A stretch of DNA of 63,981 nt, counting the filler, from Globobulimina sp. (lineage: Eukaryota), in assembly GCA_003354225.1 (NCBI GenBank). It is 50 parts of 50 records of this genome, joined end to end, with 100 filler letters (N's around TTAATTAATTAA, not from the genome) between each part and the next. Parts side by side here need not be neighbours in the genome. Positions count along the whole stretch, not along the records: positions 7,699 to 8,880 come from PIVH01021480.1; 49 more parts are not named here. One strand, written 5' to 3'. The position numbers and the translations under genes were made by a program. Positions 1 to 63,981 of this stretch are shown here, in pieces. The number at the start of each line of letters is the position of its first letter. The stretch's first letter is position 1. The notes under the pieces are model-generated. The model ran no database searches. It was not told the origin of the DNA and saw nothing but the letters and a program-made list of their open reading frames with translations.

Positions 1-705
1 ACGTCGGGAACTGTATTGATGACTGGAAGCAATAGAGGATTGGGATTGGAATTTTGTGCTCAACTTATTCAAAAGGAATATAAAGTATTTGCCTGCTGTA
101 GAAATCCTAACGAAGCCACAGATTTGCAAGATTTGCAAAAAAAAGCAAGACAAAATCAATTAATTATCCAAGAACTAGATTCGGCAAATGATGATCATAT
201 TTCTTTATTGTCAAATACATTGAAAGATATTCCCATTGATATTTTACTTTTGAATGCCGGAACTAAGGGAAGTATAACAAACCACACACTTGGTTTGCTG
301 CAAAGAGATGATATATTGGATACCGTCAATATAAATTGTGTCGGGCCACTACTGATTGCTCAGTCATTGTTTGAAAATGTAAAATTGTCGAAAAGGAAAC
401 AAATTGTTGGTATTACGTCTCGAATGGGATCAATTGCTGATAATACTGGTGGTGACAGAGTGGCATATCGAGTCAGTAAAACTGCATTGAATGGTGTGTT
501 CCAAGAAATTAAATTAAAAGGAAATGAGTATGGTATACATTCATTATTGTTGCATCCAGGATGGGTCAAGACAAATATGGGTGGTCCAAATGCACAAATA
601 TCCACATCTGAGAGTGTGCAATCAATGCTGAGCGTTATTGATAATTATCAAAACTTAACGAGCGGTGCATGTTATAATTTTGAAGGCAAAATGCTTCCAT
701 GGTGA
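1..705 (+). CDS. Short-chain dehydrogenase/reductase, C-factor (CsgA)-like; 5' end may be truncated
   Basis: TGSNRGLG Rossmann motif, LNAG, YRVSK catalytic YxxSK, LHPGWVKTNMGG, C-terminal LPW; frame open from base 1. Confidence 0.9.
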   Translation, partial: TSGTVLMTGSNRGLGLEFCAQLIQKEYKVFACCRNPNEATDLQDLQKKARQNQLIIQELDSANDDHISLLSNTLKDIPIDILLLNAGTKGSITNHTLGLLQRDDILDTVNINCVGPLLIAQSLFENVKLSKRKQIVGITSRMGSIADNTGGDRVAYRVSKTALNGVFQEIKLKGNEYGIHSLLLHPGWVKTNMGGPNAQISTSESVQSMLSVIDNYQNLTSGACYNFEGKMLPW

Positions 706-946
706 AGCCACAATTAATTTGTCAGAGATGCCTTTGTTAGTTTTACATTGACAAAACACCGATTGGTAAAATTTATCACATAATATTGACATTCTACGAC
801 TCTACGTTAATAATTCCGATGTGCCTGTTTTTTATTTACAATAAATTCTTTCCAACTGATACAACAACAACTTTTCAAATATATCTACATCTACATCAGC
901 ATCAAATTTTTCTAGCGATAATCATAATAAATCCGGAAAATCTACA

Positions 947-1183
947 TCAAATACCATTCTTTCCAAATAATTTATAAAATGTAGGATTTTGAAATAAATT
1001 TAATATCTCATCATACGGCATCGATCCAAACCTAACATATTTAATTAGTAATAACTGCGCAGTAAACGAATGTAAATCGATTCAAAGAGTGATGATAAAT
1101 ACCACAAACATCCAATTAATTGATGATATTCTACAAATGGATATTGATAATATAACCAACCAATTACAACAATTTCTTGTATT
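947..1183 (-). CDS. 3' end of an unknown spliced gene
   Basis: Reads IQEIVVIGWLYYQYPFVEYHQLIGCLW/FGSMPYDEILNLFQNPTFYKLFGKNGI* if a GT-AG intron at about 1032-1102 is removed. Confidence 0.3.
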
Positions 1184-1283
1184 NNNNNNNNNNNNNNNNN
1201 NNNNNNNNNNNNNNNNNNNNNNNNNNNTTAATTAATTAANNNNNNNNNNNNNNNNNNNNNNNNNNNNNNNNNNNNNNNNNNNN
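1184..1283. other. Artificial contig spacer (44 N + TTAATTAATTAA + 44 N); first of 49 identical spacers
   Basis: Identical 100-bp block recurs every ~1282 bp; TTAATTAATTAA gives stops in all six frames; flanking contigs decrease in length from 1183 to 1180. Confidence 0.98.
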
Positions 1284-1544
1284 AATGTCGTTATATTTAA
1301 AATCTTTGGAATGGACTGGTATTGGATATAATGACAAATCATCACCATTCTTATTGTCCGATGAGGTAAATACATTCATGGCCGTTAGGTGTTGTTGTGT
1401 AGTGTTAATATCGTCGCAGGATAACGAAAATAGTAAAGTATATATAGTGATGATAAATAATTGAATACAACATGATATTTGACAAATTGACCTCCAATTT
1501 GAAAATATCCATAAATAGGTTGAGGTTCGTTTGGAAGGCAGCAT
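1284..1544 (-). CDS. N-terminus of a hypothetical membrane-anchored protein (truncated)
   Basis: ATG, short basic tail, one hydrophobic segment, frame open to the contig end. Confidence 0.35.
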
Positions 1545-1598
1545 TATTTTTGAGGTAGGCTGGCAAGACTCAATTTATTCAATTAAACTATCCTTGCA

Positions 1599-2213
1599 CT
1601 AGGATTTATAAAATTTAACAAACACCATGACTCCGACAAATATAAGTAGTCGAACAAGTACTCTCGACCAAATATTTGGCGGTTTATAAGGTACTTTGTA
1701 ATTTTTCCACGGAAAATCAATGCCATTTACATCATTTTGAACAATGGTTCGACCATTTCTTGCAAATACTTCACCAGTTTTACTATCCACAAATATCAAA
1801 CACGGTATGGACTGATTGAGATTTAACCTCGCATTCACATCTTTTCTTCGTTCAGTTTCGTTGAATGATATCGCGAACCAATCTGTATGCATTGAGCCAT
1901 AATATTCATCAAAAGATTCTCTTTCCTTATCCAATGATACCAATACTAATTTCAACGCTTTTTTCTTTTCCATCCAATTTGAATATCTCTCTTTTAATTC
2001 CGGTGTAAATTTGCGACATGGACCACACCAATGAGCTGAAAAATAGATACCAATCACTTCATTATCTTTACTTAAATCTGATAACGCAATTTTGCGACCA
2101 TTTTGATTGATTACATGAGTACCGCCCAATATTTGTTGTATGGTCGATGTCAACAATTCTGTGGTTTCTTTCCCCTCACTATGATCGTTTTTTGTCTTTT
2201 TCTTATTTGACAT
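1599..2213 (-). CDS. Nucleoredoxin/tryparedoxin-like thioredoxin with C-terminal membrane anchor
   Basis: GIYFSAHWCGPCRKFTP active site, VSLD, IPCLIFVD, GIDFPW; hydrophobic C-terminal helix. Confidence 0.9.
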   Translation of the reverse strand: MSNKKKTKNDHSEGKETTELLTSTIQQILGGTHVINQNGRKIALSDLSKDNEVIGIYFSAHWCGPCRKFTPELKERYSNWMEKKKALKLVLVSLDKERESFDEYYGSMHTDWFAISFNETERRKDVNARLNLNQSIPCLIFVDSKTGEVFARNGRTIVQNDVNGIDFPWKNYKVPYKPPNIWSRVLVRLLIFVGVMVFVKFYKS

Positions 2214-2264
2214 CGTTGAAACTCTTTTCGTCAGTACGCCAAGTTAAAAATCACACTTTGCGCA

Positions 2265-2466
2265 ATGTCGTCAACTGATCCTTTGGATTTAATACGCCTA
2301 TCAATTGACGAAAGAGTTTATGTGAAGTGTAGAGGAGGACGAGAAATCCGAGGTAAACTGCATGCGTATGATCCCCATTTAAATATGATACTGGAAGATG
2401 TTGAAGAAACTATAAAGGAAACAGAAATAGACGATTCATCGGGACATGAAAAGACAAAAACAACCA
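2265..2466 (+). CDS. LSM3: U6 snRNA-associated Sm-like protein LSm3 (3' truncated)
   Basis: [44 protein letters not shown] matches the LSm3 Sm1 motif. Confidence 0.93.
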
Positions 2467-2566
2467 NNNNNNNNNNNNNNNNNNNNNNNNNNNNNNNNNN
2501 NNNNNNNNNNTTAATTAATTAANNNNNNNNNNNNNNNNNNNNNNNNNNNNNNNNNNNNNNNNNNNN

Positions 2567-3749
2567 ATGTGTTGGCAAAGCAAATTATAATCGATTTAGA
2601 AAAGACAACATTGGCATGATAATTATATTAAAATCAATGAAAAATCCAAAATTAAAAGTCATCGCTGCCAATACGCACTTATATTGGAACCCAAATATGA
2701 AAGATGTTAAATTATTTCAAACGTCTTCTTTTTTAAATTCTATTCAATGGGTCATAAATACACACAAATTGCACAAAGAAAATTATAAAATTATAATTGG
2801 TGGTGACTTTAATTCAAAACCAATGTCAAATGTTTACAAATTTGTTATTGACGGATTTATAAACATTAATATCAATAATAATGAGTCAGCTGAATGCGAA
2901 GCAAAAACAAATGATAATATACAATTAAATAATGACAATATGAAAATAAAAAATAGCAATATATTGCGCATTATTTGTGACCGAGATTTGCGTAAAACAG
3001 CGCAATGGTTAGCTTTAATGGAGATAGATTCAGCATATTTTAGTGGCAATTCAACCAAAAATTATATGAAATTGTTTTCCATCGCAAAGCGAGAAAATAG
3101 GATAATTATTACACGAAATACACAAATAATTTCACGCAGTGAATGTCCCAAATTTTTGTTAATTGGAGCTCGTGAGACCCAACGCCAAGCATACAAACAT
3201 GTCGTTAATTATTTTGGAATTAAAGTTGATTTCAAACAAAAACAATGCCGGGAAAACATTTTAAATTGTTTAAAATGTCCAAAATGTTTGGAATCGTTGA
3301 AACAAACAACATTGACGGACATAAAACATTTATTAACAAATGATCGCAATCCTTATTTATTGGAAGGTAAAACATGCAAAGGAATACCATTAGAATTTTA
3401 TCAATGTGTTAGCAAAGAATGTGCGCATTTGGCGTATCATAGACAGGGATGGCTGGATAGATTACATTGTCGGAGACAGCAGCATTACAATGGTACAGTT
3501 GCAACAATTGCAACCAAAAAAAATAGTAATAATAAATATAAGACGACTGCACAAATATTGAAAGATCACATTTATCGAAAACGGAGGCCCATTATCATCG
3601 GGATTGAAATTATGGAAGGTTCACTAAAAAAATATGATCGGATGTTTGCTATAAAAAAGGACGTCGACAATGAGGAGAATAATATTTTAGATTTAGGATT
3701 ATTGTCAGAAATGGAATGTGATAATAAAAAAATATTAGTTGCTAAGAAA
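2567..3749 (+). CDS. CCR4/Angel/PDE12-like EEP nuclease fragment followed in frame by a Mut7-C (PIN-like + Zn ribbon) domain; both ends truncated
   Basis: RKDNIG..ANTHLYWNP..KLFQ..GGDFNS EEP motifs; then ICDRDLRKTAQWL..ID, AKRENRIIITRN, CPKC, FYQC..C Mut7-C motifs (~2964-3440). Confidence 0.8.
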
Positions 3750-4546
3750 NNNNNNNNNNNNNNNNNNNNNNNNNNNNNNNNNNNNNNNNNNNNTTAATTA
3801 ATTAANNNNNNNNNNNNNNNNNNNNNNNNNNNNNNNNNNNNNNNNNNNNAAAATTGTCCGAATGCACAACATAAACATTTCGCCGGGGCTGGACGATGAG
3901 TTATGCTCTGTGTATTCATTAATATCCAAATTACCACTTTATTATATACAAATTACCAATCTATTATATCCCATTACAAATCGTTCAATTTACAATCTGT
4001 TTTTCTGTTTATTCGTACCATTGTCATTTATCATTTATATATCTTATAATAATGTCGTCGTCTTTTTTGTTTTTGTTTCCTACTTATAGCGATATTATGT
4101 CTTTGTATTCTCAACTTTGAGTGGGTGTGTTTGTTGGCTTTCCTTTTAATTTAAATTACACCGCAACTTGGTTTAGGCGAAACGCTGAGAGTTGTTATGA
4201 GTTCCAATAAAAGTCGCAGGCTCTGTTTACGCAGTCAACACTGCTGAGAGTTGGAAACGGCAGATTGAACTTTGGTGTATAGGGAGGCGTAGAAGGTAGC
4301 ATTACAGTTTGTACACTGCGGGTTTTTTGTTACTGTGGTAGTCTGAGTAATGGGCTTTTCTCGCTCTCGTAAGGGATGGGGTAGGATACCACCAGCTCTG
4401 TTTATTGTGAGCTGTGAATTGGAGTGTGTGCGTTTGTGTATTTGCATAGGACTTTGCGTAACATCTGACGTATCGCAAGTTGTGTGCTTACTGTTGAGAT
4501 AACTCATATGGTATTATGTCATCAATGTTAATCAGGCACAGAACGT

Positions 4547-5032
4547 ATGATTATGGCGGCTTTCTATGCCGCATATCAGAAATCCACATATTTTGTGTCG
4601 CCTTTGGTCAAAGCGAATTATGTATGGTTCGTGGAGATACTCCCGTTTATTATTCAGCACAGTGATGAGGCGAAATATCAATATTTGTGTTTCATTAATC
4701 AACATTATTTGAAATATGGCTGGGAGTTAGGTATTGAGAATGTGGCCAATAAGCCTATGAACATGAAGACCTATGATATCTATGATATTGGTCGGAAGGA
4801 GCGATTAGTGATCGCACAGGATCTCACTAAAGATATGTGCATTGGGAAGTGTATTGGTTGGGTTGGTGCGGTGAAAGGTTGTGTCCCGCAGTTTGTACGA
4901 CCAAAAGACGTGGATCCAATCACAGGTGAGATTTTCTCGTATCGTGTCATTCGGGATGGCACTAAAGGCACTGTGCAGAATCCCTCCATCAATATGTTGA
5001 CCCCAGACAGCAAAGCCAATATCGATTTGATG
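4547..5032 (+). mobile_element. N-terminal part of the reverse transcriptase of an Ngaro/DIRS-like YR retrotransposon
   Basis: LKYGWELG...VPQFVRPK...YRVIRDGT...PSINML resembles the VPK..K(F/Y)RLI.D.S...SVN opening of DIRS/Ngaro RTs. Confidence 0.65.
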
Positions 5033-5267
5033 NNNNNNNNNNNNNNNNNNNNNNNNNNNNNNNNNNNNNNNNNNNNTTAATTAATTAANNNNNNNNNNNN
5101 NNNNNNNNNNNNNNNNNNNNNNNNNNNNNNNNATGAACTGGTAAATGTGTCCAAATGTTATGTGTATAATTTGAGTTTCTGATACGACCTAAAAATTATA
5201 TACAAATTTATTATGTGCTTTGAAATATGTGCCATAAGTGATTATAATGTGTGTTGTCAATGGCAAA

Positions 5268-6315
5268 TTATAGAAACGAAATATCAGGAAAAATAAAAGG
5301 AGTTGGTTTATCATCAAAATCTGTTAAATTACGTGAGCTGCAATGTGATAGAAACTTAGCTATATCGAAACGTGATAAATCATCTGCATACAGATTTTCT
5401 TTTGTTTTTATGTAATTTATTTTAACTCTTAACTTGTATTCAAAACAAAACCATACTGTCCATCTCACGCAGTCCATTAAGAACATATCATTCGTATTTT
5501 TAGAAATAAAAATTGCTTCACAATGTTGATTATCACAACGAAGATTAATATCAATATTTTGTTTAAAATAATGTTTAAATGTCCATAGTGCTGCCACTAT
5601 GGCTAATGCCTCAAAATGAGCAATATGCTGTTCTTGAGTATATAAAATGGTTTTGTCTTTGTTCAAATACTTGGAATATATCGTCATGAATTGTGCTGGA
5701 ACTGTATTAAAAGCCCAATGACCTTCAAAATACGCACCAATTCCAGGCTGCCAATTGGGTTTCTCACCATTTGTGGCGCCATCGGTATATAAATTTACTT
5801 TTGGTCTATTACCAAATCCAACGACATCATATATATTGACACGATCGCAAATATACATATATTTAATCCACAAATTTGCGTCTTTAATTTCATGCTCACA
5901 AAAATTCATCAATGTAATCTCATCACCATAAATACGTTTATGTGCCGTAAGTTTCATCCTCATTCTACGTAAAAAAGCCGTGCCAGGCCACATAAGAGCT
6001 GCCATCCACGTCAATGTTCCCATTAATGATTCATACTTATCACTCATTAACATTCTGCAGCTGACGATTATAATTAATATTAATAGACATTTCTTCTTTT
6101 TATCCGGACCAGGTCCGACTGTCATGTCTGTGGAGTCATAAATTAATCCACAAACTTCCATAATCCACGATACTAATTTGCGTTTTTCCTCTTTTTCAAT
6201 ATAACCGCATGAATTGAGGAATTCAAAAAATTTGTTCATCAAAAATGACTCTCGTTTGCGATTCGAGAAAGGGAATGATTTTATAAAACCAATATGATCG
6301 TCGATATACACCAAA
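5268..6315 (-). mobile_element. RT C-terminus plus RNase H of an Ngaro/DIRS-like retrotransposon
   Basis: VYIDD RT motif, CGLIYDS, GTLTWMA; RNase H motifs LYTDGA, IAHFEALA, CDN, NLYADDLSR; stop follows directly with no methyltransferase domain. Confidence 0.9.
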
Positions 6316-6415
6316 NNNNNNNNNNNNNNNNNNNNNNNNNNNNNNNNNNNNNNNNNNNNTTAATTAATTAANNNNNNNNNNNNNNNNNNNNNNNNNNNNN
6401 NNNNNNNNNNNNNNN

Positions 6416-6689
6416 ATAAATCATATTCTAATTTAAAAATGCATTCTCTGCGAAACTGCCATGCGGTGTAATTGGCTGCATTTAAATTTATTACTTTTTC
6501 TGTTAATTTTAATGCACGTTTTGAGATTTCGTTTTTATGAATTACTGCACGAAAATAATTATGCACATCACTGAATGTCTTTGAATATCGTATTGCGACT
6601 ATTGGGTTTGGTCCATCATCTTGGCAAATTGGCACTAAATCTGCATACTCTGGGTCGTTTGTTATAGGCACTTCCGCGAAGTCCGCCAT
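6416..6689 (-). CDS. FNTA: Protein farnesyltransferase/GGTase-I alpha subunit (3' truncated)
   Basis: PICQDDGPNPIVAIRYS..YFRA..E.SKRAL.LT..I.LNAANYTAWQFRR. Confidence 0.93.
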
Positions 6690-6735
6690 GATTGAAGTTC
6701 ACACACTTCCTTTTTAAAAAACGAGCTTGGTGGTG

Positions 6736-7413
6736 ATGAGATCGATAAAACAAGCCATTCCGTCTCCGTATATATTTAATATTAATCGAACAGCTTTAAT
6801 TATGATTGATTTCCAACGCTGTTTTATGGAATCGAATGGATTTGCAGAATTATTGGGACATAATGTGTCTATATTACATGATGCCGTTGAACCAGCAAAG
6901 AATATATTAAACATTGCACGAAGACATAATATGATGATATTCCATACAATGTATTCATATAAAGATGATTTAACAGATTGTCCATCATCAAGACAACAAC
7001 TGAATGATCAATATAATATCGGTGATTATGGACCATTGGAAACGGGAAGAATTGGAATCCGAAATGAATATAATACAAATATTATTGATCAATTATCGCC
7101 ATTAAATAATTCAAATGAAATATTAATATATAAACCAGGATTTGGTGCATTTTATGAAACGAATTTAAATGAACATTTAATAAATAACTCAATCACTCAT
7201 TTATTCTTTGCTGGTGTTACTACAGAAATTTGTGTTGAAACAACAATACGAGAGGCAAATGACAGAGGATATGAATGTTTATTATTAGATGATGCAACGT
7301 CAAGTTATTATCCTCAATTTAAAGAAAATACGATTAAAACCATAACATCACATAATGGCATTATTGCCAAAACTGCAAAAACAAATGATGCTATACAAGC
7401 AATGACCACATAA
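6736..7413 (+). CDS. Isochorismatase-family cysteine hydrolase, triuret/biuret hydrolase (TrtA/BiuH)-like
   Basis: IDFQ catalytic Asp, KPG catalytic Lys, GVTTEICV catalytic Cys, REANDRGY, IGD.GP.GR, SSYYPQF; no introns. Confidence 0.85.
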   Translation: MRSIKQAIPSPYIFNINRTALIMIDFQRCFMESNGFAELLGHNVSILHDAVEPAKNILNIARRHNMMIFHTMYSYKDDLTDCPSSRQQLNDQYNIGDYGPLETGRIGIRNEYNTNIIDQLSPLNNSNEILIYKPGFGAFYETNLNEHLINNSITHLFFAGVTTEICVETTIREANDRGYECLLLDDATSSYYPQFKENTIKTITSHNGIIAKTAKTNDAIQAMTT

Positions 7414-7698
7414 ATAAAATAATACCATAACAAAAAAATGAAATAAAATGCATTGTATGCTAATTCTATATTTTGCTTGTTTTTAGTTGATATAGTTTAG
7501 AGTTAGATTTAGATTTAGATTAATTTAACAGAAACATGTGAATAAAAAACACAACGTTTAGCAATGGTGTGTACATAACACAAAAAAGAAAAAGTCCANN
7601 NNNNNNNNNNNNNNNNNNNNNNNNNNNNNNNNNNNNNNNNNNTTAATTAATTAANNNNNNNNNNNNNNNNNNNNNNNNNNNNNNNNNNNNNNNNNNNN

Positions 7699-8641
7699 AA
7701 GCAGAAGAAATAAGGGATTTTTTAGAGTATGCAGACGACGAAGAATTTATTGCAGATAAAGTTGCAATGATATTGGGGTTAAATGGTTGTTTTCGCCCCG
7801 TCGATTATACCATGTTATTCCATCATAAATCCGATGATGAAAAAGTTATCGTTTTCGACAATAGTTAAGTTTTTGTATATTTTTATCTATTTATTTTAAT
7901 ATAATACACATATTTAACAGCAACAAAATATGGATCAAAGAATAATGGAATGCCGCGATCGCGGAAACTTATTAGATTTTATTATTGGAAGAAGAAAACA
8001 AAGAAGTTTACAAATTTTATTATTACAAACAAGAAGTCGGTGGATTTATTATTGAAATATTTTAAAACGACGAAGAAATATTGGAATGAAAAAGGCACAA
8101 TTTATGGTTCAAGAGTTTTGTGGCAAAGAAGAGGACGAAAAGGCGGTGGATATCAACATTTCCATCAACCGCTCGGTAAGGGATATTTTTATGAGAATAC
8201 GAAGAAAATTGCGCGGCATTTGGGGCTATTAAATTGGTGGCGGTATACTGGACATACAATACGACGGTCGGCGGCATCACATTATTGCGAATCTGATGTA
8301 TGTCTATGTTTATATTATCTGTTTTTATTTGAAAACATATTAAAAACACATATAAATCACAGGTAACATTATTACAATTAAAGAAATTTGGAGGATGGAG
8401 AAGTGATAAAACTGCAGAGTCATATTATGATAATTCGGTGCGGAACAAAGAAAAGGATGCGGCTATAATGAATCAAGTGATATTTGATGATGTGGAAGAT
8501 GAGGAAACTAGGAAAGAAAGGGAAAAGCAAGAAATTTCAAATCATAACACGAATAATAATGGCAATGGCAATGGGAATAATGGCAATGGGAATGGCAAAT
8601 ATTCAAATTGTAGCTTTTCGAATTGTAATTTTTATGGATGA
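7699..8641 (+). mobile_element. Crypton-type tyrosine recombinase with two introns (7864-7920, 8298-8362); 5' truncated
   Basis: Spliced product: EEIRDFLEYADDEEFIADKVAMILGLNGCFR...YTGHTIRRSAAS...LKKFGGWRSDKTAESYYDNS...NCSFSNCNF; catalytic R, HxxR, W, Y present; both introns GT-AG and frame-restoring. Confidence 0.85.
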
Positions 8642-8711
8642 AATTGGTTTTTTTTGTAAGTAAGTTTTTTGTTTGTGTTTTGCTATTTATTTCGTTTCCA
8701 TTTTATCTATG

Positions 8712-8741
8712 TAATAAAATAGAAACGTTTCTATTTTATTA
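8712..8741. repeat. Perfect 30-bp palindrome downstream of the recombinase
   Basis: TAATAAAATAGAAAC|GTTTCTATTTTATTA. Confidence 0.9.
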
Positions 8742-8980
8742 GGTATTGAAGCAATAAAGTCAGTTTTATAGTAGTCAAATAAAAGTTTTTTATAGGCGTT
8801 TTTTGGGATAAAATACTAAAAACTTGTGAATGATAAATATAAAAAAATACCGTTTCTGGTATGGATTTAGTTTCTGTCGTNNNNNNNNNNNNNNNNNNNN
8901 NNNNNNNNNNNNNNNNNNNNNNNNTTAATTAATTAANNNNNNNNNNNNNNNNNNNNNNNNNNNNNNNNNNNNNNNNNNNN

Positions 8981-9777
8981 TCACATTCCAAATTTTCTCC
9001 ATTGGCAGCAAAGATGTCATTAATGTCAGAGTCTACAACATTTTCCAGCATATCTGCACCATCCCCACCTAGACTCTGACCTTGTTCACATGGATCAGTG
9101 GGACAGTGGATGATTTGAATTGACCCGGTGCTGGCTTCACCATCAGCACATGACAAATTGAGTGTACCTGACTCCTCTTCTCCATTCAACAGACACTCAT
9201 GATTGATCAATGCTTCAGACAGTTCTTTCAGTCTCACTTCACCTTTGGCAACAAACACATCAACAAGTGTTCCATAGGAAGGAGGTAAACTGTGCAACAA
9301 AATAGCAACTTGATCTTGCTCATCAACAGGGGCATCCAAAACAGCTAACCTTTGAGCGAGTTCATTGAGCTCTTTGATATGGCATTGCATGGACTGACTT
9401 GACTGCATTTCGAAACCAAACAATTGACACTTCAGATCCATCTTATTGGGCAAAGATGATCGTTCAAAATGACCAAGCAACACTGTCCAAGCTTCATAGG
9501 GAGTGGTGACATTATGGGATACAAACAGATTGAGAAACTGTGTTGATACTGTCTGACACAAAATAGACATGACACGGGCATTATTAACAACATAGTCCTC
9601 CTGTCGATTAACAAAAGTAGGAACGTCCTCACCGGTATTCCGCACAGGGGGAACCACATGTCCAACACACAGACGCCACAGTCTTTTCACAATTAAGTAA
9701 TTTCTGATTTGCATCTTCCATATGGGCCAATTGTCACGGGTAAGTTTGTCAATGTTAGGCAGTATGTCTTCGTCCAT
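8981..9777 (-). mobile_element. Ty1/copia gag (DUF4219 + UBN2-like), 3' truncated
   Basis: IDKLTRDNWPIWKMQIRNYL...LW, AWTVL, ILLHSLPPSY, EALINHE. Confidence 0.88.
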
Positions 9778-10098
9778 GACTGTAACACAATCAACCAGCC
9801 ACAAATGTTCCAACAAACAATAGGAACTTCAAAGAGAAGACAACAGAGCAGTGAAAACGACTTATCTGGGACTTGTTTAGACAGAAATACGAAAATCACG
9901 CTTCCACATTCAACAGTGACCGATATCCAAACACAAATGAAATGGCAATCGCGTCGGCAAAATAAACCACAGAAAAATCCACAAATGTCCGAAATAATGT
10001 TTTACGAATCTTCAACAATCAGGGCAGACGACAGAAAAGAGTCTCCTTTGTCAGATTGAGAAAACAAAATTCTTGAGGACGGTTAGAATAGCTACTAA

Positions 10099-10112
10099 CT
10101 GGGCCCATAACC
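10099..10112 (-). promoter_or_regulatory. Copia primer-binding site GGTTATGGGCCCAG
   Basis: Canonical copia-type PBS, 2 bp after an LTR-like ...CTAACA end and upstream of gag. Confidence 0.85.
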
Positions 10113-10114
10113 CA

Positions 10115-10162
10115 TGTTAGGATTTGATTGTGAGTTATAATGATGTGAAGTGATTATAATAA
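10115..10162 (-). mobile_element. 3' end of the copia 5' LTR
   Basis: Ends in ...CCTAACA just before the PBS; rest cut off by the contig end. Confidence 0.65.
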
Positions 10163-10262
10163 NNNNNNNNNNNNNNNNNNNNNNNNNNNNNNNNNNNNNN
10201 NNNNNNTTAATTAATTAANNNNNNNNNNNNNNNNNNNNNNNNNNNNNNNNNNNNNNNNNNNN

Positions 10263-10737
10263 ATATCTGACGGGCCAAAGCTATTGTTTGCATTTTATCT
10301 GACGGATTTCTCATTAAAATAATGTAGTGGCAATTTCTTCGAGCAGTTTTCATATTGTCATAGAACAAATTTTGTACAATGTGAATGGCAGAACAGTTCC
10401 AGTGATGACAACCACGAGTAAACAGCGCAGTGAGTTCACCTTTTTTCTTGCTCATTTGGTCCATCAGATCATCTAAGATAAGCAGCGTAGGTCCCTGGAC
10501 AGAGTTTTTTTTTAACAGCTCCATGTTTGGCACACCTTCATAAAGCTCAACATTAGGACACCGGCAAAGGTCGTCATATGCCGGCTGATACTCTGAATAA
10601 CACCACATAACACAGACTGGAGGAGGATCGACAAGTGTTGATAAATTATTGGCAAATTTTTTTGTCCATACAGTTTTACCTGATTTAGTGCATCCAGAAA
10701 CAATAGCGGTAAACGGGTGCTTAAATCTAGAATCCAT
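10263..10737 (-). mobile_element. Polinton/Maverick/adintovirus A32-FtsK-like packaging ATPase (3' truncated)
   Basis: FKHPFTAIVSGCTKSGKT Walker A, LILDDLM Walker B, LFTRGCHH, VQNLF, NCHYIILMRNP. Confidence 0.88.
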
Positions 10738-10825
10738 GATCTTTATTGTATGTTTGTGTGTTGGGTTTCATACAGATACAACATATATTTATATACTTAT
10801 GTATACTTTTATTGGTTATATTAAT

Positions 10826-11296
10826 TTAAACAGCAATTTTTATTGGTGTTAACCATGATCGGTCTCGAATTTTCTTTTCAACCTCATCAGACCATTCACC
10901 CCTAACTTTTTCAAACATGTCTGTCTCGGTAACCATTTCTTTAGCATCATTTATCCAATGAATGTTAGTGCCTTCCATTTCGTCATACTCGAATAAACAT
11001 TGCCAAAACTTTTTGGTCACCAGGTATCTTTCTATGTCACTCATACAAAGTTCCCATGCTGCACTGACACCATACTTATGAAACGCATCTTCAGGTCTAA
11101 CAAATTGCTTACAGTGGTGTTCAGTGGAATCTTTAATATGACTTTTACATTCGCTACATTTTCTGATCACAATTTCACGCAACTTTAATTCTAGTTGTTC
11201 TGCATAAAACAAAATGAATATTTCCTTGAATTCTTTTCTATTTTGTTGATGTTGAATGGCTACAGTGTCCATAATGCCATGAGCAGGGGAAAACAT
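10826..11296 (-). CDS. Hypothetical Polinton accessory ORF with a possible CxxC...HxC Zn site
   Basis: Complete 156-aa ORF, co-oriented and 88 bp upstream of the ATPase; CSEC...HHC. Confidence 0.55.
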   Translation of the reverse strand: MFSPAHGIMDTVAIQHQQNRKEFKEIFILFYAEQLELKLREIVIRKCSECKSHIKDSTEHHCKQFVRPEDAFHKYGVSAAWELCMSDIERYLVTKKFWQCLFEYDEMEGTNIHWINDAKEMVTETDMFEKVRGEWSDEVEKKIRDRSWLTPIKIAV

Positions 11297-11360
11297 TGTT
11301 GCAGGGTTGAATGGTGTTTGATCGTCGTATGTCTGTTTCTACATTTTAACCTACCTTTAT

Positions 11361-11444
11361 ATTAAAATCTGTGCTGGCTTGTCTGAACTTGTCCTTATGA
11401 CGTCATTAAAATCTGTGCTGACTTGCCTGAACTTGTCCTTATGA
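11361..11444. repeat. 44-bp tandem direct repeat (about 2 copies, cut by the contig end)
   Basis: ATTAAAATCTGTGCTGRCTTGYCTGAACTTGTCCTTATGA at 11361 and 11405. Confidence 0.85.
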
Positions 11445-11544
11445 NNNNNNNNNNNNNNNNNNNNNNNNNNNNNNNNNNNNNNNNNNNNTTAATTAATTAA
11501 NNNNNNNNNNNNNNNNNNNNNNNNNNNNNNNNNNNNNNNNNNNN

Positions 11545-12583
11545 CCAACGCAATCCATTATATCTTCTGAGTCCTGCTCGTGTACACAAGACAGAAATGA
11601 ATATGTCTCCTCCGCGTCGACCGGACATTGTTCTGCTTACATGAACTGTCCATGGAATCTGGTGCCGTGTCCTGATGGGTGTTGGAAGCCAATCGGACAA
11701 AATGATTTTATCATTGGCTCGTTTGACTGGACAGGTTTTGATTATAAAGGCGAACCAACTCCGTATAGTTGGCCTGATATAAACTCACATTTTGGAGTGA
11801 ATGATATGGCGGGTATTTTTATGTTAAATTTTTAATGTTTTATATTATTTTTTGATTGTTTGTGGTGGATAAGGTTTCCCAAAGGATATGTATTGGTATT
11901 ATAGGGCGGCTTGGACCAATATTACGGATGAGATCATATTATATATTATGCCAAATACGTGGAATAATGATACGAATACAAACCCGGAGAAAGTGCGCGT
12001 GTATACCAATTGTGAATATGTGGAGTTATTTGTAAATAATAATTCTGTGAGTGGTGGACGCCAAAAAGTGGAAGCATTGGCATATTACGCATTGAATGTG
12101 CGATGGAGTTCAGGTGCGATAAGTTGTAATTGTTTAGATGCAAATAATAAGATATTGGCAAGCACGCGAATAGAAACTACCGATTCGGCGTCAAGTATTG
12201 CATTGGAATGGGAGTATCCATATAATAGTGAGAGTGCAGAGAATAATACGATAATTGGTGATGGCCAGGATGTGGCACTAATAAATGTTTTTGTGGTGGA
12301 TGATAAAATGCGAATTGTACCAAATTCAAAGAATTTAATCAGTTTCTCGGTTGATAATGAGTCTGTTGCGTTTATATTGGGAGTGAGTAATGGTGATCCT
12401 TCGTGTCATGAACGTGATAAAGCAAGTCAACGGTCTGTATATCATGGCAAGGCCAGAGTTTTGGTGCAATCAATGTTAAATAAAGGTGGTAGAGTAACAT
12501 TAACTGCAACGTCGGATGGATTAAAAACTGCCTCCATACAAATTAATGTAAATGCACCACAGCAACAAATAATTACCATTTAA
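11545..12583 (+). CDS. GH2 beta-galactosidase-like glycoside hydrolase, C-terminal part; intron 11813-11873
   Basis: SSE, GSFDWTGFDYKGEPTP..WP..SHFG..DMAG/FPKD, VYTNCEYVELFVN, GVSNGDP. Confidence 0.9.
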
Positions 12584-12827
12584 CATATTACTATTTTTGA
12601 AACGGTGTGGTATTTTTTTTTGCAAATAATATTTAATATTCCTTGTCAACCAATAGTTTCGTCAATAACCAAACTCAAAACTTGAAAAGCCATAGCTTCA
12701 GCACAGTAGCAATCCTTGCACGCAATNNNNNNNNNNNNNNNNNNNNNNNNNNNNNNNNNNNNNNNNNNNNTTAATTAATTAANNNNNNNNNNNNNNNNNN
12801 NNNNNNNNNNNNNNNNNNNNNNNNNNT

Positions 12828-13850
12828 ATTTCATTTCATCGCAAATCTGATTTTAGCAGAATATCTTCTTCGCGGTTTTGGAATTACAGTGGTTTATCGC
12901 GCGGAATCTGCGTGTATTTATCACATATTTTTGTGGCCTCTGAAGAACATCATCATGTTGCAAATGCTGATCAGGATAACCACTCTCGATATGTATCTAA
13001 AATATGCATCTCACAAATCAGCACTTTGACTGGTTATGTTGTCAATAAATATGAGATTGCCGTCGACGAAGATGAAAGATCTGACGATGTCCATTCTTTA
13101 TTGAATAACTGCGATTTCATGGTGGTATCATCAAAGTGGCTGTTATCTGGAAATAATGATAGAATATGTTTTGTATTATTTCAACGAAAAGATAAAATCA
13201 TTAATTTCATCGATCCCATTTCATGCCGCATATCTCGCAAAATAGAAATTAAATTACAGAATCACTCATTTTCCGAAGACGAAGAAATGAGAATAACTTT
13301 TATGGATAAACAGCAATGCAATGAGCACATCGTTGCGTATTCAATGCCCATCGATGAGAGACAGGACATTCATCCATTTGCTTATATTGCATTTAGAGAG
13401 TTGAATGTAATTATAATTGGAATGAATGGCAATATTTTGAAAAAGATTAGTTTGCCATTTGGCGATTCCATACAACACTTATCGATGTCCGACACATTCA
13501 TTTATGTGGATGTTATGTTGGGATTCTTTGGTCACATTAAAGATAAGTTTGATAACAATATTATGTGTGTGATGGGTGAAGAAGTTGTGTCTGATGATGA
13601 TGATTCGATTTCTTTTTTGGAGTTACAAGATTGTTATGATAATAATCAGGATATTGATAGGATTCAACCAGAGATGGAATGGGAGAAACGATTACAAGTA
13701 ATGAGTAAAGCAAAGTGGTTTAGCAGTAGCAGTTGGGGATATATCTTAGATCTCAACAATCTGGATATTTTGGCATTGTTTTCGATAAACTACAAAGATA
13801 AACATTGCAAGCTGTTTAAACATGTCGATCCCACAATATTTCATTTTTGA
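12828..13850 (+). CDS. Hypothetical protein, 5' truncated
   Basis: About 340 open codons in AT-rich DNA; no recognisable motif. Confidence 0.55.
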   Translation: MSFHRKSDFSRISSSRFWNYSGLSRGICVYLSHIFVASEEHHHVANADQDNHSRYVSKICISQISTLTGYVVNKYEIAVDEDERSDDVHSLLNNCDFMVVSSKWLLSGNNDRICFVLFQRKDKIINFIDPISCRISRKIEIKLQNHSFSEDEEMRITFMDKQQCNEHIVAYSMPIDERQDIHPFAYIAFRELNVIIIGMNGNILKKISLPFGDSIQHLSMSDTFIYVDVMLGFFGHIKDKFDNNIMCVMGEEVVSDDDDSISFLELQDCYDNNQDIDRIQPEMEWEKRLQVMSKAKWFSSSSWGYILDLNNLDILALFSINYKDKHCKLFKHVDPTIFHF

Positions 13851-14824
13851 ATGCATGAGTGTCTGTAAGGGAGCTATATATTTATTTACTAGTGTGTGTG
13901 TAAGGGAGCTTTATTACTAATTATTGAAATTGAATTCATTAGCTAGGTCTTTACAACTTGTACATGGATTTGTGTCTAAAACTAACTAACTAACTACTAA
14001 AGATAATGNNNNNNNNNNNNNNNNNNNNNNNNNNNNNNNNNNNNNNNNNNNNTTAATTAATTAANNNNNNNNNNNNNNNNNNNNNNNNNNNNNNNNNNNN
14101 NNNNNNNNTTTCCGACATTGATTATATGCACTTTTCAAAATAATGCCAATTGTAAAGTGTTAAATACTGTTTTGAATAAAAAACATTTGATACGGTTTAT
14201 ACTAAAAACGTACCATCGCAAATATCTGAAAACGATTAACAATCACAACCAAACAAATAACGATAATAATAATAATAAAATGTATGAGTTAGAACACAGA
14301 TTTCCAATTGAATTATGGCCAGAAGCTATCAAATTTTATAGGGATTAGTATGTTTCAATATGTTTTATCTATGTTACTTTTTTTTTTTGTATTGTTTTGC
14401 ACTGACACTATGTGTAAAATTCTTATTTAATTTAATATTGCCACAATTATTGTGGTGTATAAACGGATTTCGTGTCCCAACACGCGCAACATTCACTTGA
14501 TTGGTTTACAATGATCGACAATAAATCGCACACATTATTCTTCAAAAAGCCAGTCAGACTGAAAAAAAAGAGTCGCAAATTTGCTTTTATGATGTCGTCC
14601 CAACGCAAATCTTCCAAAATTGCCAACAAGAGACAAAGTCTGCTACAATGGGTTGACGATCATTTGTTGCAATCGCAAGTTCAAACAGATTAAACAAATC
14701 ATTAAAGCCGTCAAAATGGAGAAGTTCATGGAAAGCTCCAACATTTAACATACCACAGTTTGATAACTTCGATTTATCCGTATTTAATAACAATAATAAT
14801 AATAAATGTATAAAATATGATCCT

Positions 14825-15290
14825 ATGAAATGTGAATCAATCATTCGTTTGTCAACTGCGTTAAAATATTATTCAACACTGGATATTATTCATAATAAAC
14901 AGCACCATAATGATTTTAATGGTTTTGTAAATTGTATCTATGGCGAATTGCTTAACGATTACAATCATTTAATCAGTAAACATGGGGAACAATTAAATGA
15001 AATAAACAAACAATTCATTTCATGTGATATCACCAAATGCAATTTTACCAATAGGCACCATCATGATGCATATGCTGAGAATAAAATTATAACTGATCCA
15101 ATATTCAACTTTTACAAAGAAACCATGGACAGTTTGCACTTTTATTTATTCCATCTATTTGACTGTGGAATGCGTGTAATACAAATAAATGATAATATTA
15201 TTAACGACGAAAACAAAAATGATCAGTATTTTGATGCTGTTTTCAATCGAATGAATAAACGCATTTCGGAAACAAAACATGTCACAAAAT
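14825..15290 (+). CDS. Hypothetical protein resembling an expanded foraminiferal family (3' truncated)
   Basis: CESIIRL..ALKYY...LLNDYNHLI..H...CDI.KC...RH...D..FY...MDSLHFYL.H pattern, recalled from Reticulomyxa-type proteins, not searched. Confidence 0.55.
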
Positions 15291-15390
15291 NNNNNNNNNN
15301 NNNNNNNNNNNNNNNNNNNNNNNNNNNNNNNNNNTTAATTAATTAANNNNNNNNNNNNNNNNNNNNNNNNNNNNNNNNNNNNNNNNNNNN

Positions 15391-15521
15391 ACGAGAGAGC
15401 GGAGACTAGAGAGGTGAACCTAAAGTTAGAAACGCAACATTTGGCTGGCATTTTGAAAACTGGCTGGCATTTCTGAGCGGACACACTTTTGAGCCTCAAA
15501 TCAAGTTTTTGCCGCACTGTG
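15391..15521. mobile_element. Possible Transib-like transposon terminus ending in CACTGTG
   Basis: Minus strand reads CACAGTGCGGCAAAAAC; more GC-rich non-coding segment abutting a SAM ORF that lacks a start. Confidence 0.3.
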
Positions 15522-15531
15522 AATATACACG

Positions 15532-15726
15532 TACAAATGGGAAGAGGTATTGATTGTAAATATAATTAAACTGCCTCAATATTATGAATTGTTCTGCAAT
15601 GAAGGATTTGATGATGATGTATCATTAATATGTGACCTTTCTGATGACGACTTGCAAGAACTTGGCATTGCCAAGAAAGCTCACCGTGTAAAAATATTGA
15701 AAGAAGTGGAAAAATTACAAATTTAA
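15532..15726 (+). pseudogene. SAM-domain fragment with no start codon
   Basis: KLPQYYELFCNEGFDD...LSDDDLQELGIAKKAHRVKILK*; in-frame TGA at 15520. Confidence 0.7.
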
Positions 15727-15794
15727 AGTTTGCAGTGTCGATCTTTTTTTAAGCATTTCCAGGTCCAAAATAAAGTCACCCTCACCTCAGTCAC

Positions 15795-16430
15795 ATGATG
15801 ACAACAAAGAAGCTCTTAAAAGTCGCAATATTCGGTGCAGGTCGTATGGGAACATTCCATGCTCAAAACATTGACGAAAATATAGAATATGCATACATTG
15901 ATACTATAGTTGATACAAATTTAGATGCAGCTAAAAGACTATCAACTTTATTAAAAAACACTGCAAATATCAAAGTCTCATCAGATTATAAATCAGTGTT
16001 AGATAATAATAATATTGATTGTATTGTAATTGCAGTAACAACAACAGCCGCGGATCGAAGTAAGATTGCAATATATGCATTGAATAAACATATTGCTGTA
16101 TTTATTGAAAAACCTTTAGCATCCACATTACAACAAGGCATTGATATTCATGAGGCAGTCACGGCAAATAATACATTATTTCAAATTGGTTTTATGCGTC
16201 TGTTTGATACGGATTTAAATAAATTAGCAAACTTATCCGCAGATAATACAACAATCGGCAAACCATATTTAATTCGTGTTGTTTCGTATGATGGTATTAT
16301 TCAAGACACGCAATATTACAAATATTCTGGTGGAATATTCAAAGATATGATGTGCCATGATTTAGATTCATTGTACTACATATTCTCGAGTTGCTATTTT
16401 TATGACAAATATAAGACAGAAGTAACTCAA
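15795..16430 (+). CDS. Gfo/Idh/MocA oxidoreductase, myo-inositol 2-dehydrogenase-like, exon 1
   Basis: GAGRMG, FIEKP, GFMRLFD, SGGIFKDMMCHDLD; GTAAGT donor at 16431. Confidence 0.85.
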
Positions 16431-16467
16431 GTAAGTAATAATAATAATAATGTTAATGACGCGAATA

Positions 16468-16572
16468 TTTCAGCGTCAGATTTTTATTGTTTCTGAGAAA
16501 CGAAGGCAAACCTATATTGTTTTTACCTTTATCAGTCACCAGAAACGGTTTGCTTATACCTTGCCCCAATAA
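16468..16572. mobile_element. MITE-like repeat inside an intron; inverted copy of 57752-57900
   Basis: TTTCAGCGTCAGATTTTTATTG terminus and internal sequence match the reverse complement of the element in contig 46. Confidence 0.85.
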
Positions 16573-16983
16573 NNNNNNNNNNNNNNNNNNNNNNNNNNNN
16601 NNNNNNNNNNNNNNNNTTAATTAATTAANNNNNNNNNNNNNNNNNNNNNNNNNNNNNNNNNNNNNNNNNNNNTGGGCCATGGAGGAGTTAGCGGTACTGT
16701 CAAATTGTCAAATCGTTTTTGTCAAATTGTCAAAAAAATAGGGGACCAAACCCTTAACATTGCAAGACTAAATAAATAACGTTGTAATCAATACAGATAT
16801 TTTTGGGAGTGTGTGTGTTTTGAGTTGGTTGGTTTGTGCTTGTCTATGTTATGTGATGCTTTCTTAAGCTATCATCGATCACATTACATTATAAATCGCT
16901 ATATGATAAAATAAAAATTAGATACCAAATGACAATAAATTAATATATACCATGCCGTTAAATATGTATCATTAATACCGGTT

Positions 16984-17087
16984 AAATAATACGTGTCATT
17001 TTCACACGTTTGAGCAATAAATATTGTCTAAATAATACGTGTTATATTCACTGGTTTGATAATACGTGACATTTTCACTGGTTTTGA
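16984..17087. repeat. Three imperfect direct repeats ATAATACGTG..TTCAC..GTTT
   Basis: Copies at about 16984, 17031 and 17059. Confidence 0.6.
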
Positions 17088-18246
17088 GGCCATAAAAGTT
17101 GTCTTTGGTCATTTTAATATATGAATATTGCCATATTAAATGCATAGATATTTTCATATTTAATGTATCCATAATATGCCATATTTAATGGATAGATTGT
17201 CTTTGCTTTGTCCTTTCTTTTAAATAATACGAAGGGCAATGGATTATTTGCAGTGATATCGGGAATTATGAATGTGATTTGCGATAAAATTGGCAGTAAA
17301 TTATATAATGAATCCTCAATCCCTCTTCATTTTTATCCTTGTTTTTAATACAAAGTAATGGGTAAATATCAGTTAATAATGAGAGTTGTTTTGAATTCGG
17401 ATTTAAATATTTGCGATAAAATTTCAAATGTTTGAGCGAATAACTGATAAATACGACCGATAATGTGACAATTCTTTGCATATAGAATGAGTATGGATAG
17501 ACATATATGCTTTGATTCGACAGTTTATGTTTATTATTTGTATGCGATTCTGTCAATGATCGATATCGGCAAAATAATACATGCATGGATTCCTGCATAA
17601 AATCAGTGCTCTACCAGCAAATCACCAACAACAAAATTAATATGTTTTGTTGGTATATAGATATAAAATCTAATGCTGAGGTGTTCGATAAGATCAGTAT
17701 TAAAAAAAAAAACCTTTTCGAACAGCAAAAAAAATCAGTACTTATCGGAGAGCCATAATAGAATGAATCTGTTTGAAGCAGCAGAAGAGGATGATCCTTA
17801 TGGCGACCTTGAAGATCAAGGAATTGATTATGTAGCAGCAGCAGAACAAGACAANNNNNNNNNNNNNNNNNNNNNNNNNNNNNNNNNNNNNNNNNNNNTT
17901 AATTAATTAANNNNNNNNNNNNNNNNNNNNNNNNNNNNNNNNNNNNNNNNNNNNCGATTCCCTATGAATATTTACACACTTTAATCATATTTTCGCGGTT
18001 CTTGACAAGAAACTTATTTATTTATTACTCTTTCCATTTGTATACATCTGACAATATTTTGGAGATGTAATCAAATATATCTTTTCCAATTATTATAAAA
18101 ATGATTATAAAAATAAATGTTATGTTTATAAAAATAGTATTAAGGAAAAACAAAATATAATTAATTCATTACGTAACAAACTAAATACACACCATTGTTT
18201 AGACAGTGTTGCTAAACAAATATCGTCCAAAAATTATACAAATAAT

Positions 18247-18825
18247 TTGAGAGAATTTATTAATAATATTTTACTTACATTTACATCCAAATCAAACAAA
18301 GATCATATTATATTGCCAAGTATTCAACGCTCAGCCAATTTATCTCTATGCTGTGTATTTAAACAAGATCAATTTTCATCATTTCCATCTGCTCGTAATA
18401 TGGAAAGACACCTACGTAATTTAGATAATTTTTTAAATATAAAATGTAGAAATAATCAAAAGATTAAAATACATTTTATTGAATATATTGCAACCTCCAA
18501 TATATATAAAAATATATTCAAAAATGCCTTATCTATCATCACAAAATTAACTCCAACTCAAACTACACAATTTTTCATTAATTCTAAACAAAGTCTGAGG
18601 CGTTTTTGTACAGAAAATGCCAAACTACATCGTATTATCGGTGTAAATATATATTCAAATGAAAACATTTTGCGGTGTATTGTGGCTGAAGAAAAAATGG
18701 TAATGTATTTTTATAATCATTCAAATTGTTTTTGTAATCATTCAAATTGTTTTGTGTTGATTTTAATTTGCTTTTTAATTGTAATATTAATCTATTTTGT
18801 TTTTGTAATTCATTTTTATAATTAA
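18247..18825 (+). CDS. Hypothetical protein or decayed gene with C-terminal hydrophobic tail
   Basis: 192-codon ORF in very AT-rich DNA; short FCNHSNC duplication; no clear start. Confidence 0.3.
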   Translation: MREFINNILLTFTSKSNKDHIILPSIQRSANLSLCCVFKQDQFSSFPSARNMERHLRNLDNFLNIKCRNNQKIKIHFIEYIATSNIYKNIFKNALSIITKLTPTQTTQFFINSKQSLRRFCTENAKLHRIIGVNIYSNENILRCIVAEEKMVMYFYNHSNCFCNHSNCFVLILICFLIVILIYFVFVIHFYN

Positions 18826-19236
18826 CAAATTTTACATCATATTTTTTTAACTTATTTTCTAACGATTTTTTTTGTGTTTTCAAGACACATATTGTTCCAT
18901 TTATGGCCCACTGTTGATTTGCTTTATTGTTATTATTCAACACTGAATTTGTAATATTATCATACTAGATATTCCTGTTGGTGTAAAGATGTTGATTATA
19001 AAATGTTTTTTTTATCATGGCTTAAATGAATGTTTTTACAAAAATATTTTTGTGTAGAAAGTAATATCAACAAAAAAAAGGCCAGAGGTTAGTCGGATAA
19101 TTTAATTACAACACAAAATATTAATCAAACTTCCTGNNNNNNNNNNNNNNNNNNNNNNNNNNNNNNNNNNNNNNNNNNNNTTAATTAATTAANNNNNNNN
19201 NNNNNNNNNNNNNNNNNNNNNNNNNNNNNNNNNNNN

Positions 19237-19426
19237 TAATTGGTTTATGTGGTACTTTCAGAAATCCGCCAATAAACACCAATATTATGCCAATACGCAT
19301 AGATGAGGCTATTGACTTATTGAGAAACCTATAAATGAGACTAAATAATAATCCATAACCAATTGCAAACAAAAATACTGGCGTGAAATCATATATTGCC
19401 AGAGGTAAAGTATACTCGGGTGCCAT
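19237..19426 (-). CDS. N-terminus of a multi-pass membrane protein resembling bacterial hypothetical proteins
   Basis: YTLPLAIYDFTPVFLFAIG...GGFLK; possible intron donor after the K codon. Confidence 0.5.
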
Positions 19427-19465
19427 TATATTTGCTCAAAACCTTGTAGCTAGTATTAAAGCACG

Positions 19466-20092
19466 ATGAATGATCGCGACGTAGACTTTTTCAATCCTAA
19501 GGAACTACTAACTATTGTTCCAAGTTAATTTCTGTTGTGAACATTCTTGAATTTCTTTATTTCAAATTTGTATATTTAATGTATTTAATAATTAGATGAA
19601 AGGGAAACTGCAGTGATAACTCATCAAAAATTAACAGATATATTGAAAGAAAACAATGTGAGACCAACTGGCTTAGATTTAACTCGCGAATATTATATAT
19701 TTGAAACATTAAATAAAGTTATTTCGCATATAAACACTGGTGATATGAGTGAAAGATCAATATTATTAAAAAGAGCAGAAAGAGAGTTACATTCAACAGT
19801 ATCAACATGGAAAATATTATCAAATCAAGCAACAATATATGGATTAACCAAAGTAAATCAAAATCAATCGGAAATAGAACAATTAAAATCTGAAATTGAA
19901 CAACTAAAACAGAAAAAAAATGATCTAAGAAAAAAACGAAATTTAACAGATAAACAATATGATGACATGCTAATATCATCAAAAAATGAAATAAATGATT
20001 TACAAACAGAATGTCAAAAAACAGCGCAAAAATATCAGCAACAAAATATATCAAATACACAGATATTACAAGAATATAAATCTGCTCTTTGA
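19466..20092 (+). CDS. Divergent axonemal inner-arm dynein light chain p28 (DNALI1)-like; intron 19524-19595
   Basis: RPTGLDLTRE...ERSILLKRAERE...YG..K plus coiled coil aligns by eye to p28 RETGICPIRE...ERGLLLLRVRDE...FG.RK; intron restores the frame. Confidence 0.65.
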
Positions 20093-20518
20093 TGAACTCA
20101 ATAAACGCTAAATATTTTTATTTTATTAATCTACATAATTATAAAATGCATGTAGAAAATATATTTAATTCAAAAACGTGAATTAGGCCTACTTACAAGC
20201 AACAAAACAGCTTTACATTTTTGAAGAAATAAAACTTTTTGTCTGGTGAAAAATTATTATAAGTATGTTAAATAATTCAACTAGATGCAGTTATTTTTTT
20301 TTGCAAAATGATAAAATTATTATAAAATTACGTAATTAAACATATAAAAGAAAAAATAAAGAAAACAAAGAAAAAGTAAAATATACACAAGTGTATATAT
20401 AAAATTATAATAAAAGCANNNNNNNNNNNNNNNNNNNNNNNNNNNNNNNNNNNNNNNNNNNNTTAATTAATTAANNNNNNNNNNNNNNNNNNNNNNNNNN
20501 NNNNNNNNNNNNNNNNNN

Positions 20519-21029
20519 GGTATATTGGTGATGTGGTTCTGAAACGGAATGACAATATTAAAAAATTCATAGGCTTGTGGAAATGAAAAAAAATCTCTCC
20601 TTGAATGACTGTTCATTTTGATTGGATTGAAATCCAAGGCATCTTCCACTTGTTTTTGTAACACCAATGCACTTTGTGACGATGTAAAGGCTGGCTCAGG
20701 ATGGAAATGTCTAAATTTATTGCCCCAGTGGCTATCTCCAGGCGCCATTGGTCCGTCTGTGAATATTTGAAATATAATTCCTAATTCATTATCTTGTAAC
20801 TTTTGAATTAGATCTTGTTTGCCATAATCCAATGCAACAGATAATGGCATTTCAATGCCAACATATCCTTCTTTTTTTGTTGATTTTAAAAATTTATTAA
20901 TGCACATTTTACCACCTATATATGTTGGTTTCTTTATTCATCGAAGAATTAAAATTGCTGGGTTAAGGTACCTGATCCTGAAAAACAACCCCATGAAGCT
21001 CTGATTAGTTTAAGTGGTTTAGCTGCCAT
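20519..21029 (-). CDS. Xylose-isomerase-like TIM-barrel (sugar phosphate isomerase/epimerase); intron 20916-20971; 3' truncated
   Basis: LKLIRASWG, EGYVGIE, IFQIFT, MNSHSRRDFFS match the bacterial TLWG..GFDGIE..NSHSGRD family. Confidence 0.75.
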
Positions 21030-21938
21030 CTGCTCCACAGTTGGCAGTTTGTATGTTTATATTTCAAAATTAAAACTGTAAAAAGCAAAACTTTCTACTT
21101 ACTTTTATTTATCGACATGGTGGACTCTGGCAAGTAAATGTGAATGTTCTTCAATTTGATTATGAATATTTACATTAAAAATATATGATAAACATTACAT
21201 AGCCTTGCCCCGTAGGGCAGCTTTCTGTGTTGATATCATTTTAATGTGCTATTTCATGAATCAATAAGTCGATGCTTAGAGGGATGTTTGTTCGTTTTCT
21301 GCCGTGTTAGTAATGATATTCTGCATGGTATTGTACAATATATAACATACAAAACATTCTATTAATTAACGCAAATACCCAAAATAACAAAATATTGTCC
21401 AGTTTAAGTGCAAATGTTTAGTAATAATCTCTTTGAGTTTATTAATGAATCTGAGTTGGATTCTCAGCTGAGACATTTTTGATAAAGTTGACTATAACTA
21501 TAATTATATTTTAATAGTTAGGTTGCAAAATGAAAGTCTGATTTTTCTTCTTTAGTGACTAGGAAAACATGACCTGCAGATAAAACATATTTTTATGTTC
21601 CTCAATTAATAATAAACAACATTGAAAATTGCTCACCAAATGCTTCAAAGTACGGAAGGGGATGAAAGTGGTTTATCTTTACTACAATTTCTAAGGCAAT
21701 NNNNNNNNNNNNNNNNNNNNNNNNNNNNNNNNNNNNNNNNNNNNTTAATTAATTAANNNNNNNNNNNNNNNNNNNNNNNNNNNNNNNNNNNNNNNNNNNN
21801 GATACACTGATGATATCATGCAATGATTATATTGTGGTCGATAACAAATGCATGACATTCGTGCGGCTGCTGTTAGGTACAAATGAAGGACATCAATTGG
21901 TATGAGATGAACATATCGTAAATAAAAGATATTACGTA

Positions 21939-22982
21939 TTGAGTATTACTGATAAAGCATCAATTTGCGCAGAACAGGCATGGTATGATAAATATCATCA
22001 ATTGAGTTTATATAAAAATATCCAATCATACAAATCGCGAGAATATCAATGCAAAAATAATTTAGATTTTTCACTGTTCCGTGATTATTCAAAGGAGGCA
22101 ATAATGAATAAAGGATATGAGATTAATGCTAATGAGGATGAAAAGGATTTAGTTTTGAAGGATAAATATGTAAAAGATTATGATATAAACCAAATCATTT
22201 GGAATGACGAATTTTCAGCAAATGACTTTGTGGTAAAAAAGTATGATATTATATGTACACCGAAGTGTATGATTGAATTATCTGCAGCTTATAATGGTGA
22301 TTTGTCAATTTTTTTACAAATGCATAAGAGATTTAGTTTGAAGCAATGTAAATATATTATTGCCCAAATGGTGCTAGCAATGCATTATCTACATTCGAAT
22401 CTGAATTATATTGTTTATGATTTGAAGCCAGAAAATATTTATATTGACGAAAATGGATATATTGGGATTGCTGAGGTTGAGAGTTTGGAGGAATTGAAAA
22501 GTAATATTTTAAAAGAAGTAAATAACCGAAGCAGTGCAGCGAAGTATTTAAGTCCGGAAATATTGAATAAAGATGTTAAGCATTTAAATCATCGCAGCGA
22601 TTATTGGTCATTGGGAATATTGACATATGAGTTATTAGTTGGTTTGCCACCGTTTTTTAATGATAATATGGATGAATATGATAAATATTTGGATAAAGGG
22701 GACCGGATTTGTGTGCGGATGATGCAGAATAAAATTATGAAATTAACGACACAGAAAATGACATTTGCAAATGATTTGGATGTTAGAGCGAAAGATTTCA
22801 TTTCCAAATTATTAGTGGTGGATCCAAGCAAAAGATTAACGAATTTGAATGAAATTAAAAATGATCCATTTTTTGAGAATGTTTCTTGGAAGAGATTGCT
22901 GTATAAAGCAGCCATATTGCCATTCAAACCAGCAAAGTTAAATAGATTTGGGAAGATATTGTCAACATTACATCAAGATTGG
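21939..22982 (+). CDS. AGC-like protein kinase with a degenerate active site (probable pseudokinase)
   Basis: YLHS..IVYDLKPEN (no R), AEV in place of DFG, YLSPE, DYWSLGIL.YELLVGLPPF, AGC tail PFKP. Confidence 0.8.
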
Positions 22983-23849
22983 NNNNNNNNNNNNNNNNNN
23001 NNNNNNNNNNNNNNNNNNNNNNNNNNTTAATTAATTAANNNNNNNNNNNNNNNNNNNNNNNNNNNNNNNNNNNNNNNNNNNNATGTGGTTTATTGGATAT
23101 TTGAAGTGAAACAAGAAAAAGAAATAAAATAAAATGTTCATTATATGGCGTATGGAAGGATTTTAGCAAAGGGAGTGGAAATAGACGAAGTTGGTTATAT
23201 TATTTATATTCATCAATCTCATCATCATTAAATATTAAATATCCAAAAATTAAAATATCAATACAACAAACAAGTGATTATTGTGGTGATAGGCAAGATT
23301 TATTAATTTTTAACTGTGTGTGATTGTTGGTTTGTATCTAAATATGTCTTTAATATATCGTATTTTCATGACTCTGTTTGTAAGAAACCCAACACAAAGC
23401 TATATCAAACCGTTTCTATAAATTAAAACAAAGCCACTAGGCACGCCATACTGCCATATAAAAGCATGTCAAAATAACAATAACATACAAAACGAGTTAC
23501 AATTTCATATTCATTATGTCAGGAAATCAGCAAAAAGGGGAAAAATATATTAAAATGATTATCCCAGCATTCTTCGCATTGATAATATCCGCATTCTTGT
23601 TGTCAATGTCATTGTGAGTGAGATGCGTAATAATCGGCGTATTGGTCGAGGTGCGCACCATCGAGTTGTTGCTGTCGTTGTTGTCGTTGTTGTCGTCGCT
23701 TTGCTTCTCTTTCAAATAGTTCTTGTGATAGCAATTCCGTCCGGGAACCACGCCACTACGTTCACGTCGGTGCTCCGGTTCTTTTTCGAGAAGTCTGTGC
23801 AATGGACAGTGCCTGCGATTTTGCGCATAAATACAAGGCTCATACTGAC

Positions 23850-24040
23850 AAATCTATACATCTCCAGTCTGCAATACATGGACAATAACACCATCCGGCA
23901 ATGGGACATCGAGCACAGCGGCACCAATGCGCCCACGTATACGTACCGGGTGCACCGCGAGGACGTGATGTCGATCTGCATCAACCCGCAGAATAAATGG
24001 CTGTTATTGTTGGGGTCGGTGGACAGCACCGCCAAGCACA
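23850..24040 (+). pseudogene. Degenerate G-protein beta/WD40 fragment
   Basis: DNNTIRQWDIE...HREDVMSICINPQ..LLLGSVDSTAK. Confidence 0.6.
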
Positions 24041-24104
24041 TCTATATGGGAAGTCTCAGTATGCTTCACTTCGAAAATGGACAAGATATCGTTCCAAAAA
24101 ATCA

Positions 24105-24264
24105 ATTTGATCCAATCCACGCCATATACTTTGTTTCCATGTCCGGTCGGAATATTTCGTTTTTGTTTGCTTTCTGTCTTTGGGATTGCCTCAGCCTCAG
24201 GATTTGAACCTGAATCTTCTGGACGTAACCATTCATTCATTGATTTCATTCCAGTGCTCTTCTT
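24105..24264 (-). pseudogene. G-beta-like N-terminal WD fragment on the opposite strand
   Basis: KQKRNIPTGHGNKVYGVDW resembles G-beta RR.LKGH..KVYAMHW. Confidence 0.45.
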
Positions 24265-24629
24265 NNNNNNNNNNNNNNNNNNNNNNNNNNNNNNNNNNNN
24301 NNNNNNNNTTAATTAATTAANNNNNNNNNNNNNNNNNNNNNNNNNNNNNNNNNNNNNNNNNNNNGATATAATGAAATATGGCGATAATAATAAATTTACC
24401 TTTGATGAATGCATAATATTCACACAAAATTACAAAAAGAAGAAAAAAGGAAATAAATCCAGTGGACTCGATTTAATAAAATGGGATTTAGCCAAATTAT
24501 TAGATGATGAATGTGATGCAACAATGTTATATTTGGTATTAAATCATGGATCTATCCCAAATAAAATGAAAGATATATTATTTATGTTTCAGATTGTTTG
24601 TGACTGCGTTCAATGCATTGGATGCCGGT

Positions 24630-24726
24630 AATATGTGTGAGTTGGAAGGATTCGATTGGGCCTGACAATATGCGTGAGTTGGAAGGATTCGATTGGGCCT
24701 GGCAATATGCGTGAGTTGGAAGGATT
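24630..24726. repeat. 37-bp tandem repeat (about 2.6 copies)
   Basis: GTTGGAAGGATT at 24641, 24678 and 24715. Confidence 0.9.
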
Positions 24727-24882
24727 AAGCAATTTCGTCGCCATTAATTGGAAATAATGAGTTTCGCCACGCAATTTCGCAATTTGTGTCCTTACGCGAT
24801 GTTCATCGCGATGTTGATTGAGATCGCGCCAATCGTCGTAGTTAATGCTTTTGTATTTGTTGTCGCGCGGAATGGGTTGAAT

Positions 24883-24950
24883 AATGAGTTTGTAATTCCC
24901 GCCGCGAAATGAGTGAAAATGAGTTTGTAATTCCCGCCGCAAAATGTGTA
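24883..24950. repeat. 35-bp tandem duplication
   Basis: AATGAGTTTGTAATTCCCGCCGC at about 24883 and 24918. Confidence 0.85.
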
Positions 24951-25320
24951 ATAATGAGATCGAGAATGTGTCCGTGTCCTATTGATTGATAACCAGCCCA
25001 TCCAGGTCCTAATTGATTGTGATCGCACCAAATCAGGTTCCTATTAAATGCCTGGTTTGGTTCAAAACAATCATACATCCATTTAATTGGATTATTCATC
25101 AAATTGCAAAATAAGTTAATTTTATATATATTTTTTTCCTTTTTTTTTTATGTATCAATGTCCGCAGCCATTAAGTAGTCGAATAATGAGAGTGCCAGCA
25201 AACTCGAGACCGCCGTTCCCATTCTATTCCTACCATTTATGCATTAATTGCCGCCATCACTATGTTCCCAACAATTTCATTAAGTACTTTTTTTTATATA
25301 CTTTTTTTCCTTTTTTAATA

Positions 25321-25348
25321 CAAGTTGCATGGCGCCCTGGCGGGCGCC
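25321..25348 (-). mobile_element. Helitron-like 3' terminus (GC hairpin followed by CTTG|T)
   Basis: Minus strand GGCGCCC-GCCA-GGGCGCC-ATGCAA-CTTG|T within very AT-rich DNA. Confidence 0.45.
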
Positions 25349-25646
25349 TTAGATTTATTGTTCGTTTTTGCATATATACAGATGTTAGATAATGTGAAGT
25401 CAGATTACACATTAATATCAAAATATATTTTTGTTTCTGTTGATTTATTCTAATACAATGTTTCCCATAGAGAAAGAACTACATTTTCTCATTTTTTGAT
25501 GTGTTCTGTATGTTTAGAATCCTGATTTTTTTATTGTAAGCATAGTNNNNNNNNNNNNNNNNNNNNNNNNNNNNNNNNNNNNNNNNNNNNTTAATTAATT
25601 AANNNNNNNNNNNNNNNNNNNNNNNNNNNNNNNNNNNNNNNNNNNN

Positions 25647-26320
25647 GGAATGCACGATGATTTATTTTGTATTATGAGATGTCCATCGATGCAAAATGAT
25701 AATGGGGCAATGCAACAATGCCATGTAAATACCAATAAATTTGGAATGTGAGTATCACTCCAAAATGCTTTCTCTTTCTCAGTCTCATTCTGTTTTTGTT
25801 TCAGTTTGTATTCATTTTCGTTTTTATACAAATTGAAGTGATGCTTTTTTATAAGCTGCGAAATGATCTCATCCGAATCTATTAAAATTGAATTGATTCT
25901 GGCATAAATGTAATTATTTTCTGCTTTGTTATCAATCAAATCATCATTATTTGAAATTTCTTTTTTTATTTTAATTCGAACTAAAGCAGAATTTAATGCA
26001 TTTTTATTGTTTAGAACGAGTTCATTAAATCGTTTTCGTTTTGAATAATTTATTTTGAGTCTTTTTCTTCCAAATAACAGCTCATAAATTAATAACAGCA
26101 TTAAACCACGATGTTGTTTATTTTTTTTATGATTGTATTCTTTTGACACATGCGGTGTTGACGAGATTATCTCTTCTAACACTTGTCGATATTGCAATGT
26201 TTTTGTTACTAATGCATATACGGCTGTGTTGATGCTCTTGTTTTGCTGGTATAACATCGTTTTTATGTCACCTTTTCTGTCTAAAACGGATTGAATTATC
26301 TTACTGCTTGAGTGGTACAT
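25647..26320 (-). CDS. NSUN5: rRNA cytosine-C5 methyltransferase NSUN5/Rcm1, N-terminal half
   Basis: VYALVTKTLQY, LLIYELLFG, YARIN, DTHIPNLLVF, GHLIIQNKSSC. Confidence 0.85.
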
Positions 26321-26928
26321 GATATATAGCTCACTACTCAAAAACCTAGCTTTTTAATTTTATGGGTAGAGATGCGTAAATAACGCTCGGGATAAACCCC
26401 ATAAACGCGACAAGAAACGCGATAAAGACAACGAATCCAAACGATTCTATATCATTGCTGTGATTCACTCGAAAATATTTGAATTTATTGGTGGTCCGAC
26501 CTATGACGATGTGTTTAAAGAATAAAGAAACATTTTTGGTGAATTGACAGCGAATCTGGATTACAGACAAAAAGAGCAAATCTTTTGTGATGGTGTGGGT
26601 GATGGAAGAAATTGAAAGGAACGGAAGAGGAAAGTGATTAATTTGATTTTTTGTTGTTGTTTCTTTATTTACTATTTTAATATGAAGAATTTAAAAATAA
26701 TTACTTTCTTTTTACTTGTTGATTTTTGCAGTTTAGAAAAAAACTCAGTTCAAAGTAGCTTTCCAGCTAAAATGATGGGCTGATTACGTGTCACTTTAAA
26801 TCCATATAAAATTACGATGAATTCAGACNNNNNNNNNNNNNNNNNNNNNNNNNNNNNNNNNNNNNNNNNNNNTTAATTAATTAANNNNNNNNNNNNNNNN
26901 NNNNNNNNNNNNNNNNNNNNNNNNNNNN

Positions 26929-28104
26929 GATTCCGTCCATATTATTTGACATTTTGCATGGTAACATTCGGTGTGATTTCATCTATGTTTATGCTATGTA
27001 TCTGCTTAAAATATAATGATTATCCATTAAATATATGTATTGTATCATATGGTTATGATTTTTTCTATGGATTGGGTCACAGTGATTGGGTCAAACCACA
27101 ATATGCGGAAAATGTCGCCAACAGAATTGAATGTGTAAATATACAGTTAATGTACGAAGAATGTACAGTTCCATGGTTAGCGTTTCTTGTCGCTAATTTA
27201 TTGGATGCGTATGAAATAAAACCTGAATATTATCATAAATTAAATTTAATGAAAGCAAAAATAATGAAAACCTTCGAAAAAAGTGTGATTATTAAAAATT
27301 TACAGATGAGAATTGAGCAACGAATCTATCAAAATATTACCGCAAAGTTAACGTTACAAAACAATTTTGTATTATTTGCGTTATTTTCGTTTTTATCCAT
27401 GTCACTTCTTATTTTGTGGAGATTTGTTTCTTTATTTCAAACAACTGGTTTATTTCAGTATATTTTGTTAGACATTTTAGGGAGCTCAATTGTTGGAAAC
27501 TGCGCAGTTTCATTTGTTAACATTTGTACATTGTCCAAATACCCATTAACAATTTTTACATTATTCAAAGAACCGATTTACTGCGAAATTAACAAAGGAT
27601 GATGTATTGGCTTGGTGGCAATTAAGACACATCTATACAGCATACGTTATGCCACAATTTGTGGATGTGTTAAGCCCGATACTTTTTTACGGATTTATAG
27701 GTTGTATTTTGTTGTCATTTTGGGGCGTAATGGGTTTTGTTGCGGATAGAAAAGCAAATTTAGATTATTGGTATTATCCATTTCAGTTTGGTAGCACAAT
27801 AATACTTATTGTGATTATTTTATATTGCATGAAACAGCTGGTCGCCAGTTATGAAGCACATAAGTTGCAAATTGGAATGTTACAAAAAGAAATTATTCGC
27901 ATTGATGCCAATAAACATTTATTTAATCAAAAAGTGCACGTGGATGAGTTGAAAAATATTATACAATTAATAACCGAACATTTGTCTCAAGGTTATAAAC
28001 CTATTAAAATTGCTGGTATTCCAATGACGAATGATGTATTTATATTATTAAGAGGTGCAATTTCTGCAATTACTTTAATCATTGTTTCTGAATTCACTTC
28101 ATAA
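26929..28104 (+). pseudogene. Multi-pass membrane protein, gustatory-receptor-like C-terminus, with a frameshift near 27550-27600
   Basis: Two adjacent hydrophobic ORFs in different frames; C-terminal ..Q...PIKIAGIPMT..F.LL..AISAITLII; no obvious intron at the shift. Confidence 0.45.
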
Positions 28105-28210
28105 TATAATNNNNNNNNNNNNNNNNNNNNNNNNNNNNNNNNNNNNNNNNNNNNTTAATTAATTAANNNNNNNNNNNNNNNNNNNNNNNNNNNNNNNNNN
28201 NNNNNNNNNN

Positions 28211-28504
28211 ATAATATCTGCAGTATTAAAGGATAAATGGTCAGCATTGTTGGCTCATCATGGACTAATTGTTTGTGGAGAAACTATCGAACAGACCACA
28301 TACAGAGCTTTTTGGTTTGAAAAAGCAGCGGAAATGCAGTTAGATGCACTGTGTGCTGTTGGTGGCGATGAGAATAAGCTGCCTGCAGTTGATGATGAGT
28401 TAGCAATAAAGGCGAGAGATTGGAGAGTTAGTGATGGACCAACAAAAGCTCATTTTAATTGTTGGGCTAATATGATTTTGGATAAATATCCAAATGTGTT
28501 TTGA
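28211..28504 (+). CDS. Class II aldolase/adducin family protein, C-terminus
   Basis: ALLAHHGLIVCGETIEQ...WFEKAAEMQL. Confidence 0.85.
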   Translation: MISAVLKDKWSALLAHHGLIVCGETIEQTTYRAFWFEKAAEMQLDALCAVGGDENKLPAVDDELAIKARDWRVSDGPTKAHFNCWANMILDKYPNVF

Positions 28505-28852
28505 CACAAAAACTTTTACAGCTTAGCTTTTTTTTTGCATGTCAACGTGCCCTTCGTTCAATGATATTTTCTAGGTTTATTTATATTTATAATTTGGATC
28601 ACCAATGTAGTACTAGTATATAATTGAAACATTAGTTTATTAACGAAAAACCCAGGCATTGGACTATTTCTTGACGTTCTTGTTGCATTTCACGTGCTCG
28701 CTTTAGTTAAGTTTCCATGCATATGATAGATATTTCCATTTAATATAATATAAATTATGTATTCTAATGACAGATTGTGTGGTTATATTTAACATACAAA
28801 GAATTTCAAAACACTCGCCGTCGTAAACGCAATTAAATTAAATATAAATAAA

Positions 28853-29329
28853 ATGAATGAATTTAAGGAGAATAGCTCAAACAAACCACATTTAAGCAAT
28901 GATCCAATATTTGTGAATGATGAAATTGAGACAATTCATCGCAAGATTTTTCATCTTCGTCGGACAAATAATGAGATTCGCAAACTTTATTCAAATGACG
29001 CAGACTGTGTTCAAGCTTTAAATGAAAACCTCATTGTTATCGAAAGCAATTTAAACGCATTATTCATTTACTTCAAATTATACAAACAATTGACACAAAA
29101 ACAACACAATGAATCGGATATTAAAATCAAAAATAAATTGGATAAATTAAACAAAGCACCAAAAAGATTAAAGGAATTTGATTTGGATTATGTTGCACAA
29201 AGATTAAGGGATAAAACAAAGGAATTGGAATTAAAGCAAATAGATATTGATAATCATGATGTGTCTGCAAAGAATATTAATGACAATGATGATTGTATTG
29301 ACGCGGATGATGAAGGATTTATTCTCTAA
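28853..29329 (+). CDS. Small coiled-coil protein, possibly Tma17/Adc17-like
   Basis: I.HLRRTN.E....D.D...ALNEN..VI and acidic C-terminus ending EGFIL. Confidence 0.45.
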   Translation: MNEFKENSSNKPHLSNDPIFVNDEIETIHRKIFHLRRTNNEIRKLYSNDADCVQALNENLIVIESNLNALFIYFKLYKQLTQKQHNESDIKIKNKLDKLNKAPKRLKEFDLDYVAQRLRDKTKELELKQIDIDNHDVSAKNINDNDDCIDADDEGFIL

Positions 29330-29492
29330 ATAATTTTTCAGAGTGCAAGGAGAGTTTAAGAGTTAGTAAGTCACAAAAACTTCATTTTGACGNNNNNNNN
29401 NNNNNNNNNNNNNNNNNNNNNNNNNNNNNNNNNNNNTTAATTAATTAANNNNNNNNNNNNNNNNNNNNNNNNNNNNNNNNNNNNNNNNNNNN

Positions 29493-29838
29493 TTTCATTG
29501 CGATATATTGTGCCGGTACCATCGCATGATTTAAATATAAGAGTTGCAGCGTTACATTGCTTTGGTGAATTATTAACACCACATTGGTAATCCCATTCTG
29601 TGTCTGTTAATGTAGATGAATTTCCATCGCAATTATAATTATTAAATTGGTGAATTTCAATTCCTGATGATGCGCAATGGAAAAGTGTTGATGAATTGGG
29701 AGAAGTTGCTGTTGTCCGATAAACGCAGGCATCTGTGGGAAACCCAAATCCTGTTCTTGCATCTAAATAAGAGCAATCTGAATTGGTACTGACACAAAAA
29801 GAAATCAATATTGCGCATAGGAACCACTGTTTTGCCAT
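29493..29838 (-). CDS. Secreted Cys-rich surface protein (3' truncated), same type as 54102-54893
   Basis: Signal peptide; C.Y...FPTDAC....S..FHC....F....CDG....YQC pattern. Confidence 0.65.
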
Positions 29839-29896
29839 TTCAAACAGTGAAAAAACTTTTTGCTCCTCTGACAGTTGAAAACATTCACTCCTAACC

Positions 29897-30674
29897 ATGC
29901 AGCAGTTGAAAGGAAGTGGAAGCAGTGCAATGACTCAATGGGCACACAACAAATCAATATTACAAGACCAAGCAGTCGATGATGCCTTAGAGAAGGCAAA
30001 AACCGATATGTTATATAAAACATATTTAGAAAATGAACAGTATGTCACTGACTCCATTGCACTCCTATCATTATTAACTATTCCCATATAAAAGAAAGAA
30101 ATGGAAACAACAAGAGATAACATATGGGCCGAGGCCAACTATTAAAGACGCTCAGCCCTATGACACAAAGACCGAAGACGATGATGAGAAGGCACCCAAA
30201 TCAATGGATGAACAGTTAACGAATGCAAACAAAGACTATGACTCTTTGGATGAGTTAGAGAGAGAATTAATGGGCGACAACAACGAAGACAAAGAGTTGG
30301 CGAAATTGCATGCAAAGCGGAAGGACCAATTAAAAAAACAATGGAAACAAAAACAGCAACAGATGGCACAGGTTTTGTTATGCATATATTTATATAAATA
30401 CATCCTTGCACTTATATAATTACACATTGTTTGAATTGGAAAAAGGGCGCCGGCGGCTATCGGGAAATGAGTGAACGGGATATGTTAAAAATGGCCTCCA
30501 AAGGTGGTAATATTGTAATTCATTTCTATGCGTCGGGCATTGATTTAGGCAAAATTGTGGATGCCCATTTGAGGAAAATTGCGCCAAAGCATTGTGAGTG
30601 TCGGTTTGTCACATTGGATGCAAGAAAATCACCGTTTTTAGTGAATAAATGGAAAGTAAAGACATTGCCGACAA
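29897..30674 (+). CDS. Phosducin-like protein 3/TXNDC9; introns 30040-30094 and 30372-30445; 3' truncated
   Basis: Spliced product ..QQMAQ/GAGGYREM..VIHFY...KIVDAHL.KIAPKH.ECRF..LDA.KSPFLV.K.KVKTLPT. Confidence 0.85.
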
Positions 30675-31041
30675 NNNNNNNNNNNNNNNNNNNNNNNNNN
30701 NNNNNNNNNNNNNNNNNNTTAATTAATTAANNNNNNNNNNNNNNNNNNNNNNNNNNNNNNNNNNNNNNNNNNNNTGGAGATATCAATAAATATATTGTTA
30801 TGCTCATATAATTATTACATTTTTTTTTCATTTTTTTTTGTTTTTTTTCTCTCAAAAAACTTGAATTATAATAGTAATTTTGTGTGTTAAATTATTTTAG
30901 TATTATTTTAGAGTTATTGTTTTTTTAATATATAAATGTTGGGTCTTCTTTGTATCCCATCAAAATATCGGATGTTTATATCAGTTTCTGTAAACAAAAA
31001 AAAACAGAAACTTTCTAGTTTTCTACTCCCTTCTTTTGATC

Positions 31042-31956
31042 ATGCTGCCACCATTAATCATGAATTCTCATTCGAATTCAACAACGATATCAGAACACAA
31101 TATTACACAAGAACTACCAATGCAACTTGCATCACAAAAACTATTTTATGACGAAATCTGTCGAAAACAGACTAAATTACCAATGTCCTATCATTCGTTT
31201 TGTAAAGTTCTGTCTGTACATTTTTATGTTTTATCTAAATACCAAATATAAATATATTAATTACCTTCAGTTATTCTACGATATTGACCTCAACACATCG
31301 CTCAATCAACACACAAAGGCGATTTTAAACCAGGCCACCAAACCATATTTACCAAACAATAAACAATATCAAATATCCATCAACAACAAAACACCCATCA
31401 TTCAGTTCATAACTGACATATATTTCGAATCTGTTTTCTATAAAAACCAAACAATAAATGAATTTATGGAAAACAGTAACTTCCTATCATCCATCCCTCG
31501 CAATTCTAAACCATACCGCACCATAAGACAGCATTTAACTGATTACCTCCAACACCTCCACTCTCCCATAAATCCGCAACACATCATACATACCACCGCT
31601 CTCTCTGCGGCAACAGACGATGACGAAGAGGATGGAAACACGGGCACCGGCACAGAACATGAATATGTATACGGACAAGAAGGGCTAATGCGGCATGACA
31701 TGCACCGTATACTACATTATATATCCACTGTCCATAAACACTTATTCAGTCTCAACAAAGTGCGTCAAATCGATATAATATTTGTGCCCCACATGATACC
31801 CAACGTCAACAGCACTTATTTTGACAGTCTTGGCATTCAATACCAACGATTGCCTTTGGACGCGTGTGTGGACGATTATAAATATAACAATTTCTGGCTA
31901 ATGTTACGACATTTTAATGAGTCATTACGTGCACAGTTAAAGAGATGTGTTATTTT
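31042..31956 (+). CDS. Hypothetical protein; intron 31207-31270; 3' truncated
   Basis: GT-AG intron joins two ORFs in frame; no recognisable domain. Confidence 0.55.
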
Positions 31957-32056
31957 NNNNNNNNNNNNNNNNNNNNNNNNNNNNNNNNNNNNNNNNNNNN
32001 TTAATTAATTAANNNNNNNNNNNNNNNNNNNNNNNNNNNNNNNNNNNNNNNNNNNN

Positions 32057-32222
32057 ACCCGCCCGGGTCCAAGTTAGGGGCGGGTCAGGGTTCAAAAAAC
32101 ACACGCTGTTTAAATTTCACTCCGTGACTGCTCATGGACTTTGCTCAACTTAACCTTACCATGGCTCGACCCAGCCCGACCCGCCCAGGCCTGGGTTAGG
32201 GTGCGGGTCAAGGTTCAAAAAC
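32057..32222. repeat. Two GC-rich direct repeats (CCCGCCC..GTTAGGG.GCGGGTCA.GGTTCAAAAA), transposon-subterminal-like
   Basis: Copies at about 32058 and 32180. Confidence 0.6.
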
Positions 32223-32417
32223 CACTCATTTTTCAAAAATCGTGCAACTTTGGCAATTTTGGTCGGATCGAACTGATTCTTTTTTCATTCGATTCCTCTT
32301 ATCAAACAGATTAATATTTTAAAAGAATATATCCGTTTTACTCAAAAATTGAACTTTCTTTCTCATATATTCTGTTATGTGTATTATATTTTCAAAGTGT
32401 ATGTTGTTAGATCCAAG

Positions 32418-33119
32418 ATGCCTGAACACACAACCTGGCACATTGAAACAAAGCAAGCTGGTGTCAGAGATCCTGTCAAGTTGCGCAAATACTTTGATAC
32501 AACCAAGCAACAAAGTAAAGAGTGGACACATGATGACCACTATACTAGAAGGACAAAAGAACAAGGACAGCGGTCGATCAGCATTGCAAAATTACACCAG
32601 ACGCTGCGTCAATATCGATACCACACTGGTCCTTTTTTTCAAATACATGAGGGGGAAGTGGCCAGGCGCTTAATTTTGTTGGAGCATTGTGCTGGGGGAA
32701 ACGATTTCCAAGACAAAATGAAGAAGATATTTCCGAGCATGCAAGCATTCCTTGATCGTTTTCATGGAGCAGGCATAGCCTCATTCACATCTACACCGAA
32801 TCTAGACCCCAATGGAATTGAAAAACAGTATGTGTACACTGGACATGTTCAAATGCAAGTCCTTGAATGGGAAGCAGTATGCAGTGAAGGTCCTATTGTT
32901 GTCCCAAATAAGAAGGTGTGCACTCAGTATGCAGAGGCACATTTCCCACAACTAGTGGAAAGAACATGGAAAGAGCTGTTGGCCCAAATTCTTTCTCATT
33001 TCTTGAGCGACTGTTCCGCAATGGGTCAGCATTCATTCAAACCAAAGGAAATGAAACGGCAACCCTCTATGCTCTGGGGACATGATTACGAACTTCGACC
33101 TCCTAGAAAACAAAAATAA
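32418..33119 (+). CDS. ORFan (233 aa) on a more GC-rich contig
   Basis: Long open frame with ATG and TAA; no motif recognised. Confidence 0.55.
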   Translation: MPEHTTWHIETKQAGVRDPVKLRKYFDTTKQQSKEWTHDDHYTRRTKEQGQRSISIAKLHQTLRQYRYHTGPFFQIHEGEVARRLILLEHCAGGNDFQDKMKKIFPSMQAFLDRFHGAGIASFTSTPNLDPNGIEKQYVYTGHVQMQVLEWEAVCSEGPIVVPNKKVCTQYAEAHFPQLVERTWKELLAQILSHFLSDCSAMGQHSFKPKEMKRQPSMLWGHDYELRPPRKQK

Positions 33120-33140
33120 AATTCTTTCTTATTTATATCA

Positions 33141-33238
33141 TGTGCACTTAAGCTTGGGAAACCAGCGGAAAGTGTTTCTACTCTTATTTTGTGTACTTGT
33201 ATATTTACTTATATGTGCACTTAAGCTTGGGAAACCAG
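33141..33238. repeat. Direct repeat TGTGCACTTAAGCTTGGGAAACCAG (2 copies, 73-bp period)
   Basis: Copies at 33141 and 33214. Confidence 0.85.
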
Positions 33239-33384
33239 NNNNNNNNNNNNNNNNNNNNNNNNNNNNNNNNNNNNNNNNNNNNTTAATTAATTAANNNNNN
33301 NNNNNNNNNNNNNNNNNNNNNNNNNNNNNNNNNNNNNNAAAACAAAACAAAATAAAAAAGAACTCTCTCTCTTTTCTTCATTCT

Positions 33385-34372
33385 CATTCACATTATTTTA
33401 CAATACATAACATTTTGAATTCGTATCCGGATCCATACAATCTTGAATAATTAACTGTCCTTTGTTTGACAAACCAATCGGGTGCAAATTATCAATACCC
33501 AAATAAATATCTAAATGCATGCACTAAAAATGATATAATATATGTATATTCGCCATATTTGCTATATTTTTAGGCAATGGATATCTGAATGCATGATTAC
33601 TATTATTTGCATAAAAATTATTGATATCTCGCATAGTAAATCTTGAGGGAACAATAATATTTTGTGTCATTGATCTCTGTTCGTGTTTGTTGCTGTTCAT
33701 TGTGAAATATTCAAACAACTTTAAACAATGTTTAATACGCTTTGATCCACACATTTTATTTAAATTATTAAACTCATTCGCACTCTCAAAATTTTCTTAT
33801 TTATTATATTTAACATTGATAACCATTGTCCATTGAGCATAATACTGTTGTTTTAATTGTTTGCTGTGTTTATCTCTCCCATTGTGCACTTTTTTGAGTT
33901 GCTCAATCTTTAGTTTTACTGTACATGTCACACACAAACAAATGCCAAGGATATAACAAATATAGTACATAACATACATGATGTAAATTTGATATTGTTT
34001 GTTGTGTTTGTTTTAGTTTTAATGTAATATCGTTATGTTTTTTGATATATTGTATTTTATCATTGATATTTTTTTTATTTTGATACGTCGATTATTGATA
34101 TTATGATTACAGCATTTTGTACAAACAAATTGAGAGTCTTCATTTGGATTTATGGTTAATGATATTCTACGACATAAGGGACAAATGGATGTGTCAATCG
34201 TTTGTAGCTTTATTTGTGTTTTCCTGTTTGGCGCATTATACATTGCATTTGCGCGCGTACGAAGTGATTTTAATTCTCTCTGACAATTTATTTCTTTTAT
34301 AATCTCATTTATATTACATTTATTATCATCTTTTGCAATCAATGTCCATTCCAACAAGTCCATGTTCAGCAA
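33385..34372 (-). pseudogene. Fragmented coding-like sequence with a CxxC...CxxC motif
   Basis: Several co-oriented ORF pieces separated by stops and intron-like gaps; CPLC..CTKC. Confidence 0.25.
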
Positions 34373-34621
34373 AATGTAGATGTGAAAAAACTTTAACTAC
34401 CACCACCACATTAAACATCAACATCTCAATGACACCATGCTGGCACTTACTTGCGTATTTCCGGTAGTGTCAGTTTCAACACCATCGAATGTATTGAATG
34501 AATTATTGAATGGATTATTGNNNNNNNNNNNNNNNNNNNNNNNNNNNNNNNNNNNNNNNNNNNNTTAATTAATTAANNNNNNNNNNNNNNNNNNNNNNNN
34601 NNNNNNNNNNNNNNNNNNNNT

Positions 34622-34972
34622 AAGCCAGTCGCTCAGAAACAGCTTGGGGGAAAAATTGAGAGTTTTAATCAAAAACAGTGGGATACACATAAAAAACAGA
34701 TTATTTACAATGGGAACTATGCTAAATTCACACAAAATAAAAAATTGAAACAAAAATTATTGTTATGTGGAGGTAGAACCTTTGCAGAGGCTTCAAAATC
34801 GGATAGGATATGGGGCATTGGTATTGGTGTTATGGATGAGAGAGCAAATAATAAACGCAACTGGAGAGGACAGAATCTGTTAGGATATGCTATCACAAAT
34901 GTAAGGGATCAATTGCTAATGGAGCAACAACAGGGACTCAATGAAAATAAAAATGATAATCATAATAAATAA
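34622..34972 (+). CDS. NADAR (YbiA-like) domain, C-terminal part
   Basis: QKQLG.KI..F...W...GNYAKFTQN..LK..LL...AEAS..DRIWGIG...WRGQNLLG. Confidence 0.92.
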   Translation, partial: KPVAQKQLGGKIESFNQKQWDTHKKQIIYNGNYAKFTQNKKLKQKLLLCGGRTFAEASKSDRIWGIGIGVMDERANNKRNWRGQNLLGYAITNVRDQLLMEQQQGLNENKNDNHNK

Positions 34973-35212
34973 TGTTGTGCTAATTTAAAGCACCGCACGG
35001 TCGGGATTCATGTATCAATAATTCTGTCATGCGATATTTTGTGAAATGCAACAATTTGACAGTGCTCGACTAGAAAATCTTTTTTTTGTGCTGCGTATGT
35101 TTGTAGTTGCAATTTGTGATTAATATTAATACAAAAAAAAAGAAGCTGGACAGCATTTCAACACTAAAACAGACACTATAAACACAAGAATTTATTGTTT
35201 TTGGTGCTTTTT

Positions 35213-35726
35213 CTATTCTTTAATGACTCGCCTCATCCGAGCAAGTGCTTGTTTTCGATTATGATGCTTTTGGTATTCCTCAAAGATTCGCTTCATTTTA
35301 GCAAGTGATTGTTTCGTAGGTACATGCTGATAATACGGCGGTTTTGACCTTATAAATGGCGGGAAATGATGCACCTGACTTTCCCGAACATAATGATGTA
35401 ATGGAAGGCGCTCAACGACATAGTCGTGAAGCACTGGTTGATGCGCCACTATGTTATGAATAGAAGGCCGACGTTCCACCCATTGATGAATGATAGGTCT
35501 TCTTTTTTGAACATAATCGTGGTATATAGCTTGTCCTTTTTTTATTAAATGATGAACTTTTGAATGTGGAATGACTGATGAATCGGCATATTCATGTTCT
35601 ACAAATGGCTGTGACAATACATAGTGATTATGTGTGATCAAAATAAAGCATAACCATAATAAGACCTGACATGTAATGTTTGGACATATAAAGAGGTGTA
35701 GAAGATTTGAGGCAATTACGTACCAT
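35213..35726 (-). CDS. Secreted His/Val/Pro/Tyr-rich protein with ~10-aa repeats; exon 1 is only the ATG, intron 35666-35723
   Basis: ATG|GTACGT...CAG|GTC gives signal peptide MVLLWLCFILIT..; repeats IYHDYVQKRR-PIIHQWVERR-PSIHNIVAHQ-PVLHDYVVER-LPLHHYVRES. Confidence 0.7.
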
Positions 35727-35902
35727 GGTGCACTTAATTGGTATTCCAATCAATTTGAAAAGTATATAACACGTAAAAATATTCCTAATTTATATGATTT
35801 AANNNNNNNNNNNNNNNNNNNNNNNNNNNNNNNNNNNNNNNNNNNNTTAATTAATTAANNNNNNNNNNNNNNNNNNNNNNNNNNNNNNNNNNNNNNNNNN
35901 NN

Positions 35903-37084
35903 ATTTTAGCGGTTTCAGATGAAGGAAGATACGAATGTAAGGTGAAGGAGATTAAACTTGAAGATACGCCAATGTTACAATGTAATAAATATGAGTTTGA
36001 ATCATGTAATGTATCCGCAGTGAGTTTAGAATATTTTTGGAACATCACAACCTTTAACAATAATGACCAGGTAAAAGCTGCATTTACCATTGCACCAAAT
36101 AGCGGCAGTATCGCGCCCAAAGCAAAGCAACTATTTGTTGTCTTATTTAGTCCCAAAACACCTGGACAATATCAATGCGAATTGCAGTCAACAATAACTC
36201 CATTAAATCCACAACAATCGGCATCGCCATTGATAATACCAATAATTTGTAAGTCAACCCGACCGATTTGTCATTTTGAATTTGCTGATTTCGCATATTC
36301 AGAATATATCACCTCTGGGATTCGTAAGCCATCCGTGGTTGGCCCAAATGGTAAAATTGGAGAATCACTGCCGCCAAACATTCGTGTATTGCAAAGTAAA
36401 TCATTGGGCATTCAAGTTCGAAATAAATTACGTTTTATTGTATTAAATACATTGGATCAAAGCTATAATTTTGAGTGGAAACCGCAGAGAGTACCAAATT
36501 GTTTCCGCTGTTTAACGCTTTCTGGCGAGATATTGCCGGGCAATAAATATACGATGATATTTGAATATAAACCCAAAAAATCGGAAATAATGGAATCATT
36601 TTGGGAGTTTCATATTGATTCGCATCAATATATTGTACCATTTTTGATTGTTGGCAGTGTATTCGAACCCGATGTACGTTTAAGTCATAGTAATATTAAG
36701 TTTTTACCTCAATTGGTTGGTACCTCCTCGCTGCAAATTGTTCATATTGAAAATACAGAAAATACATCATTTGAATGGTGGATTGATAGAAATGCATTTT
36801 TAAAATCTATTGCAAAATATCGATTGTCAACGGATAACAATGAAACAGATAAATATAATAATACTGGAATGGTAATACATAAGTCAACATCTGCTGGAAT
36901 GCCATTAATTATATCCACATTTAGTGGCACCATTGAAGCAAATTCATCATTTAATATTGAATTAACATTTAAGCCATTACGCGAATTACAGTATAATTTT
37001 AATATTACATTTCATGTCAAGAATAAGCCAGGAATTACAATGTTAAATGTCAAAGGCGAAGGATTTATGATTCATCCAGAAATT
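35903..37084 (+). CDS. HYDIN: Hydin (axonemal central-pair protein), internal fragment
   Basis: Tandem ASH/Ig-like domains: FTIAP.SG.I.P, CHFE...YITSG.R, FRCLT.SG.I.PG, ESFWEF.I, PFL.VG...EP, LNVKGEG. Confidence 0.85.
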
Positions 37085-37184
37085 NNNNNNNNNNNNNNNN
37101 NNNNNNNNNNNNNNNNNNNNNNNNNNNNTTAATTAATTAANNNNNNNNNNNNNNNNNNNNNNNNNNNNNNNNNNNNNNNNNNNN

Positions 37185-37660
37185 GCTTTGCGATTCATGT
37201 GAATAAACGGTATCGTTTGGAAGATGGCAGAGTGGGTATTTGTAAATATCGGGGACGTACAGAGTTTGGCAAATCGAGTGAAGATTGGATAGGTTTGGTG
37301 CTCGAAGTGGGTGAAGGTGAGCATGATGGCAATGTTCAGGGAAAAAGTTACTTTCGTTGCAGAATGGGAAAGGGAATACTTGTACGGCCATACGATATTA
37401 TTCAAGAGATGGGCTCTCAAAATAGAATGATGAGTAAAGAGGATGTTAAGTTGGCAAAGGCGCATATAAAGAGATATAAAGAGATGAAACAGGGCACGAC
37501 GACATCGGCAGATGTGATCGAGAAAGATGCGGAAGGGAATGCTATTAATCCTGATCATGGCTATGATATGATGCAGGAGAAATTTTATAATCCCAAGAGT
37601 TTGTTGGATAAAAATAAAGGTAAGAAAGCTGCCAAAAAAAAGCATCATACTCAGGTTTAG
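37185..37660 (+). CDS. CAP-Gly domain protein, C-terminus
   Basis: G..KY.G.TEF....WIGL.L...GEHDG.VQG.SYF.C..G.G.LVRP. Confidence 0.88.
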
Positions 37661-38466
37661 TTGTAGTGATTTATGGAATGGTGCGTGGATGTTTTTGTTG
37701 TACAGTTTGTTTGTTTTTTTTATATGGATTGTTTATAGTATTATTATTACACGCGTTCATAACATAGTTGTTTATTCTTGTTTTATTTTATGTTATTGGT
37801 ATGTTTATAGTCTTTAATTTTTTGCTGATTTTTAAAAGTTTCCAACTGCAGTCACACACGATAAGTTGTATACATTTGATTCAATTATCTGAGAAACGCT
37901 TTGCAAATCCAGAAACTGTTTTCTATAACTTTGACTTGGGTTTGCAAATCCAGAACAAAGTCAGCACAAATACAAAGGGGCTACTTTTAATTTTTGTGAT
38001 CGGACTTCAACTTTTGGAGTTAATCGCTAAACACAATAAATTAGCTCAATAGTTGTGTCTGCAGTGTGTGTTTGTAGTGTTTGGGATAAAAGATTGGCAA
38101 ACAGATCCAACAAAAACATACAATCTGCTCAAAAATTGGTCAATTCGAAATTAATGGTAGTATTTATACAGTGCTTCATCAGACACAAAGTTTATGGGAA
38201 TTCAAATATAATGTGATCGGATTCCAAGATTATGAAACTATGATTAAATAAATATAGAAAAATAACAAAGCAAAGCAATGGAATATCAAATTCGTTTTAT
38301 GTCGACCCGAATTAACTTTGTATAATCATTGATATGCAAATGATTTGATTTATGAATGTTGATAATNNNNNNNNNNNNNNNNNNNNNNNNNNNNNNNNNN
38401 NNNNNNNNNNTTAATTAATTAANNNNNNNNNNNNNNNNNNNNNNNNNNNNNNNNNNNNNNNNNNNN

Positions 38467-38869
38467 TCATAGATCGCTTATTTGCATCATTCAAATCAAT
38501 AATATCTACATATTCACGTATATCACTTTTGATATACACAACATTTTTCAAATGTATGTCATATAACGGAATATCATTAATTGTACAAAAATAACCGTCA
38601 ATAACTGGTGGCAGCAGATCTAATTTATAATGAATACAAACTTCCTGCAATGCAATGACTGTGGGTTCTAATTCATCAATGACAGATTGCAAAGTTACCA
38701 ATTTTTTATTATTAATCTGACCTGAATCTGTCTGCAATAATCCATGTACATTAAAAGAAATAAATGACAGTGAGTTGTTATAATAATTATAATCAATATG
38801 ATCCAATATGTTGTCGCTATCAATTATATGAGGCAGCACAGCCTTGTTTCGTTCATTCAAAGTCATCAT
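38467..38869 (-). mobile_element. Non-LTR retrotransposon APE-type endonuclease N-terminus
   Basis: SFISFNVHGL...K...L......PTVIALQEV, VVYIK. Confidence 0.7.
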
Positions 38870-39864
38870 TGAGACAGCTAGAGATCACATAAAATAATCA
38901 TATAAATGATAGCATAATACCATGGAATATCAAAATAAATAGAGATAAATCGTAGATAAATTGTGGGTACATCACAAATTAAAATAACAATCACAAAATT
39001 AAAAATAAAGTATATCATTAAAATTAATTTAATATGGCACCGATTTTTGATTGATTGAAATGCAAAGAATTTTGATGAATATTCAAATAAAAAGATCCCA
39101 AAACCAGATGCAAATAACAAAAAACAAGAATTATATTGGCATGAGATATAAAGGGAAAAAAGAAAATTTATAAATAAGGAAAGTAGAAATAAAAAATCAG
39201 AAATAAAGTAATTCATAAAAAAGAAATTTAAAACTAAGAAAAAGACATAAAAATTACGAAGAAAATAATAATAATTGAAACTATGAAAAGCAAAAAGTTG
39301 AAAAACCAAACAAATAATAATTAGAGTATCAATTATAGAAAAAAGAAAATCAATAACACCAAACAAATGATTATAGGATAAAAAGAAAACAGTGTTAAGA
39401 ATACAAAGTAATATACACACTATCAACCATAAAAAATGAATATGGTCATATATTACAAAGATCACATCAAAAATCATGAAAAGGTGTTATGATTTTGATT
39501 ATGTTGCTTTTGCTGATATTTCTGGTGCTTATCATGGATTCGCTGGCTGCGTCTTAACTTTCTAGTATCATCGGACGCTTTTTTCCAGCTACGAGTAATA
39601 TTTTGTGTATCTTGGAAGTGCCGTTTAGGTCTTTGTGTATACGCCAANNNNNNNNNNNNNNNNNNNNNNNNNNNNNNNNNNNNNNNNNNNNTTAATTAAT
39701 TAANNNNNNNNNNNNNNNNNNNNNNNNNNNNNNNNNNNNNNNNNNNNTATTATTGAGAAAAAACAAAATAAAAATGCCGTCGAATGGCTGAAATGGCTGA
39801 AATGTTGATTCATATCCATTTAAATGACGGATACAGTCAACAGAGCATATAAAAGCACATATAA

Positions 39865-40656
39865 CTAAACGTAATGAATAGTCCCCACAAATTCAGAATA
39901 ACTTTGTTCATTTTGAATAATTTTACTGTCGCCAAAATCAATTATTTGCAGCACGCCGTCCATTCCCACTTTATCAAACACCATATTTTGTGCCTTAATA
40001 TCACGATGAACAACATTTAAATCATGCATATAATTGACAGCAGATAAGATGGTAGAAATATATTTGGATGCTTTTCGTTCAGAAAAGGTATTCATTTTAA
40101 GAATCTTATCCAACATTGTTCCACCACAACAAAACTCAGTCGCGATGTAATAGCATTCATCATCAATATAACAGTCATAATAGCGTAGTATGTTTGGATG
40201 GTGTAACTTTCGCAGCAGTTTGACCTCTTCATTGAATAATCGAGCATTGATTTCATGCTTTTTGCTTAATTCCTTGACTGCGTAGAGTTTATTGTTTTGA
40301 ATATGGCGCGATTTTAATACCCGACAACTGGCGCCGGTGCCTAATTGTTTCATGTATTCAAAGGTGGTGCGAATGTCCTTTATTATGTTAGCTTTTGGTA
40401 GGGATTGATGATCCTTTTTTTGTTCTATATCTTTATATTTATCTTCATAATGCTGTGCTACTTCATCTTCAACACTGTCAATGAAAGCATCAAATTCTGG
40501 GGTTTTATATCGTTTTAATGTATCTGTTACAATTCTGGCAAATTGTGCGTGTGCTTCTTTTGTTGATATTTTTGGTGACAGTGTGTTATTATAATCACAA
40601 GACTTAAATCCAGGCCCTTGAAAAACTGGTCCTGTCGTTGAAGATCCATTTCCCAT
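39865..40656 (-). CDS. CAMK/CDPK-like Ser/Thr kinase, exon 1, with possible N-myristoylation
   Basis: MGNGSS; LGTGASCRV, AVKE, HRDIKAQN, DFG, FVGTIHY followed by a GT donor. Confidence 0.9.
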   Translation of the reverse strand: MGNGSSTTGPVFQGPGFKSCDYNNTLSPKISTKEAHAQFARIVTDTLKRYKTPEFDAFIDSVEDEVAQHYEDKYKDIEQKKDHQSLPKANIIKDIRTTFEYMKQLGTGASCRVLKSRHIQNNKLYAVKELSKKHEINARLFNEEVKLLRKLHHPNILRYYDCYIDDECYYIATEFCCGGTMLDKILKMNTFSERKASKYISTILSAVNYMHDLNVVHRDIKAQNMVFDKVGMDGVLQIIDFGDSKIIQNEQSYSEFVGTIHYV

Positions 40657-41028
40657 TGTCTCAAGTCAACTGTTTTATGATTAACTTGTTTGAACACTTT
40701 GGGATTTGGCATTTGAAACTACAATTTTGGTCTTTTATATTTTCAACCAAACTTGAACTCATATTGTTATGTGATTTTCTTGAAAACAGTTTTTGTGAAA
40801 GTATACAAATGTGCAAGGATATATACAAAAATATTTCGCAACTGAAGCAAAATGAAATAAAACTAAAATTAAATGATTAATTACAAACACATTGACAACA
40901 AAATATAAAATATATATATATATATATANNNNNNNNNNNNNNNNNNNNNNNNNNNNNNNNNNNNNNNNNNNNTTAATTAATTAANNNNNNNNNNNNNNNN
41001 NNNNNNNNNNNNNNNNNNNNNNNNNNNN

Positions 41029-41983
41029 TGGTGGCTCCGTTTGTGTATCAATTGTACTGCAAATATAATATGTTTCTTAATCGGTGATAGTTTCGGGGAA
41101 CAACATATGTGCACCGCCTTTTTTATAATGATTTCCACTAAAAACAGTTTTTTCACTTTTTCATCAACAAAAAAACTTCCTCTTCACATTCTTTTTTGCC
41201 ACATCCTCATGCACTCCGACACAAACGTTAGACACAAATTATTTAGGAGTGTTTGAATCATCGATGAAATCATCAGTGATGGAGGAAGAGGGAGAAAAAG
41301 AACATTGTATCTCTTTAAATGCAGGTGGCGAATATCATCCGTTTGCACAAACACAACCATATGATTCTGATAAGGATTCAATGTCAGATGAGATGTATCA
41401 GTAATTACCGTGTTGAGAATGATATGGACCGTACATTCGAACAAAAAGATGACACTCGATATTATACCATAATAAAAAAATTAAATACAATTGAAAAACA
41501 AACAAATGGATTAAAAGGAAAAATCTATGCTTCAGACTGCGATCAAATTATACAATCAAGAAATAAGAGAACAAGACTGTGTCTCTCGATAATTGTAGTG
41601 GTTACGCTGTATTTATTTGCATTTATAATAGCATTCCATGACAAATTAATTGGGAATGCTTATACATTATCCATCAAGTTATTATTGGTGGCTGTGAGAA
41701 CATTTTAAATTACTTCATGTGTATTGTTTTTTTATATTTTATATAAAAATATAAAAATAAAATAAAACATGGAAAATGGTATTACGGTGAACTGAGACAA
41801 AAATAGCCATGTATGATTTATTCAGCATTCACAGTCCCAGCTGGCTTGTTATTGGGGATAGAATATGTCGGATACATTTGAAATGATCATATTTATTGTG
41901 TTTCGTGGTCACGGTTATGTGCAATTTATTGTTGAGGAAATGCGTCTTAAAATGAGTGAAATGTATGGCGATGGTCATGTGTA
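41029..41983 (+). pseudogene. Decayed multi-pass membrane protein gene
   Basis: Hydrophobic segments spread across frames with several stops. Confidence 0.3.
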
Positions 41984-42469
41984 AAGGGTTAAACATGAAT
42001 TCATATATATCATGATCTTTTTTTTCCTTTTATTTTTTATTTTTCATATACTATGATACTAGTGTTTAATTAATTTGTTTGTGTGTAATAACTGTGTGTA
42101 TTATTCCGTTACTTTTCCTAATTTACAATTACAATATCCCACATGACACGTGTTGCGCACAATGTTGCCATTTTGTAAAGTGTTGTTCAAGGTTTTTGTA
42201 AAGCGGTCTNNNNNNNNNNNNNNNNNNNNNNNNNNNNNNNNNNNNNNNNNNNNTTAATTAATTAANNNNNNNNNNNNNNNNNNNNNNNNNNNNNNNNNNN
42301 NNNNNNNNNTACACTCTGGGGCACAGACGGGTGTTGTGTGTGTGACACTGTGTGTGTATTGATTTGTTGTCACAGCAACAACAGTGTGTGTTGTGTGTGT
42401 GTGTATAATACACTGTGGGTGTGTGACTACACAAATTTGGGCAGCGGCTTCAGCTTCCAACTTGATGGG

Positions 42470-42846
42470 TTTGTAGACCAAGATTGCTGAACTCCACACA
42501 TTTGTGCCACCCAATCAATAGATCTCATTTTATTTCTTATCGTGGGGTATACATTTGGCTTTTTTCTAATAAAGCAACAATTTATTATATAAATTTGCAA
42601 TATTGCATCATTTATAGGAAAATCCCAGACCCAGTTATCCGGGATTTTTAATCTCCTCATAGTTCTCCAAAACTCCATAAAGTTATCTTGGTACGTTCCT
42701 TCTGAGGTCATTTTAATCCCTCCCGTCAATGTCGCAAATAATATATCTCGGTATATTGGCCCAACTAAATCAAATAACGGGCTTCCAAACTTGCTTCGTC
42801 TAACTGTGTAGTTTCGTTTTTTGTTTTTGTTTATTTTAGTAAGCAA
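42470..42846 (-). mobile_element. N-terminal (core-binding) part of the Ngaro/DIRS tyrosine recombinase, interrupted near 42470
   Basis: SEGTY...F..FW...FPI....L..YI.....YPTIRNKM.SI; sits directly downstream of the RNase H; followed by unrelated CA-rich sequence. Confidence 0.65.
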
Positions 42847-42999
42847 ACCTTAGTTCGGCCCCCTAAGTGGCTTGCGAAGAATGGCACCCTTCGTTTGGCA
42901 AACAGTTTATATGTAAATATGTCTTTTATTAGACAGCCATATTAGCACACAGTCAAAATCTATATCAGTCACTGCTAATATCATTTATTTTAATACAAA

Positions 43000-43490
43000 T
43001 CACCATTTATGGACATCTGGTAATTTAAAATTATCTGAGAATGATTTTAATTGCCACTGTTGCTTCCTACAAATATTCGTCGCTCTCCTTTTAAAATCAT
43101 ACATATCATATCTCGACAATGCATCCGGTAATTTATTTATTTTTGTATTAACATAACTAATATATATTTGCATTTGTTTAATCACAGCAAACATACAGAT
43201 CCACCGCAGACTCGATTGCAGGAACTCATCCCTCGCATTTTTATTATGCAGCACTGATTCACAGTATTTATTATCCGTAATTAGCATCAATTTTGTTTTT
43301 GGTTTAAACAAATGTTTAAACGTTTCCAATCCAACAATAATTGCAATCATTTCAAAATGTGCTATGGCATATTCTATCTCATACTGCTCTCTGTATGTTT
43401 TAAATACATTTGTATACTTTTTAGGTACCGGCGTCGACACAAAATTGCCTTTATACCAGACGCCAATCCCTGGACACCAGCAATTTTTAC
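43000..43490 (-). mobile_element. RNase H of an Ngaro/DIRS-like retrotransposon
   Basis: PGIGVWYKG, IAHFEMIA, TDN, NKLPDALSR; visibly homologous to the RNase H in 5268-6315. Confidence 0.88.
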
Positions 43491-43590
43491 NNNNNNNNNN
43501 NNNNNNNNNNNNNNNNNNNNNNNNNNNNNNNNNNTTAATTAATTAANNNNNNNNNNNNNNNNNNNNNNNNNNNNNNNNNNNNNNNNNNNN

Positions 43591-44392
43591 CTCAAAGGCA
43601 TCAATTATCTCAGATCGTGATCCTCGACAAATGATTGAATGTCGCAATGGTATTTGCAAATATCTTGATAGCAATGTGCATAAATGAGCAATATATCCCA
43701 ATCCAATGGCCATTTTCTCCTCTTCCTGACCTCCACCATTTGCAATTGTTAATAATTTATCGATGCGCGCGGCCAATGGCATTGTACGGATCTCATAATT
43801 GGTAGTATCTGTGCAACAGTGCAAGGATATATATATATAATATATACAAAAACAAAAACAAAAACATACATAGATTATTATTAGAAGTGGATGCATTTCG
43901 AACCCGTCTAAATGGGAATATGTGCAATAACTGTCTGCACATTTTGTGTTGTCGCAGTTTTAATTTCCTATCAAAGGTTTGTAAATGATGTCTATCGGCG
44001 TGGTATGAATCTATTGCATCAATCACTTTTTTATTTGATATCTTATTATATGCAATACAGGATTTTATCACATCGCATGCCGACAACAATGCCTCTTTAC
44101 GTTTTTTAATTACTTTTCTTTCTTCTTCTAACAATGCTTCTTGTCGAATTAGTAAGTTTCTCAAATGAGTTAACCGTGGATATATTTGTAATGATAACTC
44201 CCTTTTTTGCATTATTGCACGTGATCGTTTCCGTAATATTTGGACCTCTAAATTCAATTCCTCAGTCTTACATCGTTTGAACGTCTTTTTATAATATTGT
44301 AACATTAGTTTATATGGTGATGTTGTATGGATTGGTATTGTTATTTTTGTTGATCTTCTCTTACTATGACCCTTCTTCTGTTTAGACGACAT
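43591..44392 (-). CDS. UVRAG/ATG14 (Vps38)-like protein; intron 43809-43869; 3' truncated
   Basis: Coiled coil, QLLHIFP, AIGLGYIAHLC.LLS.YLQIPLR..I...GSRS.I.D. Confidence 0.85.
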
Positions 44393-44496
44393 GGTTCAAC
44401 ACTTAATTCCTTAACATTTACAATCACTTACTTACTTACTTAAAAATAAATTTGTACAGTCAAAAAAAAGGACTATATGCGATGTAATCATGTAAT

Positions 44497-44770
44497 CTAT
44501 GTATTTGACATTGGAAATTGATCAAACATGAAGCCAATAAGCTTAATTGCGACGTCCCTTAATTTATCAATCTGCTCTTTGGTTACAAAGCCTCTGTCTC
44601 TTAATGAATTTTCAAAATCAGTTATTATCCGATTATTCTCTGAATGTACGTCTTCTTCCTTCCTCAAATGTGTTAAATCATCAATTAATAATAAACAATC
44701 CTGAACTTCTCCATTTGATTTGTCATAGCCTTTCTCGTTAAGATTTGCTGGTGTTTCTCTTTCTGTTTTT
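44497..44770 (-). CDS. C-terminus of a hypothetical protein
   Basis: Open ~90-codon frame from the contig edge to TAG, ~100 bp upstream of the UVRAG-like start. Confidence 0.4.
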
Positions 44771-44871
44771 TNNNNNNNNNNNNNNNNNNNNNNNNNNNNN
44801 NNNNNNNNNNNNNNNTTAATTAATTAANNNNNNNNNNNNNNNNNNNNNNNNNNNNNNNNNNNNNNNNNNNN

Positions 44872-45977
44872 CGCTGCTGGAAACGCATTGTGTGTGGATA
44901 CATATTCTTGTAATGCCAAATAAAACAAATGTTGCTCATAAGGGTCTTTTCCAAAATCTGTTTGCAGTATCTTTGGAACGTCGGGATACGCCGGTACTAA
45001 TTCCTGCTTTTTCATGCATATTATTTCTGATAAGGTGTGAAATGACAATTTTGCACCTTGCTTGACCTGAAAAAATAAACCATTGCCAGTGTAGTCAGCG
45101 CACGAAGAAGTATCGCCAATTTCAAATGCAAATGGGGTGGTTACATGGATGGGCATTGGCGGCAATGTGTTCAATGTGTGCATGCCTTCGATTTCCTCAA
45201 AACGCACAAAATCGCCGTCGGATAAGCCATGACGAGAGTCCTCATGTACTTGAACCACGCCCTTTGCAGCCTGTTGATATAAAAAGCATGTTGATATTGA
45301 GAAAAAAGAAGTGATTCAAACTAAACTTTGGAAACATTAATGACCATTCCTTGCATTGGTGGCTCGCCCGTTAAATCTGTGCATTCAAACTCGTTTGCAA
45401 AATCAACGAAAACTTGTCCAAATACACCGCAGGTATCACAGGAAATAAATTTTAAGTTCAAGTCATGCGCGATTTTGTTATATTTTATGCAGACTCGTAA
45501 GGGATAATTGACTAAGACGATAACATCGTAGTTTTTGGATTGGATTAATGTTTGTAAGTCAGTGTTGGTGTTGATACAATCGACCTGGACGTAGGGATTG
45601 AGTGATTTTAATTGGTCAATGCAACATTGTGCACGAGTTTGTTTGCCGACTGCTTGTGGAGTTAAATAAAAATTTGATGATAAATCATTAATTTTAATAA
45701 CGGTGTTATCTAAAATTGTGACTGATTTAACCCCCGCTAATATGGTGTTTTTCGCAATTTCCACCCCTAAGCCATTCATTCCTGCAATCAATACGCTTGA
45801 TTGTTGCATTTTTTTCATGGATTCATGATCGATTACGTATAACTGTCAAATGGTGGGCATAATTTGTAAATAGATAGTGTGTTAAAAATGTCATACTTGT
45901 CGGGAATATAATGCTTCATCTACTTTGCTGTCATCTTCGTTGAGTTTTTCCTCAGAATCGACATCCATTGCTGCCAT
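44872..45977 (-). CDS. UBA1: Ubiquitin-activating enzyme E1; introns 45843-45896 and 45271-45326; 3' truncated
   Basis: DEALYSRQ/LYV, GMNGLGVEIAKN.ILAGVKSVT, DLSSNFYL, LNPYV, RHGL.DGDFV.F.E..GM. Confidence 0.95.
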
Positions 45978-46152
45978 TTGTGAGCTATTACTAAAAAGTA
46001 ATGCGTCTATGCTTTGCTAAAGTTGAGTGAATTGTTGGTGTTTTTGTTTAAANNNNNNNNNNNNNNNNNNNNNNNNNNNNNNNNNNNNNNNNNNNNTTAA
46101 TTAATTAANNNNNNNNNNNNNNNNNNNNNNNNNNNNNNNNNNNNNNNNNNNN

Positions 46153-46290
46153 GGTCGAAGCCAGAATGCCGCAGAAACACTGGCGATCGTGATCACAGAT
46201 GCGTCAGGCAGCAGCGCGGTCATAGAGAATGCAGACGCAGTCCAGTCCAGCTCGTGGACGGAGTGGGTCATTGCATTGAGTGACATCGAC
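46153..46290 (+). other. GC-rich bacterial-like coding fragment (Planctomycetota-type carbohydrate-binding module) fused to eukaryotic DNA
   Basis: GRSQNAAETLAIVITDASGSSAVIENADAVQSSSWTEWVIALSD; abrupt GC drop after 46290. Confidence 0.55.
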
Positions 46291-46294
46291 GATA

Positions 46295-47333
46295 ATGAAG
46301 AGGAAAAGACCGAGAACAAAAATAAACTCACTTATTATTTTAAAAAAGAAAAGAATTAAAGCAATAACTTTGTTGCAACTCCCCAAAGACTTAAAAATTT
46401 TTGCATTCAATTTTATTTCCGAGAAAGATTTGTATTCCGTTCAAAAAGTATGTCGATGTTTATGTGTTGCAGCCCGAGATCCAAACTCTTTGTATCATTT
46501 AGAACTTCATCAAATGTGTTATACCAATACAGATTGCCAAATTATGTCAAATTATTCAAATAAACCATTTTATTCAAAGATAAATTCATTTAATGGAAAC
46601 TCTTTTAATTGTCAAAACGAAGAAAAGTTACATTTTAACTCAAAATGGTATAAAAGTATCACGAATCTTAACATCAGTCAAGGTGCACAACAATGGCCAT
46701 CGATGGCTTATTTCTCTAATTTACAATCTGTCTCTATACCTTGTGAATACTTTGTATCTTTGACTAAAAACATGGACTGCTCTACGTTGCAATCGCTGGA
46801 ATTACAGTACGATACATTTGGATCATTCGGCGATGATACACTCAAATTAACGCATTTTAATGATACATTTAAATCAATGTTAAAATGTGTGAATTTAAGG
46901 GAAATACGTATGGCGGGAATGCAACAATCATTCTACGTATTGAATGATGAAAATCTAAAATTGTGTGAAAATGAAAAATTAAATCCGTTTAAAAAGTTGA
47001 AATTTCTTCACGTTGTATGCAAAGAGTTTGTTGAATGGATATTATCAGATCCGAATTATAAAAAAGAATTAATTATCACACGTGGTGGTACTGATATTTT
47101 CCATAAAAATTCTAAAATGGCATTGTTAGCCATACGAAATCATAAAAATATTGCAATTGTATTGGAAAATATTTCCAGATTTAAAGATGATTTGAATTTG
47201 AATTCGTTAAAAGTTGAAATACGAACTCGTTATCAAGAAACATTGTCGTTGCGATTGATGGAAGCTATGAAACAAATATTGCCTCTTTGTAAGGTATCCT
47301 GTATTTCATTTCATCCGTCCCTTTTAAATATTA
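46295..47333 (+). CDS. F-box protein with LRR-like C-terminus (3' truncated)
   Basis: LLQLPKDLKIFAFNFI...DLYSVQKVCR.L...ARDP; LQSLEL, NLREIRM, LKFLHV repeats. Confidence 0.8.
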
Positions 47334-47433
47334 NNNNNNNNNNNNNNNNNNNNNNNNNNNNNNNNNNNNNNNNNNNNTTAATTAATTAANNNNNNNNNNN
47401 NNNNNNNNNNNNNNNNNNNNNNNNNNNNNNNNN

Positions 47434-48614
47434 GTTCTCTTCGTGCGTGGTGATGCTGGCAATGATCTCATATAATTTGAAAGTGTCCGCCAGTTCTTCG
47501 CTTTCAATCTCCGGATCCTCCAATTCCTCACCCGCTGCGCCATCGCCTTCGTAGACCACATCCAACGTCTTATCAATGGCAATCTGTTCCTGCTGCGCTG
47601 TGGACGAATGGTTGGACAATGCGGGAGTTACTACTTTCAATTCGGCGCCGCTTTGCGCCACACTCTCAAACGGTGTTTGTGCCGTTTTCTCTTCGTTCTC
47701 GGCTTCTATCTGCAAAGCGGCCAAATCCACAGCATTCAATATCTGTACATGAGTGGGATTGAACCTTTTTATCGTATCGATCACGGCGCGGCGACGCGAA
47801 CACTTTGCGATAAAATCACTGCAAACATTGATAGCAGCGTCCAACACAGATAACGGTGGCTGATCCAATGCACATTCCAGCTTATCTTCGTGCTCATTTT
47901 CTTTGAATCCCATTTGGTTTAAAAACTCCAACACGCCGTCGTAATTTAGTAATTTTGCACGGATGCGGTTGGATTTCGAGGACAGCACTCGATATTTCAT
48001 GTTTTCCTGGAACAGTTTGATGGTCATAGCTCGCAATATTTTGAACAATTTGGACGGGTTATTACTGCCCAACTGGATCACATTGGCGGTATTGGCAAAC
48101 TCGCGTTGTGTGGTGTTTATATCATACGGAGAATCTGGGATTTCTTTTAAATGCGAGTCTTCAGCTGAAATATTGACAAAATCATCAAAATTGAATGAGA
48201 CCTGCGGGGAATGACCAAATTGGCCATATGCTGCGGTGGGATCAGGGGAGAATAAGCCAAGGGGCGATAATGAGGTCAATGCAGCAGAGGGCTGCTGTAC
48301 AGTGATATTGTTATTATTATCTGGCTCTGGCTCTGGCTCTGTGTCTATCATAGCGGGTATAAGTGGCTTATGGTCAGGCGGTACTTCCTCATCTTGCGAT
48401 TGAGTCTCATTTATATTCGCCAGAATCTCATCCGGTTTGCTTCGGTCTTTCAATTGAGTGCCAACGGGCGTATGCATTCCAACAATAATCGACATTTTCT
48501 TTGCTTTGTCTGCAGTTGGCATGGATTTGGGTGGCGGTGGCTCAGTTATATGGTATTCATCCTCTAATTGAGCACCGACTGATTCGTGATCAGAGGTATA
48601 AGATATTTGTGTAT
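47434..48614 (-). CDS. PUB-domain protein, internal fragment
   Basis: ENMKYRVLS..SNRI..KL...DGVLEFL..MGF; frame open across the whole contig. Confidence 0.7.
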
Positions 48615-48714
48615 NNNNNNNNNNNNNNNNNNNNNNNNNNNNNNNNNNNNNNNNNNNNTTAATTAATTAANNNNNNNNNNNNNNNNNNNNNNNNNNNNNN
48701 NNNNNNNNNNNNNN

Positions 48715-49891
48715 TTCCCGGTTGCCACCGGACAACCTGCTCAAGTCGATACAGTACATATTGTATTCAGCAATCATTTGGATTTTGGATACATTAACGG
48801 TGTTGGTGGGCACTGTGCAAATAATGATGATTGCTTTGCATACGCCGTAGGCAATCGTTATTTTGATATTTATTTCGAGAAAGCAGTGAATGTTGCAAAT
48901 AATATGTCACGTAAATATAATTTATCATATTCATGGATGACATTCCCATTTCTTGCATCATTATATTTAGATTGCCCATCCAATATGAAACTACATTGTC
49001 CAAATCCAACCTCAATTGCATCCTTTTTAAAGGGTATTAGGTCAAAATCAATCTGGTTCAATGCATTCCCATTTAATTCATGCATTGAAATGTATGATAA
49101 ATCAATGTTTGAATTTGGTTTAAAATTAAGCAAAGATATAATATTAAAAACGAATGCTATTAATACCACTGTTTTTTCTCAAAGAGATGTTCCAGGAATT
49201 ACTCGTTCAGCAATACCGATTTTGAAAAACCACGGAATTCGAGCAATATCGATTGGAAGTAACGGAGGCAGTGCTCCACCGGGAACAGGACCTATTGCTC
49301 GTTGGTTCGATCCAATATCAAACGAAACTATCCTTTATTTGGGTACATATACTTTACTTAATTAATATGAATATTATTGACAAATATATAGAGCATGCGG
49401 GTGGTTATGGTGGCTGGCAACTAAAAGATACTGTTTATATAAAGAATTTCAATCACGCTTTGGTTATGGCGTGGAACTCAGATAATGGTGGACCAATGGA
49501 CGAGGATAACATATTAAGTGTATACAATGAGACATTGCATAATTTCCCAAATGCAAAAAATAATATATTTGCGACCACATTTGATACCTTTATCGATGCA
49601 TTGGAAGAAAGACCGGATATTATGCAATCTTTACCTATTTATGATGGCGAAATAGGTGATACATGGAATTATGGCGCAGCTTCGGATCCATATAAAGTTG
49701 CGGCAACATTGAATGCACAGAGATTAAGAACAGAATGTATGGATGATTTAAATTATAACTGTTCATTGGATTCAATTGCTTTTTATAATTTCAGTAGGTT
49801 TTTATTAAAAAATGGTGAGCATACATGGGGCGCTTCAGTTGATGATGCTATTCCTCCCTCAAATGAGAGTGCAGAATGGGATTATTATTAA
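48715..49891 (+). CDS. DUF5054 / GH38-N-like glycoside hydrolase; intron 49343-49391
   Basis: VHIVFSNHLDFGY, QRDVPG.TR, HAGGYG, DNGGP, EIGDTW.YG.ASDP.K, LLK..EHTWG. Confidence 0.8.
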
Positions 49892-50133
49892 TATANNNNN
49901 NNNNNNNNNNNNNNNNNNNNNNNNNNNNNNNNNNNNNNNTTAATTAATTAANNNNNNNNNNNNNNNNNNNNNNNNNNNNNNNNNNNNNNNNNNNNGCTCT
50001 TTCAATCGATTATGGCCTTTTTTTTGTATTACATAACCAATAGCATTTAAAAGTGATGCGCATATTGACAATATGACTCCAATTATGGTGTGGGACAAAG
50101 GCATTTTGTCAGAGTGTTTGAATGTTTTTCTTA

Positions 50134-50475
50134 GATTAAAACCAGCTTAAATAAGTGATTTTGTTCATGGCTTGCATTAAACGCTCCGACAACAAACAAA
50201 TAACTACAGAAACGTTGCGCGGCTCGAGTTTAAATCAATCATACACAAGCTGTGACAAGCATGCAGTCATGGGATTACTCATTGAAGATCAAACATACTC
50301 AATCAAACAAAAGAAGAAAAAGGCATGTAACAGTTTACCATTACCAGCTAAAGAATGATCAACAAAGTCATAAAAAAGCTATGGGATTACAGTGTACATT
50401 GAGTATGTTTGATCTTCAATGAGTAATTCCATGACCAAGCCATGACAAAATCATTTATTTAAGCTGGTTTTAATC
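50134..50475. mobile_element. Tourist/PIF-Harbinger-like MITE with long inverted arms and TTA target duplication
   Basis: C-TTA-GATTAAAACCAGCTTAAATAA...TTATTTAAGCTGGTTTTAATC-TTA-G; inner arm ~50266-50303 pairs with ~50398-50436. Confidence 0.75.
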
Positions 50476-50596
50476 TTAGTTTGATATCATTTATTGCATA
50501 AAATCTTTGTTACACTTTTGCATAAAATTTATTTTATTTTTTTTTTTAACAAAAAAAGTAAAGTATACTCAGACTATAATATCCAAAAGTTTGTTA

Positions 50597-50807
50597 CTTT
50601 CCTGTAGATTTGTTTGGAAGGATTGGTTTTGAGATTTTGTATAATGGTTTGGATTTTTTTTATTTTAAACGCTCATAATTTGGCGTTTGTATGGGTTTGT
50701 ATGAGTATGCATAAGGGTGGATTTTATTTGAGACGGTTACTGTTGAGAATACTTTTAAAAATCTGAAAATCTCAAAACTGAACTGTCTGAACCGTCTACA
50801 GGGAAAG
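50597..50807. mobile_element. Tc1/mariner-like MITE with TA target duplication
   Basis: TA-CTTTCCTGTAGA...GTTTTGAGATTTT ... AAAATCTCAAAAC...TCTACAGGGAAAG-TA. Confidence 0.7.
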
Positions 50808-50935
50808 TATACTCACCGAAATATATAAAATGTTGTTTATTATTAAAAATTGAAAATATATTTATTTGATTAAAAAACTGTTCACTACAAAACACAGAAC
50901 CCCACACTGAAATTAACTAAAGTTCTTTTAAGCCA

Positions 50936-51075
50936 ATGTCTTTATCTCGTTCCACCACTCCAACTCCATCCGTACCTATAACCACCCCACGAAGTAGCGG
51001 CCCGTTAGATTTAAATATTAATAAAGCAGCAGACGTCGACGCATCACTGACAGACGCAGCCATGGCCAAAGTAGA
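50936..51075 (+). CDS. 5' end of a hypothetical Ser/Thr/Pro-rich eukaryotic protein, cut at an apparent chimeric junction
   Basis: MSLSRSTTPTPSVPITTPRSSGP after an AT-rich upstream region. Confidence 0.4.
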
Positions 51076-51176
51076 GATAATATTATCGGAATCGTTTTTC
51101 CCTTTTCTCATATACGCCATCACGCACCCTTCCCAATCATGAAAATCAATCCACTCAAACCCATGCCAATCAAAAT
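51076..51176 (-). other. Bacterial-type glycogen branching enzyme (GlgB) C-terminal fragment
   Basis: FDWHGFEWIDFHDWEGCVMAYMRKG matches GlgB D...GFEWID..D....V..F.RKG. Confidence 0.6.
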
Positions 51177-51305
51177 NNNNNNNNNNNNNNNNNNNNNNNN
51201 NNNNNNNNNNNNNNNNNNNNTTAATTAATTAANNNNNNNNNNNNNNNNNNNNNNNNNNNNNNNNNNNNNNNNNNNNCAAATAAATCTAAATCTGTTCCAG
51301 CAGCA

Positions 51306-52457
51306 ATGTTAAATATATCCGGTTTGAATAATGAAGAATTTAATATGGACTCGAATCAATTAATTGATATCATTCAGTATTGTTCTATTATCAGGACAGA
51401 GTTTGTGACCACCAAAGATCAGCGATCATATCAATTATTGGACGATCCCCTAAATAAAATATGTAAAAATAAAGTTAAGGATGAATCAAAAGCACATAAT
51501 TTACGTACATTGTATCCAAATAATATCAATTTGATCCCCTCCTTTCCACACTATCATAGCCCATATATTTATGGAGACCGCGAGCATAATAAAAATAATA
51601 ATATTTATGCTCTTAAATCGTATATGAAAAAATGGAACGACAATGGACATCATAATACTTCATTTGCTCTGAAAGCGTGCATCACAAATTGGCCAAAAAT
51701 GTTTATTCCTCACGATATTGATCAGATGTTATTGACGCAAATTGAACAGGATTTAGTAATAAATGATGGCAAACAAACACAAGTTATTAATGCACTGTTA
51801 ACCATTTCAAATAATATGCAATTCAGAGATAAATATTTGAAACTATATGAAGTTTCTGCAGCGGAAATTTATTTGAATGCCAAACATTTCCATGAAAAAC
51901 AAGAAAAAATGCAACAAGAAGAGAATTATTATGCTATGAAATATATCAAGATATTACCATTTCATATCCATTTAAATATTAAATATATTCAAGCAACGCA
52001 ATTATTTACAAACAGTGTAGAAGGTAAAGCATACGCAAAATTACAATTTATTACAAATATAAATAATAATAATAATTATAAACCATACCATTTTCAACCA
52101 GAAGCGGATACATTAAAACAAGTAAACTGTGTGTTATATGATGGCATAATTGTAGCCAATACGAGATATAAATTAATATGGTATGGCGATAATGATTGTA
52201 AACAAACACAAGTCACAATGATATCTGCTCAATTGCTACCTGCAGGATATACTGTGTCTGGCTTGAAAATAAAATACAGTTTAAATAAAATGTTAAATCA
52301 ACAATATAGAATGCGACATATTTCTGCATTGGAAACAACTGCCACGCGAATGGCGCAAAATATTACTTTTCAATGTATTACCTACATCAAAGACGATAAG
52401 AATATATTTGATGGCTGTGGCATTATCAATGATCAGTGTTTCTTTAGTTCTTACTGT
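51306..52457 (+). CDS. Hypothetical protein fragment
   Basis: More than 380 open codons; no motif recognised. Confidence 0.6.
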
Positions 52458-52557
52458 NNNNNNNNNNNNNNNNNNNNNNNNNNNNNNNNNNNNNNNNNNN
52501 NTTAATTAATTAANNNNNNNNNNNNNNNNNNNNNNNNNNNNNNNNNNNNNNNNNNNN

Positions 52558-53738
52558 AGCTTGAACTCGATGAGGAAGATAGCAATGAATTACTGTTTTG
52601 TAAGCCTGTGGAAGATATCGTATACTCTCTGTATTGCGACGACTTATTAGTTATAGCTGTATGGATTGCTGTCGTTAGTTTGCTAACCATACGATTCGTA
52701 AATGGTTTATCATGTATTCCCAATGATAATTTCTTGTGTCGTTTGGAAATAGAATCTAAACATCGCTGTTTCGGTGCTGTTCGTACAGAATTAAATATTT
52801 TATGAATATCATATTTTATTCTTTCTGCTGACGTCTCCGTTTTGTGCTTATATTCTTCATGAAATCGTGGACGAACTGCAGCCAAATGAGAACAGATTGA
52901 ATAAGTATCATTTTTAACTTCAATTTCGTTGGATTGCAGGTAACAAATATTGGATAATTTGATAAATTCATCTGCTTTGAATAATTTCTAAAACAATTAA
53001 CAATTTGTAAACAGTATGCTGTATATTCCAACAATGCAAACAACACATTAACATACCATTGGCTGTGAATCTTTTTGTCGAAAGCGATCCCGCGCGGAAT
53101 CCATGGATTGCTGATATCTCCGTATCCGAATCCAACGCCTTCTCCGCGCATTGGTCAATATGGAAGGTTTTGTGCACCAATGTGTCCTCTCAGGAAAATC
53201 AAATCCATACTGCCATCCATTGCCGTCACATTTATATTTATTCTTTGTTTTATCCAATTTATCTTTAATTGCCTGGTCATTTTCTATGGATAAAATTGTA
53301 CTCCATTTCCAATCCCAGGGCGTGATCCAAATCCAATCTTTGGGCAAAATAAAATCTGCCTCTTTGTCCAATGCATGTCCATCAATGGAGGACCACTTCG
53401 GTCGATCTATGACATATTACATTATGTTACGAAAAATAAAAATATAATACATATACCGGTTGGCAATAATTGTTTGCTCCATTTCAGGCCATATCGTCTC
53501 TCGTTTTCCCAAATCTCACAGAGTACAATATGTCCGGTAATGGTTGCCTTCATTGGATTTAATTCCTCCAAGGTCCGATTCATAATTTTGTTCTGCGCCG
53601 TCCTTATCTCTATGTCATTTATTGTCAACTTATTATTCTCCAAATAGTACAAAATATTATTGTTGATACGAATAAAATTGGGAATAACGTGAATCTTCCA
53701 TAACGAATCACGTTCAATACCTTCATTCTTTCGGATTT
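52558..53738 (-). CDS. Dysferlin (DysF)-domain protein, spliced internal fragment; intron 53407-53456 plus a second near 53056
   Basis: EIWENER...WS..LLPT/DRPKWS...LP.DW.W...W...D.NGWQYGFDF...RRRRWIR. Confidence 0.85.
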
Positions 53739-54101
53739 NNNNNNNNNNNNNNNNNNNNNNNNNNNNNNNNNNNNNNNNNNNNTTAATTAATTAANNNNNN
53801 NNNNNNNNNNNNNNNNNNNNNNNNNNNNNNNNNNNNNNACGATGGACATCCAATTTCCATGGTTTTTGCAACTTGACTATAAATGTGACTTGGACATCTA
53901 AGATTTTTTTTCTTTGAATATGAATACTTTTGAATTATCCTCGCACACTTCAAAACTCGATAGTTCATTATTTGAACAAAAACAGACATAAAATAATTTA
54001 GAAAGAGAACGAAACAGATTTCAATTGATATCCACACAAAAAAAATGTCTCCAATCCATGGAGCGACAAATGCAAAACACAATTTTATATCACATATAAA
54101 T

Positions 54102-54893
54102 TTAATACAAAAACATAAGAGAAGCAAATATGATATAAATAATAAGATTTACAACCAATACATTGGCATCGCCACATTCCTCATTTTGATTATCAGTAAA
54201 TACACTTTCATCATTGGCACCGTCCGGCATATAACAGGTCCACGAATCTGCATCAATATACATTTTAAGAGTACATCCAATTTGCACATTTTGTATATGA
54301 CTGTAATCTTTCCAAGCCGGCCCATCATGCGATGTAAAGACATATGATAACTCACAGCATGTTTCCTCATTAAATCTCACATATTGGACGTCATAATTAT
54401 TGGTACCAGTGTTACATTGCGCATATTGATTAAATCCGTCCACAGAAATACATGAGCCCACAATTATATATTTTGTGTTATAATTAGCCTCAATCCATCC
54501 AGAACAGCCATCATTTCCTGTTGCATATTCTTTGTATTCTAAATAACATTGGTCATATTCTGCGGATACACCATCACCACATTTATAGGCAGGATTTGTT
54601 GAACCTAATGCTGATCTCGATTCATGTGCATTTGCTGCACCGCTGCAATTATTGCCATAATATGTATATACTTCGATATCTGCTGAGCCATCACCATTGC
54701 GGCTACAGATATATTCACGCGAGAGATAGGGATTTGCATTGGTTTTATCATAATCGGTTATACAAACATTCAATGGATAGGATGATTCTAACACTGCATC
54801 ATACACAAAAGCGCAATTTGAACCATCGTAGCTGTTGAACTCTGCATTTATGACAGTAAAAAATAATATTGATACTAAAATAAAATTCATCAT
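54102..54893 (-). CDS. Cys-rich secreted, probably GPI-anchored surface protein
   Basis: Signal peptide; YPLNVC..SREYIC..Y..NCSG..YKC pattern; hydrophobic C-terminus with no cytosolic tail. Confidence 0.75.
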   Translation of the reverse strand: MMNFILVSILFFTVINAEFNSYDGSNCAFVYDAVLESSYPLNVCITDYDKTNANPYLSREYICSRNGDGSADIEVYTYYGNNCSGAANAHESRSALGSTNPAYKCGDGVSAEYDQCYLEYKEYATGNDGCSGWIEANYNTKYIIVGSCISVDGFNQYAQCNTGTNNYDVQYVRFNEETCCELSYVFTSHDGPAWKDYSHIQNVQIGCTLKMYIDADSWTCYMPDGANDESVFTDNQNEECGDANVLVVNLIIYIIFASLMFLY

Positions 54894-55119
54894 ATGTCGA
54901 ATTTGCGTAATATTATGTGGATGACAATAATCACACTGTTGACTGTTTCCTGTTTGATTTTGTGACGAAGGGATGTTTCAGCAATGTTTAGAGACTTGGA
55001 TAAGAAAATTAAAAATCACNNNNNNNNNNNNNNNNNNNNNNNNNNNNNNNNNNNNNNNNNNNNTTAATTAATTAANNNNNNNNNNNNNNNNNNNNNNNNN
55101 NNNNNNNNNNNNNNNNNNN

Positions 55120-56300
55120 TTGGAATTCCGCATTTAGGGAACCAAACTCATTTAGTTGTAGAAACGATGAAAATGGTGATCCAATTGCCCAAATTCCATG
55201 GAATTTTATTAATTTAGCAACTGGAGAAGTGAGACGCGAGGCTAGTTCGCAGGATATGGCTGTTTATACAACCAATTTGGTTGAATTTGGTATATTATCA
55301 TATATATCTGGTGATATTCGATACTATAAAGCAGCAAAAGATATAATGCAACAAATTATGGACTCATCATCAGATCTCAATTTGCCAGGTATTAGTTAGG
55401 AGTATTTGTTTCTGTTCCTCTTTTCATACAAATTACGAAAAACGAAAATGTATTATCTGCAGAATCAACATCATATCATATCATCCAACAGTTTTCCAAC
55501 ATATTCTTGAATCATATGAATATAATTTGTATGTAAAAGAGAAGTAGTCTCTCCCTCTCTGATTAATAATGTTTGTAATAGGTCGGCAATTTAATGTGAT
55601 GACAGCAGATATTACCAATTTAACACAATTATGGCCAGATCAAAGCAGTCATATTGATGCAGGAATTGACTCATATTTTGAATATATGATTAAATGTTAT
55701 GAATTGTTTGGAGATGAAGATTGTTTGAGATGGTGGAATATATCACATGCAGCAATCTTCGAATATATGTCATATTATACAGCAGATGATCTGAATGAGG
55801 AGAGATTATGGTTTAAGAGAGTAATGATGGAAACAGGCGCAGATGCCTCAGATGCGGGTCATTATGATTTGCATGCTCATTTTTTTGCATCCACGTTAGC
55901 ATTATCTGGGGACTTGGAGAATGCTAAAAAAAATCAAGAAGCAAATCATTTTATGTGGTCCGTATTGAACAGTAAGGTAACACCATACAATTATGATTTT
56001 ATTGAAAATACAATTATTCAGCCACAGTGGGACTTAAATCCTGAAGTCATGGAAAGTAATTACTATTTATATGCAATCACAGGTCGATATATTTTTACAC
56101 TGAGTTTGCAATATGTTCTCCATCAATATCCAATGAAGAAAGAAATGAAAAGTTGTGCATTGGGGATTGATGGAGAATAGTTTGTGTTACATGCAGGTGA
56201 ACAAATATATTTTGATCGTGCGTTGGAATATTTGGAGGATATTATGGATGTTTGTAGATGTGATGATATTATCTGTGCTGGATACAGTGCACTGGAAAAT
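55120..56300 (+). CDS. GH47 alpha-1,2-mannosidase, internal fragment; introns 55389-55581 and 56083-56196
   Basis: IP..FINL.TG, LVEFG.LS..SGD..Y, IDAGIDSYFEY.IK, LNPEVMES.YYLY..TG. Confidence 0.88.
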
Positions 56301-56751
56301 NNNNNNNNNNNNNNNNNNNNNNNNNNNNNNNNNNNNNNNNNNNNTTAATTAATTAANNNNNNNNNNNNNNNNNNNNNNNNNNNNNNNNNNNNNNNNNNNN
56401 CAGAAGTTGGATGAAGTTGATCAACATTTAACCAATCAAGCGGATTTAGGGCGGTTTACAAGGGATTGTATGAAGGAGTGGTTGGATGACAATAAATAAT
56501 AAAGATAGTAAATAAATAACATACAAAATGAAATCATTTTTTTCTAGATGAGATTTTTTTAAGTTGTTTGTAATGTTAACATCATTCATTAGAACATGTA
56601 CAAAAAACCAATCTTTTTGGCATCCATCGTTTTTGGCAACGTTTGTATTTATAGAAGCAAGTAAAAAATAGTGCAGTATACAAAAATTAAATCATGCAAA
56701 TTGCAAACAATCAAAACAAAAAAACCACACAAATAAGCTGATAATTTTTAA

Positions 56752-57369
56752 TTACATATCTTGCAAAGTAATATCAGCTAATTTCTGTTGCAACATTTCC
56801 ATTTTCTCCACATATTTATCAGTGCTCATATTACTTTTATTGCTTCGTAAGTCCATTAATGATTGTGTTATATCTCTGGTTTCCTGCAGTTTCGACTGTG
56901 GTGTTGCCACCAAAATAATTTGTTTCTCATCAAAATCATGATTATTATTTGAAGAATCACTCTCTTCTTCATCTTGAGAGCCGCTCTCACTCTCTTCCTC
57001 ATCCTCATCCTCTTCGTCCTCAAAATCAATCCAATCATCGACCGGCATATTTTTAACTAATGAAGACACAGATTCCCATCGTTTAGAATTACTTAATGTA
57101 AATTCAATGGTACACGTCGATTGTTTGTATATTTTCGAGATATCAAATGTATCAATTTTTGAATACAAATTATCACAATATTCTCTCTTCAATTTCTCTG
57201 CTTCATTCTCCACAGTCTTATCGCTGTTGATATTAACTACAAATTTGTCGATATTTAAAAAAAATATATCTTTTGTAATGCCACGAAATAAATATCCATT
57301 CATTTTAATCTCTAGCAAATAGGTTAATATTTCAAACTGATTGAATAATGTTTGGAATACGCCCATCAT
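56752..57369 (-). CDS. Last exon of a hypothetical protein with an acidic tract
   Basis: 205-codon ORF preceded by a TTTAG acceptor; DEEDEDEEE tract. Confidence 0.5.
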   Translation of the reverse strand: MMGVFQTLFNQFEILTYLLEIKMNGYLFRGITKDIFFLNIDKFVVNINSDKTVENEAEKLKREYCDNLYSKIDTFDISKIYKQSTCTIEFTLSNSKRWESVSSLVKNMPVDDWIDFEDEEDEDEEESESGSQDEEESDSSNNNHDFDEKQIILVATPQSKLQETRDITQSLMDLRSNKSNMSTDKYVEKMEMLQQKLADITLQDM

Positions 57370-57751
57370 TGATTGCTAAACAGTACATATTTAAATTCAG
57401 AAAAGCAAAGTTTCAACAAATAGAGTTAGTGCATTTAAGTGAAAAGAAAGTAAAATCGATAATTCAGTTGATTTTATCCGTCTACAATCAATATTTAACA
57501 GACTAAACGAATAAATACTGACCGTATTTATATGTAAAAGGACATAATAAACAATTACTTACATATTTTGTAGCACATTAANNNNNNNNNNNNNNNNNNN
57601 NNNNNNNNNNNNNNNNNNNNNNNNNTTAATTAATTAANNNNNNNNNNNNNNNNNNNNNNNNNNNNNNNNNNNNNNNNNNNNAGTTGTTGGCTTTTAACGC
57701 AAGACAAGTCTCGAGTTATATTGCAATTAAGGATACCTAGGTCCTAGGTCC

Positions 57752-57900
57752 AAAGAGCATCCGGTTTTCAGCGTCAGATTTTTATTGGGGTAAGGTAGAT
57801 GCAAACCGTTTCTGGTGACTGACAAAGGCAAAAATTATATAGGTTTGCCTTCGTTTCTCAGAAAGAATAATAATCTGACGTTGAAAAGGGGATGCTCTTT
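57752..57900. mobile_element. MITE-like element with ~35-bp imperfect terminal inverted repeats
   Basis: AAAGAGCATCC..TTTTCAGCGTCAGATT ... AATCTGACGTTGAAAA..GGATGCTCTTT; second copy at 16468-16572. Confidence 0.85.
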
Positions 57901-58069
57901 ATATTGCGCAATATAAGAACAACCCCTTATGAATACTGCCAATATTCTTGAAGTGAGCTAGTCATCAGTTATCTTGCAAATTAAAAAGGTTTTTTTAGTA
58001 AAAACAGTCTCGTTTCATTTACCACTACTAGTACTTCAGCTATTTCAATCAAATAACCAAACCAAAACA

Positions 58070-58807
58070 ATGCCTTCTGTTGATTATACACAACAAATGT
58101 TGGACTTATTAGAAATACCAAGACAACAAAATTGCAGTCAAAAAAGCAAAATTGTTGTCTTTGATTGGGACGATACATTATTCGCAACAACAGCATTAAT
58201 GAAACAAATTGGATGTGTACAAGGAGAGAATGATTCGGAATTATCCATCAATTCCTCGGAATTAACGCAATTATCAGAATTAATATTAGAAATCTTAACT
58301 AAATACGCACGAATGTTTGGAGAAGAAAGCATATTCATTGTATCAAACGGATCACAAAACTGGGTTTTGCAGTCACTAACAGTGTTAACTAGTTTTTGTC
58401 AAAAACAACAAATTCGAAATTCATTTCCGGAAATATTTCAATATCTATTAACCTCTGAAATATCGATCATTTCAGCGCATCACGCATATTCTGCTCAATT
58501 CCCAAAACAAACCATGTTGTGGAAATATTTAGTATTTAAACAAATTATTGCAAATCACGAAAAAACAAAGTGTTTCATCTGTGTCGGCGATTCGTTGGAT
58601 GAGTTTACTGCCTCACAGAAATTAATCGGCTCGAACAACAAAAACATCACCTTACATCGTTTAAAATTGAAACGTCAGCCAACGATCAAGGAAATGACCC
58701 AGCAGTTCACCTTAATTATGTCTCTCGCCTCGGTCTTTTATACGCAAATCGCAAACATAACCATTGATTACGAGAGAGAACTAAGCACCGCGCTTCTTTC
58801 AAAATAA
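58070..58807 (+). CDS. HAD-superfamily protein of the protist FDWDDTL family
   Basis: VFDWDDTL motif I, IVSNG..WV, ISA, WK..F, CVGDS..E. Confidence 0.8.
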   Translation: MPSVDYTQQMLDLLEIPRQQNCSQKSKIVVFDWDDTLFATTALMKQIGCVQGENDSELSINSSELTQLSELILEILTKYARMFGEESIFIVSNGSQNWVLQSLTVLTSFCQKQQIRNSFPEIFQYLLTSEISIISAHHAYSAQFPKQTMLWKYLVFKQIIANHEKTKCFICVGDSLDEFTASQKLIGSNNKNITLHRLKLKRQPTIKEMTQQFTLIMSLASVFYTQIANITIDYERELSTALLSK

Positions 58808-59181
58808 ATAGAATCGATCTAGGTCATTATCAAGGCAACATATTATATATATATTATATTANNNNNNNNNNNNNNNNNNNNNNNNNNNNNNNNNNNNNNN
58901 NNNNNTTAATTAATTAANNNNNNNNNNNNNNNNNNNNNNNNNNNNNNNNNNNNNNNNNNNNATTTTTCACCGTCAATTGTTATTTCAATTTTATTATTTT
59001 CGTATAATTCATATTCATTTTGCTTTAAATACATGGCGTTCATTACAATTATTACTGATTTGGCAATTTTTATTCTGGCAACAATAAGACGCTCTCTTTG
59101 AGCTATCATCACAAGAATAGATTTGTACGCGGCCACTGTCCACGGTGATATGGCCACGCTTGGTTTTTGTCTGCCGTCCCA

Positions 59182-59558
59182 TAATAATTAGTTCTTGGGA
59201 TTTCGCCCATTGATATTCAAATAATTAGTTGCTTTTCATTATCATCGCCTTTACATATGACGGCATTTATTCTCTCATTCTCGCCGCCTTAATACGTGAC
59301 GGCATTGCATCCAATTCTCACCACCTTAATATATGACGGGATTCTTTCTCATTATCACCGCCTTAATATATGACGGCATTTCTTCTCTCATTTGTGTTCA
59401 AATAATTAGTTCTGGGGATTTCGCACATTGATATTCAAATTGTAAATTGCTTTTCATTATCACCGCCTTAATATACGACGGCATTTATTCTCTCATTCTC
59501 GGTGCCTTAATACGTGACGGCATTGCATCCAATTCTCACCGCCTTAATATATGACGGG
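59182..59558. repeat. Higher-order tandem repeat: ~37-39-bp units within a ~220-bp duplication
   Basis: About 7 copies of ATT(A/C)TCACCGCCTTAATATATGACGGCATT; AATAATTAGTTCT.GGGATTTCGC.CATTGATATTCAAAT at 59182 and 59401. Confidence 0.85.
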
Positions 59559-60241
59559 TGATATTATCCAATTGTACAGTAAGAGTGATATTATCGCTGA
59601 AAGATGGGAATTATGTGTTATACATCATTGCAATATGTACATGTCCTAAATAAAATCCGTTGTATAACTGAATTGAATAACATTTATTATCCAACGAATC
59701 AACAATATGACAATAACGCTGTGTATAAAACAGACGGCCGGAGTGCGCGGTAAACCCATTTATATATTCCATTATAGCTATGATAATATGCAAAGATGGT
59801 ATATTGGGAGAACACTCGGCTCTGATTACGATGTGCTTGCTTGTTGAAATTTCAAATTCAAAATGTTTGGTACTGTGTGTTTTTTTTTTTTAAATGCCAT
59901 TTAATAATTTTTCTTGCGACGCATTTACTTGAGTTTCTTAGAATGTTATTTATGTTTTTCTAGCGTTAGCATTTACAAGCATTGGTAATATTAACTGTCT
60001 TTATTATCTTGAATTATTATCAAAAGCACTCGCTGTATATTCAAAGTCTTTCACACCAATATTTGCCCAATTTACATCAACTTATCAGTGCATAATCAGA
60101 ATATTTCTGTTCAATCTGTCGAATGATAATATATTCGATCCNNNNNNNNNNNNNNNNNNNNNNNNNNNNNNNNNNNNNNNNNNNNTTAATTAATTAANNN
60201 NNNNNNNNNNNNNNNNNNNNNNNNNNNNNNNNNNNNNNNNN

Positions 60242-61421
60242 AATTAAATCCGTATCTAAGCATACAATACATATTTGCATCATCAAATAATGATTAAAAC
60301 TATGATATGATACAAAATCGTCTCGTTGATCTTCTGTCATTTTCGTTATAATTCTAATTTCTGTTAAATAATCAAAATTGAATGGACATCCGTTACATCC
60401 TCCAATTAGAATATCATTTTTATCTCTAATTTGTGGCATATCTTCTACAGTAGTATTTATTGTAGGAGTACTTTCTGGTCGTTGTTGCTGGATTGCATTT
60501 CCGCTTAACTGACCGATCATTACTCTAATATCTGCAAGTTCAGTTTTATTTTTCTGTACATCTGCTTTTAAATTTGTATTTTCTACTTTTAATGCTTCTA
60601 TTTCTTTTACTAACCTCGTGGTGTTCAGAGTATTTACTTCATCTCTACTTTTCTGTGCCACCACAATTGAGCTAATATTTGTAGTTACTGATTTCATAGT
60701 ATTTTCCAATCTCTTGTCGTTATTGAATAAATTTCTGATCGATCTATTCATATGAAATATAGACTCATTATTTCTAAGTATCATTATTGATAATTCTTTA
60801 ATTGTACGTAATAATAATTCATCTGTGTCCATAGCTTTACTTATCGCTATTATTTGGTGATCTTCTATTGCTTTTAATATAGCTGCCATATGAGTTCCAT
60901 GTACTGGACTTTCAGATTTTTCGCTACATTCATCAATAAAAATTCTAATTTTTCTAAGAATATCTACATTATTATTAACATGGATTTTATCTTCATCTGA
61001 TTCATAGCCCATTAACCAAGCCACTTGGGCTATAAAATGGGCTCTGAGATCATTCAATTGTTTATCTTTATCTGACATATCTGTTATATCTATAGGGGGT
61101 GTATTATTTTTCATTTTATATTTCTTTCCTTCATCTGATTCATACATATAATCCTTTCCTGTAACTAATGTGTCTAAAAAGTCTTTTAAAGACGATGGAT
61201 ATGCATATCTCTCCAGGAATTCTGGGTACATATGTGGATTATCTGGTATTGCTCTGATAGAAGCAGATTTATCAAAAGCATTAATATCTGATTCTGTAAC
61301 ATCTGACATTTCTGTATTATTATCTATATTATTATTATCTGACTCTTTTTCTTTTTCTGTATCTGTTGAAATTGTTGCGGTCGATAACCCTGCGGTTGTC
61401 TCAGTAGGTTCTGGACTTCCG
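60242..61421 (-). CDS. Coiled-coil protein fragment, possibly a retroelement gag/ORF1
   Basis: Frame open across the contig, no introns, heptad region EIEALKVENTNLKADV; no diagnostic motif. Confidence 0.45.
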
Positions 61422-61521
61422 NNNNNNNNNNNNNNNNNNNNNNNNNNNNNNNNNNNNNNNNNNNNTTAATTAATTAANNNNNNNNNNNNNNNNNNNNNNN
61501 NNNNNNNNNNNNNNNNNNNNN

Positions 61522-61685
61522 TTTAATTTTTGCAATGTATTTGCTGTAAACTTCGGATTATCCAAAAAATTGGAATTTCTAAATCTCGATTCAAAATATT
61601 TGTCATTATTTTTAAATTGTTTCATTAAATTAGCAATGTTTTCCTGCTGATGTGATTGTGGTTTAATGTTTGGAGATAATGGCAT
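61522..61685 (-). CDS. HCNGP/SAP30BP-like fragment
   Basis: P.SP.....QE.I..L.......FE..F..S....NP pattern. Confidence 0.4.
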
Positions 61686-61786
61686 TTCAATTCCAAAATT
61701 AACTTAATTAATTTTTCGTTGTGTTGAATTTTAGGCTCTGCTGTTACCTGAGGCAGCATTGTAAAATTCTTCTTTTTTTTGTTGTA

Positions 61787-62701
61787 ATGGCAACAGAGTA
61801 TTTTGATGAATGTGGACCAAAAATAAAAAAAGAAAATATAGAACAAACAAGAATAAAGTCAATAAGCGACGCAGGTATTAGTACAGCATACGGATATCAA
61901 CACCTTTTAGCAACATCGGGTGGTATTTATTCATGGAATCTTAAAATAGATTCAGGCGGTGGAGGTGTTATGGTTTTAGGAATATCATCAAATACGGATA
62001 TCAACGCAGCTTTTTACAAAAATACAGATCTACCAAATTATGGCTATAACTTATTTAGCGGATTTAAAGTGTCGTGTGGTACATTTGAGGAATATGGGAA
62101 AAAAGCAAAAACAAATGATTACATTAAAACTATTTTAGATTTGGATGCCGGGACAATAGCATATAATATCAATGGCATTAAGCAAGGAATAGCTCATCAT
62201 ATCCAACAAAATGAATTTATTAAATATAGATATTGTGTATCGATACAGGATAAGAATGATATGGTCACTTTATCGGATTTTAGCTGCAAACATGTGAGAA
62301 ATATTAATAATGAGAATAATAATATAAATATTAATTACAATCAGGAATTGCGACTATTAAAAGAAAATAACAGTGATTTAATAATGAAAATATCAATGTT
62401 AGAAAGTGATGCAATAGAAAGCAAAGAAAGGATTAATAATTTGGAGCGAGAAAATAAAGCATTAAAAAGGAAAATCAATGTATTGCGCGATGAAAGGAAA
62501 GAAAATGAAATCAAAAGAAAAGTAATCGATATCACAATGTTTGAACAATGGAATGAATGGAATGAAAATGATGTATTAAACTGGATATTTTCTATCGAGA
62601 ATGGATTATTTTTAAAATATGAAAAAGAAAGGCATTGATTTATTGAAAATTAAAAGAAAAGATATTCAAGATTTTGGTGTTAAAACGTTTGCGCATCAAA
62701 A
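61787..62701 (+). pseudogene. SPRY-like + coiled coil + SAM-like protein with a frameshift near 62630
   Basis: YSWNLKI..MVLGI...YG...D.I..ILDL..GTI.Y.ING; WNENDVLNWI.SIENG.F.KY continues as GIDLLKI..KDIQDFGV in another frame. Confidence 0.65.
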
Positions 62702-63269
62702 NNNNNNNNNNNNNNNNNNNNNNNNNNNNNNNNNNNNNNNNNNNNTTAATTAATTAANNNNNNNNNNNNNNNNNNNNNNNNNNNNNNNNNNNNNNNNNNN
62801 NCGAACATGTATAAATACTGCTTCTTTATATCATTGCTAAACTTATGGGGACTAATAATATTTCTATCTGTCAAACATGAATTTTACAATAATGAGCACA
62901 AAAACTAAAAAGATCATAATCAATAAATATATAATAGGAAAGACCATATTTTTCTGTTTCATAATGCTCTTCTTATTCTGTATGCTATTTTCATTATTTT
63001 CATTATGATAACAACTGGCCATGGATTGACACTTAGTTTCCAAAACATCATTGTTATTTTTTATATTAATTACAACCATATCCAATTTGAATCGCAATCG
63101 TTTGAGATGGTAAATGTTGTTTAATTTTAAGTTGCATCCAATTGTTGTGGTAATTAAGTTATTTTGATCAAAATTGTGAATCTTGTTTACAAATTCGATA
63201 TTTGTTTTTTTTTAATGTTAGTCTTAAATACACTGATAATTTTGTGATATGCTTTGGCAGGTAAATACA

Positions 63270-63910
63270 CTAAGAGTGTGTAATTTTAATCAACTCTGAA
63301 TCTGAATGCCTCACTGTAAATAATCGCTGATATGATAATTTTTTGCATGTTTTGCAAAATGTGATAGATTTACCATCTCTGTAACAAATAACTTTATGGT
63401 TAATACCATTTAATTGAACAATTGCATCCAACTGAATCCAATCTGGATATATCAAATTGGATAATTTCAATGTTTTGTATAAATAGTATTGAATCAGTAG
63501 TTGCGATCTGGAGATTGTCATTGTTTGATAATCATTTATAGTGATTTTAAATTTGATTTCAACACATATATTCAACGTATATTGGTTTGGATTTGACACA
63601 TTTGTAATTATACCATTTTTCCATCTTGTATTTTTGTATTTGAATTCAATCTTAGTGCCTATTTTAAACAATCGATTTGGAATATTATTCACTTTGCTTA
63701 GTAATTTCAATGTCTTTGAAACATAATAGCATTCCATAGCTTTTTTATAATCAATATAAATTGTAGTGTATGTTTCGAATTCATTGGATGTTGCTCAATC
63801 AATAATAAATTTATTTTTGTCCGCTGATATTATTAATCCATTTCTCCATTTACCATAGCCAAATGTGTATTTGATTAACGAATTTGTGGGTAAGATTTCA
63901 AGCAAAGACA
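63270..63910 (-). pseudogene. Tudor/Agenet-like repeat protein with an in-frame TGA
   Basis: IKY.F..GKWRNGLII and IEFKY...WKNGII repeats; TGA near 63795 interrupts the frame. Confidence 0.35.
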
Positions 63911-63981
63911 TATCTTTATATATAAAAATATACCATTTTTAAGTTTTTTTTAGTAGAAGTCATTTTGACTAATGGGCGTTG

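Follow-up and report, generated by a model that had tools for sequence, protein, structure and literature searches.

The gene on one whole contig of Globobulimina sp. (positions 2567-3749 of the window) probably encodes an EEP phosphodiesterase with one catalytic centre, in which a nested Mut7-C domain and an eIF5B-type beta-barrel would hold RNA over the EEP site. I put the probability of this reading at about 0.7. The product would be a Mg2+-dependent enzyme of the CCR4/ANGEL/PDE12 group with a large nested module that appears to expand the surface loop downstream of the GDFNS strand and helix. The module would start with a Mut7-C domain (an alpha/beta part and a zinc ribbon) that seems to have lost the second acid of the PIN-like site, and would continue with a beta-barrel probably derived from eIF5B domain IV. 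In relatives, and presumably in this gene as well, the rest of the EEP fold follows the module, with LDY.. and SDH.

A single coding frame spans the contig

The window is the whole stretch of DNA analysed, 63,981 bases in length. Its 50 contigs measure 1180-1183 bp each, are ordered by length, and are linked via N-runs around TTAATTAATTAA; positions 2567-3749 are exactly one whole contig of 1183 bp. Since unrelated contigs have been joined by spacers, the neighbours of 2567-3749 are not its genomic context. The other contigs have eukaryotic genes, whose products include protein kinases, CFAP65, an axonemal dynein light chain, and a copia-type gag, together with some enzymes of bacterial type. 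The G+C content across the window contigs ranges from 24 to 46%. Judged by these genes and this composition, the source is an AT-rich eukaryote that has cilia or flagella.

A single ORF of 394 codons occupies 2568..3749 on the plus strand and is open at both contig ends. It encodes P0001 and is part of the interior of a larger gene. Read in the +2 frame from 2568, the contig has no stop codon, as against 14-44 in the other five frames, and the probability of 394 open codons given the base composition of the contig is about 1e-16. Contigs of run X8, which represent a relative of ~94% identity, differ from the window contig at 35 sites, 22 of them third codon positions and 18 synonymous. The relative also has one insertion of 6 nt, which is in frame. 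The P0001 frame is coding throughout and under coding constraint. A tblastn search with P0017, a full-length relative, matched the contig at 2592-3497 (59.5% identity, E 1e-120) and 3507-3749 (48%, E 6e-14), and gave only chance-level matches (E 2.3 and 3.8) on the other 49 window contigs.

No relative was found in the metagenome and genome contig collections scanned for the relatives' DNA, no RNA run is among the sequencing runs listed as sharing window sequence, and Rfam gave no match on the window. The aligned sequencing runs offer no independent contig cover for 2567-2662. Run X1 shares 0.89 of the sampled words, and its aligned record is only 161 nt long and lies on 3506-3539. It was rejected as true cover, because this record and a matching X2 record continue into unlike sequence, so that a shared short repeat is likely. 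Run X2 also has a contig of 1177 nt, which covers 2981-3749 and extends ~408 nt past 3749.

The EEP nuclease half

Residues 7-100 (2586..2867, plus strand) were assigned, by phmmer against the PDB and with segments, to the middle of an EEP phosphodiesterase domain of the CCR4/ANGEL/PDE12 type. The catalytic His lies in NTHLYW at 2670-2687, and the catalytic Asp and Asn lie in GGDFNS at 2799-2816. These three residues make up the catalytic set visible on the contig and all are present, while the remaining ones fall outside the contig and are present in P0017. P0001, P0002, and P0017 agree almost completely over the stretches NTHLYWNPNM.DVKLFQT and GGDFNSKP. In aligned relatives, the EEP catalytic residues are kept in 106/106 (N), 113/117 (E), 139/139 (H), 141/141 (D), 140/141 (N), 91/96 (D), 92/98 (D), and 94/98 (H) proteins. 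This retention across the family suggests that the EEP site is the working centre.

In phmmer searches of the PDB, residues 10-100 of P0001 matched PDE12 (4z0v, E 9.7e-9), ANGEL2 (6rvz, 1e-8), and yeast Ccr4 (4b8c, 4.5e-8). The EEP part of P0017 matched ANGEL2 (6rvz, E 1.8e-21), CNOT6 (7ax1, 3.3e-20), PDE12 (4z0v, 3.7e-20), and Ccr4 (4b8c, 6.8e-20). Since these scores are alike, the substrate class is not readable from similarity. An earlier note, made from the sequence alone, had called the enzyme CCR4-like. The EEP group is borne out, but CCR4 is too specific a name, given the similar scores of ANGEL2, CNOT6, PDE12, and Ccr4 and a P0017 without leucine-rich repeat.

That note had also proposed an HMM scan for two Pfam families. 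PF01927 (Mut7-C) was found on P0001. PF03372 gave no match to the P0001 fragment at E up to 1, but it reaches 35.2 bits, against a cut-off of 24.5, on the full-length relative P0017. The sole EEP-type Pfam match to the fragment was Exo_endo_phos_2, at 16.4 bits versus a cut-off of 27.4.

The Mut7-C insert

The insertion into the EEP loop starts with an Asn/Lys-rich low-complexity linker (residues 101-129, 2868..2954, plus strand), which is variable in length and sequence in the alignments and whose equivalent in P0017 has a pLDDT below 50. A Mut7-C domain with an alpha/beta part and a zinc ribbon follows (residues ~130-306, 2955..3485, plus strand), as detected by Pfam and segment phmmer. PF01927 matches residues 134-251 (2967-3320) with an E-value of 8.3e-11 and 42.6 bits versus a cut-off of 23.3. 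It was claimed previously that GDFNS and a Mut7-C with zinc ribbon at 2964-3440 share one frame, and this match agrees with it. The first Mut7-C Asp of P0001 is kept in RIICDRD (2967-2987), and the zinc-ribbon cysteines are found in CPKC (3276-3287) and in a C-x4-C within 3402-3422. TRD is the usual form at the second acidic position of Mut7-C; P0001 has TRN there (3111-3119).

Is this substitution a peculiarity of P0001? The first Asp is kept in 94/108 nested Mut7-C copies. At the TRD position, 82 of 103 aligned nested copies have Ser, 17 have Asn, and none has Asp. The zinc-ribbon cysteine columns are kept in 92/94, 89/91, 82/83, and 86/87 relatives. With a single acid conserved among the counted positions, the insert is unlikely to have a two-metal site of the PIN type. 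The counts are consistent with the earlier proposal, prompted by TRN in place of TRD, of an insert that may bind RNA but not cut it.

The model of P0002 aligned with the C-terminal domain (CTD) of Caenorhabditis elegans MUT-7 (8q66_A) over 139 residues with Z 7.5 and an rmsd of 4.8 A, a score that generic alpha/beta folds tie (Z 7.8). A phmmer search of the PDB with the window Mut7-C segment gave only chance matches to LIM domains (E ~0.9) and none to the solved MUT-7 chain. According to the available text of Busetto et al. (PMC11347159), MUT7-C has a part in RNA binding; when it is deleted, RNA affinity falls 6-8-fold and MUT-7 and EXD3 degrade RNA more slowly. By analogy with MUT-7, the nested Mut7-C is most likely an RNA-binding arm and not a second nuclease.

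The EEP fold resumes after the module in relatives

P0001 was searched against 5.8 billion proteins, which yielded 15 matches of near its length and two longer ones. P0017 (793 aa; from an ENA contig of 8251 bp) matched with an E-value of 4.6e-137 and 50% identity over 96% of P0001. Its order is the N-terminal EEP part (EEP-N, to GGDFNSQP), linker, Mut7-C, an extra beta-rich segment, the eIF5B-type domain IV, and the C-terminal EEP part (EEP-C). Pfam placed Mut7-C at residues 272-411 and GTP_EFTU_D4 at 574-662 (E 3.9e-12). After the barrel, P0017 continues with 'LKSVY...TNHTKGFSGCLDYLF...PSDHIPIK', in which the EEP fold resumes with LDYLF and SDH. P0109 (251 aa) independently has the extra segment, the barrel, and then an EEP-C with LDYLF. 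The number of Mut7-C copies varies: it is two in P0004 (668 aa), where both lie between the EEP halves, three in P0019, and one in P0009.

P0017 was modelled by AlphaFold as the first row of a 144-row alignment (overall mean pLDDT 77.2, pTM 0.64). The pLDDT is 90-98 for residues 10-220 and 700-793, ~85-93 for Mut7-C, and ~70-90 for the barrel. Foldseek with the EEP part of the model found CNOT6L (5dv2, E 4.8e-18), ANGEL2 (1.5e-16), PDE12 (1e-15), and Nocturnin (6.4e-13). Positions 128-354 of the PDE12 chain align with residues 14-229 of P0017, and positions 364-413 align with residues 177-233 of P0109. Thus, ~470 residues of P0017 stand where PDE12 has about ten.

These comparisons indicate that the nesting of Mut7-C in the EEP domain is real in the family, where it had been proposed from P0001 by itself. 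In P0001's own gene, whose contig ends inside the barrel, completion of the EEP fold is presumed; the contig has no IDYI-like or SDH motif before its end at 3749, as was also observed in the earlier note. P0002, a EukProt entry and the closest relative (65-68% identical), ends with 'YPNLKLNKLIKI', just before the point that corresponds to the EEP-C start 'LKSVY...' of P0017. In P0005, for which a longest contig of 24.9 kb is reported, an EEP-C part was not detected either. P0002 and P0005 may be gene models cut at an intron, or they may be real truncated forms.

A barrel resembling eIF5B domain IV

Besides the EEP and Mut7-C domains, both of which had been recognized, P0001 has a third domain that had been missed. 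Residues 320-394 (3525..3749, plus strand) match, by Pfam and PDB searches, roughly the first three quarters of a beta-barrel that resembles eIF5B domain IV and is cut by the contig end. It is preceded by a short linker placed by alignment (residues 307-319, 3486..3524, plus strand). At this position, P0017, P0003, and P0109 hold the extra beta-rich segment of ~90 residues, which P0001 lacks.

On the cut barrel of P0001, PF14578 scores 19.3 bits (E 1.1e-3) versus a cut-off of 23.8, and residues 334-394 match eIF5B in the PDB (4n3g, E 1.6e-3). Complete barrels exceed the PF14578 cut-off, with 46.4 bits in P0017, 40.3 in P0002, and 28.2 in P0003. P0109 matches human eIF5B (7tql) with an E-value of 6.4e-6 over ~100 residues and shares with eIF5B the motifs KIL..[HY]I[YF]..R.P[VI][IV].GV, D.G, [IV]C[IV]K, and [YF]GR.F. 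Foldseek found the C-terminal domain of aIF5B (7zag_7, E 7.6e-4, 26% identity), and it aligned 7tql over 89 columns at an rmsd of 3.5 A. On these sequence and fold matches, the barrel is judged to be homologous to eIF5B domain IV. A broader homology of the whole insert to eIF5B domains III-IV was rejected; the P0002 model aligned over 316-337 columns in Foldseek, but with an rmsd of 18-23 A. In P0017, P0002, and P0003, neither a GTPase domain nor an EF-Tu domain 2 was detected by Pfam. Among the collected proteins, only six (P0001, P0002, P0003, P0017, P0021, and P0109) carry the barrel.

Distribution of the nested architecture

A phmmer search with P0001 against 1.84 billion representatives gave 985 matches at E <=1e-3, 90 at <=1e-10, and 4 at <=1e-30. 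The architectures of 164 collected proteins were typed by phmmer with segments of P0017, P0009, and P0018, using N for EEP-N, M for Mut7-C, X for the extra segment, D for the barrel, and C for EEP-C. EEP-N, one to three Mut7-C copies, and EEP-C were found in 57/164 proteins (N-M-C 46, N-N-M-C 8, N-M-M-C 1, N-M-M-M-C 1, and N-M-X-D-C 1). Another 50/164, many of them fragments, have EEP-N and Mut7-C without a detected EEP-C (N-M 39, N-M-M 6, N-N-M 2, N-N-N-M 1, and N-M-D 2). The plain N-C form accounts for 35/164, the N part only for 16/164, and other partial forms for 6/164. When Pfam was run on the 63 proteins of alignment A4, Mut7-C was found in 61, Exo_endo_phos in 54, and GTP_EFTU_D4 in 4. 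The taxonomy of the nested family given here is that of two ESM Atlas rows only: P0009 (score 0.96) and P0017 (0.84) match a cluster auto-named for both families, whose 120 members are 100% Eukaryota and most often Bacillariophyta.

A tree was made from the EEP part only, with the insert columns omitted. It included the 75 rows of alignment A2 that fill at least 150 N-part and at least 45 C-part columns; 69 of the 144 rows were dropped. On this tree the 'nested' label changes twice, versus a mean of 21.7 over the shuffles, and 0/500 shuffles were as low. A branch (SH-aLRT 85, unstarred) has all but one of the 26 plain proteins on the same side, and P0017 pairs with the two-copy P0004 (SH-aLRT 90). 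The tree is compatible with one old insertion in a protein set that was gathered with a two-domain query and is hence biased.

The nesting of Mut7-C in the EEP domain is widespread. An architecture both widespread and already described had been named in the earlier note as a finding that would count against its reading; the first half applies in view of the 57 nested proteins and the 120-member cluster, while no published description of EEP/Mut7-C nesting was found in a search of the main text of openly accessible articles. The published Mut7-C fusions described in the available text of four papers (PMC5499597, PMC11347159, PMC1779556, and PMC4075521) are with a DEDD exonuclease, ubiquitin-like domains, and an aminoacyl-tRNA editing domain, and an EEP fusion is not among them. 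The possibility that plant CCR4 proteins carry Mut7-C was dropped because no literature support was found; one rice paper mentions no such domain.

Alternative explanations

It is unlikely that the gene ends after the barrel. In that case, the EEP half would be an inactive relic, and the protein would serve purely as an RNA binder or adaptor. Such a truncation would explain why the closest relative P0002 ends exactly where P0017 enters 'LKSVY...', and why 50 of the 164 proteins have EEP-N and then Mut7-C with EEP-C undetected. However, many of the N-M proteins are short fragments, introns would shorten predicted proteins, and at least two N-M rows (P0046 and P0055) have the C-part columns filled in alignment A2. 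Moreover, P0017 and P0109 of the same clade have EEP-C, and the near-identity of P0001, P0002, and P0017 around NTH and GGDFNS fits selection on an active site. An assembly chimera, in which an EEP piece was misjoined to a Mut7-C/barrel piece over the low-complexity stretch at ~2870-2980, is extremely improbable. The junction stretch is A-rich and of low complexity, the contigs of run X2 break off at 2932 and resume at 2981, and the interval 2933-2980 is not bridged by any independent contig aligned there. Yet the junction is found, colinear, in P0002, P0017, and P0004 (44-65% identity), residues ~8-245 of P0001 are matched as one stretch by dozens of more distant proteins, and the comparison with run contigs revealed no joints or loose ends at the junction.

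The third alternative concerns the insert itself. The earlier note had suggested a dual RNA 3'-processing enzyme, and if the Mut7-C insert were an active PIN-like RNase, the protein would have two catalytic centres. The common retention of the first acidic residue fits this idea, as does the naming of Mut7-C as an RNase of the PIN-like superfamily in the available text of older sequence analyses (PMC5499597 and PMC1779556). Against it, Asp was never found at the second acidic position of the 103 nested copies, which leaves one conserved acidic position among those counted, and the solved MUT-7 CTD has no significant PIN similarity and was assigned RNA binding in the available text of Busetto et al. 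(PMC11347159). A second nuclease in the insert is therefore very unlikely. The preferred reading remains an EEP phosphodiesterase with one catalytic centre and nested RNA-holding domains.

Proposed function and significance

Enzymes of the CCR4/ANGEL/PDE12 type determine the fate of RNA 3' ends; they remove poly(A) tails, 2',3'-cyclic phosphates, and 2'-5' oligoadenylates, and they usually find their substrates via partner proteins or appended domains. In the proposed enzyme, the EEP site would be the sole catalytic centre and would act on RNA 3' ends, presumably as a 3' exonuclease/deadenylase or as a 2',3'-cyclic phosphatase. The nested domains may hold the RNA substrate over the EEP site, much as MUT7-C raises the RNA affinity and activity of MUT-7 and EXD3. 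That the inserts bind RNA, and which type of substrate is used, are suppositions of this model.

The family would then be a large, apparently unstudied eukaryotic subfamily whose catalytic domain houses an RNA-binding module at the site of a loop that solved structures show to be short; one small clade has gained the eIF5B-type barrel as well. If the C-terminal part is confirmed, the gene would be a naturally occurring case of domains inserted into the EEP fold. It would also offer a concrete, testable idea of how the substrate is targeted, and would join MUT-7 as a second case in which Mut7-C serves a 3' nuclease. If the gene is truncated, it would instead illustrate how a remnant of a nuclease can be retained as a scaffold.

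A more specific idea starts from eIF5B domain IV, which binds the methionylated CCA end of initiator tRNA according to the available text of PMC4236685. An EEP 3'-end phosphodiesterase might have captured the eIF5B domain that grips the (aminoacylated) 3' CCA of initiator tRNA and might, together with a catalytically dead Mut7-C, aim the nuclease at the 3' ends of tRNAs or tRNA-like molecules. I regard this as doubtful. If true, the enzyme would trim, repair, or destroy CCA or aminoacyl ends, and it would be the first case of an eIF5B domain IV recruited outside translation factors.

Comparison with known systems

The barrel resembles domain IV of eIF5B/aIF5B (PF14578, GTP_EFTU_D4) in sequence and fold. 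In contrast to eIF5B, the barrel proteins have no GTPase or other eIF5B domain nearby, and the barrel is flanked by Mut7-C and EEP-C. According to the available text of PMC4236685, eIF5B domain IV has two C-terminal helices, whereas none is predicted in the P0017 model, where residues 673-690, which follow the barrel, have a pLDDT below 50.

The CCR4-NOT deadenylases CCR4, CNOT6, and CNOT6L have the EEP fold and catalytic motifs in common with the nested family. The N-terminal leucine-rich repeat of canonical CCR4 binds CAF1. In P0017, Pfam detected no such repeat and the EEP domain starts at about residue 10, while the N-terminus of P0001 lies outside the contig. Plain CCR4-type forms have a short loop where P0017 has the insert of ~470 residues. 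In sequence, the EEP part is matched best by ANGEL2, a 2',3'-cyclic phosphatase, and PDE12, a 2',5'-phosphodiesterase and mitochondrial deadenylase, with scores too near that of CCR4 for assignment to a subfamily or substrate. Like P0017, they have no leucine-rich repeat; unlike P0017, their solved chains have no nested domains.

MUT-7 and EXD3 resemble the nested family in that a 3'-end RNA nuclease is joined to a Mut7-C with a zinc ribbon. Their nuclease is a DEDDy 3'-5' exoribonuclease with a C-terminal MUT7-C, whereas the nuclease described here belongs to the EEP superfamily and appears to carry its Mut7-C nested inside the catalytic domain.

Gene content of the joined contigs

The window (positions 1-63981) consists of 50 separate contigs of 1180-1183 bp each, which are ordered by size and have runs of N around TTAATTAATTAA between them. 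Since separate contigs were put end to end, neighbour relations inside the window have no genomic meaning. It was found that an axonemal dynein light chain (19592-20089; PF10211, E 6.6e-15) and CFAP65 Ig-like domains (35903-37084; E 9e-20) are encoded on other contigs of the window. Thus, these genes show that cilia or flagella are built by the source organism. On one contig, a thioredoxin-like (nucleoredoxin-type) gene (1602-2243, minus strand) and a putative LSm-like ORF recognized by eye (2220-2466, plus strand) are divergently arranged with a very short spacer, and this arrangement suggests a compact genome.

Uninterrupted ORFs on AT-rich contigs encode an isochorismatase (6718-7410), the C-terminal domain of a family 2 glycoside hydrolase (11873-12580), and a GFO_IDH_MocA oxidoreductase (15774-16493). 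These are bacterial-looking enzymes within a eukaryotic assembly, and they may have arisen by gene transfer, be contamination, or be ordinary eukaryotic copies. A copia-type gag is encoded on the minus strand at 8983-9828 (PF14223, E 3.3e-27). A 348-aa ORF on a different contig (5271-6314, minus strand) had no match in Pfam at a cut-off of 1e-5.

Matches to the nuclease contig in sequencing runs

For the nuclease contig (positions 3302-3749), a relative with about 94% identity is present in runs X6 and X8. It has a 6-nt in-frame insertion behind position 3343, which falls in the zinc-ribbon loop, between its two cysteine pairs. The 34 nt at 3506-3539 are common to short high-depth contigs of runs X1 and X2, which are unlike the window sequence on either side of the match. 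Judging from these flanks, either a short dispersed repeat or a low-complexity match probably accounts for the shared 34 nt.

Variation of the insert among relatives

In the full-length relative P0017, residues 470-560 form an additional beta-rich segment of about 90 residues, preceded by Mut7-C and followed by the barrel. This segment, which was predicted with low to moderate confidence and matched no family in a Pfam scan, occurs in three relatives (P0017, P0003, and P0109) and is missing in the window's protein P0001. In two other relatives, the EEP loop that carries the insert contains Mut7-C repeated in tandem, with two copies in P0004 and three in P0019. In the EEP tree, the barrel-bearing P0017 has P0004 as its nearest neighbour.

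Comparison with eIF5B

Foldseek alignments of 316-337 columns pair the Mut7-C, long helix, and barrel of the predicted model of P0002, the closest relative of P0001, with domains III-IV of eIF5B. The E-value against 4n3n is 2.8e-5, and the rmsd is 18-23 A. This likeness in the modelled layout may be a coincidence. The layout common to eIF5B III-IV and the P0002 insert is an alpha/beta domain, a long helix, and a barrel.

Follow-up and report, generated by a model that had tools for sequence, protein, structure and literature searches.

Structure of the recombinase gene

The contig at positions 7699–8880 of the window carries a nuclear, spliced tyrosine recombinase gene of which the 3' two thirds are present. 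The window, which denotes the whole 63,981-nt stretch of DNA that was analyzed, is no continuous piece of a genome; it is composed of 50 contigs of 1180–1183 bp, sorted by size and joined by 49 identical 100-base linkers with the make-up N44-TTAATTAATTAA-N44. The recombinase gene is alone on its contig (1182 bp, GC 0.31), which lies between the artificial linkers at 7599–7698 and 8881–8980 and has no usable neighbours, the stretch to its left being an unrelated contig with an isochorismatase/prenyltransferase and that to its right an unrelated contig with a copia-type gag (GC 0.41). An Rfam scan of the window gave no matches.

The gene is encoded on the plus strand by three exons with GC contents of 0.33–0.36. 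Exon 1 (7701–7863), whose 5' end is cut by the contig end, codes for the last part of the linker region and for box I, including the catalytic Arg (CGC, 7794–7796) and Asp (GAT, 7803–7805) codons in an R-x-x-D arrangement comparable to R173/E176 of Cre, and aligns to residues 286–340 of the relative P0007 and residues 156–205 of the relative P0005. It is followed by intron 1 (7864–7920; 57 bp, GC 0.14), a phase 1 intron of the form GTTAAG..AACAG with an in-frame stop TAA at 7866. Exon 2 (7921–8297) encodes the segments VLWQRR, HQPLGKGYF and YTGHTIRR together with the β-hairpin Lys (AAA, 7995–7997) and the catalytic His (8253–8255) and Arg (8262–8264), and intron 2 (8298–8362; 65 bp, GC 0.20) is a phase 0 intron of the form GTATGT..CACAG. 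Exon 3 (8363–8641) contains the codons of the Trp (TGG, 8396–8398) and of the nucleophilic Tyr (TAT, 8423–8425), and its C-terminal part encodes an acidic and then N/G-rich low-complexity stretch and the tail SNCSFSNCNFYG (8603–8638) ahead of the stop codon TGA (8639–8641). The joined frame comprises 819 nt, corresponding to 272 codons and the stop, and comparison with the full-length P0007 indicated that the contig lacks about 285 N-terminal residues, among them those of a SAM-like core-binding domain.

Judged by homology only, both splice junctions are probably real. The joined protein matched a profile of 18 homologues with 206 bits (E 5.7e-65), a score that can be taken as far above chance, and did so without a gap across the joint of exons 2 and 3. 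The protein P0009 from Bolivina argentea is likewise continuous through this joint with identical spacing, and the removal of intron 2 places Arg, Trp and Tyr at +3, +26 and +35 from the His as in Cre, which no other joint does. At the first junction, the joined protein aligned to residues 286–529 of P0007, a Nonionella sequence of 553 residues, with a single 5-residue gap, and two relatives called as genes on environmental contigs, P0005 and P0022, contain a hydrophobic junk insert at the position of intron 1, as from an unspliced intron. No RNA run containing the stretch was found. Among the three runs examined, which are contigs of one sample, one run (X1) covered the stretch, with 41% of the sampled words; the X1 contigs retained intron 2, as genomic DNA would, with record 2 bridging the border of exon 2 and intron 2, and no spliced joint was seen in them.

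An earlier sequence-only reading had joined three fragments into one tyrosine recombinase by removing introns of 57 and 65 bp, and had pointed out the signatures FL..A.D......KVA.I.G..G..R, YTGH..RRS.A and LK..GGW.S...AE.Y and an NC.F tail. The three fragments and both introns were found in place, the signatures read as given there, and the splice junctions gained support from the profile, P0007, P0009 and the introns of L001, the related contig described below.

Host assignment of the contig

For a contig without neighbours, the organism was assigned by inference from the rest of the assembly. Flagellar genes, namely those of an axonemal dynein light chain and CFAP65, were present in the window among ordinary eukaryotic genes. 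A fragment of ubiquitin-activating E1 on another contig of the window showed 77–80% identity to proteins of Bolivina argentea, one of the matching B. argentea clusters also containing Nonionella, as compared with 64–71% to JGI proteins and at most 50% to the other named eukaryotes listed. This E1 identity suggests a foraminifer-like assembly, in keeping with the protist host that had been presumed.

The composition and intron style of the recombinase contig agreed with those of this foraminifer-like host gene of the same assembly, the intron of which (56 bp, GTTTAG..AACAG) has ends similar to those of the recombinase introns. The notion that the recombinase introns match the host's in size was thus upheld by the E1 gene but not by the GH47 gene of the window, which is interrupted by about 193 bp; in PMC13746701, a mean intron length of 87 bp is tabulated for one foraminiferal draft genome. 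Because E1 is nearest to foraminifera and the composition and intron style match, an arthropod contaminant, which the sequence-only reading had kept in view, appears very unlikely as the source of the contig. A Glomeromycota origin, as for the Glomhopper elements, was ruled out by the flagellar genes, the lack of a DUF3504 match and the placement of E1 nearest to foraminifera.

Catalytic residues and predicted fold

The full catalytic set R, D, K, H-x-x-R, W and Y is present in order and with the spacing of Cre (H289/R292/W315/Y324), so that the R, HxxR, GW and Y described earlier as intact are indeed so, and the hairpin Lys is invariant in the family. The Pfam model Phage_integrase (PF00589) matched exon 2 with 16.1 bits (E 0.01), below its cut-off of 27.1, and matched 14 of the 22 relatives at E ≤ 0.01, two of the 22 exceeding the curated cut-off. 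When the family profile was compared with the PDB, Cre was the sole recombinase matched, over HxxR-W-Y (E 0.007).

An AlphaFold model of P0007 had a mean pLDDT of 55, with 70–88 in the catalytic part, and a Foldseek search with this model retrieved Cre/Tre as the best match (E 3e-7, about 325 columns), followed by XerH and the Tn1549 integrase. SAM-like N-terminal domains gave weak matches in P0007 and P0015. These predictions are consistent with a two-domain fold consisting of a core-binding and a catalytic domain, as modelled for the relative P0007 rather than for the window protein itself. The resemblance to Cre of phage P1, which is both the best PDB sequence match and the best fold match and has the identical catalytic spacing, with Trp replacing the second His, goes along with about 17% identity. 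Unlike Cre, the foraminiferal gene is eukaryotic and spliced, and its protein has additional residues inserted between the Lys hairpin and HxxR and continues, at the C-terminus, into a long linker of low complexity and the tail motif.

In a language-model atlas, three clusters stood at an equal score of 0.96, namely arthropod Phage_integrase, ALOG + Phage_integrase and DUF3504, the first being the top neighbour with 165 of 256 shared features. These neighbours indicate the character of a eukaryotic recombinase and nothing finer, and the arthropod hint is a lead, not a test.

A foraminiferal family of relatives

Exon 2 was used as an HMMER query against 1.84 billion cluster representatives, which yielded 22 relatives at E ≤ 0.001, five of them at E ≤ 1e-10 and the best with 44% identity. 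The six relatives with organism names were all from Foraminifera (five from Nonionella stella and one from Bolivina argentea), and the other 16 came from ENA, Logan or NCBI contigs of 0.6–11 kb; the Nonionella and Bolivina source data sets are presumably transcriptomes. The family shares the motifs G.LR..(E/D)Y, Y(Y/W)K.K, RVFWQ.R and HGQP.G..WF, the further motifs (Y/F)(S/T)GHS..R, QLK..G.WKS and A..Y, and a stretch of acidic and basic residues of low complexity that in many cases contains a KKRK-like (NLS-like) run. The tail NC(S/T/N)(F/V/I) was found in 7 of the 22 relatives as well as in the window and L001 copies, while one Nonionella clade ends otherwise. Where the HxxR motif was covered (19 relatives), its second Arg was canonical in nine, replaced by C, S, A or P with an Arg one position later in another nine, and neither in the remaining one; the window copy and L001 retain Arg-Arg at this site. 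Part of the family, with the second Arg replaced in 10 of 19, may be non-working as recombinases.

In a tree of 22 rows, made up of the 20 matches of at least 110 residues, the window copy and L001 (P0013 and P0018, being shorter, were left out), the window copy, L001 and the Bolivina protein P0009 formed one clade with support of 100/99. Four of the Nonionella sequences fell into one clade (98/95) and the fifth elsewhere, so that two separate lineages occur in this species, and at 50% identity the five constituted five separate clusters. As far as sequence comparison reaches, the family appears small and isolated, and so far comes from Foraminifera and environmental contigs only. Searches of a 5.8-billion protein set, for which the word filter was too coarse for this family, returned only the first sequence of the alignment itself with the family-alignment profile and P0007 alone with residues 180–500 of P0007 (E ≤ 10).

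The affinity to the insect CryptonI elements that had been suggested from the motifs was not borne out by these relatives. The protein does resemble CryptonI in being recombinase-only, without a large extra domain, and in having the arthropod cluster as its nearest language-model neighbour. However, none of the 22 relatives was arthropod-named, all six named ones being foraminiferal, and neither DUF3504 (PF12012) nor DUF3435 matched the three window pieces or eight of the relatives at E ≤ 10, or any of the 22 relatives at E ≤ 0.01. We take DUF3504 to be the Pfam model of CryptonA and derived genes, and DUF3435 to be that of CryptonF and Starship-type fungal recombinases. The NC.F tail, previously read as a further likeness to CryptonI, recurred within the foraminiferal family; since, according to Kojima and Jurka (PMC3212892), a C-terminal domain is lacking in animal Cryptons, among them CryptonI, the tail is to be regarded as a trait of this family and not as a documented trait of CryptonI.

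These data also bear on a contaminating or foreign origin of the contig, be it an insect CryptonI from an arthropod or the integrase of a virus or polinton-like element. Such an origin would fit the top rank of the arthropod cluster in the language-model atlas and the isolation of the contig, to which an organism is assigned indirectly, but it is hard to reconcile with the names of the relatives and with GC, intron size and splice-site style, which match those of a host gene having foraminiferal nearest relatives. Furthermore, scans of viral contigs, able to detect close relatives only, found none of P0002 or P0005. We thus regard a foreign origin as very improbable.

Gene copies and selection

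Among metagenome-collection contigs scanned with exon 2, one relative was detected, L001, a contig of 1097 bp with 71% identity in the best segment, which aligned to the window contig from end to end, through the introns and the 3' flank. Its introns (GT..AG, 57 and 58 bp) occupy the same sites in the same phases as introns 1 and 2 of the window copy, its tail reads NCSFSNCNFYG and then YFM, and it contains the basic run RKRKKKKKRK. The L001 reading frame reaches 22 codons farther upstream than that of the window copy, and a 16-nt deletion in exon 1 breaks it, so that L001 may be a pseudogene or its assembly may be faulty here.

Over exons 2 and 3, 113 of the 163 codons compared between the window copy and L001 were identical in protein (69%), and the Nei-Gojobori method gave dN 0.22 and dS 1.47 over these codons. 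Counted over the initial 48 codons of exon 3, the numbers of identical sites at codon positions 1, 2 and 3 were 38, 42 and 31, respectively. With a dN/dS of about 0.15 and the fewest identities at codon position 3, the protein is under purifying selection.

The X1 contigs contained variants that were 90–95% alike, one of which retains intron 2; the three exon-3 differences listed (8365, 8368 and 8413) were all third-position synonymous changes, and five listed differences lay in intron 2. At least three diverged DNA variants are thus represented by the window copy, L001 (possibly from a different genome) and the 90–95% variants of X1, and no near-identical copies were seen among them. The count of copies proposed along with the earlier reading yielded these L001 and X1 variants, and the remaining 49 contigs of the window contained no further copy of the gene, of its introns or of the 3' repeat. 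The X1 depth over the gene was about 5–30, near the single-copy level, and gave no sign of recent bursts.

The intron-bearing copies are relevant to the question of whether the gene belongs to a retroelement of the DIRS/Ngaro/PAT type, with the reverse transcriptase beyond the contig end. Such elements combine the recombinase with Gag and RT/RNase H, with or without a methyltransferase, and with split or inverted terminal repeats, whereas Crypton and Tec elements lack Gag/RT/RNase H and have repeats of another type (PMC4157794). The upstream part of the locus is absent from the contig, the ALOG + Phage_integrase cluster among the language-model neighbours is of DIRS type, at a score equal to the others, and an RT_RNaseH fragment occurs elsewhere in the window, on a contig without an evident link to the recombinase contig. 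On the other hand, RT, RNase H and methyltransferase domains were absent from all 22 relatives, including apparently full-length ones of 553 and 604 residues, and diverged DNA copies retain the two spliceosomal introns at identical sites, which disfavours a spread via spliced RNA, since loss of the introns would then be expected. A DIRS-type origin consequently seems improbable.

The 3' flank and its high-copy repeat

Downstream of the stop codon, a T-rich 3' flank or UTR (8642–8698, plus strand) aligned with L001 at 53 identical bases out of 64 aligned, with gaps. It is followed by a high-copy stretch at about 8699–8818, 58–177 bp past the stop codon, at which the summed contig depth in X1 rose to 315–925 as compared with about 5–30 over the gene and 8–18 beyond the repeat, i.e. 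roughly 50–150 times the depth of the gene. Inside this repeat, and beginning 70 bp downstream of the gene, lies a perfect palindrome of 30 bp (8712–8741), readable as two inverted arms of 11 bp flanking a spacer of 8 bp; inverted arms around a spacer are the format given for a tyrosine recombinase site in PMC3212892. Within the window, the exact arm occurred at the palindrome only, and the two further matches obtained with two mismatches were within chance (5 of 100 shuffles reached four matches).

The L001 contig stops where the high-copy repeat starts, and two loose ends (8723 and 8726) and a joint (8812) in X1 mark borders of the repeat in other copies. In one X1 contig, position 8812 is followed by 23 intron-1-like letters and then by 7899 onward, ahead of exon 2. 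A circular excision junction had been named as something to seek in the reads, but this joint, the sole one that leads back into the gene, more likely reflects an insertion of the repeat into intron 1 of another gene copy than the junction of a circle. The repeat may be a small element in its own right, or it may be the end that non-autonomous derivatives have in common; in animal Cryptons, derivatives of this kind, with the same ends as the element, greatly outnumber the autonomous copies (PMC3212892).

Nature of the locus

The locus probably represents a new branch of recombinase-only (Crypton-type) mobile elements or a host gene derived from one, and the sequence-only reading, in posing a resident DNA transposon or a domesticated recombinase, had made the right choice of kinds. 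We give a probability of about one half to the first of these, in which the gene belongs to a Crypton-type DNA element that encodes a recombinase only, is present in few copies and represents a new lineage in Foraminifera. Like the Crypton DNA transposons (Goodwin et al., 2003; PMC3212892), it is a eukaryotic nuclear gene with the recombinase alone as far as visible, combining an N-terminal SAM-like and a catalytic domain, introns, a low copy number and no obvious terminal repeats. It differs from them in lacking a DUF3504 or DUF3435 match, in its host group, Foraminifera, which is new, and in that the flanks and the ends, at which a Crypton would have short direct repeats of 4–6 bp, fall outside the 1.2-kb contig. 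The RVFWQ.R / HGQP.G..WF block and the NC.F tail of the foraminiferal family are not described for the Crypton groups in the sections of PMC3212892 available.

Several observations favour a Crypton-type element. The five Nonionella clusters in two lineages amount to a diversity typical of element families, and an association with repeats is seen in the lox-like palindrome within the repeat, in the end of L001 and in the X1 joint between the repeat and intron-1-like letters. Precedents among Cryptons are also available, in the abundant non-autonomous derivatives (PMC3212892) and in recombinase genes reported with introns (PMC13465315), the Glomhopper elements being, in the latter source, Crypton recombinases that persist as intron-bearing copies. 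What counts against such an element is that the 1.2-kb contig showed neither element ends nor target duplications nor the junction of a circle. On the same side of the balance stand the lack of a second copy in the 49 other contigs, the near single-copy depth, the lack of a Crypton-specific Pfam match and the replacement of the second Arg in 10 of 19 relatives.

If the gene belongs to a Crypton-type element, the enzyme made from its spliced transcript would be expected to move into the nucleus and to recognize inverted sites in pairs there, DNA cleavage and rejoining proceeding via a 3'-phosphotyrosine linkage and a Holliday junction. In this way the element might leave its locus as a circle and insert at another, in line with the mechanism put forward for Cryptons. 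In Cre and lambda integrase, C-terminal segments dock onto the neighbouring subunit, and the NC.F tail, placed after a flexible low-complexity linker, could conceivably do the same.

A possible, though more doubtful, explanation is that the contig holds an ordinary spliced gene of a domesticated host family, in which several paralogous Cre-like recombinases or DNA-binding derivatives serve a cellular task. Intron sites and phases shared by copies of about 69% protein identity, the dN/dS of 0.15, the low-copy depth over the gene, the tail motif and basic NLS-like runs conserved in relatives, and the occurrence of relatives in the Nonionella and Bolivina data sets, presumably transcriptomes, would all be in good agreement with a host gene. 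Conserved introns, purifying selection and presumed expression in the two other foraminifera equally fit a host gene family. A parallel is offered by the DUF3504 genes ZMYM2-4, QRICH1, KCTD1 and WOC, described in PMC13465315 as Crypton recombinases turned host genes, since the loss of the second Arg in 10 of 19 relatives resembles what is seen in these domesticated genes; unlike them and Glomhopper, none of the scanned proteins of the foraminiferal family matched the DUF3504 profile. A host gene is, however, less easily reconciled with the window copy retaining every catalytic residue, with the frame-breaking deletion in L001, with the many branches of the family (five 50%-identity clusters in one species) and with the high-copy repeat at which the contigs break. 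Moreover, all eukaryotic tyrosine recombinases known in 2011 were encoded by mobile elements, according to Kojima and Jurka (PMC3212892).

A bolder version of the host role would be that Foraminifera keep a working Cre-like site-specific system, in which a host recombinase family acts on lox-like sites and drives programmed DNA rearrangement or elimination. It would thereby play a part comparable to that of the domesticated transposases in ciliates, with a tyrosine recombinase as the enzyme. The palindrome near the gene would serve as a lox-like site by its 11-bp arms and 8-bp spacer, and it lies within a high-copy repeat. We regard such a system as a speculative and quite unlikely proposition.

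Significance

Tyrosine recombinases are rare in eukaryotes, and recombinase-only (Crypton-type) elements have been described from fungi, stramenopiles and animals. The sequence-only reading knew of none reported from this protist lineage, and a full-text literature search, outside which the Curr Biol 2014 foraminiferal genome paper lay, likewise yielded no publication that connects Crypton or tyrosine recombinases to Foraminifera. An intact, selected and intron-bearing Cre-like family in Foraminifera would, if true, widen the host range of such enzymes and provide a new lineage for studies on the origins of Crypton and DIRS-like elements. It would also offer a eukaryote-native relative of Cre with a candidate lox-like site, which could be tested as a recombination tool.

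A high-copy repeat flanking the recombinase gene

Just 3′ of the Cre-like tyrosine recombinase gene (exons 7701-7863, 7921-8297 and 8363-8641, plus strand), the stretch at 8699-8818 was covered in X1, a sequencing run whose contigs cover the gene, at about 50-150 times the depth of the gene itself. This high-copy stretch contains a perfect 30-bp palindrome at 8712-8741, which from its sequence can be read as an 11-8-11 arrangement resembling a recombinase site. In other copies of the repeat in the same run, the borders were mapped to the centre of the palindrome (8723/8726) and to approximately 8812.

A T-rich stretch with 76-79% similarity was shared between intron 1 (at 7863-7904) and the 3′ flank (at 8659-8724), and one X1 contig connected 8812 to 7899 via 23 intron-1-like letters. 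This joint suggests that in another copy of the gene the repeat is located within intron 1.

Composition of the window

The window (1-63981) was revealed to be an artificial, size-sorted chain of 50 contigs, each 1180-1183 bp in length, connected by linkers of the form N44-TTAATTAATTAA-N44; any gene neighbourhood read across a linker is meaningless. The contig following that of the recombinase encodes a copia-type gag (Retrotran_gag_2; 8983-9828, minus strand, E = 3e-27) and has a GC content of 0.41, higher than that of most window contigs. A weak match to a Pox_A32-like packaging ATPase (10264-10767, minus strand, E = 1.4e-5) may represent a fragment of a Polinton- or virus-derived element. 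An RT_RNaseH fragment (43003-43488, minus strand), which is not linkable to the recombinase contig, is evidence that the assembly contains a retroelement of the LTR or DIRS type.

Among the other genes, an axonemal dynein light chain domain (19592-20089, plus strand) and a CFAP65 domain (35903-37084, plus strand) indicated that the organism retains flagellar genes. A glycoside hydrolase family 2 C-terminal domain with DUF4982, encoded in a single uninterrupted frame (11873-12580, plus strand), could be either bacterial contamination or a transferred gene.

Second copy and catalytic variation among relatives

The second gene copy, L001, a 1097-bp contig from a public metagenome collection, lacks at around position 150 16 nt of exon 1 relative to window 7764-7779, which breaks the frame; either the copy is a pseudogene or the gap arose from an error in the assembly. 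Among the 22 protein relatives retrieved with exon 2 (P0004-P0025), 19 cover the HxxR motif; 10 of those carry C, S, A or P in place of its canonical second Arg, and nine of these 10 have an Arg one position later. The replacement could mean that the active site has shifted, or that some members of the family have lost activity.
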